DNA of 64,000 bases from Alphaproteobacteria bacterium (lineage in GTDB: Bacteria; Pseudomonadota; Alphaproteobacteria; UBA828): positions 864,001 to 928,000 of the forward strand of contig CBDCRW010000004.1 in the NCBI GenBank assembly GCA_965221125.1, given 5' to 3'. Positions within the stretch are counted from its first letter, which is position 1. The number at the start of each line of letters is the position of its first letter. The position numbers were made by a program, and so were the translations under genes. Shown one piece after another: positions 1 through 64,000 of the stretch. Below the pieces are notes generated by a model. That model saw only the letters and a program-made list of their open reading frames with translations. It was not told the origin of the DNA and made no database searches.

Positions 1-45
1 TGGCCGTGCGACGCGCGGTCGCGCCGTCCGGGCCTGCGGCCCGGC

Positions 46-130
46 AGGGCGGAGGGGGAACGCAAGTCGGCGCTGCCTGTTCTCCCTCTCCGCCCCTGGG
101 GGGCGGAGAGGGTCGGGGTGAGGTGGGGGA
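46..130. repeat. Composite GC-rich palindromic (REP-like) repeat, copy 1
   Basis: Hairpin CCCTCTCCGCCCC..GGGGCGGAGAGGG followed by TCGGGGTGAGGTGGGG; 46-90 closely matches the reverse complement of 5501-5545, including the spacer GGGGGAACGCAAG.CGG.GC.GCCTGTTCTCCCTCT. Confidence 0.75.
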
Positions 131-148
131 TTCTTTTCGGGTCGCGGG

Positions 149-937
149 CTACCTGCCCGTGAACTTGGGCAGGCGCTTTTCCATGAACGCGGTGCGCCCC
201 TCGGTGTAGTCGGCGCTGGTGAAGCAGGCCGAGACCAGCTCCTCGCAGAGCGCCGGGTCGATCCCCTCGGCGCCGCTCCGCGCGAGCTCGGCGATCATGC
301 GCTTGCTCGCGCGCATGGAGAGCGGCGCGTTGGCGGCGATGCCGCTGCAGTAGCCCTCGATGGTCTCGGCCAGCGCGTCGTCCGGCACGGCCTGGTTGAC
401 GAGGCCGATGCGCTCGGCCTCCGCGGCCGAAAAACGCCGCGCGGTGATGAGGATCTCCTTCGCGAAGGCCGGGCCCACGAGGTCGGTCAGCAGCTTGAGC
501 GAGCCGATGCGGTAGCCGACGCCGAGCCGCGCGGCCGGGATCGCGAAGGTTGCGCCCGCGCCCGCAATCCGCAGGTCGCAGGCGATGGCGAGGCCGAGCC
601 CGCCCCCCATGCAGTAGCCGCGGATCATGGCGATGGTCGGCCGGTCCGCGTTGCGGAGCCGCTGGGTCGCGCCTTCGGCAAGCTCGTCGTAGGCCGCGAC
701 GGCCTCCTCGCTCGCGCGCTCGGTCGCGAACTCGGAGATGTCGGCGCCCGAGACGAAGGCCCTCTCGCCCGCGCCCTTCAGCACGATCACGCGGATCGCG
801 GGGTCGGCCTCCAGCCGGTCGAGCGCCTCCGGCAGCGCGCGCCACATGGCGACGGAGAGCGCATTGTGCTTCGCCGGGTTGTTGAAGGTGATCCAGCCGA
901 CGGCGCCTGCCGTCTCCACGAGCAATTGGTCAGTCAT
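149..937 (-). CDS. Enoyl-CoA hydratase/isomerase (crotonase family)
   Basis: ITFNNPAKHNAL, AFVSGADISEF, GYCMGGGLGLAIACDLRIA motifs. Confidence 0.92.
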   Translation of the reverse strand: MTDQLLVETAGAVGWITFNNPAKHNALSVAMWRALPEALDRLEADPAIRVIVLKGAGERAFVSGADISEFATERASEEAVAAYDELAEGATQRLRNADRPTIAMIRGYCMGGGLGLAIACDLRIAGAGATFAIPAARLGVGYRIGSLKLLTDLVGPAFAKEILITARRFSAAEAERIGLVNQAVPDDALAETIEGYCSGIAANAPLSMRASKRMIAELARSGAEGIDPALCEELVSACFTSADYTEGRTAFMEKRLPKFTGR

Positions 938-949
938 GGCATTCCTGCT

Positions 950-2143
950 CTACACGATTCCCCGGCCGCGAAAGTCCTCGATCTCGGCGGCGCCGTAGCC
1001 GAGCGCGCCCAGAATCTGGTCGGTGTGGGCCCCGAGCTCCGGCGTCGCCCCGTGCACGTTGAATGGCGTGCGGCTGAGCCGCGCCGCCTGGGAGACGATG
1101 CGCGTGGCCCCAAGCGCCGGGTGCTCCACAGGGTGCGCCATGCCCAGGTGCTGCACCTGCGGGTCGGCGAACATCTCGTCGATGCCGTAGATCGGCCCGC
1201 AGGGCACGCCCGCCGCATTGAGCGCGTCCACCCATGCCGTGCTCGGCTTCGTCCGCGTGCGCTCGTTGATGAGCGCGTTGAGCGCCGTCCGGTTCTCGGA
1301 GCGGCCCTGCCCGGTGGCGAAGCGCTCGTCCGTGATCAGCGCCGGCATGCCCAGCGCTTCGCAGAGCCGCTCGTAGATCGCGCCGCCGGAGGTCGCGATG
1401 TTGATGTGGCCGTCGGACGTCTCGAACACGCCGGTCGGGATGCTGGTCGGGTGGTCGTTGCCCGCCTGGCCGGGGGCCTCGCCCTCGAACAGGTAGCGCG
1501 CGGCCTGGAAGTCGAGCTGCGCGATCATCGCCTGCAGCAGGGAGGACTGCACCCACTGGCCCTCGCCCGAGTGCTCGCGCTCCAGCAGGGCGACGAGGAT
1601 GCCGATGGCCGTGTAGAGTCCGGCGCTCAAGTCCGCGATGGGGATGCCGACGCGCATCGGCCCCCGGCCGGGCTCGCCGGTGATCGACATGAGCCCGCCC
1701 ATGCCTTGCGCGATCTGGTCGAAGCCCGGCCGCTTGGCATAAGGGCCGTCCTGACCGAAGCCCGAGAGGCTGGCGTAGACGATGCGGGGGTTGAGCGCGC
1801 GGAGCGTCTCATAGTCGATGCCGAGGCGGTGCTTCACGTCGGGCCGGTAGTTCTCCACCACCACGTCGGCGGTCTCCGCGAGGCGCTTGAAGATGGCGGC
1901 GCCCTCCGGCTCCTTCAGGTTCAGCGTGAGGCTCCGCTTGTTGCGGTGCAGGTTCTGGAAGTCGGGGCCGTGGCGCGCCTTGATGGGGTCGCTCGCCGTC
2001 CCCGGCGTGTCCGGCGCCTCGATCTTGATGACGTCCGCGCCCCAGTCGGCGAGCTGGCGCGCCGCCGTCGGCCCCGCCCGGTAGCGGGTGAGGTCGAGCA
2101 CGGTGAAGCGCGCGAGCGCGCCGTCTGCCGGGGGATGCGTCAT
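950..2143 (-). CDS. CaiB/BaiF (family III) CoA transferase
   Basis: VLDLTRYRAGP, LADWGADVIKIE, RNKRSLTLNLK, VVVENYRP motifs; start taken at MTHPP (2143). Confidence 0.92.
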   Translation of the reverse strand: MTHPPADGALARFTVLDLTRYRAGPTAARQLADWGADVIKIEAPDTPGTASDPIKARHGPDFQNLHRNKRSLTLNLKEPEGAAIFKRLAETADVVVENYRPDVKHRLGIDYETLRALNPRIVYASLSGFGQDGPYAKRPGFDQIAQGMGGLMSITGEPGRGPMRVGIPIADLSAGLYTAIGILVALLEREHSGEGQWVQSSLLQAMIAQLDFQAARYLFEGEAPGQAGNDHPTSIPTGVFETSDGHINIATSGGAIYERLCEALGMPALITDERFATGQGRSENRTALNALINERTRTKPSTAWVDALNAAGVPCGPIYGIDEMFADPQVQHLGMAHPVEHPALGATRIVSQAARLSRTPFNVHGATPELGAHTDQILGALGYGAAEIEDFRGRGIV

Positions 2144-2187
2144 CGGAACCCTTCTACCGCCGCCGCTGCTCTCTTGGTAGTGCGCGC

Positions 2188-3081
2188 TCACTCCTCCGAG
2201 AAATCGCGGACCGCGCTGTCGAACCGGCCGTAGCCGGCGTAGTCCACGATGTCATAGAGGTGCGCCCTGGTCATCATGCGGGGCACGAGGCCAGGCTGGT
2301 CGTCGCTCTCGTCGAGCGCGCGCAGCCCGTCCTCCACGGCCTTCATGGCGAGCCGGAAGGTCGTGACCGGGTAGATCACCAGGTTGTAGCCGAGGCCCGC
2401 CAGCGTGGCCCGCGAGAGCAGGGGCGACTTGCCGAACTCGGTCATGTTGGCCATGAGCGGCACGTCGAGCGCGGTGCGGAAGGCCTCGAACTCGCGCTCG
2501 TCCTGCAGCGCCTCGGGGAAGATCATCGCCGCGCCCGCGTCCACGTAGGCCTTGGACCGGTCGATGGCCTTCTCCAGGCCCTCCGGCGCGCGGGCATCGG
2601 TGCGGGCGATGAGCAAGAAATCCGGGTCCCGCTGGGCCTCGGCGGCGGCGCGCACCCGGCGCACCATCTCCGCCGTGGGCACCAGGGTCTTGCGCTCCAG
2701 ATGACCGCAACGCTTGGGGCTCTCCTGGTCTTCCAGGTGGCAGCCGGCGAGGCCCGCTTCCTCCAGCAGCGCGACGGTGCGGGCGGCGTTGAGCGGGGCG
2801 CCGAAGCCGGTGTCGACATCGACGATGACCGGCAGTGCACAGGCGCGCACGATCGCCTGGGCGCGGGCCGTGACCTCGCTTTGCGTTACCAGCCCGATGT
2901 CGGGCAGGCCGAGATCGGCGGAGAGCGCCGCTCCGGAGACGTAGACGCCGTCGAAGCCCTGGCGCTCGATGAGCGTCGCCACGATCGGCGCGAACGCGCC
3001 GGGGAAGCGCAGCAGGGTCCCGCTCGCGAGCGCGTTGCGGAGCGCCCGGCGGCGCTCAGGCGCAGGCGCGGGCGCGATCAC
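2188..3081 (-). CDS. prpB: Methylisocitrate lyase (ICL/PEP mutase family)
   Basis: DVDTGFG, EDQESPKRCGHL, IARTDAR, IFPEAL, ANMTEFGKSP motifs. Confidence 0.85.
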   Translation of the reverse strand: MIAPAPAPERRRALRNALASGTLLRFPGAFAPIVATLIERQGFDGVYVSGAALSADLGLPDIGLVTQSEVTARAQAIVRACALPVIVDVDTGFGAPLNAARTVALLEEAGLAGCHLEDQESPKRCGHLERKTLVPTAEMVRRVRAAAEAQRDPDFLLIARTDARAPEGLEKAIDRSKAYVDAGAAMIFPEALQDEREFEAFRTALDVPLMANMTEFGKSPLLSRATLAGLGYNLVIYPVTTFRLAMKAVEDGLRALDESDDQPGLVPRMMTRAHLYDIVDYAGYGRFDSAVRDFSEE

Positions 3082-3212
3082 GGGCGGCCTCCCCGTACCC
3101 GCGGCGGGGTGCGTTCGCCGTACAAATGGTGGTATATGGTGCGCCGGTCCGCGCCAGGGCGGGCAAGCCGCGGCCTCGTGCGCGCGGCGCCACGGGGCAG
3201 AGGAGGAGATCG

Positions 3213-4316
3213 ATGAAGCTTGGCCTGTTCATGATGCCGATCCACAACCACGTGAGGGACTACCACACCACCCTCATGGAGGATATCGAGGCGATCGTCC
3301 ATGCTGATCGGCTTGGCTTCTCGGAGGCCTGGGTCGGCGAGCACTACAGCTCCAAGTCCGAGCAGATCACCTCGCCGCTGCTCTTCCTGGCCCACGTGCT
3401 GCCGCAGACCAAGCAGATCGTCGCCGGCACCGGCGTCATCTGCCTGCCGCAGTACCACCCGGCGGTCACGGCCGGGCAGATCGCCATGTTCGACCACCTG
3501 GCGAAGGGCCGCTACATCGCGGGCCTCGGCCCCGGCGGGCTGCCGCCCGACTTCGAAATCTTCGGCATCATGGATTCGGACCGCAACGCCATGATGATCG
3601 AGGCCATCGACATCATGGTCGACATCTGGACCTCCGATCCGCCCTACGAGTACGACGGTGAGCACTGGAAGATCTCCCTCAAGGACTGGATCTACGAGGA
3701 TATCGGGCTGGGCTACATGGCCAAGCCCTATCAGAAGCCCTATCCGCCCATCGCGATCTCGGCGATGAGCCCCTTCTCGGGCTCGATCAAGTTCGCGGGC
3801 TCGCGCGGCTACATCCCGATCTCGGCCAACTTCATCGGCACGTGGTCGGCCAAGTCCCACTGGCAGGTCTACGCCGACGCGGCGGCCAAGGCGGGCCATC
3901 CGACCGATCCGGAGATCTGGCGCGTCGCCCGCAACGTCCACGTCGACGAGACCGACGAGGCGGCCGAGGCCTTCGTCAAGAAGGCCGACGACAGCACCGA
4001 CTGGTACTTCAGCTACCTCTTCCGCATCTTCGAGCGCGCCGAGATGAAGGGGCCGTTCGTGGTCAACCAGGGGGACGACCCGGCGGCGCTCACCCACGAA
4101 TCGATCCGCGACAACTACACGATCTACGGCAGCCCGGAGACGGTGGCCGAGAAGATCCTGGCGCTGCGCGACGAGATCGGCCACTTCGGCACGCTGATGC
4201 TGACGGCGCAGGACTGGACCGACAAGGAGCGGATGAAGCGCTCCATGTCGCTGCTCGCCGAGGAGGTCATGCCCAAGGTCAACGCCGCCATCGGCACGCA
4301 GGCGGCGGCGGAGTAG
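3213..4316 (+). CDS. LLM-class flavin-dependent oxidoreductase (luciferase-like monooxygenase)
   Basis: MKLGLFMMP start after AGGAGGAG; ADRLGFSEAWVGEH; GSPETVAEKI. Confidence 0.9.
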   Translation: MKLGLFMMPIHNHVRDYHTTLMEDIEAIVHADRLGFSEAWVGEHYSSKSEQITSPLLFLAHVLPQTKQIVAGTGVICLPQYHPAVTAGQIAMFDHLAKGRYIAGLGPGGLPPDFEIFGIMDSDRNAMMIEAIDIMVDIWTSDPPYEYDGEHWKISLKDWIYEDIGLGYMAKPYQKPYPPIAISAMSPFSGSIKFAGSRGYIPISANFIGTWSAKSHWQVYADAAAKAGHPTDPEIWRVARNVHVDETDEAAEAFVKKADDSTDWYFSYLFRIFERAEMKGPFVVNQGDDPAALTHESIRDNYTIYGSPETVAEKILALRDEIGHFGTLMLTAQDWTDKERMKRSMSLLAEEVMPKVNAAIGTQAAAE

Positions 4317-4350
4317 GGCGGCCGCGCGCGAGCGCCGGGGAGGACGGGCG

Positions 4351-5079
4351 ACGGCCGAGTACGCGCTCATCACCGGCGGCGCCCGCGGCATCGGGCGGGC
4401 GTGCGCCGCGCGGCTCCGCGCCGAGGGCTGCCGCGTCGTGGTCTTCGACCGCGTCGAGCCTATAGACGCGGTGGACGAATTCGTCGCCGTCGACCTCGCC
4501 GACACCGCGGCCACCGCAGAGGCGCTGGAGCGCGCGCTGGCGGACCGCACCATCACGCGGCTGGTCAACAACGTGGGCGCGGTGCGGCCGGCGCTGCTGG
4601 AAGACGCGGAGCTTGCCGACTTCGACTACCTGATGGCGCTCAACGTGCGCTCCGCCATCCAGTGCACCAAGGCGCTGGCGCCGGGGATGCGGGCGACGGG
4701 CTTCGGGCGCATCGTGAACGTCTCCAGCCGCTCCGTGCGCGGCAAGGAGCTTCGCACCAACTACGCCGCGACCAAGGCGGCGCTGATCGGGCTCACGCGC
4801 ACCTGGGCGCTGGAGCTGGGCGCAGACGGCATCACGGTCAACTGCATCTGCCCGGGCCCGACGGCGACCGAGCTTTACGTCGAGGCCAACCCGCCGGAGT
4901 CGCCCCGCACCAAGGCGGCGCTCGCCGCGATCCCGGCCGGGCGCATCGGCACGCCCGAGGACATGGCCCACGCCATCGCCTTCTTCCTCGACGCGCGCAG
5001 CTCCTTCGTCACCGGCCAGGCGATCATGGTCTGCGGCGGCTCGAGCCTCGGCGCACGGGAGAGCTACGCGCCGGCTTAG
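4351..5079 (+). CDS. SDR family oxidoreductase; apparent start codon is ACG (non-canonical start or start-loss)
   Basis: In-frame ALITGGARGIG lies upstream of the first GTG (4438); LVNNVG, NVSS, YAATK motifs; GGAGGA SD just upstream of ACG at 4351. Confidence 0.8.
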   Translation, partial: TAEYALITGGARGIGRACAARLRAEGCRVVVFDRVEPIDAVDEFVAVDLADTAATAEALERALADRTITRLVNNVGAVRPALLEDAELADFDYLMALNVRSAIQCTKALAPGMRATGFGRIVNVSSRSVRGKELRTNYAATKAALIGLTRTWALELGADGITVNCICPGPTATELYVEANPPESPRTKAALAAIPAGRIGTPEDMAHAIAFFLDARSSFVTGQAIMVCGGSSLGARESYAPA

Positions 5080-5146
5080 GTTCGCCAAGTTCCGCGGCGT
5101 TCCAAGCTCGCCGGAGCGGATCAGGCCGCCTCGCCGACCGTGACGC

Positions 5147-5365
5147 TCACGCGCCTCCCCTGCCGGCGCTCGACGGCTCGGGCAGGGTCTCGCCCTCCCG
5201 AATCGTGGTCGCGATCAGCTCGCGCAGCAGGTCCTTTGCTTCGAGGAGCGCCTCGTCGCGCGTGGCGCCGTCGGTGGCGCCCCATCCGAAATCGGGAAAC
5301 GTGACGACATGCCGGCCGTCCTCGTCGCGCTCGATCTCGGCGGGATAGTCGTAAGTGTCAGGCAT
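5147..5365 (-). CDS. HicB-like antitoxin N-terminal domain protein (orphan, short)
   Basis: YPAEIERDEDGRHVVTFPDF...TDGATRDEALLEAKDLL...GETLPEPS matches the HicB pattern. Confidence 0.8.
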   Translation of the reverse strand: MPDTYDYPAEIERDEDGRHVVTFPDFGWGATDGATRDEALLEAKDLLRELIATTIREGETLPEPSSAGRGGA

Positions 5366-5460
5366 GCGTTCGGTCTCTGGGGACACGTGCGTCGTTCCCG
5401 CATAGTTGCGCGCAATTTTGAGCGCAACTATCCGCCCTCGGCAACTGCGCGAGTCAAGCG

Positions 5461-5580
5461 CCCCCACCTCACTCCGGCCCTCTCCTCCCCGGCGGGGAGG
5501 AGAGGGAGAACAGGCGGCACCGGCTTGCGTTCCCCCTCTGCCCCTTTGGGGCGGAGGGGGACAGGGGGAGGTGGGGGTGT
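5461..5580. repeat. Composite REP-like repeat, copy 2 (two inverted palindromes)
   Basis: CCCCCACCTCACTCCGGCCCTCTCCTCCCC..GGGGAGGAGAGGG and TCCCCCTCTGCCCC..GGGGCGGAGGGGGACAGGGGGAGGTGGGGG. Confidence 0.75.
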
Positions 5581-5870
5581 TTGGTACCTATGCTTCCGGT
5601 TGCACATTTTTCATGGCATCAACCTGTGCCCGCCACTGTTTAGCCGCGGGTGCGCGACTCTTGGTATTCGCGCGCAGGTATGCGCGCCCCGCACCTTGGT
5701 GCGGTGCACGGGGCAGGCGGGTGGGGGCAGGCTCTGCGGATGCAGCGCGCAGACCGTCGCACGTCCGGGACAGCAGACCACCGTCCTTCCGGGGCTGGCG
5801 GGCCGGAGCGGCTCCGGGGAGCCGGCTCGTCGCCGGGCGCTCGTTTATCCGGCTCCAGCCGCCGCCGGGA

Positions 5871-5994
5871 CGGGCCAGCTTGGGCCACCATGAACCGCCT
5901 TGGGCCACTTTGGGTCACTTTGGGTCGCTCGTTTCGGACCACCTTGGGCCACTTTGGACCACTTTGGGCCGGAATAGACCGGAATAGGCCGCCT
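5871..5994. repeat. Degenerate 10-bp tandem array (12 units, consensus TGGGCCACTT)
   Basis: Six decamers at 5871-5930, a 4-nt shift, then six decamers at 5935-5994. Confidence 0.75.
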
Positions 5995-6073
5995 TGAAGC
6001 CTTCCGCGCAGAACGGACGCGCTCTGGTCCGCGCCCTTCACCAATGTCACGCGCGCGGCGGCGCGGCGGGCGG

Positions 6074-7138
6074 TCAGGACTGGCGCTTGAGCGCGCCCTC
6101 GGCGGAGACATCGCCCTTGAAGGGCCAGTAGAGCTCGGCGTTCCGCGTGATCCCGCTGCGCCGGAAGATGATGATCAGCATCATCACGACGCCGACCACG
6201 ACCCATGTGCTGCTGGAGGGCAGCGTGAAGCCGTCGTCGCCGAACATGCCGGACTCGAGGTTCTTCAGCAGGTCGATCACCACCGTCAGCACCACGACGC
6301 CGACCACGGCGCCGGAGAGGCTCTGCATGCCGCCGATGACCAGCATGGCGAGGGTGATGAGCGTGAGGTTGAGGAAGAAGGTGTCCACCGTGAGCATGCC
6401 GAGGAAGTGGCCGAAGAGGCCGCCGGCCATGCCGCAGAAGAAGCCGCTGATGACGAAGGCGATCAGGCGCTGGCCGAAGACGTTGACGCCGGCCGCACGG
6501 GCCGCGACCTCGTCGTCGCGCGACGCCCGCAGCGCCAGGCCGAACTTGGAGCGCGAGTAGAAGAAGGCCGCGACGATCGTGATGACCGCATAGACGTAGG
6601 CGACCCAGGGCGAGGTCGTCTGCGGCAGGCCGATCACCGAGCTGGCACCCGAGGTCCAGGTGCTCCAGCGCAGATAGACCGAGTAGATGATCATCAGGAA
6701 GGCGAACGTGCCAATCGACGCCGCGATCCCCGACAATCGCATCAGCGCGATGCCGGCCACGAAGGCGACGAAGGCGCTGAGCAGCCCCGCGAGGAGGATC
6801 GCCAGCACGAAGTGATGGGTGTTGGTCAGCAGATACTCCGGCAGGCCCGGCATGAACATGTCGCGGGTGAAAGGGCAGCAGGTCTGCCAGCCCGTGGCGT
6901 AGGCGCCCACCATCATGAAGCCGATATGGCCGAAGGACATGATCCCGGAGTTGCCGATGAACATGTAGAGGGCGACCACGATGACGACCCGGATCAGGCC
7001 CTCGGTGAGCGTCCGCGCCAGGATCCTGTCGTCGAGCGCGACCACGATGGCGGTGATGATGAGCAGGCCGACGACGAGGTTGATCACCGGCCAGAATTGC
7101 CGGATGCGCTGCATGAGCGGCGTGGTGGCGTCGATCAT
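6074..7138 (-). CDS. Branched-chain amino acid ABC transporter permease (LivM-like)
   Basis: GIMSFGHIGF, FGLALRASRDDEVAARAAGVN, MLVIGGMQSLSGAVVG. Confidence 0.9.
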   Translation of the reverse strand: MIDATTPLMQRIRQFWPVINLVVGLLIITAIVVALDDRILARTLTEGLIRVVIVVALYMFIGNSGIMSFGHIGFMMVGAYATGWQTCCPFTRDMFMPGLPEYLLTNTHHFVLAILLAGLLSAFVAFVAGIALMRLSGIAASIGTFAFLMIIYSVYLRWSTWTSGASSVIGLPQTTSPWVAYVYAVITIVAAFFYSRSKFGLALRASRDDEVAARAAGVNVFGQRLIAFVISGFFCGMAGGLFGHFLGMLTVDTFFLNLTLITLAMLVIGGMQSLSGAVVGVVVLTVVIDLLKNLESGMFGDDGFTLPSSSTWVVVGVVMMLIIIFRRSGITRNAELYWPFKGDVSAEGALKRQS

Positions 7139-8055
7139 CACACCCGCTCCTTGAACGCCCTGGTGGGCACCAGCCCTTGCGGCCGGGCCAGCAGGATCAC
7201 CACCACGAGGCCGAACACGAAGGCGTCGCGGAAGCCGCGCATCCCCTCCGGCAGGACCGCGATCAGGACGGTCGAGAAGATGCCGACGACATAGCCGCCG
7301 ACCACGGCGCCGATGAGGCTGCCCATGCCGCCGATCACCGTCGCGATGAAGGCGTAGAGCATCAGGAAGACGCCGCCGCGGAAGTTCAGGATGCCGGTCT
7401 GCGTGTGGTACATCAGCGCCATGATGCCGGCGAGCGCGCCGCTGATAATGAAGGCGAGCGCGATCACCCGGGTCGCGTTGACGCCGAGCATCCGCGCCAT
7501 CCTGAAGTCCTCGGCCGCCGCCCGCATCTCCACGCCGATGGGCGTGCGCCTGAGGAAGAGCGTGAGCAGGATCAGCAGGATCCAGGTCACCGCCACGATC
7601 ACGAGCTGCAGGATCGGCACCTGGAGCTTGCCGGAGAGCTCGATCACGCCGGTGAGCTCCGGCCAGAGGCCCACCGCCTTCGGCCGCCCGCTGTAGATCA
7701 TGATGACGAGGTTCTGGATCGAGAAGCTGAGCGCCACGGAGGCGATCATGAGGACGGCGGGCGGCGCCGTCTGGATATGGCGGAAGAGCAGGAAGTACGA
7801 GGCGAGCGCCCACACGATCACCACGCCGACCACGCAGATGATCAGCGCCACCGGATGGAAGTCGAGGATCAGCGGGATCGCGACCACCGCCGTCGCCGGC
7901 ACGATGAGCGAGAAGCCGCCCACCGTGATGAAGTCGCCGTGGGCGAAGTTGATGAGCCTGAGCACGCCGAAGAGGAGCCCGATGCCGAGCGCGCCCAGGG
8001 CATAGAAGGAGCCGAGGCTCAGGCTCGAGATGATGGTCTGGACGACGATTTCCAT
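7138..8055 (-). CDS. Branched-chain amino acid ABC transporter permease (LivH-like)
   Basis: YALGALGIGLLFGVLRLINFAHGDF, VIGGMGSLIGAVVGG, RPQGL. Confidence 0.9.
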   Translation of the reverse strand: MEIVVQTIISSLSLGSFYALGALGIGLLFGVLRLINFAHGDFITVGGFSLIVPATAVVAIPLILDFHPVALIICVVGVVIVWALASYFLLFRHIQTAPPAVLMIASVALSFSIQNLVIMIYSGRPKAVGLWPELTGVIELSGKLQVPILQLVIVAVTWILLILLTLFLRRTPIGVEMRAAAEDFRMARMLGVNATRVIALAFIISGALAGIMALMYHTQTGILNFRGGVFLMLYAFIATVIGGMGSLIGAVVGGYVVGIFSTVLIAVLPEGMRGFRDAFVFGLVVVILLARPQGLVPTRAFKERV

Positions 8056-8801
8056 CAGAAGGTCGCCTCGCCTGCGTGTTCCACCCCTTCGGTGAAGCCG
8101 AAGTAGGCCTGGCGCACTTTCTCGCCGTCCTGCAGGTCCGCGGCGTCGCCTTCCAACTGGATCTCGCCGCTGCGGAGCACGTAGATGCGGTCCGCCGCCT
8201 TGAGCGCGCGCTCGGAGCTCTGCTCGACGATCAGCAGCGTGAGCCCCCGCGCTTCCCTGAGCTCGAGCAGGACCTCGTAGACCCGGTCCACCAGGTTGGG
8301 CGCGAGGCCGAGGGAGGGCTCGTCGATGGTCATGATGCGCGGGTTGGTCAGCAGCGCGCGGCCGATCACCAGCATCTGCTGCTCGCCGCCGGAGAGCTTG
8401 CCCGCCGCGCCCTTGCGGCGCTCCGCCAGCACGGGGAAGAGCTCCAGCACCCGCTTGAAGTCGGCCTCGATCTCGCCCCGGTCGCGGCGCATCCGGGTGC
8501 CGAGCCGCAGGTTCTCCTCGACGCTGAGCGTGGTGAAGACGTGGCGGCCCTCCGGCACCTGGGAGACGCCGCGCCGCGCCACCGCCTCGGGCGTGAGGCC
8601 GGCGATCGAATCGCCGTCGAAGGTGATCGTCCCCTGCGAGGGGCGGAGCACGCCGGAGATGGTGAGCAGCGTCGTCGACTTGCCGGCGCCGTTGGGGCCG
8701 ACGACACAGACGATCTCGCCCTCGCCGACGCCGATGGAGACGCCGCGCACCGCCGGCACCCGGCCGTAGTGGACATGGATATCCTCGACGGAGAGCAGCA
8801 T
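8055..8801 (-). CDS. ABC transporter ATP-binding protein (LivF-like)
   Basis: GPNGAGKST, VPEGRHVF, LSGGEQQML, DEPSLGLAP; an alternative GTG start lies at 8810. Confidence 0.9.
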   Translation of the reverse strand: MLLSVEDIHVHYGRVPAVRGVSIGVGEGEIVCVVGPNGAGKSTTLLTISGVLRPSQGTITFDGDSIAGLTPEAVARRGVSQVPEGRHVFTTLSVEENLRLGTRMRRDRGEIEADFKRVLELFPVLAERRKGAAGKLSGGEQQMLVIGRALLTNPRIMTIDEPSLGLAPNLVDRVYEVLLELREARGLTLLIVEQSSERALKAADRIYVLRSGEIQLEGDAADLQDGEKVRQAYFGFTEGVEHAGEATF

Positions 8802-8806
8802 GCGCG

Positions 8807-9562
8807 TCACTCGTGGCCGAGGTAGGCGGTGATGACCGCCTCGTTGGTCTGCACCTCGGCCGGGGTTCCGCGCGCGATGGTCCGCCCGCTGTCCAGCACG
8901 TGGATGCGCTCGCAGACGCCCATGATGACCCGCATGTTGTGTTCGATGAGCAGCACCCCGCAACCGAAGCGCTCGGGGATCTCGCGGACAAGGTGCATCA
9001 CGTCGTCGCATTCGAGGTCGGACATCCCGGCCGCCGGCTCGTCCAGCAGGACGAAGGCCGGGCTCATGGCGAGCGCGCGCGCGATGCCGACTCGGCGCTC
9101 GTCGGTGTACGGCAGCACGCCGGCGGGGTCCTGGGCCTGGTCGGCGAGGCCGATCCACTCCAGAATCTCCATCGCCTGCCGATGCGCCTTGCGCCGCGAG
9201 GCGCCGAGGCTCACCGCGGCGACCTCGACGTTCTCGCTCACCGGCATGTCGCGGAAGAGCCGCCCGGCCTGGAAGGTGCGGGCCACGCCGTGGCGCCTGA
9301 TCCAGTGGGGCGTCAGCTTCGAGATCACCTTGCCGCCGAGCAGCACCTCGCCCGCAGCGGGGACCTGGAAGCCGGTCATGGCGTTCACGAGCGTCGTCTT
9401 GCCCGCGCCGTTGGGGCCGATCAGGCCGAGGATCTCACCCTGGTGCAGGGTCTCGTCGACGTTGTCGACCGCGGTGAGGCCTTCGAAGCGCACGGTCACG
9501 CCGCGCGCTTCCAGCGTCTGGCCGTTCTGCCCTGCCGCCTCCGATCCGGCGTCCGTTGACAC
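8807..9562 (-). CDS. ABC transporter ATP-binding protein (LivG-like)
   Basis: GPNGAGKTT, ARTFQ, LLDEPAAGM, EHNM, AYLG; GTG start preceded by GGAGG. Confidence 0.88.
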   Translation of the reverse strand: MSTDAGSEAAGQNGQTLEARGVTVRFEGLTAVDNVDETLHQGEILGLIGPNGAGKTTLVNAMTGFQVPAAGEVLLGGKVISKLTPHWIRRHGVARTFQAGRLFRDMPVSENVEVAAVSLGASRRKAHRQAMEILEWIGLADQAQDPAGVLPYTDERRVGIARALAMSPAFVLLDEPAAGMSDLECDDVMHLVREIPERFGCGVLLIEHNMRVIMGVCERIHVLDSGRTIARGTPAEVQTNEAVITAYLGHE

Positions 9563-9803
9563 CAGTCGCCCTCCTGCTGCCTCGCCCGGTTCTTCGCGCC
9601 GCCGCGTCGACGACGCGGCCGCTCGGTCGCCCGCGTGGCCGCGTCTCCCTCGATAGCTACCGAAGGCACGGTCGCGAATCAACGGGGAAATCGTCCGCGC
9701 CCTCAATCGGGCTTGCAAAAGTCGCAGCCGCAATGACAATGCGTTGTCGTAAGGTGCTCGGCACCCGGCCGAGCGCAAGGATTCTCATGCAGGGAGGTCT
9801 CGG

Positions 9804-11021
9804 ATGAGAAAAGTCGTCTCACTAGCTGCTGCCGGTGCACTCGCGCTGGGCATGGCATCGGCCGCGCCGGCGATGGCGGACGATCACGAGGTCGTCTTCG
9901 GCTTCGCGGCGTCATACTCCGGCTGGATGCAGGCCTACAGCGGGCCGTCCACCAATGCAGCGTTGATCGCGATCGACGACTGGAACGCCAAGGGCGGTCT
10001 GCTCGGCAAGCAGATCAGGCCGGTCTTCGCCGATGGCAAGACCGACCGGGCCGAGGGAGCCAAGGCCGGGATCTCGGTGATCAACGACGGCGCCGTCGCG
10101 ATGGCGGTGGACTGCGACTACGACTTCGGCGCGCCCGCCGCGCTGCAGGCGCAGAACGCGGGCATCATTTCGATCTTCCTGTGTGCGGAGAGCGTGCTCG
10201 CCGGCATTCAGGGGATCGGCAAGTACTCCTTCTCGAGCTCGATCCTGGCCGCCGTGCAGGGCGCCACGATCGCCGAGTGGGGCTACAAGGTGAAGGGCTG
10301 GCGGACCGCCTACCTGCTCCTGGATGACGTGCTCGAGTACAACAAGGGCATCTGTTATGGCTTCGACTGGATGTGGCGCGAAGTGCTGGGCGCCGAGGTC
10401 GTCGGCCACGACGTCTACCAGAACGAGGACCCGAGCATCCAGGCCCAGGTCGACCGCATCCGGGCGCTGCCCGAAGAGCCCGACATCATCGAGAACTGCA
10501 GCTACATCCCGGGCGGGGCGAGCGCGATCAAGCAGATCCGCGCGGCCGGCATCAACGCGCCCATCGGCGGCGGCAGCTCGATGACCGGGGTCTACTGGCA
10601 GGATTCGGTGCCCGGTCTCTCCGGCCACTTCGTGCCCGAACAGGCGTCGATCTACGGCGACGATCCGCGCCCGGCGGTGCAGGAGTTCCTCAAGAAGTAC
10701 GAGGCCAAGTTCGGCGAGCCGGTGAACAACCAGTACGCCTTCCCCGGCTACGTGGTCTTCGAGATGTGGGCCAAGGCCGTCGAGAAGGCCGGCACCTTCG
10801 ACTCCGACGCGGTCGTCGAGGTGCTGGAGAGCTTCCGCGAGGAGCCGGTGCTGGTCGGCACGCGGACCTTCACGGACCAGCTCCACCATCAGAACTTCGC
10901 GCCCTATCTGATCGTGGAGACCACGAACAATCAGCCGGCGGTCGTCGACTCCTGGACCATCTCGGAGCCGGTGCCCATGGATGTGCTGTTCGGCAAGCGT
11001 TACGAGTACATCGCCCGCTAG
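9804..11021 (+). CDS. ABC transporter substrate-binding protein (LivK/periplasmic binding protein 6 family)
   Basis: Signal peptide ending AMA-D; AIDDWNAKGGLLGKQI; divergent from the livGFHM-like genes. Confidence 0.88.
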   Translation: MRKVVSLAAAGALALGMASAAPAMADDHEVVFGFAASYSGWMQAYSGPSTNAALIAIDDWNAKGGLLGKQIRPVFADGKTDRAEGAKAGISVINDGAVAMAVDCDYDFGAPAALQAQNAGIISIFLCAESVLAGIQGIGKYSFSSSILAAVQGATIAEWGYKVKGWRTAYLLLDDVLEYNKGICYGFDWMWREVLGAEVVGHDVYQNEDPSIQAQVDRIRALPEEPDIIENCSYIPGGASAIKQIRAAGINAPIGGGSSMTGVYWQDSVPGLSGHFVPEQASIYGDDPRPAVQEFLKKYEAKFGEPVNNQYAFPGYVVFEMWAKAVEKAGTFDSDAVVEVLESFREEPVLVGTRTFTDQLHHQNFAPYLIVETTNNQPAVVDSWTISEPVPMDVLFGKRYEYIAR

Positions 11022-11088
11022 GGTGGGCTGCCGGATAGCCGGAGCTGCGGCCGCTTGGCCGCGTCCCGGCCGTTCGGGTTTCGAAGCG

Positions 11089-11124
11089 ACGCCCCGTCCG
11101 GGCAACCGGGCGGGGCGTTTCCTT
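11089..11124 (+). terminator. Probable intrinsic terminator after the binding-protein gene
   Basis: ACGCCCCGTCCGG-GCAA-CCGGGCGGGGCGT hairpin followed by TTCCTT. Confidence 0.5.
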
Positions 11125-11222
11125 GAGCGAGAAGCGTCGCCGGCGCCGCGCGATCGAGGCGCGCGGTTGTCACCCCTGCGGCGCTTTGCGATGATCGGAG
11201 CAGGCGAGGCGGATCGAACGAC

Positions 11223-11804
11223 ATGGACACGAGCGGCGAAACAGGCGCGGGGCCCTATCTCGAAGGGCAATTGCTCGTCGCCATGCCGACGATGGCCGAT
11301 CCGCGTTTCGAGCACAGCGTCATCTACATGTGCGCCCACTCGGACGACGGCGCGATGGGCCTCGTCGTCAACAAGCTCCTCGAGTCGCTCAGCTTCTCGG
11401 ACCTTCTCGAGCAGCTCGAAATCGAGGCGGAGAGCGTGGACAAGCGCATCCGGGTGCATTTCGGCGGCCCGGTCGAATCCGCGCGGGGCTTCGTCCTCCA
11501 TTCCACCGACTACAGCCACGAAGCGACGATGCGCGTCGATGACAGCTTCGCGCTCACGGCCACGGTCGATGTGCTGAAGGCCATGGCCGAGGGCCGCGGC
11601 CCGCGCCTCAGCATGCTCGCGCTGGGCTACGCCGGCTGGGCGCCGGGTCAGCTCGACCGTGAAATTCAGGAGAACGGCTGGCTCACCGTGCCGGCGGACG
11701 AGGAGCTGGTCTTCGACGCGGCGCAGGACGGCAAGTGGGAGCGCGCCGTCGGCCGCCTCGGGTTCGACCCCGGCAACCTCTCGGGCTTCGCCGGCCGCGC
11801 CTGA
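11223..11804 (+). CDS. yqgE: YqgE/AlgH family protein (UPF0301)
   Basis: LEGQLLVAMP..DPRF, GAMGLVVN, GGPVE..RGFVLH, LGYAGWAPGQL..E..NGW. Confidence 0.92.
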   Translation: MDTSGETGAGPYLEGQLLVAMPTMADPRFEHSVIYMCAHSDDGAMGLVVNKLLESLSFSDLLEQLEIEAESVDKRIRVHFGGPVESARGFVLHSTDYSHEATMRVDDSFALTATVDVLKAMAEGRGPRLSMLALGYAGWAPGQLDREIQENGWLTVPADEELVFDAAQDGKWERAVGRLGFDPGNLSGFAGRA

Positions 11805-11813
11805 GCAGTCGGG

Positions 11814-12071
11814 CTACGCCGCCTTCTCGCTCTCGGTCTCCCGACGCGATGCAGGGCGCAAGATGTCGGTGGGCCACTCGAGGCCGGTCGGCCAGTGATC
11901 GCTCAGGTACTGGACCACGTTCTGTGCGACGCGGAGCGTGCAGCTCCGCCCCCCTTGCAGACGGGCGAAGAACTTGCCGTCTCCGGCCGCCAGGAAGCCC
12001 ACCCGCCACAGACTGACGCCGCGCGCGTCCGCGAAGCGCTGCCCAAGATCGACCAGGGACTGTTCATTCAT
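11814..12071 (-). CDS. Small Cro-like HTH protein of alphaproteobacterial phage type
   Basis: 85 aa; SLWRVGFLAAGDGKFFARLQGGRSCT..YLSDHWP..LEWP.DI.RP; divergent from a cI-like gene. Confidence 0.7.
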   Translation of the reverse strand: MNEQSLVDLGQRFADARGVSLWRVGFLAAGDGKFFARLQGGRSCTLRVAQNVVQYLSDHWPTGLEWPTDILRPASRRETESEKAA

Positions 12072-12087
12072 GCGCCCATGATAAGGC

Positions 12088-12202
12088 ACATATAACTCTG
12101 ATGACAGAGTGTATGTCCTCGATGTTTGTGACCTGCATGACGCGGCAACACTTCAATTTTTCAAGTCTGTTGCCTTCTCCGCACAAGGGAATTATCCCTT
12201 GT
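12088..12202. promoter_or_regulatory. Divergent promoter/operator region with palindromes
   Basis: ACTCTG-ATGA-CAGAGT (12095-12110), GGCAACA..TGTTGCC (12144-12174), ACAAGGGA-ATTA-TCCCTTGT (12183-12202); AT-rich relative to flanks. Confidence 0.55.
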
Positions 12203-12205
12203 AGC

Positions 12206-13036
12206 GTGGACGATATCCTCCGAGAGATCGACGACGCGCTGCGGCGCCACGGCATTTCTGCCAGGGCGGCCTCCATTCGGGCACATGGCTCGCCCGAGCT
12301 GATCCGGGACATGCGGCGCGGCCACGTCCCGTCCGTGGAGAGGCTGCGCTCGCTCTGCGAGGCTCTCGGCCTCGAGTTCTACGTGGGACGGCCTCGAGGG
12401 CTGGAAGGCGACGATGGCGCGGGCGTGCCCGACGTTTCGCTCCACTCGCTGGAGCGGATTGCTCGGGCCTTGGCGCAGCTCACGGCGGATGCCGGCGGCA
12501 ACCCGATTGCCGACGATCTCTGGCATGCCCTTTCCGCTCGTCGCTATGGCGACTTGACGGCGGACACGGCGTCGCGCCCGGTCCGCTACCTTACCGAGCG
12601 TCCGCCACCGGCGTATGGCGGCGAGGCGCGCGAAGCGCCATCGCCCGACCTGGTTCGGTTCGACATGACGGACGGCGCCGGCAACCGGCTGTCCACGGAG
12701 GGCGACGAAGACTCGTTGTGGATGAGCCGCGCGCTGCTGGAGAAACAAGGCCTCGATCCCGCACGCTGCAGCGCCGCCCGCGTTGAAGACGACTCCATGG
12801 AGCCCACGTTTCCGAACGGGTGCGGGGTCCTGGTCGATCACACGCGCACCGATTGGCAGCCTCCCTGCATCACGGTCGTGCGCACCGACGAGCGCGCAAT
12901 CGTTAGACGCGCCGCTCTGGATGAGGACGGCCAGCGCCTCATGAGGAGCGATCATCCGGGCTGGCCCGACGTTCCCTTGCCCGACAGGGCCGAGATCGTC
13001 GGGCAGGTGCGATGGGTGAACTGGTGGATGGCCTGA
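12206..13036 (+). CDS. cI/LexA-like repressor: N-terminal HTH plus C-terminal S24 peptidase-like domain
   Basis: ISARAAS..GSPELIRDMRRGHVPSVERLRSLCEALGLEFY; RVEDDSMEPTF..G..VLVD..SDHP..IVGQVRW; GTG start assumed. Confidence 0.8.
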   Translation: MDDILREIDDALRRHGISARAASIRAHGSPELIRDMRRGHVPSVERLRSLCEALGLEFYVGRPRGLEGDDGAGVPDVSLHSLERIARALAQLTADAGGNPIADDLWHALSARRYGDLTADTASRPVRYLTERPPPAYGGEAREAPSPDLVRFDMTDGAGNRLSTEGDEDSLWMSRALLEKQGLDPARCSAARVEDDSMEPTFPNGCGVLVDHTRTDWQPPCITVVRTDERAIVRRAALDEDGQRLMRSDHPGWPDVPLPDRAEIVGQVRWVNWWMA

Positions 13037-13136
13037 CGCAGCCCAGCGCGGCATTCGGCTGTCGGCTGCGGAGTGAATCGCGCCCCTGACGCTGGATCGC
13101 CAGGAGGGAACCCGCCTCAGGGCCGGCCAGTCGCGC

Positions 13137-13922
13137 TCAACCCTCGAAATGCACCTCCGCGGTGCCGATGGGGCCGAACTCGGCGGTTACCGTGTCGCCC
13201 GGCTGGCACTGCACCACGTCCGCAGCGCTGCCGGTGGTCACGACGTGGCCGGCTTCGAGCGCAATGCCGCGCGCGCTCAAGTGATTGGCAAGCCAGACCA
13301 TGACGTTCCACGGGTCGCCGAGGACGTTGGACCCTGCGCCTTCGCTCGCCACCTCGCCGTTTACGCGGACGATCACGGGTTGGCCGGCGAGGTCGTGGTC
13401 GAGCCCGCCCGCCGCCGCAGGCCCCAGGCAGAGCATGCGGCCGATGGCGTTGTCGCCGATCAGGTCTTCCGCGTGCATGGAGAGCCAGTCGGAGTAGCGC
13501 GAATCCGGCACCTCGATGGCGGGATGGACGCTCGCCACCGCCGCCCGCACCTCGTCCCGCGTATAGGGCGCGTCGCGCGGGGGCAGCGCGCCGCCCATGA
13601 CGAAGTCGAACTCCGCCTCGATGGCGTAGAAGTTGACCGTGTTCGCGGGCACGGTGAGCGGGCTCCCGCCCACGAAGTCGCCGAAGATGCGGCCGGAGAA
13701 CGGGGCGTCCACGCCGAAGCGCGCCTGCACTTGCGCGTTGGTGGCGCCGATCTTGTAGCCCGCGACGGCAAGCCCGGCGCTTGTCGCGAGCCCGTCCTGC
13801 ACCGCGTAGGCCTCGTCGAGCGTCCCCGGCCGGCAGTCGTCCGGCAACGCGTCGATCTGCCTGCGCCCCTGCCAGGCCTCCCAGAGCAGCGCGCCGCCGC
13901 GTTCAGCCGCCTCTCGGTCCAT
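13137..13922 (-). CDS. 2-keto-4-pentenoate hydratase / FAH-superfamily protein
   Basis: AYAVQ, GYKIGATN, EAEF, PAIEVPDSR, DNA, WLANHL, VTTGS. Confidence 0.88.
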   Translation of the reverse strand: MDREAAERGGALLWEAWQGRRQIDALPDDCRPGTLDEAYAVQDGLATSAGLAVAGYKIGATNAQVQARFGVDAPFSGRIFGDFVGGSPLTVPANTVNFYAIEAEFDFVMGGALPPRDAPYTRDEVRAAVASVHPAIEVPDSRYSDWLSMHAEDLIGDNAIGRMLCLGPAAAGGLDHDLAGQPVIVRVNGEVASEGAGSNVLGDPWNVMVWLANHLSARGIALEAGHVVTTGSAADVVQCQPGDTVTAEFGPIGTAEVHFEG

Positions 13923-13957
13923 TCGCTCTCTCCTTGACGTACCGCCTTGCTGGGCCG

Positions 13958-14707
13958 TCACGCCGCCGGGCGGCGCTTGGCGCGGGCGCCCATCAGGCGC
14001 GTGAAGTTGCGGAACAGCCGGCTGCCGTTCGCCCGCAGCGTCCCTTCTTCGCGCGCCGCCGCGGCGACCATGCGCTCGAACGCTCCGGCGCCCTGCTCGC
14101 GCTCCAGCGCTTCGACGTAGGCGGGGAAGAGCTCCGTGCCGCGCACCAGGTCCGCGTCCACCTCCATGTGGAACTGCACGCCGTACGCCCGCTCAGCCAG
14201 CCGGAACGCCTGGTTCGCGCAGGCCGGCGACGATGCGAGCAGGACTGCCTCGGGCGGCAGCGCGGTCACCGCGTTCAGGTGCCACTGCATGGTGAGCGGG
14301 GCAGGCGGCATGCCTGCAAAGAGCGGGTCGGCGATGCCCTCCGCCGTGAGCGCCACGTCGAGGATGCCGACCTCGCCCTCGTCGAGCACTCCCACGGTGC
14401 CGCCGTGGGCGTCGGCGAGCAGCTGGCAGCCGAGGCAGACGCCGAGCACCGGCATGCCGCGCGCCACCGCGTCCCGCAGCAGCGCCTTCTCGGGCCGGAG
14501 CCAGGGATGGAGGTGCTCCTCGTCGGCCTGCTGCGGCCCGCCCATGGCGAGCACGGCACCAAAGCCGTCGAGCACCGGCAGCGGCTCGCCCTGCCACGGA
14601 TCGCAGGTCTGCCAGGCGATCCCCGCCTCGTCCATCACCTCGCCGAAGACACCCGGAACGTCGATCTCCGAATGCTGGATGACGAGGACCGGCTCCTGTG
14701 CCGCCAT
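13958..14707 (-). CDS. Type 1 glutamine amidotransferase (GMP-synthase-like)
   Basis: MGGP, PVLGVCLGCQLLA, QWH, GVQFHME catalytic-triad motifs. Confidence 0.88.
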   Translation of the reverse strand: MAAQEPVLVIQHSEIDVPGVFGEVMDEAGIAWQTCDPWQGEPLPVLDGFGAVLAMGGPQQADEEHLHPWLRPEKALLRDAVARGMPVLGVCLGCQLLADAHGGTVGVLDEGEVGILDVALTAEGIADPLFAGMPPAPLTMQWHLNAVTALPPEAVLLASSPACANQAFRLAERAYGVQFHMEVDADLVRGTELFPAYVEALEREQGAGAFERMVAAAAREEGTLRANGSRLFRNFTRLMGARAKRRPAA

Positions 14708-14709
14708 CC

Positions 14710-15852
14710 CTACCAGAGCCGGTCGGAGGCCAGCGCCGCGCCCTCGGCGAGCGTGCGGAGCTTCGCGTAGCAGATGGCCGGGTCGATCTTGCCGAAGCCC
14801 GCGAAGGTGGCGAAGCCGCAGTCGGCGCCGGCGAGCACACGCTCGCGCCCGACGATGTCGGCGAAGCGGCAGATGCGCTCCGCCACCAGCGCCGGGTGCT
14901 CGACGAAGTTCGAGACCGAGTCGATCACGCCGGGGATCAGCACCTTGTCCTCGGGCACGCCGCGCTCGGCGAAGACGCACCACTCGTGGGCGTGGCGCGG
15001 GTTCGCGGCCTCGAAGGAGATCGCCTGCGGCTTCGCCTTCATCACCACGTCGTAGATGGCATCCAGCTCGATGTCGCAGACGTGCGGCCCCTCGTAGTTG
15101 CCCCAGCACAGGTGAAGCCGCGCGGCCTCGGCGGGCACGTTCTCCAGCGCGTGGTTGAGCGCCTCCACCTGCTGCTCGGCATGGGCGACGAAGGCCTCGT
15201 CGCTCTCGTCCGAATACATGGTGTGCCGGCCCATGGCGAGGTCGGGGCAATCGAGCTGGATCACGAAGCCCGCCGCGTGGATCGCCTCGTATTCGGCCCG
15301 CATGATGTCGGCCAGCGCCTCCAGGTAGGCGTCCTCGTTCGGATAGTGGCTGTTCGGCTGGAACACCGAGATCACGCCGGGGGACGCAGCGTTCATGAAG
15401 CCCTCGGCGGCGCCCGAGCCCTCCAGCGCCGCAGCCATGTTGGCGATGTCCTTCTCCAGCGGCGCCTCGTCCTTGATGCTGATCTCGCCGGTGCACATGG
15501 CGCGCTTCAGCTTGGGCGTCTGGCCTTGCGATGCGATGCGCTGCACGTACTCGGGGTAGAGCGCGAGGTCCGCCGGCACCCGGCGCGGGCTGTCACCGGA
15601 GAAGCCGTTGAGGCGGTCCTTGATGTAGGTGGAATAGCCGATCTTGCTCATCTCGCCGTCGGAGACGACGTCGATGCCAACGTCCACCTGCTGGCGCACC
15701 ACGGCGGCGACGGCGCCCGTCATGCAGGCGTCGAAGGCGGCCGGGTCGGCGAGCGTGCCCTCCTCCTTGGCGAGCAGCATCTCGGAGACGTCGGGCGGCC
15801 GGGGCAGGCTGCCGACATGCGTGGTGAGGATGCGCTCGGTGCTGAGCTTCAT
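14710..15852 (-). CDS. Cobalamin-independent methionine synthase II family protein
   Basis: ILTTHVGSLPRP, SDGE, HLCWGNYEGPH, DCGF Zn-ligand motifs. Confidence 0.9.
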   Translation of the reverse strand: MKLSTERILTTHVGSLPRPPDVSEMLLAKEEGTLADPAAFDACMTGAVAAVVRQQVDVGIDVVSDGEMSKIGYSTYIKDRLNGFSGDSPRRVPADLALYPEYVQRIASQGQTPKLKRAMCTGEISIKDEAPLEKDIANMAAALEGSGAAEGFMNAASPGVISVFQPNSHYPNEDAYLEALADIMRAEYEAIHAAGFVIQLDCPDLAMGRHTMYSDESDEAFVAHAEQQVEALNHALENVPAEAARLHLCWGNYEGPHVCDIELDAIYDVVMKAKPQAISFEAANPRHAHEWCVFAERGVPEDKVLIPGVIDSVSNFVEHPALVAERICRFADIVGRERVLAGADCGFATFAGFGKIDPAICYAKLRTLAEGAALASDRLW

Positions 15853-15991
15853 GCCGTCCTCCCTCGATCCTCCCAGCGGGACAGGCAGCGGATCGCCCGG
15901 ACTATACGCAGAAGCGGCGACGGCCGCACGCTTGACCGGCATCCTGCGCAGGCGTAACCCATCGCCGGATACCAACGGGGCCTGGCGCATC

Positions 15992-17371
15992 ATGGACGAG
16001 CGGCAACAACTCCTCGCGGCGGTCGAGGCATTCTGCGCGCGCGAGGGCATGGCGCCCACCACCTTCGGCCGCAAGGCGATGGGCGACGGGCGTTTCGTCG
16101 GCAGGCTTCGCGACGGCCGGAAGGTGCGGGAGGCGACTCTGGCGCGGGCGCGGCAGTTCCTCACGGATCACGGGGCGGCGGTCTCGAAGGGCACCGGCGC
16201 GGCGGGCGCTTCGGCAACTCAAGATACCGGGACCGACGACAGCGACGGGAAGGGCGCCTTCCGCTTCTACGACAACCGCCAAAAATACCTGATGTTCGTC
16301 AACACCTGCAGCGAGAAGTGGGCGGTGGCCGAGCGCGCAGGCCTCGAGCTCGGGCACGTCCACCCCAGGCCGCCGGCGCTCCGGGTGTTCGACGCCGGCA
16401 TGGGCGACGGCACCGTGCTCACCGGCGTCATGCGGCAGATGCACCGGCGCTTCCCGACGATGCCGTTCTACATCGTGGGCAAGGAGATATCGGTCGAGGA
16501 CGTGCGCCTCGGCCTTGAGAAGATGCCGGACCGGCTGTTCGAGCATCCGGCGACGGTGCTGGTGATGACCAACATGCATTACTCCGAGGCGCCCGCGCTG
16601 CAGCCTCGCTCCATGCAGGCGGCGTCGACACTGAACTGGATGGAGATCCCGCTCTCGGGCAACACCTCCCACGAGTTCCACGAGCAGATCGCCGACCTTC
16701 AGCCGACCCTCGCCGATACCTGGCGCGTGCGCCCGAGCCCGAAGACGGGCAATCCGCTCTATGCCCGCGCGTCGGTGCTGGTGCTCTACCGCGAGGACCA
16801 CAAGTTCCTGCTCGACCCCGTGATTCCGCGCCCCGGCCGCGCCAGCGACGGCTACGACCTAGTCATCGCCTCGCAACCCTACCGGGCGCGGATGCACGCC
16901 GACTTCAAGGTGCAGAAGGTCCTGGCGCCGCTCGCCCGCAGCCTCGGTCCTGGCGGCCGGCTGCTCTGCATCCAGTCCCACGGCGGCGATCCCGGCATGG
17001 AGATCATCCGCAGGATCTGGCCCGACGAGCACCCCTTCCAGACCGACAGACACGTGCTGCTCAAGGCGCTCAAGGCCGAGATCGGCAAGAGCCGGCGCAA
17101 CCTCAACTACAACGCCTATTCCGACCGGCGCGCGATCTTCCGCTACGACATGCACACGCTGCCGACGGAAATCGAGGGCTCCAGCATCGGCACGTCGACG
17201 CTGTTCGCGGCGTGGAACGCGGCCATCTACGTCGCCCAGATCGAGGACGCGCGGCTGGAGGGCGTGGTCGCCGACGGCTCCTACCTGGATGCCACGCGCT
17301 CGGTTCTCAGCAATCGCGGCGGGCTCTGGTTCTACGACGAATCCTTCGTGGTCTCCCGCCGCCGCGATTGA
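15992..17371 (+). CDS. Hypothetical protein: Cro-like HTH fused to a class I SAM-methyltransferase-like domain
   Basis: N-terminal GMAPTTFGRKAMGDGRFVGRLRDGR; then RVFDAGMGDG (motif I) and YDLVIASQPY; typical codon usage. Confidence 0.75.
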   Translation: MDERQQLLAAVEAFCAREGMAPTTFGRKAMGDGRFVGRLRDGRKVREATLARARQFLTDHGAAVSKGTGAAGASATQDTGTDDSDGKGAFRFYDNRQKYLMFVNTCSEKWAVAERAGLELGHVHPRPPALRVFDAGMGDGTVLTGVMRQMHRRFPTMPFYIVGKEISVEDVRLGLEKMPDRLFEHPATVLVMTNMHYSEAPALQPRSMQAASTLNWMEIPLSGNTSHEFHEQIADLQPTLADTWRVRPSPKTGNPLYARASVLVLYREDHKFLLDPVIPRPGRASDGYDLVIASQPYRARMHADFKVQKVLAPLARSLGPGGRLLCIQSHGGDPGMEIIRRIWPDEHPFQTDRHVLLKALKAEIGKSRRNLNYNAYSDRRAIFRYDMHTLPTEIEGSSIGTSTLFAAWNAAIYVAQIEDARLEGVVADGSYLDATRSVLSNRGGLWFYDESFVVSRRRD

Positions 17372-17384
17372 CGGCTGCGTTGCG

Positions 17385-18911
17385 TCAGCGCTCCGGCACA
17401 CCGCCTTCGGCAACCCGCCGGGCCACGAAATCGTCCAGCTCTTCCTCGATGGCGGGATCGAGCGGCGGCGGCTCGTAGTCGGCGAGAAGCTGCTTCCATA
17501 TCTTCGTCGCGCGGTCGGAGGTCTCGACCGCGCCGCTGTCGCGCCAGTTCTCGAAGTTGCGCCAATCCGACAGCAGCGGCCGGTAGAAGGCGGTCTCGTA
17601 GCGCGCCATCGTGTGTTCGCAGCCAAAGAAATGACCACCGGGCCCGACTTCGGCGATGGCGTCGAGGCCCAGCTCCGCCTCGTCCGTGTCCAGCGGCTTC
17701 AGGAACTCCTGCATCATCTGGACCATTTCGGCATCGAGGATGAACTTCTCGTAGGAAGCGCAGAGCCCGCCTTCGAGCCAGCCGAAGCCGTGGTTGATGA
17801 AGTGGGCGTGACTCAGCACCACCGGCCAGAGCGACATCTGCGCCTCGTAGGCGGCCTGCGCGTCGGCGGCATTCGACGCCGTTGCGCTCGACGAGCGCCA
17901 GGGGAAGTTGTAGCGCCGCGCGAGCTGCCCGCTCGCGATGGTGGCCTTGGCGTATTCCGGCGTGCCGAAGGCGGGCGAGCCGCTCTTCATGTCCACGTTG
18001 GACGTGAAGCTGCCGTAGACCGTCGGCGCCCCGGGATTGACGCACTGCGAGAACGCGATCCCCGCCAGCGCTTCGGCATTCTGCAGCACCAGGGCGCCGG
18101 CGACGCTGACAGGCGCCATGGCACCGGCCAGCGTAAACGGGGTGTAGATGACCGGCTGGTTCAGCTCGGCCATCACGATCGCCCCCTCCAGCAGGCCCCC
18201 GTCGTAGATCAAGGGCGAGTTGGAATTGACCACCGTGTGGATCGAGGGCTGGCGCAGCAATTCCTCGCGGCTGACTCCGCGCGCGATGCGCACGATCTCG
18301 ATACCGTCCGCCATACGCGGGCCGCCGATCGCGTAGCCGAATTGGGGCTTGTCGGTGAGGCGCACCGCCGCCGAGATCGCGTGCAGGTGCCGCGTCCGCA
18401 CCTCAAGATCGGTAGGTTCCACCGGGTAGCCTGCGAGCGTGTGCACGGCGTTCAGCGCCTGGGAGAGCCGCACGAGGTTCTTGTAGTCCTCAAAATTGCC
18501 CATGACCCGGCCGCGCTCGCGATCCGACACGTTTGGCGCAGAGCCCACGGTGCCCCAGATCGCGGTGTCGCCGCCGAATTCGAGATCACGGTGGCTGGAG
18601 CGGCCGTGCAGGGTGAAGCGCGACGGCACGGTCGTGAGCTTTTCCTCGACGAAAGCGGGATCGAAACGGACGCGTTTGCCGTCCTCGCCGACCTCAGCCC
18701 CTGCCTGGCGCAGGATCTCGACGGCGCGCGGCAGTTGAAACTCCATCCCGTTGTCGCGCAGTACCCGGAGCGAGGCGTGGTGAATCGCCTCGACCTGGTC
18801 GTCCGAGATCGCCTTCATCGGGTCGTAGGGATTGCGCACCTGGCCGAACGCCAGTTGCTCGACGGCGCCCTGGGCGGCGGCTCTTCTTTCGCGGCTCCTG
18901 CCTCGTCTCAT
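17385..18911 (-). CDS. Trimethylamine methyltransferase family protein (non-pyrrolysine MttB/MtgB-like)
   Basis: EAIHHASLRVL, NSNSPL, GAMAPVSVAGALV, SNVDMKSGSPAFGTPE, VGPGGHFFG; no in-frame amber codon. Confidence 0.9.
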   Translation of the reverse strand: MRRGRSRERRAAAQGAVEQLAFGQVRNPYDPMKAISDDQVEAIHHASLRVLRDNGMEFQLPRAVEILRQAGAEVGEDGKRVRFDPAFVEEKLTTVPSRFTLHGRSSHRDLEFGGDTAIWGTVGSAPNVSDRERGRVMGNFEDYKNLVRLSQALNAVHTLAGYPVEPTDLEVRTRHLHAISAAVRLTDKPQFGYAIGGPRMADGIEIVRIARGVSREELLRQPSIHTVVNSNSPLIYDGGLLEGAIVMAELNQPVIYTPFTLAGAMAPVSVAGALVLQNAEALAGIAFSQCVNPGAPTVYGSFTSNVDMKSGSPAFGTPEYAKATIASGQLARRYNFPWRSSSATASNAADAQAAYEAQMSLWPVVLSHAHFINHGFGWLEGGLCASYEKFILDAEMVQMMQEFLKPLDTDEAELGLDAIAEVGPGGHFFGCEHTMARYETAFYRPLLSDWRNFENWRDSGAVETSDRATKIWKQLLADYEPPPLDPAIEEELDDFVARRVAEGGVPER

Positions 18912-19083
18912 TCGCCTTCGCTCCCGACGACGTAGCAATCGTGGCCTACGGTACGCCGCCTCGCGAGGCGCCAACCAGAGAAATCTTTTTGTGCAGGCGC
19001 CACAAGGTCGAATGCTGCCGGTTCGACGTCATGGTCCATACAACGTGTGAGATGGCGAACGAGCGTTCGGCACCCTTTCGGCG

Positions 19084-20271
19084 TCAGCCTTCGCGCGGCG
19101 CGTCGTCGATGCGGGGCCGGGTGAGGATCGGCCAGTAGGCCGCGATGAAGAGCGCGAAGGCGCCGGACCAGAGCACCGCCGAGGCCGCGAAGGCGTGGGG
19201 CTCGGCGTCCGGCCCGGCGAGCGGGCCGAAGACGCGGAGCGCAGCACCCAGGTGCACCAGCACGTAGGCCGCCACCTCCACCGGACGCGCGGCGAGCGGG
19301 CGCCCGGTGTGGCCGAGCGCGCTCCGCGTCATCATGCCCAACATGAGGCCGCCAATCGTGCCGGTGCCCAGCGCGTGGTAGGCCGCGGCCGCCGGTACGT
19401 CGGCGCCGGCCAGCCAGAGCGCGCGCAGGATCAGCGCCACCGGCAGCCAGGCGTAAGAGAGCGGCAGCACCCAGAGCAGCGGCTCGCCCCTTGTCGCGGC
19501 CGGGTCCCAAAGCCAGAGCCGGGCGACATGGGCAAGCGCGCCTGCCGCCGCAACGCCGGCGAGCCACGAGCCGCGCGGCAGCCAGGGCTCGAACGGGCCG
19601 GCCAGCAGGAGAACCGCAAGAGTGCCGAAGGCCAGGGCCTCCACGTAGGCGTTGCGCCGGGGCTTGGCTTGCGGCACCGCGTTGGCGTTAAACGCCGGGA
19701 TCACGCGTCCGGCCATCAACGCGACGAGCAGCGCGAAGAGATCGAGGGCGAGCAGCGCGCCGCCGTTGGCGCGCGCGAGCGCGATGAGGCCCGCATGGTC
19801 GAGGTGAAACAGCAGGTTGGCGGCGCCGAGCAGCGCCGGCACCGCCGCCACCGGCAGGTTCCGCCAGTTCCGCGCCTTCAGGACCGGAAGCGCCACCGCG
19901 AGGGAGACGCAGGGCAGAAACAGGCAATCCACGACAATGGCCGGGAGCGCCGGCCCCGTCGCCACCAGCACCCGCCCTGCGATCCACAGCAGAGCCAGCA
20001 CCGCAAGACGCCAGCCGCTGGGCGTGGCGCGGCCGGTCCACGCCCGTGCCGCCGTCAGCAGGAACCCGGTAAGCACCGCCGCGGCGAACCCGAACGCCAT
20101 CTCGTGCGCGTGCCACGCCACGTCCGCGAGATAGGGCTCGCCGGGCAGCAGCTCCCCCGACGCGAAGTGCCAGACCGGCAACCCCACCGCGGCAAACGCC
20201 GCTGCCAGCAGATAGAACGGCCGGAAGCCCATGGCGAGAAAGGGGCCCGCTTGCCCGCGCGCGTCATTCAT
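19084..20271 (-). CDS. nnrS: NnrS family heme-copper membrane protein
   Basis: GFRPFYL, WHAHEM.FGF, GFLLTA..WT, GRVIPAF, MMTR.ALGHTGR, RPRID. Confidence 0.9.
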   Translation of the reverse strand: MNDARGQAGPFLAMGFRPFYLLAAAFAAVGLPVWHFASGELLPGEPYLADVAWHAHEMAFGFAAAVLTGFLLTAARAWTGRATPSGWRLAVLALLWIAGRVLVATGPALPAIVVDCLFLPCVSLAVALPVLKARNWRNLPVAAVPALLGAANLLFHLDHAGLIALARANGGALLALDLFALLVALMAGRVIPAFNANAVPQAKPRRNAYVEALAFGTLAVLLLAGPFEPWLPRGSWLAGVAAAGALAHVARLWLWDPAATRGEPLLWVLPLSYAWLPVALILRALWLAGADVPAAAAYHALGTGTIGGLMLGMMTRSALGHTGRPLAARPVEVAAYVLVHLGAALRVFGPLAGPDAEPHAFAASAVLWSGAFALFIAAYWPILTRPRIDDAPREG

Positions 20272-20475
20272 CGGCCCGACATAGGGCCGCCGTCACGGGC
20301 CGGTCAATGATCCCGTGGCATTGATCTCGTGTATCCTTGTGCCCGCTGCAAACGCAGCGCGCTGAAGCCGAAAGAGCGATAGACGAGCGCGCCACCGGCT
20401 GGAATACTGCAGCCAGAAACGCATCCGATTCTCTGCGCTATCGCCTGAAGTCCGCCCACCAGACGGTTTGATGAC

Positions 20476-22794
20476 ATGAATTTGGAGCGCTGCATCGACC
20501 TCGTCATGCGTCGTCGGTGGCTGACGATTCTCCTCTCATTGCTTGTCATGCTGGCTCTCGCTGCGGGCGCCGAGCACCTGGTCTCTGTCGACGTCGACGT
20601 CCGGAACCATTTCAAGAAAGACGACCCGCACATTGTCGCGCTCGACAATCTGGAAGACACCTACGCCATCTCCGATAACGTGCTTGTGGCCGTCGCGCCC
20701 AAGACCGGAACGATTTTCAACCGGGATACGCTCGTTGCCATAGAAGAGCTGACCGAACAGCTTTGGCGAACGCCCTATGTCACCCGCGTCGATTCCATCG
20801 CCAACTATTCGCACAGCGAAGGGCTCGAAGATGAGTTGATTGTCGAGCCGCTCATCGATGACGCCGCATCCTTGAGCGATGGCGACATAGAACGAATAGA
20901 GAGAATCGCGCTCGAGACGGAAGAGGTTGCCGGGCGCTTCGTCTCCCGGGACGGCCGCGTTGCCGGCCTGTTTGTCAGCATCGCACTTCCCGACGCTCGC
21001 GAGGATCGAGCACCGGCCAGGATAGAGGTGGTCGACTACCTCTATGACACTGCCGCCGAGGCTCGGGCCAAGTATTCGACCGTCGAATACCACATCACCG
21101 GCGAGCTCGCGCTCAATCGCGCCATGAGCGACGCACTGGACGAAGAATTCGGCCTTCTCGGACCCATCGCGCTTGGGACGATGCTGCTCCTCGCGATAGT
21201 CCTGCTGCGCTCGATTTGGGGAACCGTTGCGATCATCCTGATGATCGTCGCCGTCATCCTGGCCGCGACGGGATTCGTCGGTTGGACCGGCATGCCGCTG
21301 TTCGGTGAAAGCGCGGCCGCAATATTCGTCCTGATGGCGATTGCGGTGGCGCACTCCGTCCACGTCATAGAGGCCATGCTGGCGGGATTGCGCCAGGGAA
21401 TGGACCGCAAGCAGGCGGCAATTCATTCCCTGGAACTCAACGTCTGGCCGGTCTTCCTCACGTCGATCACGACGTCGATCGGCTTCCTCAGCCTCAATTT
21501 CTCGGAAATGCCGCCGTTTCAGGTCATGGGCAACATGGTGGCGTTCGGCTCGGTGTGCGCCTTCGTCTTTGCCGTGACGCTCCTGCCCGCGTTCCTGTCG
21601 TACATGCCCATGCGCGTCCGGCCCGCGCGCGAGGGAAGAGTGGACTACTTCGATCGTCTCGGGCGGTTCGTCGTCTCGCGGCGTGTGATCCTTCTGTGCA
21701 CCTTCGGCGTCCTGACCGTTGCGCTGATGGCCGGTATCGCCCGGATCGAGCTCAAGGAAAATTGGCTCGAGCTGCTCGGCGAAAGCTATGAGTTCCGCCG
21801 ATCCACCGACTTCATCAGCGAGAATTACACGGGCGTCGAAGCGTTCGAGTATTCGCTCAGCGCGGGCCAGGAGGGCGGCGTCACGGACGTCGAATACCTG
21901 AAGCAGGTCGACGCGTTCGCGGAGTGGTATCGGGCGCAACCGAAAGTCGCGCACGTCTTCGCCATCTCCGACATCATGAAGCGCCTGAACAAGAACCTGA
22001 ACGGCGACAGGCCGGAGTTCTACAGCATTCCCGACAGCTCCGACCTCGCCGCCCAGTACCTGCTGCTGTACGAGTTTTCGCTGCCGGTCGGCCTCGACCT
22101 CAACAATCTCATCGACGTCGAGCGCTCGGCGACGCGCGTGACGGTCGTACTCGGCAGCCTGTCCACCAACGAGAAAGTAGAGCTCGATGACCGCGCGCGC
22201 GCGTGGTTCCAGCAGAACGCGCCCAATCTGGAGACCGGGGCCGCCGGGGTTTCGATCGTCGGCGCTCATTCGATCCAGAAGAACATAAGGAACATGCTGA
22301 TCGGCACCATCACGGCGATGGGGATCGTCTCGCTGCTGCTGGTCATCATCTTCAGGAGCGTACGCTTCGGTGTGATCAGCCTGATACCCAACTTCGTTCC
22401 GGCCGCCATGGCGATGGGTTTGTGGGGGTATGCGGTCGGAGCGGTCGGAAATGCGGCGGCGGTGGTCACCGCCATCGCGTTCGGCATCATCGTGGACGAC
22501 ACGATCCACTTCATGACCAAGTACATCAGGGCCAGAAAGAACGGGCAGACGCCGGAGGAGTCCGTGCGAGGCGCCTTCCGCACCGTGGGCAAGGCGCTGG
22601 TCGCGACGACCGTCGTGTTTGCGCTCGGATTCATGGTGTTCGGTGCATCGGGAATGGCCACCAACCAGGCGCTGGGCCTCCTCGTCGGAACGACCGTCAT
22701 CATCGCCTTGCTGGCGGACTTCCTGTTCTTGCCACCGTTGCTGATGGTTCTCGAGCGGTTCAGGTTCGGGAAGGCGAGTGGAGAAGGCAGTTGA
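20476..22794 (+). CDS. MMPL/RND-family transporter
   Basis: Two repeats of TM + periplasmic domain + 5 TM; GIIVDDTIHF, LTSITTSIGFLSL, TLLPA. Confidence 0.9.
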   Translation: MNLERCIDLVMRRRWLTILLSLLVMLALAAGAEHLVSVDVDVRNHFKKDDPHIVALDNLEDTYAISDNVLVAVAPKTGTIFNRDTLVAIEELTEQLWRTPYVTRVDSIANYSHSEGLEDELIVEPLIDDAASLSDGDIERIERIALETEEVAGRFVSRDGRVAGLFVSIALPDAREDRAPARIEVVDYLYDTAAEARAKYSTVEYHITGELALNRAMSDALDEEFGLLGPIALGTMLLLAIVLLRSIWGTVAIILMIVAVILAATGFVGWTGMPLFGESAAAIFVLMAIAVAHSVHVIEAMLAGLRQGMDRKQAAIHSLELNVWPVFLTSITTSIGFLSLNFSEMPPFQVMGNMVAFGSVCAFVFAVTLLPAFLSYMPMRVRPAREGRVDYFDRLGRFVVSRRVILLCTFGVLTVALMAGIARIELKENWLELLGESYEFRRSTDFISENYTGVEAFEYSLSAGQEGGVTDVEYLKQVDAFAEWYRAQPKVAHVFAISDIMKRLNKNLNGDRPEFYSIPDSSDLAAQYLLLYEFSLPVGLDLNNLIDVERSATRVTVVLGSLSTNEKVELDDRARAWFQQNAPNLETGAAGVSIVGAHSIQKNIRNMLIGTITAMGIVSLLLVIIFRSVRFGVISLIPNFVPAAMAMGLWGYAVGAVGNAAAVVTAIAFGIIVDDTIHFMTKYIRARKNGQTPEESVRGAFRTVGKALVATTVVFALGFMVFGASGMATNQALGLLVGTTVIIALLADFLFLPPLLMVLERFRFGKASGEGS

Positions 22795-22805
22795 GCGCGC
22801 CTGGG

Positions 22806-24122
22806 ATGGGCGGTTCCCTCCATCGCAAGATCGGGAACGTCCTCGGGCAAATCGGCGCGGCCCGCCTGACCGTGGTTCTTGCGCCTTTGTCGCTGCTGGT
22901 TTCGGTGCAGGTGGCGACCGGCGCGCACGCCGACGACGGGTTCGTGGAATTCGTGGAGGTTACCGGGCGCCTCTCCCCGGAAACCCGGCTCTACCCCGAG
23001 ACTGCCGCGTACCCCGGCCAGCGCTCGCACGCGAGCGGGCTTGCCGCGGAGATGACGCTCTACATGGAGGACGAGGACGGCAGAAGCATCACGGTCACGC
23101 CGTTTTACCGCTACGACGCCGGGGATCCGGACCGCACCCACGGCGACCTCCGCGAGGCCTTCCTGCTGCTCTACGGCGATCTCGGCGAGGACGAATGGGA
23201 GCTGCGTCTCGGGTTCGACCGCGTGTTCTGGGGAGTCGTGGAGTCGCGCCCCCTGGTCGACATCGTCAACCAGACCGATCTCGTGGAGAATCCGAACGAG
23301 AAGACCAAGATGGGTCAACCCATGGCCCATGTCACCTGGGCCGGAGACTGGGGGGCGCTGGAGCTGTTCGCGCTGACCTGGCACCGCGAACGCACCTTTC
23401 CGGGCCGGCACGGCCGCCTGCGCGCCGGGCTCGTCGTGGACCACGACTTGACCTCGTACGAGTCGGCGGACGAAGAGTGGCACCTCGACCTCGCCGCCCG
23501 CTTCTCCAGCAGCTTCGGGCCGGTCGACATCGGGCTCAGCGTGTTCGACGGCACCAGCCGCGAGCCCACGCTGCTGCCGACGCTGGTGGGCCACGAACTC
23601 GTTCTGGCGCCCCATTACGAGCAGATCACCCAATTCAGCCTCGATACCCAGATCACCACGGGCTCATGGCTGCTCAAGCTGGAGGCCATACACCGCGCCG
23701 GCGCGCAGAACCGCCGGCTCGATCAACAGCTCAGGTACGAGGAAGAGGACTACGCAGCCTTCATCGCGGGCGGCGAGTACACGATCAACGGTGTGTTGGA
23801 CACGGACGCCGACCTGAGCCTGATCGGCGAACTGGCGCGCGACGGGCGGGGCCGATGGGCCACCAATGCGTTCGAGAACGACATATTGCTGGCCGCACGT
23901 CTCGGGCTGAACGACGAGCAGAGCACCGAGTTCACGGTCAGCGTTCTGGAGTCCCTGGACAACAGCACCCGCGTTCTAAGCGCCGAGCTCAAGCGCCGCC
24001 TTTCGGAGAACTGGTCCATGCACGTGGAGAGCACCGCCTACTTCGACGTCGACGAGACTGACGTCATATACGAAGTGCGGCGCGACAGTTTCATCGGGGT
24101 GAACCTGGACTACAACTTCTGA
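22806..24122 (+). CDS. Putative outer-membrane beta-barrel protein
   Basis: Signal peptide ending AHA; DLREA..LRLG..VFWGVVE..LVDIVNQTD; C-terminal LDYNF (terminal Phe); exact start uncertain. Confidence 0.7.
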   Translation: MGGSLHRKIGNVLGQIGAARLTVVLAPLSLLVSVQVATGAHADDGFVEFVEVTGRLSPETRLYPETAAYPGQRSHASGLAAEMTLYMEDEDGRSITVTPFYRYDAGDPDRTHGDLREAFLLLYGDLGEDEWELRLGFDRVFWGVVESRPLVDIVNQTDLVENPNEKTKMGQPMAHVTWAGDWGALELFALTWHRERTFPGRHGRLRAGLVVDHDLTSYESADEEWHLDLAARFSSSFGPVDIGLSVFDGTSREPTLLPTLVGHELVLAPHYEQITQFSLDTQITTGSWLLKLEAIHRAGAQNRRLDQQLRYEEEDYAAFIAGGEYTINGVLDTDADLSLIGELARDGRGRWATNAFENDILLAARLGLNDEQSTEFTVSVLESLDNSTRVLSAELKRRLSENWSMHVESTAYFDVDETDVIYEVRRDSFIGVNLDYNF

Positions 24123-24167
24123 AGCGAGTGTGAAGGCTCAGAGAATGGCCACCGACAGGAGGAAACG

Positions 24168-24986
24168 GTGATGCGCGTCGCACTCCCCCACCCACTGCTT
24201 GCCGTGCCCGTGATGTTCGTCGCCCTCGTGGCCTGGGCGGTCGAGCCGTCGGCGGCGCGCGCGGACAGCGCGGAGGAAGCCGGCCTCAAGATCGCGACGG
24301 ACGCTCGCGAACGCCAGAAGGGTTTCGGCAATTTCACCGCAAACCTGACCATGACCCTGCGCAACAAGCGCGGGCAGGAAAGCCAGCGCGAGCTCCGCCT
24401 CAAGGTGATCGAGGTGGAGGGAGACGGCGACCGCACCCTGTTCGTGTTCGACCGCCCGCGCGACGTGAGAGGCACCGCGTTTCTCGTTCACGCCCACAAG
24501 GGCGAGCCGGACGACCAGTGGCTCTATCTCCCCGCCTTGAAGCGGGTCAAGCGCATCAGCTCCTCGAAGCAATCGGGATCCTTCATGGGCAGCGAATTCT
24601 CGTACGAGGACATGGGCGCCGTCGAGGTCGAGAAATTCACGCACCGGCACCTGCGCGACGAAGCCTGCGGCGATCTCCAATGCGCCGTTCTGGAACGCGT
24701 GCCGCTGAGCAAGGATTCGGGGTACGCGCGGCAACTGGTCTGGCTCGACCGGGAAGAGCTCCGCACCATGCAGATCCAGTTCTTCGACCGCCGGGACGAG
24801 CATCTCAAGACGATGGTCGTCGAAGACCACCGGCAGTATCTGGATCGCTTTTGGCGGGCAGGAACCATAACGATGACGAACCACCGCACGGGCAAGGGCA
24901 CCGTGCTGGTCTGGCAGGACTACGAGTTCGGGACCGACCTCGACGAGGGAGACTTCACGAAGACGGCGCTGAAGCGGGTCCGGTAG
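24168..24986 (+). CDS. Outer-membrane lipoprotein-sorting protein (LolA-like fold)
   Basis: PRDVRGTAFL, DDQWLYLPALKRVKRIS, SFMGSEFSYEDM. Confidence 0.85.
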   Translation: MMRVALPHPLLAVPVMFVALVAWAVEPSAARADSAEEAGLKIATDARERQKGFGNFTANLTMTLRNKRGQESQRELRLKVIEVEGDGDRTLFVFDRPRDVRGTAFLVHAHKGEPDDQWLYLPALKRVKRISSSKQSGSFMGSEFSYEDMGAVEVEKFTHRHLRDEACGDLQCAVLERVPLSKDSGYARQLVWLDREELRTMQIQFFDRRDEHLKTMVVEDHRQYLDRFWRAGTITMTNHRTGKGTVLVWQDYEFGTDLDEGDFTKTALKRVR

Positions 24987-25133
24987 GCTCGGACGAGGGC
25001 CGGCGACGGCTCTCGCCCTCTGGCATCGCCGCTGCGCGCACGGATAGCACGTGTACGTCAGACAGGCAGCGCGCGCTTCTGCTCGGCGATACGGTAATGC
25101 AGCTTCTTGCTCTGCTTTATCGACGGAACAGGT

Positions 25134-25472
25134 CTATCCGATCACGCCGGACCGATGCGCGCCGGTGAGAGTCCGATCGGAATTGCGATCGGCACGGGGG
25201 GCGTCCGGATAGAACTGCCTGCAATAGCGCCGATACTTGCCGATGGGACCGTCGGAACGACACAAGCGCGGACGGCGCCTGTAGCTCTTTTGCTGCCAGA
25301 TTACGACGTCCTGAAGAACATCCTTCTCCTGCATGGACATTATGATCCTGTTCATGGTCCTGGTGCGCAATCCAACCGGCAGGAACCGGAGCCCGGCGAT
25401 CGCACGTCTCGGCTTTCGCAGTTGCCGAAGCTGCGAGACCAGAACCAGCTCGATGAGCGTGCCATCCACTGG
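25134..25472 (-). pseudogene. Rieske oxygenase (KshA/Neverland-like), 3' fragment
   Basis: PVDGTLIEL...QDVVIWQQK..RPRLCRSDGPIGKYRRYCRQFY; joins the middle fragment in frame across the ACTGG TSD. Confidence 0.88.
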
Positions 25473-25877
25473 TGTTGTTTCGCACGTTATTTGACGCCGA
25501 ATCTCCCAGATTATTTGACGTGATCGCTGCCCTGATTTCCCAGATTGCTCGGTCTTTTCCGGATCGAAGCGTAGGAGCTCATGGTCTCTGCGGGCGGTCC
25601 GGGGTCGCTGTCTGATTGAGGTTTGGACTGGTGCTTGAGGAGAGCTGACGAGGTGTCGCGCGGCCGTCGGCGCGTCAAGCGGCTGCGCCGCTCCTGCGCT
25701 TCGCTTCGGCCCTTCGGGTGACTCGCCACCGTCCACACGACGAAGTGCTGCCATGGCCTGAAGCAAGCTTCCGGCCACGGACTGGCCGCTCACCTGACGT
25801 AGTATCCCGGTGGAGGCGCAGCGCCTTCCGGACCGTTGGGGAAGGGTGGTTCCCGACGGCGGTTCCGGCTCGAACCC

Positions 25878-26918
25878 CTAGGCGTTGGCGGAACCGGGCT
25901 CCGGGAACCGCGGGGCCTGCGGCCGACTGCTGCCGTTGGCGGCGGCGGCCGCCGCCCGCTTGTCCGCTGCGCCTGCGACGACGCTGTAGCCGCCCTCGGC
26001 GTTGCGCGCGACGCGACCCTCCTGGACGAGCTTTTGCAAGATTACGCCGACGGTCTTGTGCCGGGTCGCGGCGCGTTCCCGGATCTGGCGTTGCGAGAGC
26101 GGCGCCCCGGCGTCGGCGAGCGCCTTGAGAACGCGGCATTCGGGTGTTTCGGGCTGAGGCGCCCCGCCGCCGGCCGTGGGCGGCTGGCGCAGCCGGAAGG
26201 AGGGCTCCTCTCCGTCTTCCTTGAGCTCGATCTCGATGTCGTCGAGACCGCGTGCGGCGCGATGCTCGACGGTCATGAGGGTCTGCCGGTCCCGGCGGCG
26301 CAGGTAGAGGTTCGAGTCCCCCCAGGCGTGCAGCTCACTGCTGCCCCGCAGGGCCTGCCCCGGCCTCGTGGCCCCGCTCTTGCGGGCGTGGTGGACGAGG
26401 AGGACGGCGGTCTCGAAGCGGCGTTGCAGGTCGCGCAGGAAGCCGAGGATCGGGGCGACGTCCGCAACCGTGTTCTCGTCCACGCCGTGCAGGCGGACCA
26501 GGGGGTCGAGGACCACGAGGCGCGGTGCGATGCGCTCCACGGTCTGCTGCAGGCGGCGGCGGTCGTCGAGATGGTCGAGGCGCAGTGTGGGCACGTCGAT
26601 GACGGCGATGTCGAGGGTCTCGAAGCGGGCGCCTGCGGCGCGGGCGATCCCCTGCAGGCGCTTGCGCACGAGGTGGCCGGCGTCTTCTGCGGCGAACAGC
26701 AGGACCGGGCCAGGCCGGGCCGGGGCGAAGTGCCGCAGGCATGGGACGCCGGCGGCGACTGCGACCGCGAGGTCCAGCGCCAGGATGGACTTGCCGCACT
26801 TCGGCTCGCCGCCGACGATGCCGACGGCCTGCTCGCCCCATAGCGTGTCCACCAGCCATTGCTGCTCGCGCGGCCGCTCCTCCAGCTCGATCGGGGCGCG
26901 GGTCGGGAAGCCGGTCAT
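25878..26918 (-). CDS. AAA_25/RecA-RepA-like ATPase with C-terminal HTH-like region
   Basis: GEPKCGKS Walker A, AAED, LVVLDP, LLVHH, ALRGSS; C-terminal LKAL..APLSQRQIRE; ATGA overlap with the ExeA gene. Confidence 0.85.
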   Translation of the reverse strand: MTGFPTRAPIELEERPREQQWLVDTLWGEQAVGIVGGEPKCGKSILALDLAVAVAAGVPCLRHFAPARPGPVLLFAAEDAGHLVRKRLQGIARAAGARFETLDIAVIDVPTLRLDHLDDRRRLQQTVERIAPRLVVLDPLVRLHGVDENTVADVAPILGFLRDLQRRFETAVLLVHHARKSGATRPGQALRGSSELHAWGDSNLYLRRRDRQTLMTVEHRAARGLDDIEIELKEDGEEPSFRLRQPPTAGGGAPQPETPECRVLKALADAGAPLSQRQIRERAATRHKTVGVILQKLVQEGRVARNAEGGYSVVAGAADKRAAAAAANGSSRPQAPRFPEPGSANA

Positions 26919-27715
26919 GGCCGCAGTTCCTCGAGCGCGTGCTGCAGGTGGTCGGCACTGACGGTCCTCGCCTCGTCGAGAGCGGCGGCGGAGAGCGCGT
27001 AGTGGGCGATGCGGTTGATCTGGCGCGGCAGGCCGCGCGCGCCCTGGAACAGGGCCTCGACGGCGGGCTCTTCGAACAGCGGCAGTTCGCATCCCGCGAG
27101 CCTGAGGCGGTGCTTGATGTAAGCGTCGACCTCGTCGCGGTCGAGACCGCTCAGGTGGTGGCGGACGACGAGGCGCTGGCTGAGGGATTCGTGCATGGCC
27201 ATGGCCAGGCGGCGCCTGAGCTCGGTCAGACCGACGAGGACGAGGCACAGGCGCTGCTCTGCATCCATGGCGAAGTTGGTGAGCAGGCGCAGGTCCTCAA
27301 GGACGTCGTTGCGCAGATGATGGGCCTCGTCGATGACGAGGACCGGCAGCTGCTTGGCCTCGGTGACGAGGCGGGAGATCTCGTTTCGGATGGCCTGATA
27401 GGCCGAGGCGCGGGAGCGCTCGATGGGCAGGCCGATCTCCCACGCGATCGCCTTGTACATGTCGAGCACGTTGCCCGTGGTCAGCGAGACGTAGTGGACC
27501 CGGTAGAGGCCTGGATGAAGCTGCGCGGTCAGATGCCGGCACACGGTGGTCTTGCCGGAGCCCACCTCGCCGGTGAGCAGGCCGATGCCGCGCAGGTCGA
27601 TGAGGTGGCCGAGCCTGGCCTCGGCCTCGCGGCGCGCGTTGGACTCGAACAGCTCGTCGGTCTCTGCCGGGGTCTCGAAGGGCAGGCGGGTGAAGGCGAA
27701 GTGGCGCAGGTACAT
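26915..27715 (-). CDS. ExeA-family AAA ATPase (TnsC/MuB-like transposition helper)
   Basis: YLRHFAFTRLPF, GEVGSGKT, LVIDEAH, LVG, GLPRQIN. Confidence 0.9.
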   Translation of the reverse strand: MYLRHFAFTRLPFETPAETDELFESNARREAEARLGHLIDLRGIGLLTGEVGSGKTTVCRHLTAQLHPGLYRVHYVSLTTGNVLDMYKAIAWEIGLPIERSRASAYQAIRNEISRLVTEAKQLPVLVIDEAHHLRNDVLEDLRLLTNFAMDAEQRLCLVLVGLTELRRRLAMAMHESLSQRLVVRHHLSGLDRDEVDAYIKHRLRLAGCELPLFEEPAVEALFQGARGLPRQINRIAHYALSAAALDEARTVSADHLQHALEELRP

Positions 27716-29043
27716 CACTCGTCCTCCTTCTTGTCCTTGAGGTTGCGCATGGCCAGCGGCGAGGGCGGAGGCTCGGGCGCCGGATCTTCGGCCTCGATCT
27801 CCCTGGCCGGGTAGGTGCGCCTGACGGCGGTATTGGCGTAGGCGTCGAGAGGGCTGGCCTTGCCGGCCGGCTTGCCGTCATGGACCACGTCGAGAGGGCG
27901 CGAGGGCGGCGCGGCCGGGTCGTAGCGCAGGATGACGTTCTGACCCACCAGGAGGGCGTCGACCTCGTAGACGCGGCCGTTCAGACTAACGGTGCGGTCC
28001 TTGTAGACACGGCGCCTGGCCTCGAAGAGGAACAGATCGTCGAGGTCCATGGTGGCGTCGGGATAGCGCACGCCGGCCGAGGCCAGCGCCCACTGCTCAA
28101 GCGGGGTGCGCCCCTCGTCGAGGCCACGATGCGGGCTGTTGTGATACTCCCCCTCGATCCAGGCCCAGAGGCTGCGGTTGAGCGCCTCCAGGCTGTCGAC
28201 GTCATCGCCGAGGTGGCGGAGCCAGCCGGCCCGGAGGGTGCGGAAGAAGCGCTCGATCTTACCCTTTCCCGCTGGCTGGAACGCCCTTGCGTGAATCAAC
28301 GCAACGCCGAGCCTGGCGCAGACCAGGGAGAGATGACGGGAGCGGTAGGCGCTTCCGTTGTCGACGTACAAGCGGGCCGGGAGGCCGCGCCGGATCAGCG
28401 CGTCCTTGAACACCGGCAGGAACGCCGCAGTGTTCTCCGCCATGGCGAAGGCGGCGAACGGGATGACGCGGGTGGCGTCGTCGATGAAGGCGATCAGGTA
28501 GGTCTTGCGCCGGGTTCGGCCGTGCCGGACCTTGGGTCCGTGCATGACGTCGCTCATCCACATCTCGCCGGCATGCCGGAAGGCGAAGCGGCGGCGATCC
28601 GCCCCGTCGGGCGGCTTCTTGTCGAACAGGCCCTCGCGGCTGAAGAGGCGGTGCACGGTGGACGAGGCGAGCGGGTGGTCGATACCCTCCTCCTTGACCT
28701 TCTGGATGATGGCGCGAACCGACAATGCGTCGTTCTCGGTCTTCAGCGCGATGAGGCGCTCGGCGACCTCGGGCGGCAGCCGCCGGGGCTTCCCCCGGTC
28801 GGTGCGGGGCTTGGGGTAGAGCGCGTCGAAGCCGCCGTAGCGGTAGTCCTTGATCCAGCGCCGCATGGTCTCGGCGGCGACCCGGGTCCTGGTGGTTCCG
28901 GGGATCGTGTAGGTCTTCTCGGCTTTGGCGCGCATCATCGCGCCGGCACCCGGTGCACCCACGGGCAGATGCACCAGATCGGCGATGACGTCGTATCGGA
29001 AGAGCGCGATCTGTTGGCGAAGGTCGTCGTCTGAGCTGTTCAT
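27715..29043 (-). CDS. DDE-type integrase/transposase (rve core plus Mu-type C-terminal domain)
   Basis: WMSD, IDDATR, YVDNGSAY, KGKIERFFRT catalytic D-D-E; N-terminal HTH. Confidence 0.93.
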   Translation of the reverse strand: MNSSDDDLRQQIALFRYDVIADLVHLPVGAPGAGAMMRAKAEKTYTIPGTTRTRVAAETMRRWIKDYRYGGFDALYPKPRTDRGKPRRLPPEVAERLIALKTENDALSVRAIIQKVKEEGIDHPLASSTVHRLFSREGLFDKKPPDGADRRRFAFRHAGEMWMSDVMHGPKVRHGRTRRKTYLIAFIDDATRVIPFAAFAMAENTAAFLPVFKDALIRRGLPARLYVDNGSAYRSRHLSLVCARLGVALIHARAFQPAGKGKIERFFRTLRAGWLRHLGDDVDSLEALNRSLWAWIEGEYHNSPHRGLDEGRTPLEQWALASAGVRYPDATMDLDDLFLFEARRRVYKDRTVSLNGRVYEVDALLVGQNVILRYDPAAPPSRPLDVVHDGKPAGKASPLDAYANTAVRRTYPAREIEAEDPAPEPPPSPLAMRNLKDKKEDE

Positions 29044-29088
29044 GGTGCGATCCTCGTTCAGGGACTCCCTGGCCCCGGGATCGTCACG

Positions 29089-29724
29089 CTACGAACTCTC
29101 CGGCGGCGGGTCCGGCCCCGCCCGTTGTTGGAACTGCGGTTTGCGATTCCCCACGTCGATGCCGTGGGGTTGGAAGCCCAGAGGCGCGGGTAGCGTCCGG
29201 AGCTGCCCGGCGACCAGGCCGCGCAGTTCCATCAACGCGCTGTCGCTCTTCAGACGCTCGCGCACCGCGCTCATGGTGGGCGCGCAGCCCGCGAGCAGGT
29301 CGGGGATCAGGCCGATGACGCGCACAAGCGCGTCGTGCACAAGCTTCAGCCTGCGGCGGATCCAACGCACGGCGCCGGGAAGCTCGATGGCGTCCTCGTC
29401 CTCGGGGCAGCGCACCTCGTCCGCTGCCTCCTCCAGGCTGCCGGCCTCCTCCGCCACGACAACAACCGCTTCCAGCGCATCGAGCGTGCCCGGCAGCCGC
29501 GCCGCCAGACAGTCGGCCAGCAGGCCGATGGTCGTATGGCTCTCACGGCAATACCAGCGAGGAACCCTTGCGCCGGGCGGGGTCTTCCGCTCGTAGGTGC
29601 CGTGGCTTGCCACAGAACATCCGCCGTGCGGGTGATTCGGGCAGCGCTCAAGCCTTGCGTCGCGCCACGCCTCGGTCTTAACGTATTCCTCGCTGGTGAG
29701 CCCCGTTTCGTAGCGAAGCTGCAC
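29089..29724 (-). CDS. Transposon-associated Cys/His-rich protein (DUF6431-like)
   Basis: CP.H...C...HG.YERK...R.YC...H.T..LL; first gene of the transposon operon. Confidence 0.65.
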   Translation of the reverse strand: MQLRYETGLTSEEYVKTEAWRDARLERCPNHPHGGCSVASHGTYERKTPPGARVPRWYCRESHTTIGLLADCLAARLPGTLDALEAVVVVAEEAGSLEEAADEVRCPEDEDAIELPGAVRWIRRRLKLVHDALVRVIGLIPDLLAGCAPTMSAVRERLKSDSALMELRGLVAGQLRTLPAPLGFQPHGIDVGNRKPQFQQRAGPDPPPESS

Positions 29725-29813
29725 CGGCCCTGGCCCGGCGGGAGTTCCGTCCCCCGGGCCTCTCTTTGTCGTTCAGTGAGAGGCCAAGATTACGGACGCT
29801 CCCCGCCGCCGCC

Positions 29814-29947
29814 AAGCTGTGGAGCCGTGGACGCGTCCTGCGGACCGATCGGCGTCCTGCGGACCGTGTGGACAGCCCGTGGACAAGCTGGCGCTTGCCC
29901 ACCGCCTGACCACACTCGCCGATCTCGCGCCCACCGCTCCACAGCTT
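29814..29947. other. Structured element (nested hairpins) in the transposon leader
   Basis: AAGCTGTGGAGC (29814-29825) pairs with GCTCCACAGCTT (29936-29947); internal long hairpin; 15-bp direct repeat GCGTCCTGCGGACCG x2. Confidence 0.6.
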
Positions 29948-30093
29948 CAACAGCAATGAGGATTCTGCTGAGGATCAAAAAAATGCCGCAGGCAGCGTCC
30001 TTCCCGCACTCGGCCACCATCCCGGGAAATCCACCAACCAATCAAAGTGAGAAAAAAACCCGTGCTTCTATCCGGCTAGACCGGAAAACAACA

Positions 30094-30604
30094 ACTGGCG
30101 TGGCAAGGACCCACAGACGCGTGTCCATTCCTATCGAGTGTTCGCGGACATCGACGTACGAGTAACCCAGCCCATGGACGTGTGTGATGGCTGAAACATC
30201 GTAGTGAACATCGGCGAGACCGGCGATGCGCCAGCGACGCCGGAAGTTGAAGCAACTCACGAGATGCGCGCCGTCTACGGTGGCTGTTCCAACAGCTTCC
30301 ACATTGTCGTAGCCGTGAACGTACCGCAGGTGCGCCAAGTCTACCGAGTTCTCCGTCGTCTCCTGAGGATGGCCGGCGAATCGGAAGGTCCGAGTTTCCA
30401 TGCCGCTCCACTCGCCTCCGCCCTCCGGCCCTTTCGGAAGGTCCCATTGCGGCGGGCGTCCATCGATGCCCCACCAGGCGAAAACCAGGCCGGCAATCTC
30501 CCGTGTCTCGAAGACGTTCAGCCTTGTGGACTTGGGCGGCTCAGCAAAGGGAGTCGCGACACAAGCACCGGCGGCATTGTAGGCGAAGCCGTGAAAGGGA
30601 CAGA
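30094..30604 (-). pseudogene. Rieske oxygenase, middle fragment
   Basis: CPFHGFAY...GLVFAWW...ENSVDLAHLRYVHG (mononuclear Fe ligands)...LWVLATP. Confidence 0.9.
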
Positions 30605-32057
30605 GGTTGTGTCCCCAGACGTGGTGTAGGAGCTCCCGCTACCCCCGGTAGCTGTGGGTAACCGGCTTGGCGCCGCGACCGCCCTCGAGTCTGGTGGCGC
30701 CAAGCCGGTTATCCACAGCGGGGTGGCCATCGCGGTTCCGGTTTAGGGTTTGGGTGAATCCGAATCGACCCGAGCCTAAGGAGAACCACGATGACCGATG
30801 ACAAGCTTACCCTGCGGACGCTGTTGGAGAAGAGCTCTGACGCCGATCTGCTGCGTGAGATGATCGCCTTCTCTGCGCAGCGCCTTATGGAGCTGGAAGT
30901 CGAGGGCCTGACCGGCGCCGAGCATGGCGCGCGGACGCCGGAGCGGATCAACCAGCGCAACGGCTACCGCGATCGGCCTTGGGAGACCCGGGCCGGCACG
31001 GTCGACCTGAAGATTCCGAAGCTCAGGAAGGGGAGCTACTTCCCCGGCTTCCTGGAGCCCCGACGGACGGCGGAGAAGGCGCTCACGGCGGTGATCCAGG
31101 AGGCCTACATCCAGGGGGTATCGACCCGCTCGGTCGACGAACTGGTTCAGGCCATGGGCATGAGCGGGATATCGAAGAGCCAGGTCTCGCGCCTTTGCGG
31201 GGAGATAGACGACAAGATCCGCAGCTTCCTCGACCGCCCGCTCGAAGGCGACTGGCCCTATCTCTGGCTGGATGCGACTTACGTGAAGGTGCGCGAGGCC
31301 GGGCGCATCGTCCCGGTCGCGGTCACCGTGGCCGTCGCGGTCAACGACCAGGGCCGGCGCGAGATCCTCGGCATGGCGATCGGCGCCTCCGAGGCCGAGA
31401 CCTTCTGGACCGAGTTCCTGCGCTCGCTGACCAGGCGCGGCCTGCGCGGCGTGCAGCTGGTGATCTCCGACGACCACAAGGGCCTGAAGGCCGCCACCAC
31501 CCGGATCCTCGGCGCCACCTGGCAGAGATGCCGCGTCCACTTCATGCGCAACCTGCTGGCCCATGCCGGCAAGCAGGGCCGGCGCGTCGTCTCCGCCTTC
31601 GTCGCCACCGCCTTCGCCCAGGACGATGCCGAGGCCGCTGCCGCCCAGTGGCGCCTGATCGCCGACCAGCTCAGGCCCAAGGCCTCCAAGCTGGCGGCCC
31701 TCATGGACGAGGCCCAGCACGACGTCCTCGCCTACATGAGCTTCCCCAAGGAGCACCGGGTCAAGCTTCACTCGACCAACCCGCTCGAACGCGTCAACGG
31801 CGAGATCAAGCGACGCACCAACGTCGTCGGCATCTTCCCCAACGAGGACGCCATCACCCGCCTCGTCGGCGCCGTGCTGCTCGAGCAGAACGACGAATGG
31901 ACCGTCGGAAGGAGGTACATGACGCTGGAATCGATCGCTCCCCTGAGCGACAATCCCACGATCAAGCTGTCCGCTGTGGCAGCCTGAATAACCCGGCCCT
32001 ACCCGCCGGATGCCGCGTAAAGCGCGACGCTCTTACACCACTCCTCGGGACACGATC
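30605..32057 (+). mobile_element. IS256-family insertion sequence (1453 bp)
   Basis: Imperfect TIRs GGTTGTGTCCCCAGACGTGGTGTA and (rc) GATCGTGTCCCGAGGAGTGGTGTA; 8-bp TSD GGGACAGA/GTGACAGA with one mismatch. Confidence 0.92.
30791..31987 (+). CDS. IS256 family transposase
   Basis: RNGYRDR.W.TRAG..L.IPKLR.GSYFP, WLDATY.K, ISDDH.GL, WQRC.VHF.RN, STNPLER.N.EIKRRT. Confidence 0.96.
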
Positions 32058-32351
32058 GTGACAGACGAGAAGGCCGCCCTGCACGCGCCCGCCCACGTCT
32101 GGTCCCAGGGAAGAGCCCAGGTGAGGACATACCGACCGGGCGACGCAAATGGCTCCCTCGTCGTCGCACCAGACAACGATTTCCTGACCGAGCCACTGCT
32201 TCTGTATCAGCGTCCGCTTCACAATGGAGCGACGGTCAGCAACGAAATACCACCCCTCGGGAAACGGATGGAGAGCCGGCTCAGCGCCGACCACGTCGCC
32301 CTTGTCGGCCGGGTCGTGCCAAGCGTCTTGCAGGACATGAAGCTTTTGCAT
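32058..32351 (-). pseudogene. Rieske oxygenase, 5' fragment
   Basis: PFPEGWYFVA...CPHLGSSLG...GLLVC, cut by IS256 inside the second Rieske CxxH motif. Confidence 0.9.
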
Positions 32352-32718
32352 GGCAGGCTCGGTCAGGCCGGAATGCGGGTCGGCACGGGTTCACTGAACG
32401 CAAACCCAACCCATGTCGTGCCGGACTATTGTGAGACCTAAGCAAGCCTGTAGCCAAGGCAAGGGGAATTTTCAATCGGAATCGTACGCTATCGCGGCCC
32501 ATGCCGCTCAAGTCCGAGAGGTGCCGACATTGTCTGATGTCCGGGAGCTTACGCCTGCGCGCTGAAACCGTTGGCGTCCACGCGGCCCGCGACTTGCCGG
32601 CTGCTGTTGGACCGCCGGCGGTGCATCGGTTATGAGAGGCGCAGCGACGGGAACGCAAACCCGCTCCGGACGTGGACGTTCAGCGCTCCAACGGGCCGGC
32701 GCGGCAAGGGAGAACACG

Positions 32719-33363
32719 ATGGAAGTTATCGCTGATCCGATCACTGTGAATTGCCGCAAGGTCCTCGCCGGCCTCAAGCTGATCGGCGCCGACTACACGC
32801 TGACCAAGGTCGACTATTTCGCGGGCGAGCAGAAGGGCGAGGCGGTCGTGGCGCTCAATCCGAATGCCGCGATCCCGGTGCTGCGCGATGGCGACCTGGT
32901 CCTCTGGGAATCGAACGCGATGCTGCAGTACGCCGCCGACAAGACGGGCAACGCGTCCGCTTACCCCACCGACCTCAAGGCTAGGGCAGACGTGAACCGC
33001 TGGCTGCTCTGGGAGTGCGGCGCCTGGTTCCCGACCTGCTACATCCATCTGGTCGAGAACTGCGTGAAGCCGCTTCTGGGCGCCGAGACGGACCAGGCCG
33101 TGCTCGACGGCGAGGCGCCGAACTTCCACAAGCTGGCTGGCATCATGGATGCACGCCTGGGCGAGAGCGCCTACCTCTGCGGCGATCAGCCGACCATCGC
33201 CGACGTCGCGTTGGCGGCGCCCATGCACCTCCACGCCTGGGCGAAACTGCCGCTCGACGACCACGCCAACGTCCGGCGCTGGATGACGGAGGGGATCGAG
33301 ACGCAGCCCTGGTGGAAGGCCACGCATGTGGGCGAGGGCTTCGTAGCCTCCGAGGCGGCCTGA
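32719..33363 (+). CDS. Glutathione S-transferase family protein
   Basis: NCRKV, LNPNAAIPVL.DGDLVLWESNA, YLCGDQPTIAD. Confidence 0.92.
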   Translation: MEVIADPITVNCRKVLAGLKLIGADYTLTKVDYFAGEQKGEAVVALNPNAAIPVLRDGDLVLWESNAMLQYAADKTGNASAYPTDLKARADVNRWLLWECGAWFPTCYIHLVENCVKPLLGAETDQAVLDGEAPNFHKLAGIMDARLGESAYLCGDQPTIADVALAAPMHLHAWAKLPLDDHANVRRWMTEGIETQPWWKATHVGEGFVASEAA

Positions 33364-33421
33364 ACACGGCAGCGCGCAATCCCGGCTCCGCTGAACGCTT
33401 CGGAGCCGGACGGAGGCTAGG

Positions 33422-34189
33422 TTGGCCGAGAAGGACCTTTCCGGGCGCGTCGCCCTGGTGACAGGCGGCTCGCGCGGCATCGGCCGCGCGATCTGCCGGC
33501 GGTTGGCGCGAGCGGGCGCATGGGTGGCGATCAACTACGCGACCAACGAGGAGGCCGCGGCGGAAACGCTGGCGCAGGTCAGGGCCGAGGGCGGCGAGGG
33601 CGGCGTCTACGGGGCCGATGTCTCGTCCTTCGAGGCGACCGACGAAATGTTCGGACGCATTGAGGCCGACCGGGGCGCCGTCGACCTCCTCGTCACCAAC
33701 GCCGGCATCGCCTCGTTCGAGGACGATGTCGACATGCCGGTCGACCTCTGGCGGCGCATCCTCTCGGTCAACCTGGACGGCACCTTTCACTGCGTGTGGC
33801 GCGCCAAGGCGGGCATGCAGGCGCAGGGCGACGGGCGCATCGTCTGCATCTCCTCGATCAACGGCCTGGCCCCGACCGTGATCCAGCGGGACAGGCTGAT
33901 CGCCTACGGCACGTCGAAGTCCGCCATCATCGGCTTCTCGCGCAACTGCGCGGTCGCGTTCGGGCCGGCCATCCGTGTCAACTGCGTGGCGCCTGGCCTG
34001 ACCGACACGGATTTGACGAGCGAGATGAGCGACGAGGTGCGCGCGCGCATCATCGCGAACACCCCCGCGGGCCGGACCGGCAAACCCGAGGATATTGCCG
34101 AACTCACCTACTTCCTGCTGAGCGACGCGGCAGGCTTCATCACGGGCCAGACCTACGTCGCCTCCGGCGGCCTGGTCACGCTGCCCTGA
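33422..34189 (+). CDS. SDR family oxidoreductase (FabG-like)
   Basis: VTGGSRGIG, TNAG, YGTSK, VNCVAPG; TTG start after GGAGG. Confidence 0.9.
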   Translation: MAEKDLSGRVALVTGGSRGIGRAICRRLARAGAWVAINYATNEEAAAETLAQVRAEGGEGGVYGADVSSFEATDEMFGRIEADRGAVDLLVTNAGIASFEDDVDMPVDLWRRILSVNLDGTFHCVWRAKAGMQAQGDGRIVCISSINGLAPTVIQRDRLIAYGTSKSAIIGFSRNCAVAFGPAIRVNCVAPGLTDTDLTSEMSDEVRARIIANTPAGRTGKPEDIAELTYFLLSDAAGFITGQTYVASGGLVTLP

Positions 34190-34295
34190 CGGGCCGGGGA
34201 GTTCGGAACGGCGGGCACCGAAGGATGGCCGAGGATGCCTTGACGGGGTCATCCGGTTTACCGCACCCTCACGAGCGATCCCCGCAGGAGACGCG

Positions 34296-35360
34296 ATGAT
34301 GGATGCGGTGCGGAGCTTCCTCGATTCGACCGATCTCATGGGCAACGGCCCGGCGCTCGCCGAGCGGCTCCGGCGCGACGGTTACCTCTTCCTGCGCGGG
34401 CTGCTGCCACGCGAGGCCGTGCTGGAGGTCCGCCTCCGTCTCCTGGAGAAGGCGGCGGCCGGGGGCTGGCTCGACCCGGAGCGTCCCCCCGAGGACGGCA
34501 TCGCCAACCCCGCTGCGGCCTGCAAGGACCCCGAGGAACGCTACATGCAGGTGTTCCGCGGCATATGGGCCGACGAGGCGCTGCACCGGCTGAGGACCCA
34601 TCCGCGCGTGCTCGCGCTCTTCGACGGGATGTTCGGCGAGCCGGCGCTCGCGCATCCGATGTTCGTGCAACGCAACATCTTCCCGCAGAGCGAGAGCTTC
34701 GATTTCACCACCGGCGAGCATCAGGACAAGGTCCACATCGGCGGCGCCACCAGCCACGCCATGTGGGTCCCGCTCGGCGATTGCCCGCGGGAGAAGGGCG
34801 CGTTGGCCGTGGCGGCCGGCTCGCACCGGGCGGGCGTGCTCGAGACCAAGGTGGGCGGCGGCGCTGGCGGCATGGACATCTGCGTGCCAATCCCCGGCGA
34901 ATGGGTCAGCGGCTCCTTCGAGGCGGGCGACGTGCTGATCTTCTCCGACACCACCGTGCATCGCGCGCTGCCCAACCGCTCGACCCAGCTACGGCAGTCC
35001 TTCGATGCCCGCTACCAGCCGGCAAGCCAACCCGTCGCCGAGACCAACATGGGCCCCTACTCTGGTTGTGGCACGTGGGAGGAGGTCTACGCGGGATGGT
35101 CCTCCGACGATCAGAAATACTACTGGGAGGCGCTCTCCCCCACCGTCGTGCCCTTCGACCGCAGCTACTACGAACGGCGCGACCGGATGGCCTTCGCCAT
35201 GGCCGAGAGCGGCGACGTGGAGGCGCGCGACACGCTGCTGCGTATCGCGCAGCGCGATCCCGACGCGGCGAAGCGTGAGCGCGCGGAAGAACTGCTGCGC
35301 CAGCTCGATACGGGAGCGGCCCCGGTGCAGGGCAGCGAGACCCTCAGCGCATCGGCCTGA
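34296..35360 (+). CDS. Phytanoyl-CoA dioxygenase (PhyH) family Fe(II)/2OG enzyme
   Basis: DGYLFLRGLL, HQD, WVPLGD, GSH, GDVLIF...VHRA.PN...R.SFDARY. Confidence 0.88.
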   Translation: MMDAVRSFLDSTDLMGNGPALAERLRRDGYLFLRGLLPREAVLEVRLRLLEKAAAGGWLDPERPPEDGIANPAAACKDPEERYMQVFRGIWADEALHRLRTHPRVLALFDGMFGEPALAHPMFVQRNIFPQSESFDFTTGEHQDKVHIGGATSHAMWVPLGDCPREKGALAVAAGSHRAGVLETKVGGGAGGMDICVPIPGEWVSGSFEAGDVLIFSDTTVHRALPNRSTQLRQSFDARYQPASQPVAETNMGPYSGCGTWEEVYAGWSSDDQKYYWEALSPTVVPFDRSYYERRDRMAFAMAESGDVEARDTLLRIAQRDPDAAKRERAEELLRQLDTGAAPVQGSETLSASA

Positions 35361-35381
35361 ACGTCAGTCGCCAACGCCCGC

Positions 35382-36293
35382 TCAGACGACGCGTTTTCTG
35401 GGATCGACCACCAGCCGCAGCCCGTCGCCGATCCAGGCGAACGCGAGCGCGACGATGATGATCGCGACCCCCGGCAGCAGCGAGATGTGGGGCGAGGAGT
35501 CGAGCACCGGCGCGCCGTCGGCGGTCATGATGCCCCAGTCGGCCGTCGGCGGCTGGATGCCGATCCCGAGGAAGCTGAAGCCCGCGCCGATAACGATCAT
35601 CGCCCCCACGATCGTCGTCGAATAGACGAGAAGGGAGCCGAGCACGTTCGGCAGAACCTCGCGGGACATGATCTGCAGCGTGCTGCTGCCGCTCACCCGC
35701 GCCGCCGTCACGAACGGCTTTTGGCGCATGAGCGAGGTCTCGGTGTAAACCAGCCTCGCCATGAAGGGCAGCTCGATGATGACGATTGCCAGCATGACGT
35801 TCATCATGCCGTCGCCCAGCACGCTGACGATCGCGAGCCCCAGCAGCACCATCGGGAAGGCGAGGAAGACGTCCAGCAGGCGCATGATGCCTTCGCCCAC
35901 CCAGCCCAGGTGGTAGCCGGCGATCACGCCGAGCGGCACGCTGATGACGAAGGCGAGAACCGTCGGCACGATACCGATGAGGAGCGACATCCTGGCGCCC
36001 CACATGAGGCGGGTCAGGATGTCGCGCCCCTGCCCGTCGGTGCCGAGGATGTGCCCGTCCACCAGCGGAGGCAGCAGGCGGTCGGCGCCGACGCCCGCGG
36101 TCGGCAAGTAGGGGCTGATCCACGGCGCGAAAATGGCGATCAGCCCGACGAGAACAACGATGGCGAGACCGACGACTGCGAGGCGCTCGGACGCGTACGC
36201 GCGCCATGCCTGGCGCGCGCCGTCGCGCCACGAGGGCTCTCCGGCCGGCGCCTTCGGCGGCGCGTCAGTGACCAGTGCATGGAGCCATTTCAT
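35382..36293 (-). CDS. Peptide/nickel ABC transporter permease (DppC-like)
   Basis: HILGTDGQGRDIL.RL..GAR.SL, FSFLGIGIQPP.ADWG, GDGLR..DP. Confidence 0.92.
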   Translation of the reverse strand: MKWLHALVTDAPPKAPAGEPSWRDGARQAWRAYASERLAVVGLAIVVLVGLIAIFAPWISPYLPTAGVGADRLLPPLVDGHILGTDGQGRDILTRLMWGARMSLLIGIVPTVLAFVISVPLGVIAGYHLGWVGEGIMRLLDVFLAFPMVLLGLAIVSVLGDGMMNVMLAIVIIELPFMARLVYTETSLMRQKPFVTAARVSGSSTLQIMSREVLPNVLGSLLVYSTTIVGAMIVIGAGFSFLGIGIQPPTADWGIMTADGAPVLDSSPHISLLPGVAIIIVALAFAWIGDGLRLVVDPRKRVV

Positions 36294-36308
36294 CGACAGG
36301 CCCCGCCG

Positions 36309-37265
36309 TCACATCGTTTCCCGCCGCCTCGGGTCGAGGCTGGCGGTGGCCACGTCGGCGGCGAGATTGGCGAGGACGAAGAGCGCGCCGACGACGAGAA
36401 TCCCGCCGAGTGCCACGGGGATGTCCCGCGCGGAGACGGCGTCGTAGATCAGGCGCCCGATGCCGGGCCAGCTGAAGATGACCTCCGTGAAGATGGCGCC
36501 GCTGAACAGCCAGCCGATCTGCAGGCCGGACACGTTGACCGTGATGGGCAGAATGTTCCGCATTGCATGGCGCCAGATTCGCCTGCGCATGGGAATACCG
36601 CGTGCCACCAGGGCCTGCATGAACGGCGCCTCGAGTGTCTCCAGCAGCGACGCCCGAATGACGCGCGCCAGGATCGTCGTGGAGATGGAGGCCGTGGTGA
36701 TCGCCGGCAGCACGAGGTGAACCAGGATCGACAGCGTTCGGTTGCTGTCGTGGAAGGAATACATGCGGCTCGCGGGCAGGACATCGAGAACCAGCGCGAA
36801 CAGGTAGATGAGCAAGAGGCCGAACCAGAAGATCGGCACCATGCCGAGCACGATGATGATGCCCATGCCGATGCGGTCGAACAGGCTACGCTCTCTCAGC
36901 GCAGCAACGATGCCGAGCGGGATGCCGACGCTGAACATGACGACGGCGCTGCCGACGAGCAGGATGATGGAGTTCAGCGCCTTGTCGAGAATGAGCCTGG
37001 AAACGGGCTGGTCGAAGCGGGCGGATTGCCCCAGGTCGCCCTGCAGCAGGTCTCCAAGCCACACGAAGTACTGGATGTAGGCGGGGCGATCGAGGCCGAG
37101 ATAGCTCCGCATCCTGGCGACCGCTTCGGGGTTGCCGGCCTGGCTTCCCAGCAGGCTGATCGCCGCGTCTCCCGGCAACGCCTGAAACAGGATGAAGATG
37201 AGGACGGTGACGCCCCAGAGGGTGAAGAGCGCCAGCACCGTTCGCTTTGCCAGGAATCGAACCAA
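36309..37265 (-). CDS. Peptide/nickel ABC transporter permease (DppB-like)
   Basis: PGDAA, GLDRP..QYF.WL..LLQGDLGQS, HLVLPA, EVIFSWPGIG. Confidence 0.92.
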   Translation of the reverse strand: MVRFLAKRTVLALFTLWGVTVLIFILFQALPGDAAISLLGSQAGNPEAVARMRSYLGLDRPAYIQYFVWLGDLLQGDLGQSARFDQPVSRLILDKALNSIILLVGSAVVMFSVGIPLGIVAALRERSLFDRIGMGIIIVLGMVPIFWFGLLLIYLFALVLDVLPASRMYSFHDSNRTLSILVHLVLPAITTASISTTILARVIRASLLETLEAPFMQALVARGIPMRRRIWRHAMRNILPITVNVSGLQIGWLFSGAIFTEVIFSWPGIGRLIYDAVSARDIPVALGGILVVGALFVLANLAADVATASLDPRRRETM

Positions 37266-37438
37266 GACGGTTCCCTCTGCGGGGCCGTGCCGGAACCAGG
37301 AGAGTGCCGCGTCGCCGCTCCCCGAAGGAAGGGCGCGGGTCGAGCCGGTCCGCCCGATGGCGATCGATGGCCTCAGGTTCGCCGGCTCGACCCGCTGCTA
37401 CGTCACCTCTCCTTGGCTTCCGCGTCTCGCCTGTGCGC

Positions 37439-39055
37439 TCAGCAGTCGCCCAGCCACGTCCGCGCGACGAAGCCCGTCTGCCAGTCCGACACGTGCGGGT
37501 AGTCGCGCACGCACGGGCTGAGCACGATGGGCGCCGTATCGTTGACGATGGGCATGAACCAGCCGGACGCCTCCACCTGCTCGGCGATGGCGTGATAGGC
37601 CTCGTTGGCGGCCGCCGGATCGGTCATCTGGTGGGCCGCGGTGATGGCATCGCCAACGCCCACGTCCATCATCCCGTCGGGCTGGTTGCCGGGGTTGAGG
37701 AACATGTCCAGCCAGTAGGCGGCCGTCCACCCCCAGGACATCTGGACCAGCGACCAGTTCGGATCGAAGCCCTCGAAGAACTTGGCGATGTAGGCGTTCC
37801 ACTCCATCAGCTGGATCTCGGCGTCGAAGCCCGCATCGTTGAGGTTGCGCTGGATCCACTCGGCCATCTTCGCCGGCTGCATCTGGCCGGAGCCGCTGGT
37901 GGACGTGGCGAAGACGATCTTGGTGCCGATGGCGCCGGCCTCCTCCAGCAGCGCCCGCGCCTTGGCGGGATCGTAGGCGTGCCAGCGGTCGCCCTCCTTG
38001 TAGGCCTCCGAGGTCCGGCTGAGCCAGCTCTCGCCCGGCAGTGCGGTGCCCTGGAGCAGCTGATTCGCCATCCCCTCGCGATCGATCGCGTGATGGACCG
38101 CCATGCGCACCCGCTCGTCAGCGAAGGCCTCTTCATGTTCGTTGAACGACACGGTCCAGATGTGGGGCATCGTCCCCTTGGAGATGATGAAGCCTTCCTC
38201 CACCAGCTTGGGCAGGCTGTCCGGGTCCGGCGCAATCACGATATGCGCCTCGCCGGCCCTGAGCGCCGCCTGGCGTGCCGCGACGTCGGGCATCACCAGA
38301 ATGATGAGCCGGTCGACCAGGGCGCGCCACTCCTCCTTCCAGTAGTCGTCGAAGCGCTCGAGCACCATGAAGTCGCCCGGCACGCGCTCCACGAACTTGA
38401 ACGGGCCGGTGCCGATCATGTTCGCCTGAACGCCGTCGTTCCCGTACTTCTCGACCGATTCGGGGCTGATGATCCCCATGGGCCCGCAGTCGGTCTGCGT
38501 GAACATCCGCAGGAACGGATTGAACGGGTGCGAGAGATGGAAGTTCACGGTGAGGTCATCCACCGCCTCGACGTAATCGAGGCCGGCGATGTCCCACCGC
38601 CATCCGGCCGCCGCTGCCGCAGCCTCGTAGAAGTGGGGGGCGTTCTCGCGGCCCACGGTGGTCTGATCGAACTGCCTGTAGACGTTGAACACCACGTCAT
38701 CGGCGGTGAAGTCGGTGCCGTCGTGGAACTTCACGCCCTCCTGGAGATAGAAGGTGTAGACCTTGCCGTCCTCGGACACCTCCCAGGACTTGGCCAGCCC
38801 CGGAACGAGCGGCGGCGGAATACTCGCCTCGTCGAGCATGTCCTGCTGCACCAGGGGCTCGGCAATGTGATTCATCACCCAGCGCGCGCTGCTGGTGGCG
38901 CAGGTGATGTGGGGGTCGAGTTCGCCCAGCTCGGCCTCGTTCGCGGCGATCAGCGTACCGCCCTCCCTGGGCTCCTCCGCCACGGCGATTCCCGCCAGAG
39001 CGATAGCAGATACGGCGCCGAGCGCCGTTGCGCCTAGTTTATTGAGTAACGACAT
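37439..39055 (-). CDS. Family 5 ABC substrate-binding protein (DppA-like)
   Basis: Signal peptide; PGLAKSWEVSEDG..YTF.L..GVKFHDG; GTGPFK. Confidence 0.92.
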   Translation of the reverse strand: MSLLNKLGATALGAVSAIALAGIAVAEEPREGGTLIAANEAELGELDPHITCATSSARWVMNHIAEPLVQQDMLDEASIPPPLVPGLAKSWEVSEDGKVYTFYLQEGVKFHDGTDFTADDVVFNVYRQFDQTTVGRENAPHFYEAAAAAAGWRWDIAGLDYVEAVDDLTVNFHLSHPFNPFLRMFTQTDCGPMGIISPESVEKYGNDGVQANMIGTGPFKFVERVPGDFMVLERFDDYWKEEWRALVDRLIILVMPDVAARQAALRAGEAHIVIAPDPDSLPKLVEEGFIISKGTMPHIWTVSFNEHEEAFADERVRMAVHHAIDREGMANQLLQGTALPGESWLSRTSEAYKEGDRWHAYDPAKARALLEEAGAIGTKIVFATSTSGSGQMQPAKMAEWIQRNLNDAGFDAEIQLMEWNAYIAKFFEGFDPNWSLVQMSWGWTAAYWLDMFLNPGNQPDGMMDVGVGDAITAAHQMTDPAAANEAYHAIAEQVEASGWFMPIVNDTAPIVLSPCVRDYPHVSDWQTGFVARTWLGDC

Positions 39056-39095
39056 TTTCCTTACCTCCCTTGTTTGTGGCTTGTGGCCTTGAAAG

Positions 39096-39932
39096 CTATT
39101 TTGTTTTGCCGATGGCTTTTCCTTCGCCTTCTTCGGACTGTTCCATTGTCCAAACGGATGAGGCAACCAACTCCTTCGTGTGTTCGTGTCGCGGATCCAG
39201 AATTACTTGATCGCAATCGCCGAACTCGACCAGCTTGCCGCCGTGCATGACGGCGACGCGGTCGCTCAGGTAGTAGACCACGTCAAGGTTGTGCGCGATG
39301 AACAGGTAAGTCAAGTTGAGCCTGGCCTGGAGATCCTTCAGCAGATTGATGATCTGGGCCTGGATGGTGACGTCGAGGGCCGAGACCGGCTCGTCCAGCA
39401 CGATGAATTTGGGGTGGCCCGCGAGCGCGCGGGCGATGGCGAGTCTCTGCGCCTGACCGCCGCTGAACTGATGCGGATAGCGGTTATGGTGCGATGGATT
39501 CAGCCCCACGATGTCCAGAAGTTCGATCACTCTTTCCCGCCGACGCTCCTTGTCCCATCCCAAGTTGACCAGCGGTAATTCGATGGATTTTCCCACTCGT
39601 ATCTGGGGATTCAAAGACGCCAGAGGGTCCTGAAAGATCAACTGCGTTTCCATCGTAAACTGGCGTCGAAACTTCGCGTCCGCCGAATAAATGTCCTCGC
39701 CTTCGAACACGACCTCGCCCGACGTGGGCTCGATCAGCCCCAGCATCATCATGCCGAGCGTCGTCTTGCCGGCGCCCGACTGGCCGACCAGCGCGAGGGT
39801 CTCGCCTTCGTGCACGGCGATGGACACGTCGTCGACCGCGTGGAGCAGGCCCACCTGCCGCGGGAACAGAAGCCCCTCCTTGATCGGGATGTCGCGGCAG
39901 ACGTTGCGCGTCTCGATGATGGTTCGGGACAT
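39096..39932 (-). CDS. Peptide ABC ATP-binding protein (DppF-like)
   Basis: GQSGAGKTT, FQDP, YPHQFSGGQ.QR, DEPVSALD. Confidence 0.9.
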   Translation of the reverse strand: MSRTIIETRNVCRDIPIKEGLLFPRQVGLLHAVDDVSIAVHEGETLALVGQSGAGKTTLGMMMLGLIEPTSGEVVFEGEDIYSADAKFRRQFTMETQLIFQDPLASLNPQIRVGKSIELPLVNLGWDKERRRERVIELLDIVGLNPSHHNRYPHQFSGGQAQRLAIARALAGHPKFIVLDEPVSALDVTIQAQIINLLKDLQARLNLTYLFIAHNLDVVYYLSDRVAVMHGGKLVEFGDCDQVILDPRHEHTKELVASSVWTMEQSEEGEGKAIGKTK

Positions 39933-39939
39933 CGTCGGC

Positions 39940-40986
39940 CTATCCCGGCGCCGCCGGGCGGTGCGCCGCTGTCGGCGCATCGCCCCTCAGGTGACAGCGC
40001 GCCAACCGATCTGGCGCGACGGGCAGGAGTTCCGGCTCGACTCCGTCGCAATGGGGCACCCGCTCGGCGCAGCGGGGCGCGAAGCGGCAGCCCGGCGGCA
40101 TCGCGGCGGGGTCCGGGGGCTGGCCGTCAAGCTGCTGCAGGCGCCGCGAGCGCCGACCCACCTTCGGCACGGAGTTCATGAGGCCGAGGGTGTAGGGATG
40201 CTGCGGCGCGGAGAGAACGTCGCCGACCGTTCCCTCCTCGACGATCCTGCCCGCGTACATGACGCCCACGCGGTCGGCCATCCGCTCCACCACGCCGATG
40301 TCGTGGGTAATCAGGATGACCGCCATGTCCAGCTCCTCGGTGACCTCGGTCAGGAGGTCGAGAAGGTCGGATTGCACCTTGGCGTCGAGCGCGCTGGTCG
40401 GCTCGTCGGCGATCAGCAGCTTGGGCCGGCAGAGCAGCGCCATCGCGATCATCACGCGCTGGCACTCGCCGCCGCTCAACTGATGCGGGTACGACTTCGC
40501 GATCCGATCGATCTGGGAGACGTGGGCGGCGGCCAGATGCTCCCGTGCCGTCTCGTGCGCTTCGCGTCGGCCGAGCCCCATCTGCACGGCCGCGGTCTCC
40601 GCCACCTGGTCGCCGATCCGGAAATAGGGGTCGAGGGCCGCCCGCGGGTGCTGGAAGACCATGGTCACCTCGGGCCCGCGCACCCGTTCCATGGCCTTGT
40701 CGTCGAGATCGAGCAGGTTGACGCCGTTCAGCGTGACCTCGCCCGCGACGATCCGCCCCGGTGACGGGACCAGCCGGAGGATGGAGAGGCCGGTGGCGGA
40801 CTTGCCGGAGCCGGACTCGCCCACCAGGCAAACGGTCTGCCCGCGCGCGACATCGAGGTCGATGCCGTCGACCGCCCTCACCGTGTGCGACGAGAGCTCG
40901 AAATGGGTCGTGAGCCCGCGCACGCGCAGTACCGGCTGGGCGGCGGTGGCGCCCTTCGCCCTATCGCTTTCTGCGGACGTGCTCAT
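39940..40986 (-). CDS. Peptide ABC ATP-binding protein (DppD-like)
   Basis: GESGSGKS, YPHQLSGG, DEPTSALD, HPYT, GCRF.PRC. Confidence 0.92.
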   Translation of the reverse strand: MSTSAESDRAKGATAAQPVLRVRGLTTHFELSSHTVRAVDGIDLDVARGQTVCLVGESGSGKSATGLSILRLVPSPGRIVAGEVTLNGVNLLDLDDKAMERVRGPEVTMVFQHPRAALDPYFRIGDQVAETAAVQMGLGRREAHETAREHLAAAHVSQIDRIAKSYPHQLSGGECQRVMIAMALLCRPKLLIADEPTSALDAKVQSDLLDLLTEVTEELDMAVILITHDIGVVERMADRVGVMYAGRIVEEGTVGDVLSAPQHPYTLGLMNSVPKVGRRSRRLQQLDGQPPDPAAMPPGCRFAPRCAERVPHCDGVEPELLPVAPDRLARCHLRGDAPTAAHRPAAPG

Positions 40987-41097
40987 GACTCATGCACGGA
41001 GGATCGTCCTTGTGTCGTCTCGGACGGCCCACCACGATACGATGACGATACCGGGAAGAGCGATGGAAATAATCCGGGGCTCCAGGGAGTGCGCCAA

Positions 41098-42396
41098 TTG
41101 AGCCGCGCGGATACGAGCTCGCTTTCAGCCGAAGACCTTGACGCGCTGCGGCAGGAGCGCTGGCGCGCCCAGCGGGCCTACGTGATGCAACGCTCGCCCT
41201 TCTTCGCCCGGCTCTGGGCGGGCCAGCCGGTGCCGGAGCGGCTGGAGGATCTCCCCGCGCTCCCCTTCTGCGACAAGGGGATGCTGCGCGAGTCCCAGGC
41301 CGCGCACCCGCCCTTCGGCGACTACCTCGCGGCCACGCGCGAGTTCGTCATCCGCCTCCATCGCACCTCCGGCACCACCGGCCAGGCCATGAACATCGCC
41401 CAGACGCGCGCCGACGCGACGCAGACGGCGGAGGTCGGCGCACGCAGCTTCCAGGCCGCGGGGCTCACCACCGGCAAGCTCACGGTCCACTGCCTCAACT
41501 ACCAGATGTGGATGGGTGGCGTGAGCGACCACCTCGCCCTCGAGGCGGCAGGCGCCACCGTGATCCCCTTCGGCGTGGGCGACAGCGAGCTGCTGGTGCG
41601 CACGATCCTCGACCTCAAGGTCAGCGTGATTCACTGTACGCCCTCCTATCCCGCCGCCCTTGAGCGAACCATCGCGGAACATTTTTCCGGCCTCGCGCCG
41701 CGCGACCTCGGGCTCCAGCTCGCCCTCTTCGGCGGCGAGGCCGGGCTGGACAATCCGAGCTTTCGCGAACGCCTGGAGTCGACCTGGGGTTTCACCGCGC
41801 GCAACGCCAACTACGGCGTCTCCGACGTGTTCAGCAACTTCGCGAGCCAGTGCTGGGCCGACAACGACCTGCACTTCCTGGGTCACGACGTGCTTTATGC
41901 GGAGCTGATCGAGCCGGAGAGCGGCGATCCGGTGCCCTGGCGCGAGGGCGAGAGCGGCGAGCTGGTGCTGACCCATCTGGCCAGAGAGGCGCAGCCGCTG
42001 GTGCGCTTCCGCACCAACGACGTGATCGCGATCACCGGCGAGGGCCCGTGCGCCTGCGGGCGCGAGGCGACGCGCTTCCGGGTTCTCGGGCGCAGCGACG
42101 ACATGGTGGTGGTGCGGGGCATCAACGTGTTCCCCACCGCCGTCGGCGGCGTGATCGGCGGGTTCGAGGCGCTGTCCGGCGAGTTCTGCGTCCGCCTCAA
42201 GGGTGCCGGCCCCTACGACCGCCTGCCGGTGGAGGTGGAGCTTGTGGAGGGCGCCGAGGCCTCGGATGCCCTCGCCCGGCGCGTAGAGGAGACGATCAAG
42301 TCGAAGCTGCGGGCTTCGGCCGCCGTGACGCTGCTGCCTGCCGCCTCGATGCCGCGCACGGGAGGCAAGACCAAGCGCCTGATCCGAGAGGACTGA
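41098..42396 (+). CDS. Phenylacetate-CoA ligase (PaaK)-like protein
   Basis: TSGTTG, HCTPSY, GGE, PLVRFRTND, GRSDDM.VVRGINVFP; start (TTG 41098 or GTG 41089) uncertain. Confidence 0.85.
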   Translation: MSRADTSSLSAEDLDALRQERWRAQRAYVMQRSPFFARLWAGQPVPERLEDLPALPFCDKGMLRESQAAHPPFGDYLAATREFVIRLHRTSGTTGQAMNIAQTRADATQTAEVGARSFQAAGLTTGKLTVHCLNYQMWMGGVSDHLALEAAGATVIPFGVGDSELLVRTILDLKVSVIHCTPSYPAALERTIAEHFSGLAPRDLGLQLALFGGEAGLDNPSFRERLESTWGFTARNANYGVSDVFSNFASQCWADNDLHFLGHDVLYAELIEPESGDPVPWREGESGELVLTHLAREAQPLVRFRTNDVIAITGEGPCACGREATRFRVLGRSDDMVVVRGINVFPTAVGGVIGGFEALSGEFCVRLKGAGPYDRLPVEVELVEGAEASDALARRVEETIKSKLRASAAVTLLPAASMPRTGGKTKRLIRED

Positions 42397-42398
42397 CG

Positions 42399-43157
42399 AT
42401 GACAGGGACCGTTCTCAGAGGAACCACGGACGGCGTCGCGACGCTCACTCTCAACCGGCCGGAGCGGCTCAACGCGCTGAACGCCGCGCTGCTCGCCGAT
42501 CTCTGCGCGGCGCTCGACGAGGCGCTGGCCGACGATGCGGTCGGCGCGCTGGTCCTGCGCGGGGCGGGGCGGGCCTTCTGCTCCGGCGACGACCTCAAGG
42601 ACATCGAGAACCAGACCGCCGGCGAGGCGGAGACGCGGGCCTTCATCGAGGCGATCCAGGACGTGACCCGCCGCCTCGTGCTGGGCGACAAGGTGGTGGT
42701 CGGCGCGATCCACGGCTGGGCTGTGGGCGGCGGGCTGGAATGGGCGATCAACTGCGACCTCGCGGTCTTCGCTGAGAGCGCCAAGTGCTTCTTCCCCGAG
42801 ATCAAGTGGGGCATGTTCCCGACCGGCGGCGTCACCGCGATCCTGCCCCGCATAGTGGGGCTGGCGAAGACCCGCGAGCTGATGCTGCTCGGCGAGACCT
42901 TCAGCGCGGCGGAGGCCCGCGAGATGGGCCTCGCCTGGCGCGTGGTGCCGGACGACGTCGTGTTCGAGACCGCGCACGAGACGGCGGCCCGCATCGCCGC
43001 GCTCCCGCAAGGCGCCGTGAGCGAGCTGAAGCGGGTGCTCAACCGGGCGGGATCGTTGGACGTGGAAGGCGCGCTCGCGCTCGAGACCGAGGCGACCGTG
43101 CGCCGCTTCCTCGACCCCGAGACGGCCGAGCGGGTCAAGGGCTTCGGCAGCGATTAG
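42399..43157 (+). CDS. Enoyl-CoA hydratase/isomerase family protein
   Basis: LTLNRPERLNAL, AFCSGDDL, HGWAVGGGLE, FPE. Confidence 0.9.
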   Translation: MTGTVLRGTTDGVATLTLNRPERLNALNAALLADLCAALDEALADDAVGALVLRGAGRAFCSGDDLKDIENQTAGEAETRAFIEAIQDVTRRLVLGDKVVVGAIHGWAVGGGLEWAINCDLAVFAESAKCFFPEIKWGMFPTGGVTAILPRIVGLAKTRELMLLGETFSAAEAREMGLAWRVVPDDVVFETAHETAARIAALPQGAVSELKRVLNRAGSLDVEGALALETEATVRRFLDPETAERVKGFGSD

Positions 43158-43179
43158 CGGAAGCGCGGGACGTGGCGCA

Positions 43180-44088
43180 ATGTTGACCCAAGATATCCTT
43201 GCCGAGAGGCCCAGGGTGCTGACCCAGGAGCAGCGAGCGTTCTACTTCGAACACGGCTACCTGCTGCTCGAACGCTTCATCGGGCCGACATGGCTGGATC
43301 GGCTCCGCGCCGTGACGGAATCCTTCATCGAGGCGAGCCGCAGCGCGAGCCCGGAGGACGGCGCCTTCGATCTCGCGCCCGGTCACACGCCGGAGCAGCC
43401 GCGCCTCCGCCGCGTCAACACGCCCGACCAGCGGCACGACGCCTATTGGGAATTCGCGACGGGACCCGTGGCCGATGTCGCCGCCGACCTGGTCGGGAGC
43501 AACGTCGCGTTTCACCACTCGAAGCTCAACTTCAAGTGGAACGACGGGGCCGACGGGGTCACGTGGCACCAGGACATCCCATTCTATCCCCACAGCAACT
43601 ACAGCCCGCTCACCATCGGCCTCTACCTGGCCGACGCCGGGATCGCGCATGGCCCGGTGGCCGTGATCGACGGCAGCCACGAGGGCCCACTCTACGACCA
43701 CTACGACGCAAAGGGCCATTGGGCGGGGTGCCTGTCTGAAGCCGATGTCGCGTCCCTCGACATGACCAGGGCCAGGTATCTGACCGCACCGGCGGGCTCG
43801 CTCACGGTGCACAACTGCCGCACGATCCACGGCTCGCCGCCGAGCGAGAGCGACGACGGCCGCCCCCTGCTCCTCAACGCCTACGCGGCGGCGGATGCAA
43901 GGCCTTACGCCGAACTCGATCCGCCGGCGCAGTCGGTTCACGGTGGCGAGATCGTGCGCGGCGCGGCGGTTGCCGAGCCCCACGTCGACCCCCGCCCCTG
44001 CCCCATGCCGCCCCGCTGGGATGGCCAGAACACCTCGATCTACGCCAACCAGCGCGGCGAGCACAGCATGATGCGGCCCGATGAGTGA
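43180..44088 (+). CDS. Phytanoyl-CoA dioxygenase (PhyH) family protein
   Basis: FYFEHGY, HSKLNFK, WHQD, GSH, TIHGS.P..S...R. Confidence 0.9.
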   Translation: MLTQDILAERPRVLTQEQRAFYFEHGYLLLERFIGPTWLDRLRAVTESFIEASRSASPEDGAFDLAPGHTPEQPRLRRVNTPDQRHDAYWEFATGPVADVAADLVGSNVAFHHSKLNFKWNDGADGVTWHQDIPFYPHSNYSPLTIGLYLADAGIAHGPVAVIDGSHEGPLYDHYDAKGHWAGCLSEADVASLDMTRARYLTAPAGSLTVHNCRTIHGSPPSESDDGRPLLLNAYAAADARPYAELDPPAQSVHGGEIVRGAAVAEPHVDPRPCPMPPRWDGQNTSIYANQRGEHSMMRPDE

Positions 44089-45487
44089 GGACCTCCATTA
44101 CACCACTGCGCTGGAGCTGGTCCGGCTCTACGAATCGAAGCAAGTCTCCCCGGTTGACGTCGCGGGCGCGATCCTCGACCGGATCGAGCGCCTCGACCCG
44201 ATCCTCAACTGCTACTGCTACGTCAATCGCGACGACGTGCTGGCGGCGGCCGGGCGATCCGAGGCCCGCTGGCGCGCGGGCGAGCCGCTGGGTCCGCTCG
44301 ACGGCGTGCCCGTCTCCATCAAGGACCTGCTGCTCACCAAGGGGTGGCCGACGCGCTGCGGCTCCCGCCTGATCGGCGCGGAAGGCCCCTGGGACGAGGA
44401 CGATCCGGCGGTAGCCCGGCTGCGCGAGGCTGGAGCCGTGCTGCTCGGCAAGGTGACGACGCCGGAGTTCGGCAACTCCGGCATCACCGACAGCCCGCTC
44501 ACGGGCGTCACCGTCAACCCGTGGGACACCAGCCGCACCACGGGCGGCAGCAGCGGCGGCAGCGTGGCGGCGGTCGCGGCCGACCTCGGCCCGCTCAGCA
44601 TCGGCACCGACACGGGCGGCTCGATCCGCACGCCGTCGAGCTTCTGCGGCCTGGTCGGCCTGAAGCCCACCTTCGGCCGCGTCGCCCAGTATCCCGAGAC
44701 CGACTGGGGCGGCATCTCGGTCTCGGGCCCGATCGCGCGCACCGCGAGCGATGCCGCGCTGCTCATGACCGTGATCGCGCAGCCCGACCCACGCGACGGC
44801 AAGTCGCTGCCCCACGACGGGCGGGACTACGTGGCCGAGAGCGCCGGCGGGATCGAAGGCTGGCGGGTCGCCTTCAGCCCCGATCTCGGCTTCATGCCCG
44901 TGGACACGGAGATAGCCGCCATCGTCCGCGACGCGGTCCAGCGCTTCGAGGCGCTCGGCGCCCACGTCGAAGAGGTCCCGCCGCCCTTCGACGATCCCAT
45001 TCACATCTTCAACACCATCTGGTCGCCGATCATCGCGACCGGCCTCAGGGCCAGGTTCTCCGAGGATCAGCTCATGGACCTGGGAGACGAGACCCGCGAA
45101 GCGCTGGAAGAAGTGAAGGACATGGACCTCGCGAGCTTCGTCGAGGCCGAGCGGCAGCGCGACCTCCTCGCCCACCGCATGCGCGTGTTTCACGAGACAT
45201 ACGACCTGCTTCTCACGCCGACGGCGATCGTCTCACCCTTCGGGATCGAGCATGCGTTCCCGCCCGCGTGGGATCGCGAACGCGCCTGGGTCTGGGAGCT
45301 GCCGACCTTCCCCTTCAACTTCTCCCGGCAGCCGGCAGCAACCGTGCCGTGCGGCTTCACCGACGCGGAGTTGCCGGTCGGGCTGCAGATCGTCGGCCCC
45401 ATCTACGAGGACGCGCGCACGCTCCGTGCGGCACGGGCCTATCAGGAGGCCTATCCAACGACGGACCGCCGGCCGCCGCTCGATTGA
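44081..45487 (+). CDS. Amidase (amidase-signature family)
   Basis: GPLDGVPVSIKD, GGSSGGS, GTDTGGSIRTPSS, GLKPT. Confidence 0.93.
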   Translation: MSEDLHYTTALELVRLYESKQVSPVDVAGAILDRIERLDPILNCYCYVNRDDVLAAAGRSEARWRAGEPLGPLDGVPVSIKDLLLTKGWPTRCGSRLIGAEGPWDEDDPAVARLREAGAVLLGKVTTPEFGNSGITDSPLTGVTVNPWDTSRTTGGSSGGSVAAVAADLGPLSIGTDTGGSIRTPSSFCGLVGLKPTFGRVAQYPETDWGGISVSGPIARTASDAALLMTVIAQPDPRDGKSLPHDGRDYVAESAGGIEGWRVAFSPDLGFMPVDTEIAAIVRDAVQRFEALGAHVEEVPPPFDDPIHIFNTIWSPIIATGLRARFSEDQLMDLGDETREALEEVKDMDLASFVEAERQRDLLAHRMRVFHETYDLLLTPTAIVSPFGIEHAFPPAWDRERAWVWELPTFPFNFSRQPAATVPCGFTDAELPVGLQIVGPIYEDARTLRAARAYQEAYPTTDRRPPLD

Positions 45488-45904
45488 TCCAATCTCGGGG
45501 AGGACTCCGTCGTCGACCGAACGCCCTGGCGAAAGCAGTCCGCCGGCCGGTTTCAGGCGGCGGATTTGACCGCGAGCGCGGGAGCGTCAGCCGGCCAGTG
45601 CGGCACCGGAGCCCGGTTCCAGCCTCCGGCGCCGCTGCCTTTCCGTCGATCGTCGCGTTCCGGCGTGGCCGGAATTGGAGGGAACCGTACCGGGGACACC
45701 ACCGTTACAGTCCATGGACGCTTGCCGTCCGCGTATCGATCGAGTTTCGCATCACGGCGCCGAATTAAATGCCAATCGTGCATGTCGGCTATCTGCTCTC
45801 CCCCATAGGTTGCTCCCTGCTTCGAGTAACAACAAGCCATCGCCAACAGCGCGAGAGTTTGCTGCCCGACAGCAACGGAATTCGCGTCGGAAGGAATAAA
45901 GAAT

Positions 45905-46897
45905 ATGCCTGTCACATTGCGTCAGCTGCGCTACTTCAAGGCACTGGTCGAACAGGGGTCCTTTACGCGCGCCGCCCGGAAGACTTGCGTTTCGCAGCCC
46001 GCACTCTCCGTTCAGATCCGCGAGCTCGAGGCCACCCTGGGCGGACCGATCGTGGAGCGGGAGAGCCGGGGTGTCGTCCTTACCCGTCTCGGACGGGATG
46101 CCATCGAACAAACGCTCCGAATCCTCGACGAGACCTCGTTGCTGGAGTCGCTGGGCAAGCGGCGCGACGGCGGCGCGGCACGGATCCCGCTCGGCATCCT
46201 GTCTACGCTGGCGCCCTATCTTCTGCCGGGGATCGTCGAACGCCTCCAGGTGTCTTCGCCGTCTCTCGAGCTCAACGTCGTGGAGAATTCCGGAGACGCT
46301 CTCGTTTCGGAACTGCTCGCCAACCGCCTCGACGCGGCGATCGTTTCCCTGCCCATGGGCACGCCGGAGATCCACGAGCGGGAGCTGTTCGAGGATTGCC
46401 TCCTGCTCGCCGGGCGTGGCGAGCGGCTGGAAGCGGTTCGGAGCATCCTCGGCGACGAGATATCGCCTGCGGATCTGGGACGGGCGGATGTCGGATCGCT
46501 GCTGACGCTGGGCCACGACGATTGCCTTGCCGCCCAGATCAGGAGCACCTGCCTGGATTGGGGCATACGACCGGTGCGACGGGGAGCCGGGTCGCTCTCG
46601 ACATTGTCGCGCCTGATAGCGGGCGGCGCGGGGCTGAGCCTCCTGCCGGAGACCGCCGCGGTCTCGGAGGGCGCGGCCTGCCCCGACCTGCGTTTCATGC
46701 GCTTCGCTGCGTCCGAGCCGTCGCGGCGCATCGGTCTCGCGCACCGGGCGGATGCCGGGGACGATCGATGGATCGATGCTCTGGCGGCGGCGGCAAGCGA
46801 GGCCGGGCGCGCGCTGGTATCGGAGGCGGCAGCCGGAATTCGCGTTGGAAGCGCGCAACCGCTCTCGCTGACGGATCGTCTCGAGTCTGCCGCATGA
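45905..46897 (+). CDS. LysR-family regulator, OxyR-like
   Basis: TLRQLRYF..CVSQPALS.QI.ELE; HDDCLAAQIRSTC resembles the OxyR HCLRDQ..C two-Cys motif; SLSTL. Confidence 0.8.
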   Translation: MPVTLRQLRYFKALVEQGSFTRAARKTCVSQPALSVQIRELEATLGGPIVERESRGVVLTRLGRDAIEQTLRILDETSLLESLGKRRDGGAARIPLGILSTLAPYLLPGIVERLQVSSPSLELNVVENSGDALVSELLANRLDAAIVSLPMGTPEIHERELFEDCLLLAGRGERLEAVRSILGDEISPADLGRADVGSLLTLGHDDCLAAQIRSTCLDWGIRPVRRGAGSLSTLSRLIAGGAGLSLLPETAAVSEGAACPDLRFMRFAASEPSRRIGLAHRADAGDDRWIDALAAAASEAGRALVSEAAAGIRVGSAQPLSLTDRLESAA

Positions 46898-47277
46898 GCC
46901 TCCTGGCGCCGGCCGGGTAACGTCAGAGAAGCACGCCCACGTCCGCTGTCGCCGGGCCGCAGCGCCGAAGGGTGCCGCCGGACAGGGAGCCGCACGTCCA
47001 CCCATTGGCGCGAGCGCAAGGGCTCGTCTGACGAGGCCACCCGCCTGGAGGAGGAGCATGCCTGCCCCGGTCGATTTCGAATTCCGAAGCCGCTCCCCCC
47101 AGGCCGCCCAATGCATAGTGGCCAAGCGTCTGGTCGGACCAATTATTCACAATGGTTTTATCATAGGTAACTATATGCATACATTGGTTACCCAATCGGT
47201 ATAGTGACGGTCGAACAAATGATCCGCGCTCAGAGAAACGGGCCGCAACAACCCCGTCCGGGCCATCGAAGCCCGGC

Positions 47278-47334
47278 TGTCAATCGGCATTGAAGATTGC
47301 CCCTCTATTGGTCAATCTTCAATGCCGATTGACA
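47278..47334. repeat. 57-bp perfect hairpin resembling joined IS21-family ends
   Basis: TGTCAATCGGCATTGAAGATTG - 13-nt loop - CAATCTTCAATGCCGATTGACA. Confidence 0.65.
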
Positions 47335-47384
47335 GACGGCACCGCGAGTCCTGGGCCTCACTCGGGTACTGGGTTGCTTTGAAA

Positions 47385-47552
47385 GATAGAACCGAGCTAT
47401 CTTGACTGCTTCGTGGCGAATTCCGCGAGCATTCGCTGGAGCGCCTGTTGCGCTTCCTGATGGCGCTCGGCTGCGATGTCGACATCGTCATCCGACTGAC
47501 GAGTTCTGCGACCGGTGGCAAGCTGCGCATCGCTGCATCGGAAGAAAACTGA
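47385..47552 (+). pseudogene. XRE/HTH (HigA-like antitoxin) remnant
   Basis: DRTELS*LLRGEFREHSLERLLRFLMALGCDVDIVIR: internal TGA, no start codon. Confidence 0.6.
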
Positions 47553-47761
47553 CCATGCGGTCGCCCGCCAGAGCTTCTCAATGGTCAGCTTCAGGAATCC
47601 GCCGCAGGTAGCGATCTTGAACATCCCCGTGCTCAAGCCGACAGCCTCAGCAGGCTGAAGGCAATCCGAAGCAGCATCCTGCGGCCTAAGAAGTTCTGCA
47701 CGTCCGTCCAATTCGGGTGGCGTATCGCCAACGACATCGAGTATGGTCTCCACGCTGCGTA

Positions 47762-47837
47762 GGGCCGTTAGCTCAGTTGGTAGAGCACCTGACTTTTAAT
47801 CAGGTTGTCGAAGGTTCGATTCCTTCACGGCCCACCA
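47762..47837 (+). tRNA. tRNA-Lys(UUU)
   Basis: 76-nt cloverleaf GGGCCGT...ACGGCCC-A-CCA; anticodon arm CCTGA-CTTTTAA-TCAGG; T-loop GTTCGA. Confidence 0.97.
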
Positions 47838-48537
47838 TTAACCCACTGAAACATAAGAAAATTTGGAAAGCAATGCCATCGATCGAGTGCGAGACTTCCA
47901 GCTCTGGAAGCACTTGGAAGACCACCATTCAATCACTCGCGGTCGGCACCCGAAGCATCCCTCCTCTAGAGTGGCCCATAGCGCGACTTGGTCATCCAAG
48001 AACGTGTCCATCAGTCGTAAGCGGGCTCGCATCAGGGACGGTAGCGCCACGCCAAGCCGCCGATCCCCCCGATCACCCGCCCCCCGGGTCGCCTGGGGCT
48101 GGGGCTCTTCACCGAACATCCAGCGGCGCACGCGGTCCGTCTCTTCGCTCACCCCACGGCCGGCGTGGCCAAGGAATTGGCGGGGATGCTGTCGCTGCCG
48201 TCGGAAAGCCCGCGATGTTCCGGCGCCGGCTCGTTCTACGACCGGGCCACGCCAGGCGACGCATCCCCGTGGCCACCACGCGCCCCCTTGCGGATACCCT
48301 CAACGCGCCCGACCAGCCCCAGAAGCCTCTCCTGACCGAATGCCCGGACGACCCCGTCGAAGAAGTCGGCATAGTCGAGTTCCTTCCGCCTTTCTTCCGA
48401 CGTCCTGTGCACCACCCGCCCGGCGACCGAGTATTCCGCCTCGCCCTTCACACTGATCCTTACCTTCTTCTCGTCGACCCGACAGAATTAGGACTTAGAG
48501 ATTTCTGTCTAAATCATTGATAACATTTATACTATCA

Positions 48538-48602
48538 TCAGGCCTGGAACTTGCGTACGCCTGACTAAAAGTCAGATGCTCTACCACCTGAGCTACGGGC
48601 GC
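48538..48602 (-). pseudogene. Degenerate tRNA-Lys(UUU)-like pseudogene
   Basis: GCGCCCGTAGCTCAGGTGGTAGAGCATCTGACTTTTAGTCAG; decayed T-arm GCAAGTTCCAGGCCTG; 3' acceptor strand and CCA absent. Confidence 0.75.
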
Positions 48603-48615
48603 GCCTTGGCGCGGA

Positions 48616-48644
48616 ACGATAGGGAGGGGCCGGCGGGGGGTCAA
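48616..48644 (-). promoter_or_regulatory. Sigma70-type promoter upstream of the tRNA pseudogene
   Basis: TTGACC-17 nt-TATCGT on the minus strand. Confidence 0.6.
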
Positions 48645-48769
48645 GCAATCGTCGCCCGACGGTGTCGTCGCTCGACAGTGTCGTCGCCGGCGCCCAGGCT
48701 CCCGCGCGTCGCCCGCCGTTTCGGCAACCACGCCGGGGTTGTAGAGTGTCACCGCCATGACGGACCTTA

Positions 48770-49035
48770 GCCCGCAATTCTCACCAAGGTCGCGGCCTGC
48801 GTCGTGCCCAGGCGTTCGATCCGCCAGGAGCGGGCCGAAAAGCGTATCGGGGAATACGGTTGAGGCCCGCGACGCCGCGGGCGGGCGCCTGGGCGCGACC
48901 CGGAGGGCGGCGCTCTCCGGCCCGCAGGGTGCGTCAAGGCGCTTACCCGATGTCCCCGCATCGCGCTGCGCGCCTTTCCTGCCCTGCGGGCCGGATAGCG
49001 CCGCGCAGACCATGACCTTGGTGAGAAATGCGAGC
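48770..49035. mobile_element. 266-bp MITE with ~32-bp imperfect TIRs and TA duplication, inserted in the 5' end of hisZ
   Basis: GCCCGCAATTCTCACCAAGGTCGCGGCCTGCG ... CGCAGACCATGACCTTGGTGAGAAATGCGAGC; TA at 48768-48769 and 49036-49037. Confidence 0.8.
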
Positions 49036-50191
49036 TAGGACACCGGCCCTGCTGCCGACGGGCCTGCGCGACCTGCTGCCGCCCGAGGCGGGCGCCGAGG
49101 CCGCGCTCGCCGAAGCCCTGCTCGGGCGCTTCGCGGGGCACGGCTACGAGCGGGTCAAGCCGCCGCTGGTCGAGTTCGAGGAGAGCATGCTGAGCGGCGC
49201 GGGCGCGGGCCTCGCCGACCAGACATTCCGCCTGATGGACCCGGCCTCGCACCGCATGATGGCCGTGCGCAGCGACCTCACGCCGCAGATCGCGCGCATC
49301 GCCGCCTCGCGGCTCGCGCGGAGCCCGCGGCCGCTCCGCCTCAGCTATGCCGGCGAGATCCTGCGGGCGCGTGGCGGCGAGCTGCGGCCCGAGCGCCAGT
49401 TCCGCCAGGTGGGCTTCGAGCTGATCGGCATCGGCGCGGGCGCCGCCTGCGACGCCGAGGTCATCCTGCTCGCGGCCGACGCGCTTGCCGGGCTCGGGAT
49501 CGAGGGCGGCCTCTCGGTCGATCTCAACGCGCCGACCCTGGTGGCCTCGCTCATCGCGGACGCGGGCCTCGACGCCGGGCGTGCCGGCCAGCTGCGCGAG
49601 GCCCTCGACCGCAAGGACAGGGCGGCGGTCGAAGGGATCGGCGGCGAGGCGGCAGACCTGCTCGTGCGCCTGCTGCGGACCACGGGCGTCGCCGAGACGG
49701 CGCTCGACGCGCTGGCGGCTCTCGCGCTGCCGGGTGCTGCAGCCAAGGCGCTCGCTCAGCTGCTGGAGGTGGCGACGCTGCTGCGCGAATCAGCGCCGGG
49801 GCTCGCGCTCACCATCGACCCCGTCGAGTGGCGCGGCTTCGAGTACCACACCGGAACCAGCTTCAGCCTGTTCGCCGGCGGCGTGCGCACCGAGCTTGGC
49901 CGGGGCGGGCGGTACGCGGTGGAGAGCGCCGGCGCGGACCCCGAGGACGCCGCCGGCTGCACGATCTATGTCGACACCGTGCTCCGCGCCGCGCCCGCGC
50001 CGCCTGCGCCCCGCCGGGTCTACCTGCCGCACGGCACGCCGCGAGCGGACGGCGCCGGGCTGCGCGAGGACGGCTGGGTCACGATCGCGGGCCTCGCGCC
50101 CGAGCCGGACTCCGCCGCCGAGGCCGCGCGGCTCGGCTGCAGCCACGTGTGGCAGGGCGGCAGCGCCCGGGCCGTCGCTGGAGAGGACTAG
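49028..50191 (+). CDS. hisZ: ATP phosphoribosyltransferase regulatory subunit
   Basis: [65 protein letters not shown]; ancestral start probably 48757. Confidence 0.92.
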
Positions 50192-50193
50192 CC

Positions 50194-51486
<1,293 letters not shown>

Positions 51487-51520
51487 GTGGTGTTTCCAAC
51501 ATTCGCCGGGCGTCCGATCG

Positions 51521-51573
51521 TCGATCGCCCGGACGCGACGCAGGCCGTGGCCTTGGTGAGAAATACGGGCTAG
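51521..51573. repeat. Isolated end of the hisZ-type MITE
   Basis: CGCAGGCCGTGGCCTTGGTGAGAAATACGGGCTAG is 30/35 identical to 49004-49038 and extends ~50 nt of similarity to the reverse complement of the MITE left end. Confidence 0.7.
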
Positions 51574-51612
51574 ACTTGTTGAAATTTTGCGAGGGCGAGG
51601 ACAACTGGTTCA

Positions 51613-53649
51613 TTGGTGACTCACGAAATAGCATTTGAAACGAGCCAGGGGGCGTCCGCGCTCAGTCTGCCGGAAGAGCTGCTGCTGGCGCTTCTGGACG
51701 AAGAGAGAGGTTATTTTCGTCAGGTACCCGGCTGGAACCTGCACTGCGCAATGGTCGGTGCAGCGCTGGGCGAGTTGTCGCTGCTCGGTCGTATCGACAC
51801 CGATCTGGAGTCGCTGACCCTGGTGGATGCGACCGACACGGGTCGTCCACTGCTCGACCCGATCTTGCGGGAGATCGCGACCGAAACGGAACTGCACGAT
51901 GCCCGCTACTGGATTGAACGGCTCGCTCCACAGTCCGAGTCGGTGATCTCCCAAGCGCTGGACGAGCTCGTTCGGCGACAGATTCTCGACGCCCACCCGG
52001 GCGGTTTCTATACCTTCACCAGGCGACAGCGGGCGGGCGAAACACCGCCAGGAGAAGACTACCCAGCGGGCGAGTTCGTAATTGCCCGGCTGACCAGAAT
52101 CATCTTCGCTGACGAGTTTCCGGATCCGCGCGACGTGATCATTGTCGGCCTCGTCAATGCCTGCCACGTGTTCCATCTGATGTATCCGATCGACGAGGAG
52201 GTGGAGGAACGGATTCAGCTCGTCTGCCGGATGGACCTGATTGGCCGGGCGATTGCGGAAGCGGTGAGCCAGAGCATCATCGCACCCTCGCTTCGCCGGC
52301 CCTCGCTGACCAAGAAGATTCCAACCGTGTCCCTGCGCGATCTGGTGTTCAACCGGGAGCTGCGGGAGGGCAGACTGCCGGCAGGGTTCGCCTACCTGGC
52401 CGACAAGTACGGTCCCGTGTTCGAGCTTCGGCTCCCGTTCCGCCAGAACGTGATTTTCCTGGCAGGGTTGAAGACGAACGAATGGGCCCATCGCATGGGG
52501 CGGGTGTACTTGCGGTCGAAGGAGTACTTCGAGGGCGTCGACAAGGCGTATGGCGTGTCGCGCTCAATGCACTCGATTGACGGTGCCGATCACTTTCGCT
52601 TTCGCAAGTCGTTGCATACTGCCTACTCTCAGAAGACTTTGACCAAGCGTCTGGACGAGGTCTATGACCTGTCCCGCGCGCACATGGCGGGTTGGGACGT
52701 CGGCACGACGATGCCGGTGCAGGTGATGCTGCGACCGTTTGTGAACGCGCAGTCATCGCCGCTCCTGGCCAGCATCGACACCCAAGCCGAGATCGTCGCC
52801 GCGCTCGAATACAAGGTACGGGTGCTCAATGTCGGCATCGTCAAGATATTGCCGCGTTTCATGCTCAAGACCCCGGGGATGCGCCGCCGGGCGAAGGCCA
52901 CGCAACGGATCATAGACCGTATGCAAAGGACGCATACGGCCGCGCAGCGGGCTGGGAAGCATGAGGACGTGGTGGACGCGTATCTGGCCCTGCACGCGTC
53001 CGATCCCCAATTCCTGCCCGAATCGGACCTGTCGCTGCCGCTAGGGGCGATCTTGATGACAGCCATGTACATGGGCGATCAGCTTGGCTTCGCCCTCTAC
53101 TGGTTGGCGCAGAATCCCGAGCTGTACGAGCGAGTCACGGCTGAAGCGGACGCGCTGTGGGCGGAGGGCGATCCCAGCGAGGATGATTTCAGTCGAGACC
53201 GGATCGATGTGACCCACCGCGTGCTGATGGAGTCTCTGCGGATGTCGCCGATCGTGCCCATGTCGATGCGCACGGTGATGAACACCTGCGTGGTGGAGGG
53301 TTACGAATTACCGGTGGGCGCGCAGCTCGTGATTGCACAGACGGCCACGCACTATTCGGAAGAGGTGTTTCCCGATCCGTGGACGTTCGACATCGACCGC
53401 TACGTGCCCCCGCGAAACGAGCACAAGAGCAGAGGGTACGCGCCCTTCGGGCTGGGCACGCACTCGTGTCTCGGGAGCAACTGGGCCGAATTGCACATAG
53501 TGATCAACCTGCTGATGCTCATGCATTACTTCAGGATCGAGCTGGCCCGCCCCTACAAGCGGTTGCCGATGGATCCGTTGCCCTCACAATCGCCCGGCAA
53601 CAAGCTCAAGTTCAGGCTCGCCGAGCAGCGCCACGAAATTCGAGTCTGA
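51613..53649 (+). CDS. GOLPH3/VPS74 (GPP34)-domain - cytochrome P450 fusion
   Basis: N-terminal LSLPEELLLALLD...GAALGELSL.GRI...T.TG.PLLD..L; C-terminal ESLR (ExxR), FPDPWTFDIDR, PFGLGTHSCLG; start 51613 or 51616. Confidence 0.85.
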   Translation: MVTHEIAFETSQGASALSLPEELLLALLDEERGYFRQVPGWNLHCAMVGAALGELSLLGRIDTDLESLTLVDATDTGRPLLDPILREIATETELHDARYWIERLAPQSESVISQALDELVRRQILDAHPGGFYTFTRRQRAGETPPGEDYPAGEFVIARLTRIIFADEFPDPRDVIIVGLVNACHVFHLMYPIDEEVEERIQLVCRMDLIGRAIAEAVSQSIIAPSLRRPSLTKKIPTVSLRDLVFNRELREGRLPAGFAYLADKYGPVFELRLPFRQNVIFLAGLKTNEWAHRMGRVYLRSKEYFEGVDKAYGVSRSMHSIDGADHFRFRKSLHTAYSQKTLTKRLDEVYDLSRAHMAGWDVGTTMPVQVMLRPFVNAQSSPLLASIDTQAEIVAALEYKVRVLNVGIVKILPRFMLKTPGMRRRAKATQRIIDRMQRTHTAAQRAGKHEDVVDAYLALHASDPQFLPESDLSLPLGAILMTAMYMGDQLGFALYWLAQNPELYERVTAEADALWAEGDPSEDDFSRDRIDVTHRVLMESLRMSPIVPMSMRTVMNTCVVEGYELPVGAQLVIAQTATHYSEEVFPDPWTFDIDRYVPPRNEHKSRGYAPFGLGTHSCLGSNWAELHIVINLLMLMHYFRIELARPYKRLPMDPLPSQSPGNKLKFRLAEQRHEIRV

Positions 53650-53713
53650 GTTCGCTACGCCCGCTCCTCCGGCGCCCGGTCCTGTCCACGACTCGGGAAT
53701 TGGGCCTTCCGCG

Positions 53714-54742
53714 ATGACATCATCTGGCGACGGACGATCTCACGCCTTACGGGTGATCACGGGAGCAAGCGGGCAGATCGGCGGGGTCCTCGCGCGGGCC
53801 CTGGCCGACCGGTACGGGCCCGGTCAGATCCGCGCGATCTACCGGGAGCGTCGAGGCACGGCGGCGGACCTGGATATCGCATGGGTCAATGGCGACATCC
53901 TGGACAAGGAATCGCTGATCGCCGCCTTCAAGGGCGCAGAGGTCGTGTTTCATCTGGCCGCGCGGGTCTCGATCGATACCGTCCGGGCACAGGAGTTCCA
54001 TCGCACGAACGTCGTGGGCACACGCAACGTCGTGGAGGCGGCCCTGGAATGTGGCGTGCGGCGCCTGGTTCACGTTTCCTCGATCCACGCCTACGACCAG
54101 CAGCCGTTGGACCAAGTTCTCGATGAGAGCCGCGGTCCTGCAGACGGCCCGCACCAGGGTCCGTACGACCGTTCGAAAGCCGCCGGCGAAGTGGAAGTCC
54201 GCCGCGGCATCGACCGGGGCCTCGATGCCGTGATCCTGAATCCGACCAGTGTGATCGGCCCCTACGACGGCGAGCCGTCCCCCATGGGGCAGGTCTTTCT
54301 CGACCTCTACCGCAGGCGGATTCCCGCGCTGATCGCGGGCGGCTACGACTGGGTCGACGTGCGCGATGTCGTGGCGGCCACGATGGCCGCCGAGACACAG
54401 GCGAGATGTGGCGAGAACTACCTCGTCTCCGGCCGCTGGCACACCGTGCGCGAATTAGCCGCGCTCTCTCAGCAGGCAACCGGCGTTGCCGCACCCCGTC
54501 TCCAGTTCCCGTTGTGGGCCGCCCGGTTATGGGCGCCCTGCCAGGTTTTCCTGGATCGATCGCGCGGCCGCCGGCCGCTCTACACGCCGGCGGCCGTCCG
54601 CGTCATGGCCTGCGGCAATCGACGGATATCCAGCGCCAAGGCGCGGGCGGAGCTCGGGTTCCATGCGCGCCCTCTCGCAGAATCGGTGGAGGACACGTAT
54701 CGCTGGTTCGACGAACACGGCATGCTGGGTGAAGGGGCGTGA
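53714..54742 (+). CDS. NAD-dependent epimerase/dehydratase (DFR/HpnA/3beta-HSD-like)
   Basis: TGASGQIG, VFHLAA, HVSS, YDRSK, LNPT.VIGP.D, VDVRDV. Confidence 0.9.
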   Translation: MTSSGDGRSHALRVITGASGQIGGVLARALADRYGPGQIRAIYRERRGTAADLDIAWVNGDILDKESLIAAFKGAEVVFHLAARVSIDTVRAQEFHRTNVVGTRNVVEAALECGVRRLVHVSSIHAYDQQPLDQVLDESRGPADGPHQGPYDRSKAAGEVEVRRGIDRGLDAVILNPTSVIGPYDGEPSPMGQVFLDLYRRRIPALIAGGYDWVDVRDVVAATMAAETQARCGENYLVSGRWHTVRELAALSQQATGVAAPRLQFPLWAARLWAPCQVFLDRSRGRRPLYTPAAVRVMACGNRRISSAKARAELGFHARPLAESVEDTYRWFDEHGMLGEGA

Positions 54743-54815
54743 AATAACCGAGAAATGCGGGCGGGTCTCTATTGGACAGCCGGACGGCACGTTGAAGGTG
54801 TATTCCGGTTGAAGT

Positions 54816-56267
54816 TCAGGCGGCCAGCGCCGCGCCGTCGGGGCCGCGGGGGTCGATGGGGGTCCGGGCGGCCAGCGGAATCGCCTCCTCGATGGCGGCT
54901 GCCGCGCGCAGCACTGCCGCCTCGCCGCGCGGGGGACCGAGGATCTGGAGGCCGACCGGCAGGCCTGACTCGGTGAAGCCCACCGGGACCGACGCGGAGG
55001 GACACGCGGTGAGCGTCAGCACGAAGGTGAGGCCCAGCCAGTCGACGTAGTTGTCGAAGCGGTGGCCGTCGATCTCGTCCACCCAGCGCGTGTCCACGTC
55101 GAAGGGCGGCACGATTACGCAGGGGCAGACCAGCACGTCGTGGCGCCGGAAGAAGCGCACGCAGTGCTGGTAGATGGCCCCGCGCGCACGCTCGGCGCGG
55201 GCGATGGTGTCGGCGTCGAGCGCGAGGCCCTTCTCGATGTTCCAGACGATCTCGGGCTTGAGCGCGTCGCGGTGGGTCTCCAGCAGCGGGCCCTTGTCGG
55301 CGGCGAAGAGGGCTGCGCGCAGAACCTGGAAGACGTTGAGCGCGCCGGAGAGGTCGGGGCAGGCCTCTGCCACCTCCATGCCCGCACCTGCGAGCGAGTC
55401 GGCGGCCTGCCTGCAGACGGCGGCGACCTCGCGGTCCACCGGCAGCAGGCCCAGGTCCGGGCTGTAGGCGACGCGGCCCGGCGGCGGCAGCGTCGCGACC
55501 GCGTCGGCAAAGCTCCGGGCCGGCGCTTCGACGGAGAGCGGGTCCTCGGGGTGCGCGCCCGCCATGGCATCCAGCATGAGGGCGCAGTCCCGCGCGTTGC
55601 GCGCCATGGGGCCGTCCACCATCAGCCCCTCGAAGGGCAGGTGCTTGGGGCCGTGGGCGACGCGGCCGGGGCTCGGGCGGAAGCCGAAGACGCTGCAGAA
55701 GCTCGCGGGGATGCGCAGGCTGCCCCCCAGATCCGAGCCGGTGGCGAGCCAGACCTGGCCGGTGGCCAATGCCGTGGACGAGCCGCCGGAGGAGCCGCCG
55801 CAGGTCTTGTCCGTGTTCCACGGGTTCCGCGTCTTGCCGAAGACCTCGTTGAAGGTGTTTGCGCCGGCGCCGAACTCGGGCGTGTTGGACTTGCCGATGA
55901 CGATGGCGCCGCGCGCCTCCAGGGTCTCGACCATGATGTCCGAGCGCGGCGGCACGTGATCGGCGTAGATCGGCGAGCCCCAGGTGGTGCGCACGTCCGC
56001 CACCTCCACCAGGTCCTTGACGCAGATGGGCACGCCGCCGAGCCAGCCGGGCGGGCGCTCGGCGTCCGCATCGTCGGCCATGATGCGCGCGGCATGGGCG
56101 CGGGCACGCTCGAGGCAGAGGGTCGGGATCGCGTTGAGGTGCCCATCGGTGGCCGCGATGCGCGCAGCGCTCGCGTCGACCAGCTCCAGCGGCGAGACCT
56201 CGCGCCGCCGCAGCAGATCGACCACCTCGGTCGCGCTCAGCCGCCAGAGATCGCCTCGTGCAGCCAT
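54816..56267 (-). CDS. Amidase (amidase-signature family)
   Basis: GVPICVKD, GKSNTPEFGAG, GGSSGGS, GSDLGGSLRIPAS. Confidence 0.92.
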   Translation of the reverse strand: MAARGDLWRLSATEVVDLLRRREVSPLELVDASAARIAATDGHLNAIPTLCLERARAHAARIMADDADAERPPGWLGGVPICVKDLVEVADVRTTWGSPIYADHVPPRSDIMVETLEARGAIVIGKSNTPEFGAGANTFNEVFGKTRNPWNTDKTCGGSSGGSSTALATGQVWLATGSDLGGSLRIPASFCSVFGFRPSPGRVAHGPKHLPFEGLMVDGPMARNARDCALMLDAMAGAHPEDPLSVEAPARSFADAVATLPPPGRVAYSPDLGLLPVDREVAAVCRQAADSLAGAGMEVAEACPDLSGALNVFQVLRAALFAADKGPLLETHRDALKPEIVWNIEKGLALDADTIARAERARGAIYQHCVRFFRRHDVLVCPCVIVPPFDVDTRWVDEIDGHRFDNYVDWLGLTFVLTLTACPSASVPVGFTESGLPVGLQILGPPRGEAAVLRAAAAIEEAIPLAARTPIDPRGPDGAALAA

Positions 56268-56281
56268 CCTGCCGCCCTCCC

Positions 56282-57679
56282 TCAGCCCACGGGCGGCGTG
56301 CGGGAGTGCCAGTCGGTATCCTGCTGGTAGGCGTGGCCCGCCTGCAGCAGCCGCTCCTCGCTGAGCTGCGGGCCCACGATCTGGAAGCCCATGGGCAGGC
56401 CGTCCTCGTCGAAGCCGCCGGGCAGGCACATCGCGGGCGTCCGCGCCATGTCGTGGGGCGCGGTGAACGAGATCAGGCGCTCGACCGAGCCCGGCTCGGC
56501 GCCCAGCGTCTCCATGAAGGCGTTGGTGGGCGTGGGGTAGGGCTGCGAGGGGATGATGATGGCGTCGACATCGGCGAAGACGGCGTTGAGCGCGCCGACG
56601 AACTTGTCCCGCGCGATCACGATGCGGGCGTGGTCGACGCCGCTGAGCGCGAGCCCCGCCTCGATCAGGCTCGACAGCACCGGCCCGTACTTGGCCTTGT
56701 GCCGGGCGTAGTAGGGCTCGTGCGCGATGGCCGTGTCGGCGCCGCAGAAATCGTTCCAGCGGTCCACCATGACCGTGGCGTCGGGGAAGGCGATCGGCCG
56801 GATGTCGGCGCCGCGCCCGCGCAGCACGTCGGCCGCCTGCATCACCATGGCGGTCACGCGCGCATCCACGCCGTCGGAGCAGTAGGCCTCGTCGAGGCCG
56901 ATGCGCATGCCCCCGATGCCGGCGTCGATGCTGCCGAGGTAGTCGGGCACCGGCGCCTGCACGGTGGTCGGATCGTCGGGATCGACGCCGGCGATGACGC
57001 CGAGGATCGCGGCGCAGTCGGCGGCGGAGCGGGCCATCGGCCCGATGTGGTCGAGGGTCTCGGAGAGCGCGAAGGCGCCCGCGCGGCTGACGCGGCCCCA
57101 GGTGGGCTTTAGGCCGGTGACGCCGCAGGCCTGGGAGGGGAAGCGGATCGAGCCGCCGGTATCGGTGCCGAGCGAGCCGTAGCAGAGCCGGGCCGACGTG
57201 GCGACGCCGGAGCCGCTCGACGAGACCCCGGTCCAGTAGTCGGGATGCCACGGGTTGACCGGCGGCGCGATGGAGGGGTGGTGGACCGCGAAGGCGCCCT
57301 CGGTCATCTGCAGCTTGCCGGCGAAGACCGCGCCCGCCTCCCTGAGCCGCGCAGTGACGGTGCCGTCGACGCCCGGGCTCCAGTTGCGGAGCGCGACCGA
57401 GCCGACGTGCGTGGGCGCGTCCTTCGTCAGGCAGAGGTCCTTGAGACCGAAGGGGACGCCGTGGAGCGGCCCCTTGCGGTTGCTGGCGGCGATCTCCTCG
57501 TCCGCCTGCGCGGCCTGCTGCGTCGCGACATCCGCCATGACGGTGGCGTAGCTGCGAAGCGAGCCTTCGAGCTGTTCGATCCGCGCGATCGTGTGCGCCG
57601 TCACCTCAGCGGCGGAGACCTCCCGCGCCTCGATCTTCGCCGCGACCTCGGTCAGCATCAGCTCGTGCAGGTCAGACAT
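56282..57679 (-). CDS. Amidase (amidase-signature family)
   Basis: GPLHGVPFGLKD, GVSSSGS, GTDTGGSIRFPS, GLKPTWGRVSR. Confidence 0.92.
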   Translation of the reverse strand: MSDLHELMLTEVAAKIEAREVSAAEVTAHTIARIEQLEGSLRSYATVMADVATQQAAQADEEIAASNRKGPLHGVPFGLKDLCLTKDAPTHVGSVALRNWSPGVDGTVTARLREAGAVFAGKLQMTEGAFAVHHPSIAPPVNPWHPDYWTGVSSSGSGVATSARLCYGSLGTDTGGSIRFPSQACGVTGLKPTWGRVSRAGAFALSETLDHIGPMARSAADCAAILGVIAGVDPDDPTTVQAPVPDYLGSIDAGIGGMRIGLDEAYCSDGVDARVTAMVMQAADVLRGRGADIRPIAFPDATVMVDRWNDFCGADTAIAHEPYYARHKAKYGPVLSSLIEAGLALSGVDHARIVIARDKFVGALNAVFADVDAIIIPSQPYPTPTNAFMETLGAEPGSVERLISFTAPHDMARTPAMCLPGGFDEDGLPMGFQIVGPQLSEERLLQAGHAYQQDTDWHSRTPPVG

Positions 57680-57831
57680 CCGAATCTCCCTCCTCCATGG
57701 TGGGCGCCGATTGAACGCCAAAGCCGCCATGCGTGCAAAGCGAATCTCCCCTGCGCCGTGGGCGATTGCCCGGCCGGGCGGGCCGTGATATCGACTGCGG
57801 CCCAAGGGCCGCGCGAGGGCGAGGGGAGACC

Positions 57832-58224
57832 ATGGCGGAGCGTTTCGCAATGACCATCGACGGCCGCACGGTCGTCGCCGAGCTGCTTGGGGGCAAGGCG
57901 CCCAACGTCGTCAAGGCGTTCACGCAGAGCCTGCCCTGCGACAGCTTCTCGGTGCACGCGAAGTTCGCGGGCGAGGAGCTGATCGTGATGCTCCCGTTCT
58001 ACTGCAATTCCGAGAACGAGATCCTCAACGTGAAGCCCGGCGATATCGGCTTCTATCCGGGGCGCCAGACTGCCTGCATCTTCTACGGCGACACGAAGCC
58101 GTTCGGGAAGGTCAGCGTGTTCGCCAGGATCGTCGAAGGGCTGGAGCACCTGAAGCCCGCGGGCAGGAAGATCCTCGCCAAGGGGCCGCTGCCGGTTCGG
58201 CTCGAACGCGTGCACGAAGGGTAG
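57832..58224 (+). CDS. DUF3830-like cyclophilin-fold protein
   Basis: AELL..KAP.....F...LP....VHAKFAGEE...EN.....PGDIGFY....CIFYG. Confidence 0.7.
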   Translation: MAERFAMTIDGRTVVAELLGGKAPNVVKAFTQSLPCDSFSVHAKFAGEELIVMLPFYCNSENEILNVKPGDIGFYPGRQTACIFYGDTKPFGKVSVFARIVEGLEHLKPAGRKILAKGPLPVRLERVHEG

Positions 58225-58228
58225 GGCC

Positions 58229-58708
58229 ATGGCCGCGACGGAAACCACCGCGATCATCGACCGGCTGGAGCGCTTCGGCCGCCGCAACTGGAACTCCGAG
58301 CCCGGCGACGTCACCCGGCTGCGCGCCCACAGCCTGCCCCCCATGGGCAACCTGCCGCCCGTGCTCTACGCCAACTTCAACACCTTCTGGATGGGCGAGA
58401 ACATCCAGGTCGTCCGCCAGCTCGCGCTCGACGAGGCGCTGCCGCCGGCGGCGCTCAACCAGATGGCGGCGGCGCTGCTCGACCGCCATGCCGGGCGGCT
58501 CGCCAAGTGGAAGCTCACCAACACGGTCAAGCTCGTGCGCGAGCTCTCCGCCTACTTCGAGGCCGGCGGCGCCAGGAACCACGGCGAGGTGGTGCAGGTC
58601 TGCGAGGCGGCGATGGTGGCCTTCGACCGGATCAATTCGTGGATCGACGCGATGATCCCGTGGGCGCACTTCGACAGGAAGGTGAAGCTGCTGGACGCGG
58701 CCGGCTGA
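58229..58708 (+). CDS. Helical protein resembling the cucumopine synthase/McbB C-terminal domain
   Basis: WNSEPGDV.RLR near the N-terminus and RINSWIDAMIPW near the C-terminus; lies directly after the cyclophilin-fold gene. Confidence 0.55.
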   Translation: MAATETTAIIDRLERFGRRNWNSEPGDVTRLRAHSLPPMGNLPPVLYANFNTFWMGENIQVVRQLALDEALPPAALNQMAAALLDRHAGRLAKWKLTNTVKLVRELSAYFEAGGARNHGEVVQVCEAAMVAFDRINSWIDAMIPWAHFDRKVKLLDAAG

Positions 58709-58740
58709 CGGCGGCGGGGCGGCGCGGGGGAGCGAAGGCC

Positions 58741-59646
58741 ATGTGCGGCGTCGGCGGCGTCTTCTTCAAGACCACCGAGCATCATCGCAAGACCGGCGAG
58801 ATCGCCTACCACGTGCTGGACGGCATCTATCGGCGCGGGCCGGACTCCACCGGGCTCGCCTTCGTCCAGCCGGCGGGCGAGGACCGCCTCTACGTCGGCA
58901 TCAATTGCGAGGAGCCGGGCGGCGGCGGGCGGGCGCTCGCGCTGCTCGACGAGCTCGGCCGGGTCGAGAGCGCCACCGACGGCGAGGGGTTCATCAGGAC
59001 CACGATCCGCTACGACGGCGACGATGCGGCGCTGGTGGACGCGATCGACGGCCTCGGGCCCGCCTACAGCGTCGCCAGCATCGGCCGCCGGCTCGAGGTG
59101 CTGAAGCACCTGGGCGGCGTGGACAACCTCGAGGACAAATTCACCATCACCGACTACGACGGGCCGATGGCGATGGGGCTCACCCGCTACGCGACGGAGA
59201 GCCAGATCGACTTCACCCACGGGCAGCCGCTTTCGGCGAGGCTGCATCGCGACCTCGCGATCATGCACAACGGCCACATCACGAACTTCCACCACCTGCG
59301 CTACCACTACGAGCATGCGGGCTACACCTTCACCACGAGCAACGATTCGGAGGTCATTGCCGTGGCGCTGGTGGACGAGATGGGGAAGGGCGCGAGCTTC
59401 CGCGAAGCGCTGGAGCGTTCCGTCTCGATCCTCGACGGCTGCTTCACCTACATCGCCGCGACGGCGGACGAGGTGGGCGTCGTCAAGGACCCCTACGCCG
59501 CGAAGCCGCTGGTGGTGGGCGAGACGGACCGGCTGGTGGCGGTGTCCTCCGATTGCTGGGCGCTGCGCGACGGCGTGGGCGAGGACATCGAGGTCTGGGA
59601 GCCGGGAGCCGGCGAAGTGGTGACATGGCGGCTTCCAATTCACTGA
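58741..59646 (+). CDS. Class II (Ntn) glutamine amidotransferase, GlxB/MgsA-like
   Basis: MCGVGG N-terminal Cys, RGPDSTG, TRYATES, HNGHITN, NDSEV, LDG.FTY. Confidence 0.88.
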   Translation: MCGVGGVFFKTTEHHRKTGEIAYHVLDGIYRRGPDSTGLAFVQPAGEDRLYVGINCEEPGGGGRALALLDELGRVESATDGEGFIRTTIRYDGDDAALVDAIDGLGPAYSVASIGRRLEVLKHLGGVDNLEDKFTITDYDGPMAMGLTRYATESQIDFTHGQPLSARLHRDLAIMHNGHITNFHHLRYHYEHAGYTFTTSNDSEVIAVALVDEMGKGASFREALERSVSILDGCFTYIAATADEVGVVKDPYAAKPLVVGETDRLVAVSSDCWALRDGVGEDIEVWEPGAGEVVTWRLPIH

Positions 59647-60329
59647 CCATCGACTGCGCCGGCAGGCCCACGCGCGCGATCAACGAGGAGATCCGCCGCG
59701 CCGCCGACGACGGCGTGCCGCAAGTCGAGCTTCTCAACCCGCAGGCGCGGCACAACCTCGGCGTCTCGATCCTGAAGCCCATTCATCTCGTCTATCGCGG
59801 CCATGTCGGCTCCTACACGGTCGGCCTCTGCGACGGCGTGACCGCCGAGATTCACGGCACCGCCGGCTGGGGCGTGGCCGACAACCTGATGAGCGGCGAG
59901 GTGGTCGTGCGCGGCAACGCGGCGACCTCCGCCGCGCCGTCCATCCGCGGCGGACGCGTCGTCGTGCGGGGCGATGCGGGGCCGCGCTCCGGCATGATCC
60001 TGAAGAAGGGCGAGCTCATCATCGGCGGCAATGCCGGCTACATGTCCGGCTTCATGATGCAGAACGGCCGCATGGTCGTCTGCGGCGACGCCGATACGGG
60101 CTTGGGCGATTCCATGTATCAGGGCGTCATATTCCTTGGCGGCAAGGCCGAGGAACTCGGCTCCGGGCTCGCGCAGGTCGATGCCGAGAATGGCGAGCTC
60201 GAAGAGGTGGCGGAGCTGCTCGACCGCTTCGAGATCAAGGCGCCCAAGTCGTTCCGCAAGCTCCAGTCGGACCGCAAGTTGTGGCACTTCAACAAGCACG
60301 ACTTCGCGGCCTGGAAGGACGTGCTATGA
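59625..60329 (+). CDS. GXGXG beta-helix protein (glutamate synthase C-terminal domain; GlxC/MgsB-like)
   Basis: NPQARHNLGV, GTAGWGVADNLMSG, GNAGYMSGFM, GLGDSMY.G. Confidence 0.88.
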   Translation: MAASNSLTIDCAGRPTRAINEEIRRAADDGVPQVELLNPQARHNLGVSILKPIHLVYRGHVGSYTVGLCDGVTAEIHGTAGWGVADNLMSGEVVVRGNAATSAAPSIRGGRVVVRGDAGPRSGMILKKGELIIGGNAGYMSGFMMQNGRMVVCGDADTGLGDSMYQGVIFLGGKAEELGSGLAQVDAENGELEEVAELLDRFEIKAPKSFRKLQSDRKLWHFNKHDFAAWKDVL

Positions 60330-61738
60330 GCGAGACCCCGAGCGAATCCGCACCTGCCCACGCGGGCGATTCCAGCGTCGAAGTCGTGGACGAGGCGGCG
60401 CCCGCGCCCAACGGCGCCTATCCGCGTCCGCCCGGCTTCAGCGGCGTCTGGCCGCCGGAGGTGATCGAGGAGATCCAGGAGAAGGCGGCGCTCGGGCGCT
60501 ACCAGATCCGCGGCCAGGCGACCAAGCGGCAGGGCCTGCCCTCCTTCGACGACCTCGTGTTCGTGCCGGCCGGCCTCTCGCGCATGCCGCTGGAGGGCTA
60601 CCGCGAGAAGTGCGACACGCGCGTCGTCATCGGCGAGGGCGCCTGCGAGAACCCGCTGGTGCTGGAGCGACCCATCATGATCGCGGGCATGAGCTTCGGC
60701 GCGCTCTCGGTCCACGCCAAGCGCGCGCTCGGCACGGCGGCGAGCCGCTGCGGCATCTCAACCTGCACCGGCGAAGGCGGCATGCACCACGAGGAGCGCC
60801 GCTACTCCGACAAGCTGGTGATGCAGTACCTGCCGAGCCGCTACGGCATGAACCCCTACGACCTCAAGAAGGCCGACATGATCGAGATCGGCTGCGGGCA
60901 GGGGGCGAAGCCTGGCACCGGCGGCGTGCTGCTGGGGCTCAAGATGTCGGACGAGGTGGCGGAGATGCGCGACCTGCCGGAAGGCGTGGACCAGCGCAGC
61001 CCCTGCCGCCATCCCGACTGGATGGGCGCGGACGACCTCTACATGAAGCTGGAGGAGATCCGCGAGGTCACCGAGTACAAGGTGCCGATCTCGATCAAGG
61101 TGGGCGCCGCGCGCATCGCGAACGACGTGCGCATCGCGGCGAAGGCCGGAGTCGACGCCATCGTCTTCGACGGCATAGAGGGGGGCACCGCGGCCTCGCC
61201 CACGATCCAGCTCGACCATGCCGGGATACCGACGGTCGCCGCCATCGCCGAGGCGGCGGAAGCGCTCGCCGAGGTGGGCAAGAAGGACAAGATGAAGCTC
61301 ATCGTGGGCGGCGGCATCCGCAACGGGGCGGACGCGGCGAAGTGCATCGCCTTGGGCGCCGACGTGGTCTACCTCGGCACCGCGCCGATCATCGCCATGG
61401 GCTGCCACAAGCCGATCTACCTGGAGGACTACGCGCGGCTAGGGACCTCGCCCTACGAGTGCCAGCACTGCCACACGGGCCTCTGCCCCGTCGGCATCAC
61501 CACGCAGCTGCCGAAGCTGATGGAGCGGCTCGACGTGGACGAGGCCGCCGACAGCGTCACCAACTATCTGAATGCGCTCACCATGGAGATCCAGCTCTTC
61601 GCCCGCGCCTGCGGCAAGAACCGGGTGAGCGACCTCGACCCCAACGACCTCCGCGCACTCACCCACGACGTGGCGATGATGACCGGCGTGGACATGGTCG
61701 GCCTCGGCGGCCGCACGCCGTGGTGGAAGAAGTTCTAG
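60326..61738 (+). CDS. FMN-binding glutamate synthase family protein (GlxD/MgsC-like)
   Basis: IAGMSFGALS, TGEGG, GQGAKPGTGG, RSPCRHPDW, GGIRNGAD.AK..ALGAD, CQHCHTG.CP.GITTQ. Confidence 0.92.
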   Translation: MSETPSESAPAHAGDSSVEVVDEAAPAPNGAYPRPPGFSGVWPPEVIEEIQEKAALGRYQIRGQATKRQGLPSFDDLVFVPAGLSRMPLEGYREKCDTRVVIGEGACENPLVLERPIMIAGMSFGALSVHAKRALGTAASRCGISTCTGEGGMHHEERRYSDKLVMQYLPSRYGMNPYDLKKADMIEIGCGQGAKPGTGGVLLGLKMSDEVAEMRDLPEGVDQRSPCRHPDWMGADDLYMKLEEIREVTEYKVPISIKVGAARIANDVRIAAKAGVDAIVFDGIEGGTAASPTIQLDHAGIPTVAAIAEAAEALAEVGKKDKMKLIVGGGIRNGADAAKCIALGADVVYLGTAPIIAMGCHKPIYLEDYARLGTSPYECQHCHTGLCPVGITTQLPKLMERLDVDEAADSVTNYLNALTMEIQLFARACGKNRVSDLDPNDLRALTHDVAMMTGVDMVGLGGRTPWWKKF

Positions 61739-61815
61739 AGCGCTATCCGACCGGATGGGATCGTTCGCGGTCGCCGTAGACTCACAGCTTCACACGCCGG
61801 GCGACCGAAAGGAAA

Positions 61816-62154
61816 CCCCTCCTCACCCCGGCCCTCTCCTCCCCCGAGGGATACCTCTGCGAAATCGGTTCTGCCGTGCATTGGGGGAAGTCTTCGGCGC
61901 TGGACGGTGCTGATGGAGCCGAATTTGCGGCTACCGTTGGACAATCTTGGGTGTGAATCGGTGGTTTGCGGGCGCGATGGAGCGTCAGCAGCCAGCCACA
62001 ACCCCTTTTCGCAGAGGTATCCCGAGGGGAGGAGAGGGAGAAGGGGCCGGTACGGCTATCGTTCCCCCTCCGCTCATCGGGGGCGACACCGGCGTCTGCG
62101 ACAGCGTCCCCCCTCCGCCCTTTGGGGGGAGGGGGACAGGGGGAGGTGGGAACC
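61816..62154. repeat. Composite REP-like repeat, copy 3 (interrupted by a MITE)
   Basis: CCTCACCCCGGCCCTCTCCTCCCC..GGGGAGGAGAGGGAGA and TCCCCCCTCCGCCCTTTGGGGGGAGGGGGACAGGGGGAGGTGGG; lies between convergent genes. Confidence 0.72.
61850..62021. mobile_element. 172-bp MITE with perfect TIR GATACCTCTGCGAAA
   Basis: Inverted copy TTTCGCAGAGGTATC at the right end; flanking duplication CCGAGG at 61844-61849 and 62022-62027. Confidence 0.82.
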
Positions 62155-62204
62155 TCGGGCCGTCGTGATCTCGTCGGGTCGGAAACCGCTCTATCTGGCC
62201 CGAT

Positions 62205-63206
62205 TCAGGCCGTAGGCGCGGGGTCCATCCACCCGGCGAAGGTCTCGCGGATCGCCGCGTCGTCGGCGCCGGCCATCAGCAGCAGCGTGAGCAGCAGGCG
62301 CGACTTGAGCCCGTCGAGCCAGCCGGCGCTGATCAGCCCGCGCGCCAGCAGGTCGATCTCCGAGCCCTTGAAGTCGTAGGTCCGGCGCAGCATCTCGCCG
62401 GCGCCGGTGCGGGACGCCATCACCACCGGCACGCGCCCGGCCGCCTCCACGAGCTTGTCGGCGACCCAGGCTGCGGCATGGCCGCCGCCGGTGCATTCCA
62501 TCACGATCCCCCGGTAGCCTGCCGCCAGCGCGTGCTCGATCAGCCGGCCGTCGTCGCCGAGCGTGACCGTGAGCAGCGCGACGGGCGCGGGCTCGGCGTC
62601 GCGGGCCACGGCGAGCGGGTGGCGGGGGCCGGGCGGGCCGGCGAGCCGCACCGCGCCTTCGGCGAACCAGCCGAGCGGGCCGAGCGGGCGTGAGCGGAAG
62701 GCTGCAGGGTTCGACGTCTCCCCCTTCTGCACGAAGCGTGCGGCGTGGATCTCGTCATTCATGACGACCGTGACGCCAAGACCCCGCGCCGGCCCGTGGG
62801 CCGCGAGGCGGACGGCGTTGAGCAGGTTGGCCGGCCCGTCGGGGCCGGCGAGCGTCGGGTTGCGCATGGCGCCGGTCACCACCACGGGGGCGTCGATGCC
62901 AAGGATGCGGTCGAGCACGAAGGCGGTCTCCTCCATCGTGTCGGTGCCGTGGGTGACGACCGCGCCGTGGGCGCCCTCCGCCACCGCCTGCTCGATGGCG
63001 TCCGCCAGCGCGAAGAGATCGGGGATCGTGACGGCAGGGCTCGGCAGCAGGCGGAAGGTCTCCGCCTCGACGGTCGCGACCTCGGCGAGCTGCGGCACCG
63101 CCTCCACCAGCGCATCGGCACCGAGCGAGGGCGTGACGCCGCGCGCGCCCTGCCCGGCCATGGCGATGGTCCCGCCCATGGCGAAGACGGCGATTTTCGG
63201 CAGCAT
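62205..63206 (-). CDS. L-asparaginase/glutaminase family protein
   Basis: MGGTIA, VVTHGTDTMEET, VVVTGAMR, DGPANL. Confidence 0.92.
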   Translation of the reverse strand: MLPKIAVFAMGGTIAMAGQGARGVTPSLGADALVEAVPQLAEVATVEAETFRLLPSPAVTIPDLFALADAIEQAVAEGAHGAVVTHGTDTMEETAFVLDRILGIDAPVVVTGAMRNPTLAGPDGPANLLNAVRLAAHGPARGLGVTVVMNDEIHAARFVQKGETSNPAAFRSRPLGPLGWFAEGAVRLAGPPGPRHPLAVARDAEPAPVALLTVTLGDDGRLIEHALAAGYRGIVMECTGGGHAAAWVADKLVEAAGRVPVVMASRTGAGEMLRRTYDFKGSEIDLLARGLISAGWLDGLKSRLLLTLLLMAGADDAAIRETFAGWMDPAPTA

Positions 63207-63305
63207 GGCGTACTCCTCGGTTTCGCTGGCGGGACGCGGCTCGGAACACACGCCGGCGGCCGATTGCGCTTCGACGCCGGGCCTCGGACAGGCTACCCTG
63301 AATCG

Positions 63306-63932
63306 ATGACGACGCGCACCGTGACACGCCGCCTGGCGCTGAGCGGGCTGGCCGCTGCGGCAGGGGCGATGGCAGTCCCGAGCTTCGCTCGCGCCTCGGG
63401 CTACGCGTTCACCGGCCCGGCGGCCGACCGCGGGCTGGGCCTCGCGCCGCCCGAGAAGTGCACCGCCGGCACGCGCTCGCGGTCGGCGGGGCCGTTCTAC
63501 ACGCCGGAGACGCCCCGGCGGGACAGCCTGCGCGAGCCGGACACGGTGGGCGAGCCGCTCGTCTTCGAGGGCCTGCTGCTCGCGCACGACTGCCGCCCGC
63601 TCGCCGGTGCCGTGATCGACATCTGGCATGCCGACGAGCACGGCCGCTACGACAACCGGGGCTTCCGCTATCGCGGCCACCAGTTCACCGATGCCGCCGG
63701 CGCCTTCCGCATCGAGACGATCCGGCCGGGGCACTACACCGGCCGCACGCCGCACATCCACGTGCGGGTGCAGGGGGAGGGGACCCCGCTGCTCACCACG
63801 CAGGTCTTCTTTCCCGACATGGAGGACGAGAACGCCGACGACTGGATCTTTCGCGACGACCTCGTGATGAGCCTCGAGCGCGCCGGCGGCGCCTGGCGGG
63901 GGCGCTTCGACTTCGTGCTGCCGCCGGCCTGA
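63306..63932 (+). CDS. Intradiol ring-cleavage dioxygenase-like protein with a Tat-type signal
   Basis: TRRLAL leader; GPFY, DIWHAD..GRYD, RPGHY.GRTPHIH. Confidence 0.88.
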   Translation: MTTRTVTRRLALSGLAAAAGAMAVPSFARASGYAFTGPAADRGLGLAPPEKCTAGTRSRSAGPFYTPETPRRDSLREPDTVGEPLVFEGLLLAHDCRPLAGAVIDIWHADEHGRYDNRGFRYRGHQFTDAAGAFRIETIRPGHYTGRTPHIHVRVQGEGTPLLTTQVFFPDMEDENADDWIFRDDLVMSLERAGGAWRGRFDFVLPPA

Positions 63933-64000
63933 TAAATCGTTCGGTCAGATCGGGCGCGCGGCGGCGTCGCGGCGCTCGATCCCGCGGTGCAGGCAGAGCA

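Follow-up and report, generated by a model that had tools for sequence, protein, structure and literature searches.

The transposable element found in our window (the whole stretch of DNA analysed, 64,000 nucleotides) belongs to the Tn6049-like group of DDE transposons in bacteria, and the helicase gene that it carries in addition is a real accessory module, integral rather than casual. We put at roughly 55% the probability that this module is a replication-origin-like add-on serving the copying step of transposition. It occupies the fourth slot of the element and has three parts, namely a helicase with a winged helix, arrays of GGTTCC-type hexamers, and a structured element of about 145 nt.

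The boundaries of the element could be placed exactly. On the plus strand the left junction (25472/25473) reads ...CCACTGG followed by TGTTGTTTCGCACG..., and the right junction (30093/30094) reads ...GGAAAACAACA followed by ACTGGCG... The terminal inverted repeat is 8 bp long and perfect, the direct repeat is the 5-bp ACTGG, and contigs of other sequencing runs break at 25472/25473 and 30093. The element and its ends comprise:

25473..30093, minus strand, whole transposable element, 4621 bp, genes reading from 30093 to 25473
25468..25472, target-site duplication ACTGG, left copy
30094..30098, target-site duplication ACTGG, right copy
25473..25480, terminal inverted repeat TGTTGTTT, helicase-side tip
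30086..30093, terminal inverted repeat AAACAACA, orf1-side tip
25487-25496 and 25511-25520, two direct subterminal repeats TTATTTGACG
25504-25512 and 25538-25546, subterminal repeat TCCCAGATT
25534..25541, GATTTCCC motif, helicase side, 62-69 bp from the tip, mirroring 30024-30032
30024..30032, GGATTTCCC motif (minus-strand reading), orf1 side, 62-70 bp from the tip

The helicase-side tip is conserved in relatives as TGTTGTYTC. The TTATTTGACG repeats (25487..25520) are candidate inner binding sites for the transposase, and type-2 elements (compared with type 1 below) have similar TTATTTGAYG-like pairs at the same end. At either tip the GATTTCCC motif is found 62-70 bp inwards, the two copies being inverted, and its helicase-side copy is conserved as GGGAAATC in 10 type-1 elements.

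A BLAST search of the 4621 bp against the element's own genome returned 20 copies with exactly these boundaries, which is far beyond chance. Seventeen of these are uninterrupted and 100% identical, the other three are interrupted by an IS256-like insertion of 1453 bp, and the AAA_25 helicase frame is open in all 20. A perfect 5-bp target duplication flanks 15 copies, a 4-bp duplication with a one-base offset flanks two, and one has a duplication matching at four of five positions; the last two are inverted, 45 kb apart, and each carries the other's flanks (GAGGG/CCCCG). At the 20 insertion sites, G was found at duplication positions 4 and 5 (13 copies each) and there was otherwise no common target sequence; target choice appears nearly random, with a weak G-G preference. 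The target in the window was a Rieske/KshA-type oxygenase gene, now in two parts:

25137..25472, minus strand, 3' part of the oxygenase gene, KshA_C model positions 157-207 (E=1.7e-10)
30096..30602, minus strand, 5'-ward part, KshA_C model positions 2-124 (E=4.4e-13) and a Rieske tail

In-silico removal of the element and one ACTGG restores a single open frame. The oxygenase gene is cut again further upstream by an IS256-like element. The element is intact and has been recently and repeatedly active. The original prediction, made from this sequence, had described precise ends, a 5-bp duplication and subterminal repeats around a compact, intact, possibly active Mu/Tn552-style element with TG..CA ends and a transposase paired with an AAA+ ATPase, and on all these points it holds.

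The genes of the element are all read from the minus strand:

29089..29724, minus strand, orf1, 211 aa, divergent DUF6431-type Zn-ribbon/helical protein (CPNHPHGGC...HGTYERK...RWYCxxSHTT)
27715..29043, minus strand, DDE transposase, 442 aa, with HTH_32, rve and Mu-transpos_C domains
26915..27718, minus strand, AAA+ ATPase of the AAA_22 ('ExeA/GspA-like') type, 266-267 aa (Pfam AAA_22, E=5.7e-27)
25878..26918, minus strand, RepA-like AAA_25 (superfamily-4) helicase with a C-terminal MarR-like winged helix, 346 aa

Pfam gave no match to orf1 even at E<=10, and the earlier description of it as DUF6431-like is supported by profile-profile comparison (hhalign) with the DUF6431-position proteins of relatives (96.8% probability, E=2.7e-10) and by the Atlas, where DUF6431 clusters make up 28 of 30 matches. 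There are 1297 homologues of orf1, and its dN/dS is 0.31-0.44. The catalytic triad of the transposase (D165, D228, E264) is invariant in 33 of 33 relatives, and the dN/dS of the transposase gene is 0.17-0.36. The best NCBIfam model for the transposase is IS481 (E=1.4e-59; 201.9 bits, below the cut-off of 224), and among phage families it also matches phrog_310, a Mu-like transposase family (E=3e-49). For the ATPase, phrog_296 ('DNA transposition protein') was matched at E=1.4e-29. The Walker A (G52/G54/K55) and Walker B (D129/E130) residues of this protein are invariant, and it scores 20.8 bits against Pfam TniB, below the cut-off of 22.4. Together the pair gives weak TnsB and TnsC matches, and the ATPase is a MuB/TniB/TnsC-type partner of the transposase. 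A spacing of 45 nt separates orf1 from the transposase gene, and the last three ORFs overlap at their stops and starts, as predicted, through GTGATG (transposase-ATPase) and ATGA (ATPase-AAA_25). Likewise, Pfam found no TnsA, TniQ or resolvase among the four ORFs.

The group to which the element belongs is defined by a core of a DUF6431-type Zn-ribbon/HTH protein, an IS481/Mu-like DDE transposase and a MuB/TniB-like AAA+ ATPase, by TG...CA ends and by 4-5-bp target duplications. It has a name yet is uncharacterised, occurs widely on plasmids and in metagenomes, and for the most part lacks the helicase. Tn6049 itself (12 copies in Cupriavidus metallidurans CH34; found as well on plasmid pHS87a of Pseudomonas aeruginosa) shares its gene order with our element, with a small Cys-rich/HTH protein, an IS481-like DDE transposase, an AAA_22 'GspA/ExeA-like' ATPase and a fourth ORF; on pHS87a these are a 181-aa protein, a 479-aa transposase that RefSeq labels 'IS481 family', a 277-aa AAA ATPase and a 90-aa ORF. 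Tn6049 is described as multicopy, compact and 3.5 kb long (PMC2864759), with short terminal inverted repeats, TGT tips and 4-bp direct repeats (PMC4739549). Our element differs in its size of 4.6 kb, in its mostly 5-bp duplications, and in having as fourth gene the 346-aa RepA-like helicase-winged helix protein with its own cis elements. The transposase and ATPase in the window are 26% (E=9e-25) and 28% identical to those of Tn6049, the type-2 transposase is 51% identical to that of Tn6049, and in the transposase tree the window's element falls in a sister clade to Tn6049.

The little-described class defined by four genes that had been proposed is not supported, since the first three of these form the core of an already named group and are no new class. 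The family is catalogued, as Tn6049, whose transposition module, according to PMC6210171, 'could not be categorized'. The second half of that proposal, with the AAA_25 ATPase as core machinery, also had to be given up. The gene is absent from Tn6049, from the eight plasmid relatives inspected and from all of 80 metagenomic loci of transposase relatives; 30 of these loci extend at least 600 nt beyond the ATPase gene, so that AAA_25 would have shown there. The family therefore transposes without the helicase, and the module is dispensable for the basic transposition reaction because most of the family lacks it. A distinct transposon class, with the second ATPase as obligatory part, would agree with the recurrence of the four-gene order in three transposase lineages, with purifying selection on all genes, and with literature searches, in which no published description of the four-gene element was found. 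However, the nearest transposase relatives without the helicase are abundant and themselves multicopy-like, and the helicase-bearing clades nest among helicase-less ones in the transposase tree, and we regard such a class as quite unlikely.

Several other systems share parts of this design. Mu (MuA/MuB), Tn552, Tn5053/Tn402 (TniA/TniB) and Tn7 (TnsB/TnsC) likewise combine an rve and Mu-transpos_C transposase with an AAA+ partner, TG..CA ends, 5-bp duplications and several subterminal repeats per end. In contrast to them our element has no TnsA, TniQ or resolvase, its transposase is much shorter (442 aa), and it has the extra DUF6431-type protein and, unlike any of those systems, a helicase. 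The IS481 family (and IS3-type copy-out/paste-in elements) has the best transposase model and the TGT tips in common with it. IS481 elements consist of a single ORF, whereas ours has four genes including an AAA+ partner and a transposase scoring under the IS481 cut-off. IS21 (IstA transposase and IstB helper ATPase) has the same compact, coupled DDE and AAA+ design, but the IS21 transposase model gives 43 bits against a cut-off of 160, the window's ATPase is AAA_22 and not IstB-type, and the DUF6431 and helicase genes are extra.

The fourth protein has its helicase core at about residues 10-200 and its winged helix at about 255-315 (Pfam AAA_25, E=1.7e-36; weak MarR_2 match). Its best solved relative is RSF1010 RepA (1g8y, E=4e-12, residues 32-196), in keeping with the helicase-like nature first proposed for it, and there are further matches to the helicase portions of primase-helicases from phages. 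Both AlphaFold models had a confidence too low for use (pLDDT 52 and 46). In 30 sequences Walker A residues K40/G42/K43/S44 and D138 do not vary, and judging by a dN/dS of 0.22-0.37, similar to that of the transposase, the gene is under purifying selection.

AAA_25 is rare across the family yet fixed in at least three sub-lineages; in several lineages it forms a stable and selected part of the element, without being a core of the family. It directly follows a family transposase and/or ATPase gene in 77 of 79 genome loci, a count that shows position and not frequency, the loci having been retrieved via the AAA_25 protein. Three transposase lineages, mutually only 25-40% identical, have the module in this same slot. 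Between types 1 and 2 the transposases and ATPases are 25-31% identical and the AAA_25 proteins 64-84%; in the AAA_25 tree a single short branch (about 0.08 substitutions per site) lies between the two types, whereas in the transposase tree the distance exceeds 2. This contrast fits one transfer followed by co-divergence. In a third lineage (G283:C198) the identities are 35% for transposase and ATPase and 49% for AAA_25, with a GTGA overlap.

Two cis elements accompany the gene:

25848..25909, minus strand, inverted hexamer arrays with the AAA_25 stop codon at their centre, GGTTCC at 25904-25909 and 25890-25895, GGAACC at 25861-25866 and 25848-25853
25652..25791, minus strand, conserved block, non-coding and about 145 nt long, whose two-domain fold on the sense strand is supported by covariation

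The stop codon (25878-25880) lies between the GGTTCC and GGAACC arrays, which are confined to this region, and the two arms change together between lineages (GGTTCC/GGAACC, GTTACC/GGTAAC, GTTCCC/GGGAAC). A link between winged-helix residues and hexamer type is suggested by about one switch (RPATVA with GTTACC), L084 being intermediate. As RNA, the array region folds at -34.6 kcal/mol (z=-1.8). The 145-nt block is 78-98% identical in nucleotides across type-1 and type-2 elements and has no match in Rfam. Its fold has 48 pairs (96.7% paired), and eight of these show compensatory changes, a number that none of 500 shuffles reached (2.5+-1.1); there are 22 G-U cells against 4 A-C cells, a bias by which the fold was assigned to the sense strand. 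The stop-codon repeat could be an RNA hairpin, and a sense-strand fold also fits a plain 3'-UTR RNA element.

In some relatives DUF3991+Toprim_2 primase genes occupy the fourth slot and replace the structured block. Behind the helicase gene comes either the block or the primase. Among 80 loci, 52 have the block, 20 the primase, none both and eight neither, and one relative has the DUF3991-Toprim primase alone. Perhaps the helicase is cargo with no part in movement, such as an ATPase for defence or anti-defence or a selfish gene that hitch-hikes, given that the slot varies across the family between small ORFs of 65-92 aa, the helicase and the primase. This seems very unlikely to us: PADLOC gave no match, and the occupants are consistently of replication type, with conserved cis elements, and co-diverge with the transposon.

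For the role of AAA_25, either target selection or replication had been suggested. Of the two, replication is the better fit to the evidence; the 20 insertion sites share just the weak G-G preference. In Tn7 and Tn5053 a fourth protein docks on the AAA+ ATPase, and the winged helix-ATPase might in a similar manner bind the hexamers or target DNA to control transposition, by autoregulation, by immunity or as a TniQ/TnsD-like selector acting via the AAA+ ATPase, its helicase ancestry being incidental. The translational coupling with the ATPase gene through an ATGA or GTGA overlap, a 597-aa database protein (P0004) that reads as an ATPase-AAA_25 fusion, and the resemblance of the inverted repeats at the gene's own stop codon to an operator all speak for such control. 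We consider it unlikely, however, since besides the insertion sites the Walker motifs are invariant, the same AAA_25 protein serves ATPases that are just 25-31% identical, and a Toprim primase replacing or accompanying AAA_25 would be hard to explain.

A close parallel to the module as a whole is the RSF1010/IncQ replicon, which consists of the RepA helicase, the RepB' primase, the iteron binder RepC and an oriV with ssiA/ssiB hairpins. Beyond the RepA match, our module likewise has short DNA repeats and a hairpin-rich block or primase gene. It differs in that DNA binding is fused to the helicase, that the primase of relatives is DUF3991-Toprim and not RepB', that the repeats are 6-7-bp inverted arrays instead of 20-bp direct iterons, and that it lies inside a DDE transposon. 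A transposon-plasmid hybrid is conceivable from this parallel, in which the module is a true origin and an excised circle replicates for a time as an episome, the origin raising copy number or allowing transfer without acting on a transposition intermediate. Circles are the route by which IS3/IS481-type relatives move, the module has proved portable from one transposase lineage to another, and MAGs labelled as several phyla contain related elements, although labels on short contigs may reflect binning errors (only the Dehalococcoidia copy is on a 442-kb contig). Against this, there is no initiator-type protein besides the winged-helix fusion, tblastn found no AAA_25 relatives in 72,556 plasmid records and none were found in viral contigs, all copies found are integrated, and none of four sequencing runs has a contig joining both tips, a search that rare circles could escape. 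The hybrid is therefore an improbable explanation in our judgement.

Under the preferred reading of an origin-like module for the copying step, the transposase and ATPase, with target capture as in Mu, Tn552 and Tn5053, would join the 3' ends of the element to a nearly random target. Strand joining would leave branched DNA needing replication, as a Shapiro-type intermediate or by IS3/IS481-type copy-out. The winged helix may then place the helicase on the hexamer arrays within the element, which would be unwound without the host restart primosome, and priming of the displaced sense strand could take place at the structured block, in the manner of the single-strand initiation signals of plasmids, or through a primase encoded by the element. 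The host carries priA (624 bits), so there is no missing host function that the helicase would need to replace. The lack of a TnsA-type second nuclease gene and of a resolvase, the raised copy number, the exchanged-flank pair and Tn6049-bounded deletions are consistent with replicative movement; ordinary recombination of one copy with another would explain the exchanged-flank pair just as well, and the deletions are those of C. metallidurans, which stop at retained Tn6049 copies according to PMC13192273. If this reading is true, the copying step would be less dependent on the host, and that would fit the occurrence of these elements in MAGs labelled as several different phyla.

The 4621-bp element ends in perfect 8-bp inverted repeats (TGTTGTTT/AAACAACA), and ACTGG flanks it as a 5-bp direct repeat. 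On the plus strand CCACTGG is joined to TGTTGTTTCGCACG at 25472/25473, and GGAAAACAACA to ACTGGCG at 30093/30094. The genome carrying it (4.58 Mb in 7 contigs, 69% G+C) holds 20 copies, all with exactly the same boundaries; 17 are unbroken and 100% identical, and three are broken by a 1453-bp IS256-like insertion. A perfect 5-bp duplication flanks 15 of the 20, confirming the precise ends and 5-bp target site duplication that had been claimed from the window copy; two have a 4-bp duplication with a one-base shift, and one matches at four of five positions. The remaining two are inverted, lie 45 kb apart and have swapped flanks (GAGGG/CCCCG).

G000:C4:671960-676580 and C4:716887-721507 (same genome, outside the window), swapped-flank inverted pair, 45-kb inversion indicated

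Swapped flanks are the pattern of recombination between two copies; intramolecular replicative transposition yields an identical pattern, and either could be responsible. The only feature common to the 20 insertion sites is a G at duplication positions 4 and 5, each in 13 copies. In the window a gene for a Rieske/KshA-type oxygenase is split by the element; the two flanks cover positions 2-124 and 157-207 of the KshA_C profile, and removal of the element in silico gives back one frame. With 20 identical copies and genes disrupted, this small (4.6 kb), intact element is evidently very active, and it is a sign that IS expansion and rearrangement of the genome have been heavy and recent. A second cut in the same oxygenase gene, 510 bp from the element, is due to an IS256-family copy, one of 14 in the genome, of which three sit inside 4.6-kb element copies with 8-bp duplications.

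30603-32057 (G000:C4:894603-896057), IS256-family insertion sequence, 1453 bp, with a 398-aa transposase at 30791-31987

The four genes of the element lie on one strand, with stop/start overlaps of GTGATG between transposase and ATPase and of ATGA between ATPase and AAA_25.

29089-29724, minus strand, orf1, 211 aa, DUF6431 homology at profile level
27715-29043, minus strand, DDE transposase, 442 aa, with HTH_32, rve and Mu-transpos_C
26915-27718, minus strand, ATPase, matching AAA_22 (E=5.7e-27) and phrog_296, a phage 'DNA transposition protein' (E=1.4e-29)
25878-26918, minus strand, AAA_25-winged-helix gene, 346 aa, Pfam AAA_25 at 126 bits

The transposase matched Pfam rve (E=1.2e-10), Mu-transpos_C (E=1.7e-7) and a Mu-like phage transposase family (E=3e-49), and its triad D165, D228 and E264 is unchanged in 33 of 33 relatives. 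Like members of the Mu/Tn552/Tn5053/Tn7 superfamily, the element combines an rve core, DDE triad and Mu C-terminal domain with an adjacent MuB/TniB/TnsC-type AAA+ ATPase, although Pfam TniB reached only 20.8 bits on the latter (cut-off 22.4). Tn7 and Tn5053 proper carry TnsA and/or TniQ, and a resolvase in Tn5053, whereas the Pfam and NCBIfam matches of our four ORFs include none of these, as the original prediction had stated. IS481 elements are single-gene insertion sequences, whereas four genes lie between the ends here, and the best NCBIfam model of the transposase, IS481 (NF033577), scored 201.9 bits against a cut-off of 224.

No Pfam or NCBIfam model matched orf1, and DUF6431 (PF20020) remained unmatched even at E<=10. 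Its assignment comes from profiles: 1297 homologues were found, and an hhalign profile of 28 orf1 homologues aligned with a profile of six proteins that occupy the orf1 position in plasmid-borne relatives (96.8%, E=2.7e-10, 106 columns), at least two of which, both of those scanned, pass Pfam DUF6431. In the protein Atlas, 28 of 30 matches are DUF6431 clusters. The canonical CxxC pairs are partly substituted (CPNHPHGGC ... YCxxSH). Pairwise BLASTP saw no similarity to DUF6431 proteins or to the orf1 of type 2, an AAA_25-bearing lineage with a different transposase, and hhalign of the orf1 profile against a single type-2 orf1 gave no match, working only with the six-sequence profile. The AlphaFold2 model of orf1 is too poor to use (pLDDT 46), and PADLOC gave no match for orf1 or AAA_25. 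In the window's sub-lineage and in the relative loci L015-L017, about 190 extra non-coding bases lie 5' of orf1 (window 29740-29960), containing a 22-nt inverted repeat (29814-29835 / 29926-29947, 91% complementary); other type-1 elements, the lineage of the window copy, are without them. A promoter and terminator scan found nothing exceeding shuffles, and Rfam returned one chance-level match to the element (E=0.96).

The nearest named transposon of this anatomy is Tn6049, reportedly first described by Van Houdt et al. in 2009. On plasmid pHS87a it encodes, in order, a 181-aa protein, a 479-aa 'IS481 family transposase', a 277-aa AAA ATPase and a 90-aa ORF. Passages on it in three papers give 12 copies of 3.5 kb in Cupriavidus metallidurans, each with a 'gspA' ATPase (PMC2864759), 12-bp inverted repeats starting TGT... 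with 4-bp direct repeats (PMC4739549), and a transposition module that 'could not be categorized' (PMC6210171). The window element has the same one-strand order of small Cys-rich/HTH protein, DDE transposase and AAA_22 ATPase and, as far as those passages go, the same TGT... tips, short terminal inverted repeats and 4-5-bp target duplication. It differs in the slot after the ATPase gene, where Tn6049 has an ORF of about 90 aa and the window element its 346-aa AAA_25 gene. By BLASTP the transposases are 26% identical (E=9e-25) and the ATPases 28% (E=6e-15); judged from these alignments and from the transposase tree, in which the window element falls in a sister clade, the kinship is distant.

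A tblastn search of plasmids with the window transposase returned 1037 records, every one below 60% identity. We inspected eight of these relatives, from Cupriavidus necator, Pandoraea, Acidithiobacillus, Streptomyces, Geobacillus, Sporosarcina, Mycobacterium and Rhodococcus. The transposase is present in all eight, and the adjacent ATPase is annotated in six and found by tblastn in all; an upstream ORF of 530-640 nt occurs in six, three with a DUF6431 annotation, and a small ORF of 65-85 aa follows the ATPase gene in four. The three-gene core is thus a large family, named already yet unstudied. A search of the ends of the Cupriavidus necator and Pandoraea elements did not find the 12-bp inverted repeat of Tn6049, making these elements relatives and not Tn6049 itself. 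In the helicase-less plasmid relatives L011, L094, L095, L096 and L098 the slot is occupied by a short ORF (65-90 aa) that Pfam does not recognise. The original prediction had read the AAA_25 gene, overlapping as it does with the ATPase gene, as core machinery. This claim failed: AAA_25 is absent from all eight inspected plasmid relatives, and of 80 metagenomic loci retrieved with the transposase (33-84% identity), 30 of them with at least 600 nt past the ATPase gene, none has an AAA_25 or Toprim match. The helicase is therefore outside the basic machinery of the family, and an obligatory core role appears improbable.

The AAA_25 protein is, by homology, a predicted RepA-type superfamily-4 helicase in which both Walker motifs, A and B, are intact. 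Among solved structures the RSF1010 RepA helicase is its closest match (E=4e-12, residues 32-196), the protein also matches the helicase portions of phage primase-helicases, and residues K40, G42, K43, S44 and D138 are unchanged across 30 sequences. An AlphaFold2 model, built from alignment rows all at least 69% identical, reached a pLDDT of 52, too poor overall, its sole confidently modelled part being the C-terminal winged helix (residues ~260-315). Complex prediction for the ATPase with AAA_25 gave no answer (score 0.00), which speaks neither for nor against binding. Database protein P0004 (597 aa) reads as an ATPase-AAA_25 fusion, 92% identical across the AAA_25 part; with one member on one contig, it may be a true fusion or reflect an error of one base where the two genes overlap (ATGA).

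Of 8000 scored candidate relatives of AAA_25, 7882 had E<=1e-3, the best 120 being 69-92% identical, and tblastn against plasmid records and a viral-contig scan with the AAA_25 alignment found none. In 77 of 79 genome loci, which were ascertained through AAA_25 and so inform on position, not frequency, a family transposase and/or ATPase gene lies directly upstream; the exceptions are a locus beginning 221 nt 5' of AAA_25 and L061, which has neither gene. Pairwise dN/dS ranges are 0.31-0.44 (orf1), 0.17-0.36 (transposase), 0.07-0.38 (ATPase) and 0.22-0.37 (AAA_25). A role as unrelated cargo is very improbable in our view.

Three transposase lineages bear the gene. In type 1, orf1, transposase and ATPase are 72-99% identical to those of the window; in type 2, transposase and ATPase are 25-31% identical to the window's and 51% to Tn6049's. 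AAA_25 is 64-84% identical between the two types, and in its tree one short branch separates them, whereas the transposase tree places them in separate deep clades, each beside helicase-less relatives. This fits a single module transfer between transposase lineages followed by co-divergence. The third lineage (L188, G283:C198:1-3441, from another genome) is 35% identical to the window element in transposase, 35% in ATPase and 49% in AAA_25; its genes overlap at GTGA, and the Acidithiobacillus/Pandoraea group has the transposases nearest to its own (41-42%). The orf1 of L188 has a canonical CPRCGG motif, and its contig ends within AAA_25.

Two kinds of non-coding sequence accompany the helicase gene, the first being hexamer arrays that straddle its stop codon.

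25904-25909 and 25890-25895, minus strand, GGTTCC, one side of the stop codon
25878-25880, minus strand, AAA_25 stop codon, between the two arms
25861-25866 and 25848-25853, minus strand, GGAACC, other side of the stop codon

The hexamers cluster solely here, with one stray copy of each elsewhere in the element. In other lineages GTTACC/GGTAAC or GTTCCC/GGGAAC are arranged likewise, and thus the two arms change together. Because repeat number and spacing are unequal between the arms, we favour candidate protein-binding repeats rather than a simple hairpin, an RNA hairpin being possible. The putative recognition-helix motifs RHKTVG and RNATV occur with GTTCCC-core repeats and RPATVA with GTTACC, a correspondence drawn from about one switch. 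A winged helix and its repeats could also serve a regulator or target selector, a role that we consider unlikely for a protein with intact helicase motifs.

The second is a block conserved at 78-98% nucleotide identity across type-1 and type-2 elements.

25652-25791, minus strand, conserved block of ~145 nt, also at relative loci L019:4144-4289, L030:7053-7194 and others

The fold predicted across 14 sequences comprises 48 pairs; cells are paired at 96.7%, against 24-45% in slid controls, and eight pairs show compensatory double changes (2.5+-1.1 in shuffles, 0/500 as high). The excess of G-U cells (22) over A-C cells (4) places the fold on the sense strand. Single-sequence folding energy is unremarkable (z=-0.6), covariation alone backing the fold, and no Rfam family matches. 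The block is therefore a candidate new structured RNA or single-stranded DNA motif. A variant that skips 65 nt within the block (window 25664-25728) occurs in one sample, in contigs of both a DNA and an RNA-library run, indicating that a deletion variant exists in a relative.

The block always lies 3' of the AAA_25 gene and was never observed alongside a Toprim gene; in some elements a 289-aa DUF3991+Toprim_2 gene follows AAA_25 in its place. Among 80 loci scored, 52 had the block, 20 the primase, none both and eight neither; contig ends truncate two of these eight, and in one a primase lies farther downstream. A second element in relative locus L087, a type-1 relative with a 53% identical transposase, has the primase directly 3' of its ATPase gene and no helicase. 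It is inserted next to or within a type-1 element, the AAA_25 gene of which is broken at that point.

L087:7242-10903, second element, with orf1, transposase, ATPase and DUF3991-Toprim primase in order

We classify the element as a Tn6049-type transposon with a replication-type accessory module, made up of the AAA_25 gene, its hexamer arrays and the block or primase gene. Beyond the observed anatomy, copy number, phylogeny and selection, we infer the following. The transposase and MuB-like ATPase would insert 3' ends into nearly random targets, leaving branched DNA that requires replication. The winged helix would load the RepA-type helicase onto the hexamer arrays, and the helicase would then unwind the element. 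The displaced sense strand might be primed at the structured block, like a plasmid single-strand-initiation signal, or alternatively by the Toprim protein where present. Two observations are our main arguments for this scheme: block and primase exclude each other, and all non-trivial occupants of the slot are replication-type proteins. Against it, most of the family does without the module, priA is present in the host, and the block could simply be 3'-UTR RNA. The presence of priA also led us to reject the element as a stand-in for missing host PriA.

We give a probability of roughly one in three (about 0.35) to the full proposal, of a DDE transposon family with a miniature origin of its own that replicates its intermediate or transient circle without host restart machinery and so could spread as near-identical copies between phyla. 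This origin would comprise a sequence-specific RepA-type helicase, the repeats on which it loads, and either a primase or a signal for single-strand priming. Transient episomal replication of a circle would draw on the same helicase and priming signals, and we regard it as rather doubtful. Contigs from RNA libraries (three studies) cover relatives of the element but cannot reveal transcription, strand or ends; no tip-to-tip joint occurs among them, and they are not informative on expression or circles.

Type-1 elements occur in MAGs labelled Alphaproteobacteria, Dehalococcoidia, Acidobacteria and Poribacteria, and type-2 labels further include Acidimicrobiales, Gemmatimonadota and Chloroflexota. 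Since most of these contigs are only 2-7 kb, binning errors are possible; the Dehalococcoidia copy, with a 91% identical transposase, is on a contig of 442 kb. DNA runs labelled sponge or marine metagenome (four studies) and a coded-organism run (a fifth) contain roughly half, or more, of the words sampled from the element, not counting the best-matching runs, which may be the source; one such run covers 29 of 30 element bins at 90-100% likeness. Among 300 sampled genomes of the same class, neither of the two from the same family nor any other had a close transposase relative (three weak matches), and AAA_25 gave two matches, one yielding a type-3 element. Its distribution is therefore patchy, with a recent expansion in this genome.

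In openly accessible full-text literature we found no account of this combination of genes. By the usual view, replicative and copy-out DDE transposons rely on the host replisome for copying, and a transposon-borne helicase, with a primase in relatives, and dedicated cis signals would newly solve that step. The covariation-backed block adds a candidate structured RNA or single-stranded DNA element without an Rfam family. Small, intact and evidently active, the element would suit reconstruction in a laboratory strain as a way into the unstudied Tn6049-type machinery. If the proposal is true, these transposons would be a prokaryotic DDE counterpart to 'self-synthesising' elements, and independence from restart machinery could let near-identical copies spread between phyla sharing a habitat; the module offers an explanation, open to test, for a host range that is unusually broad.
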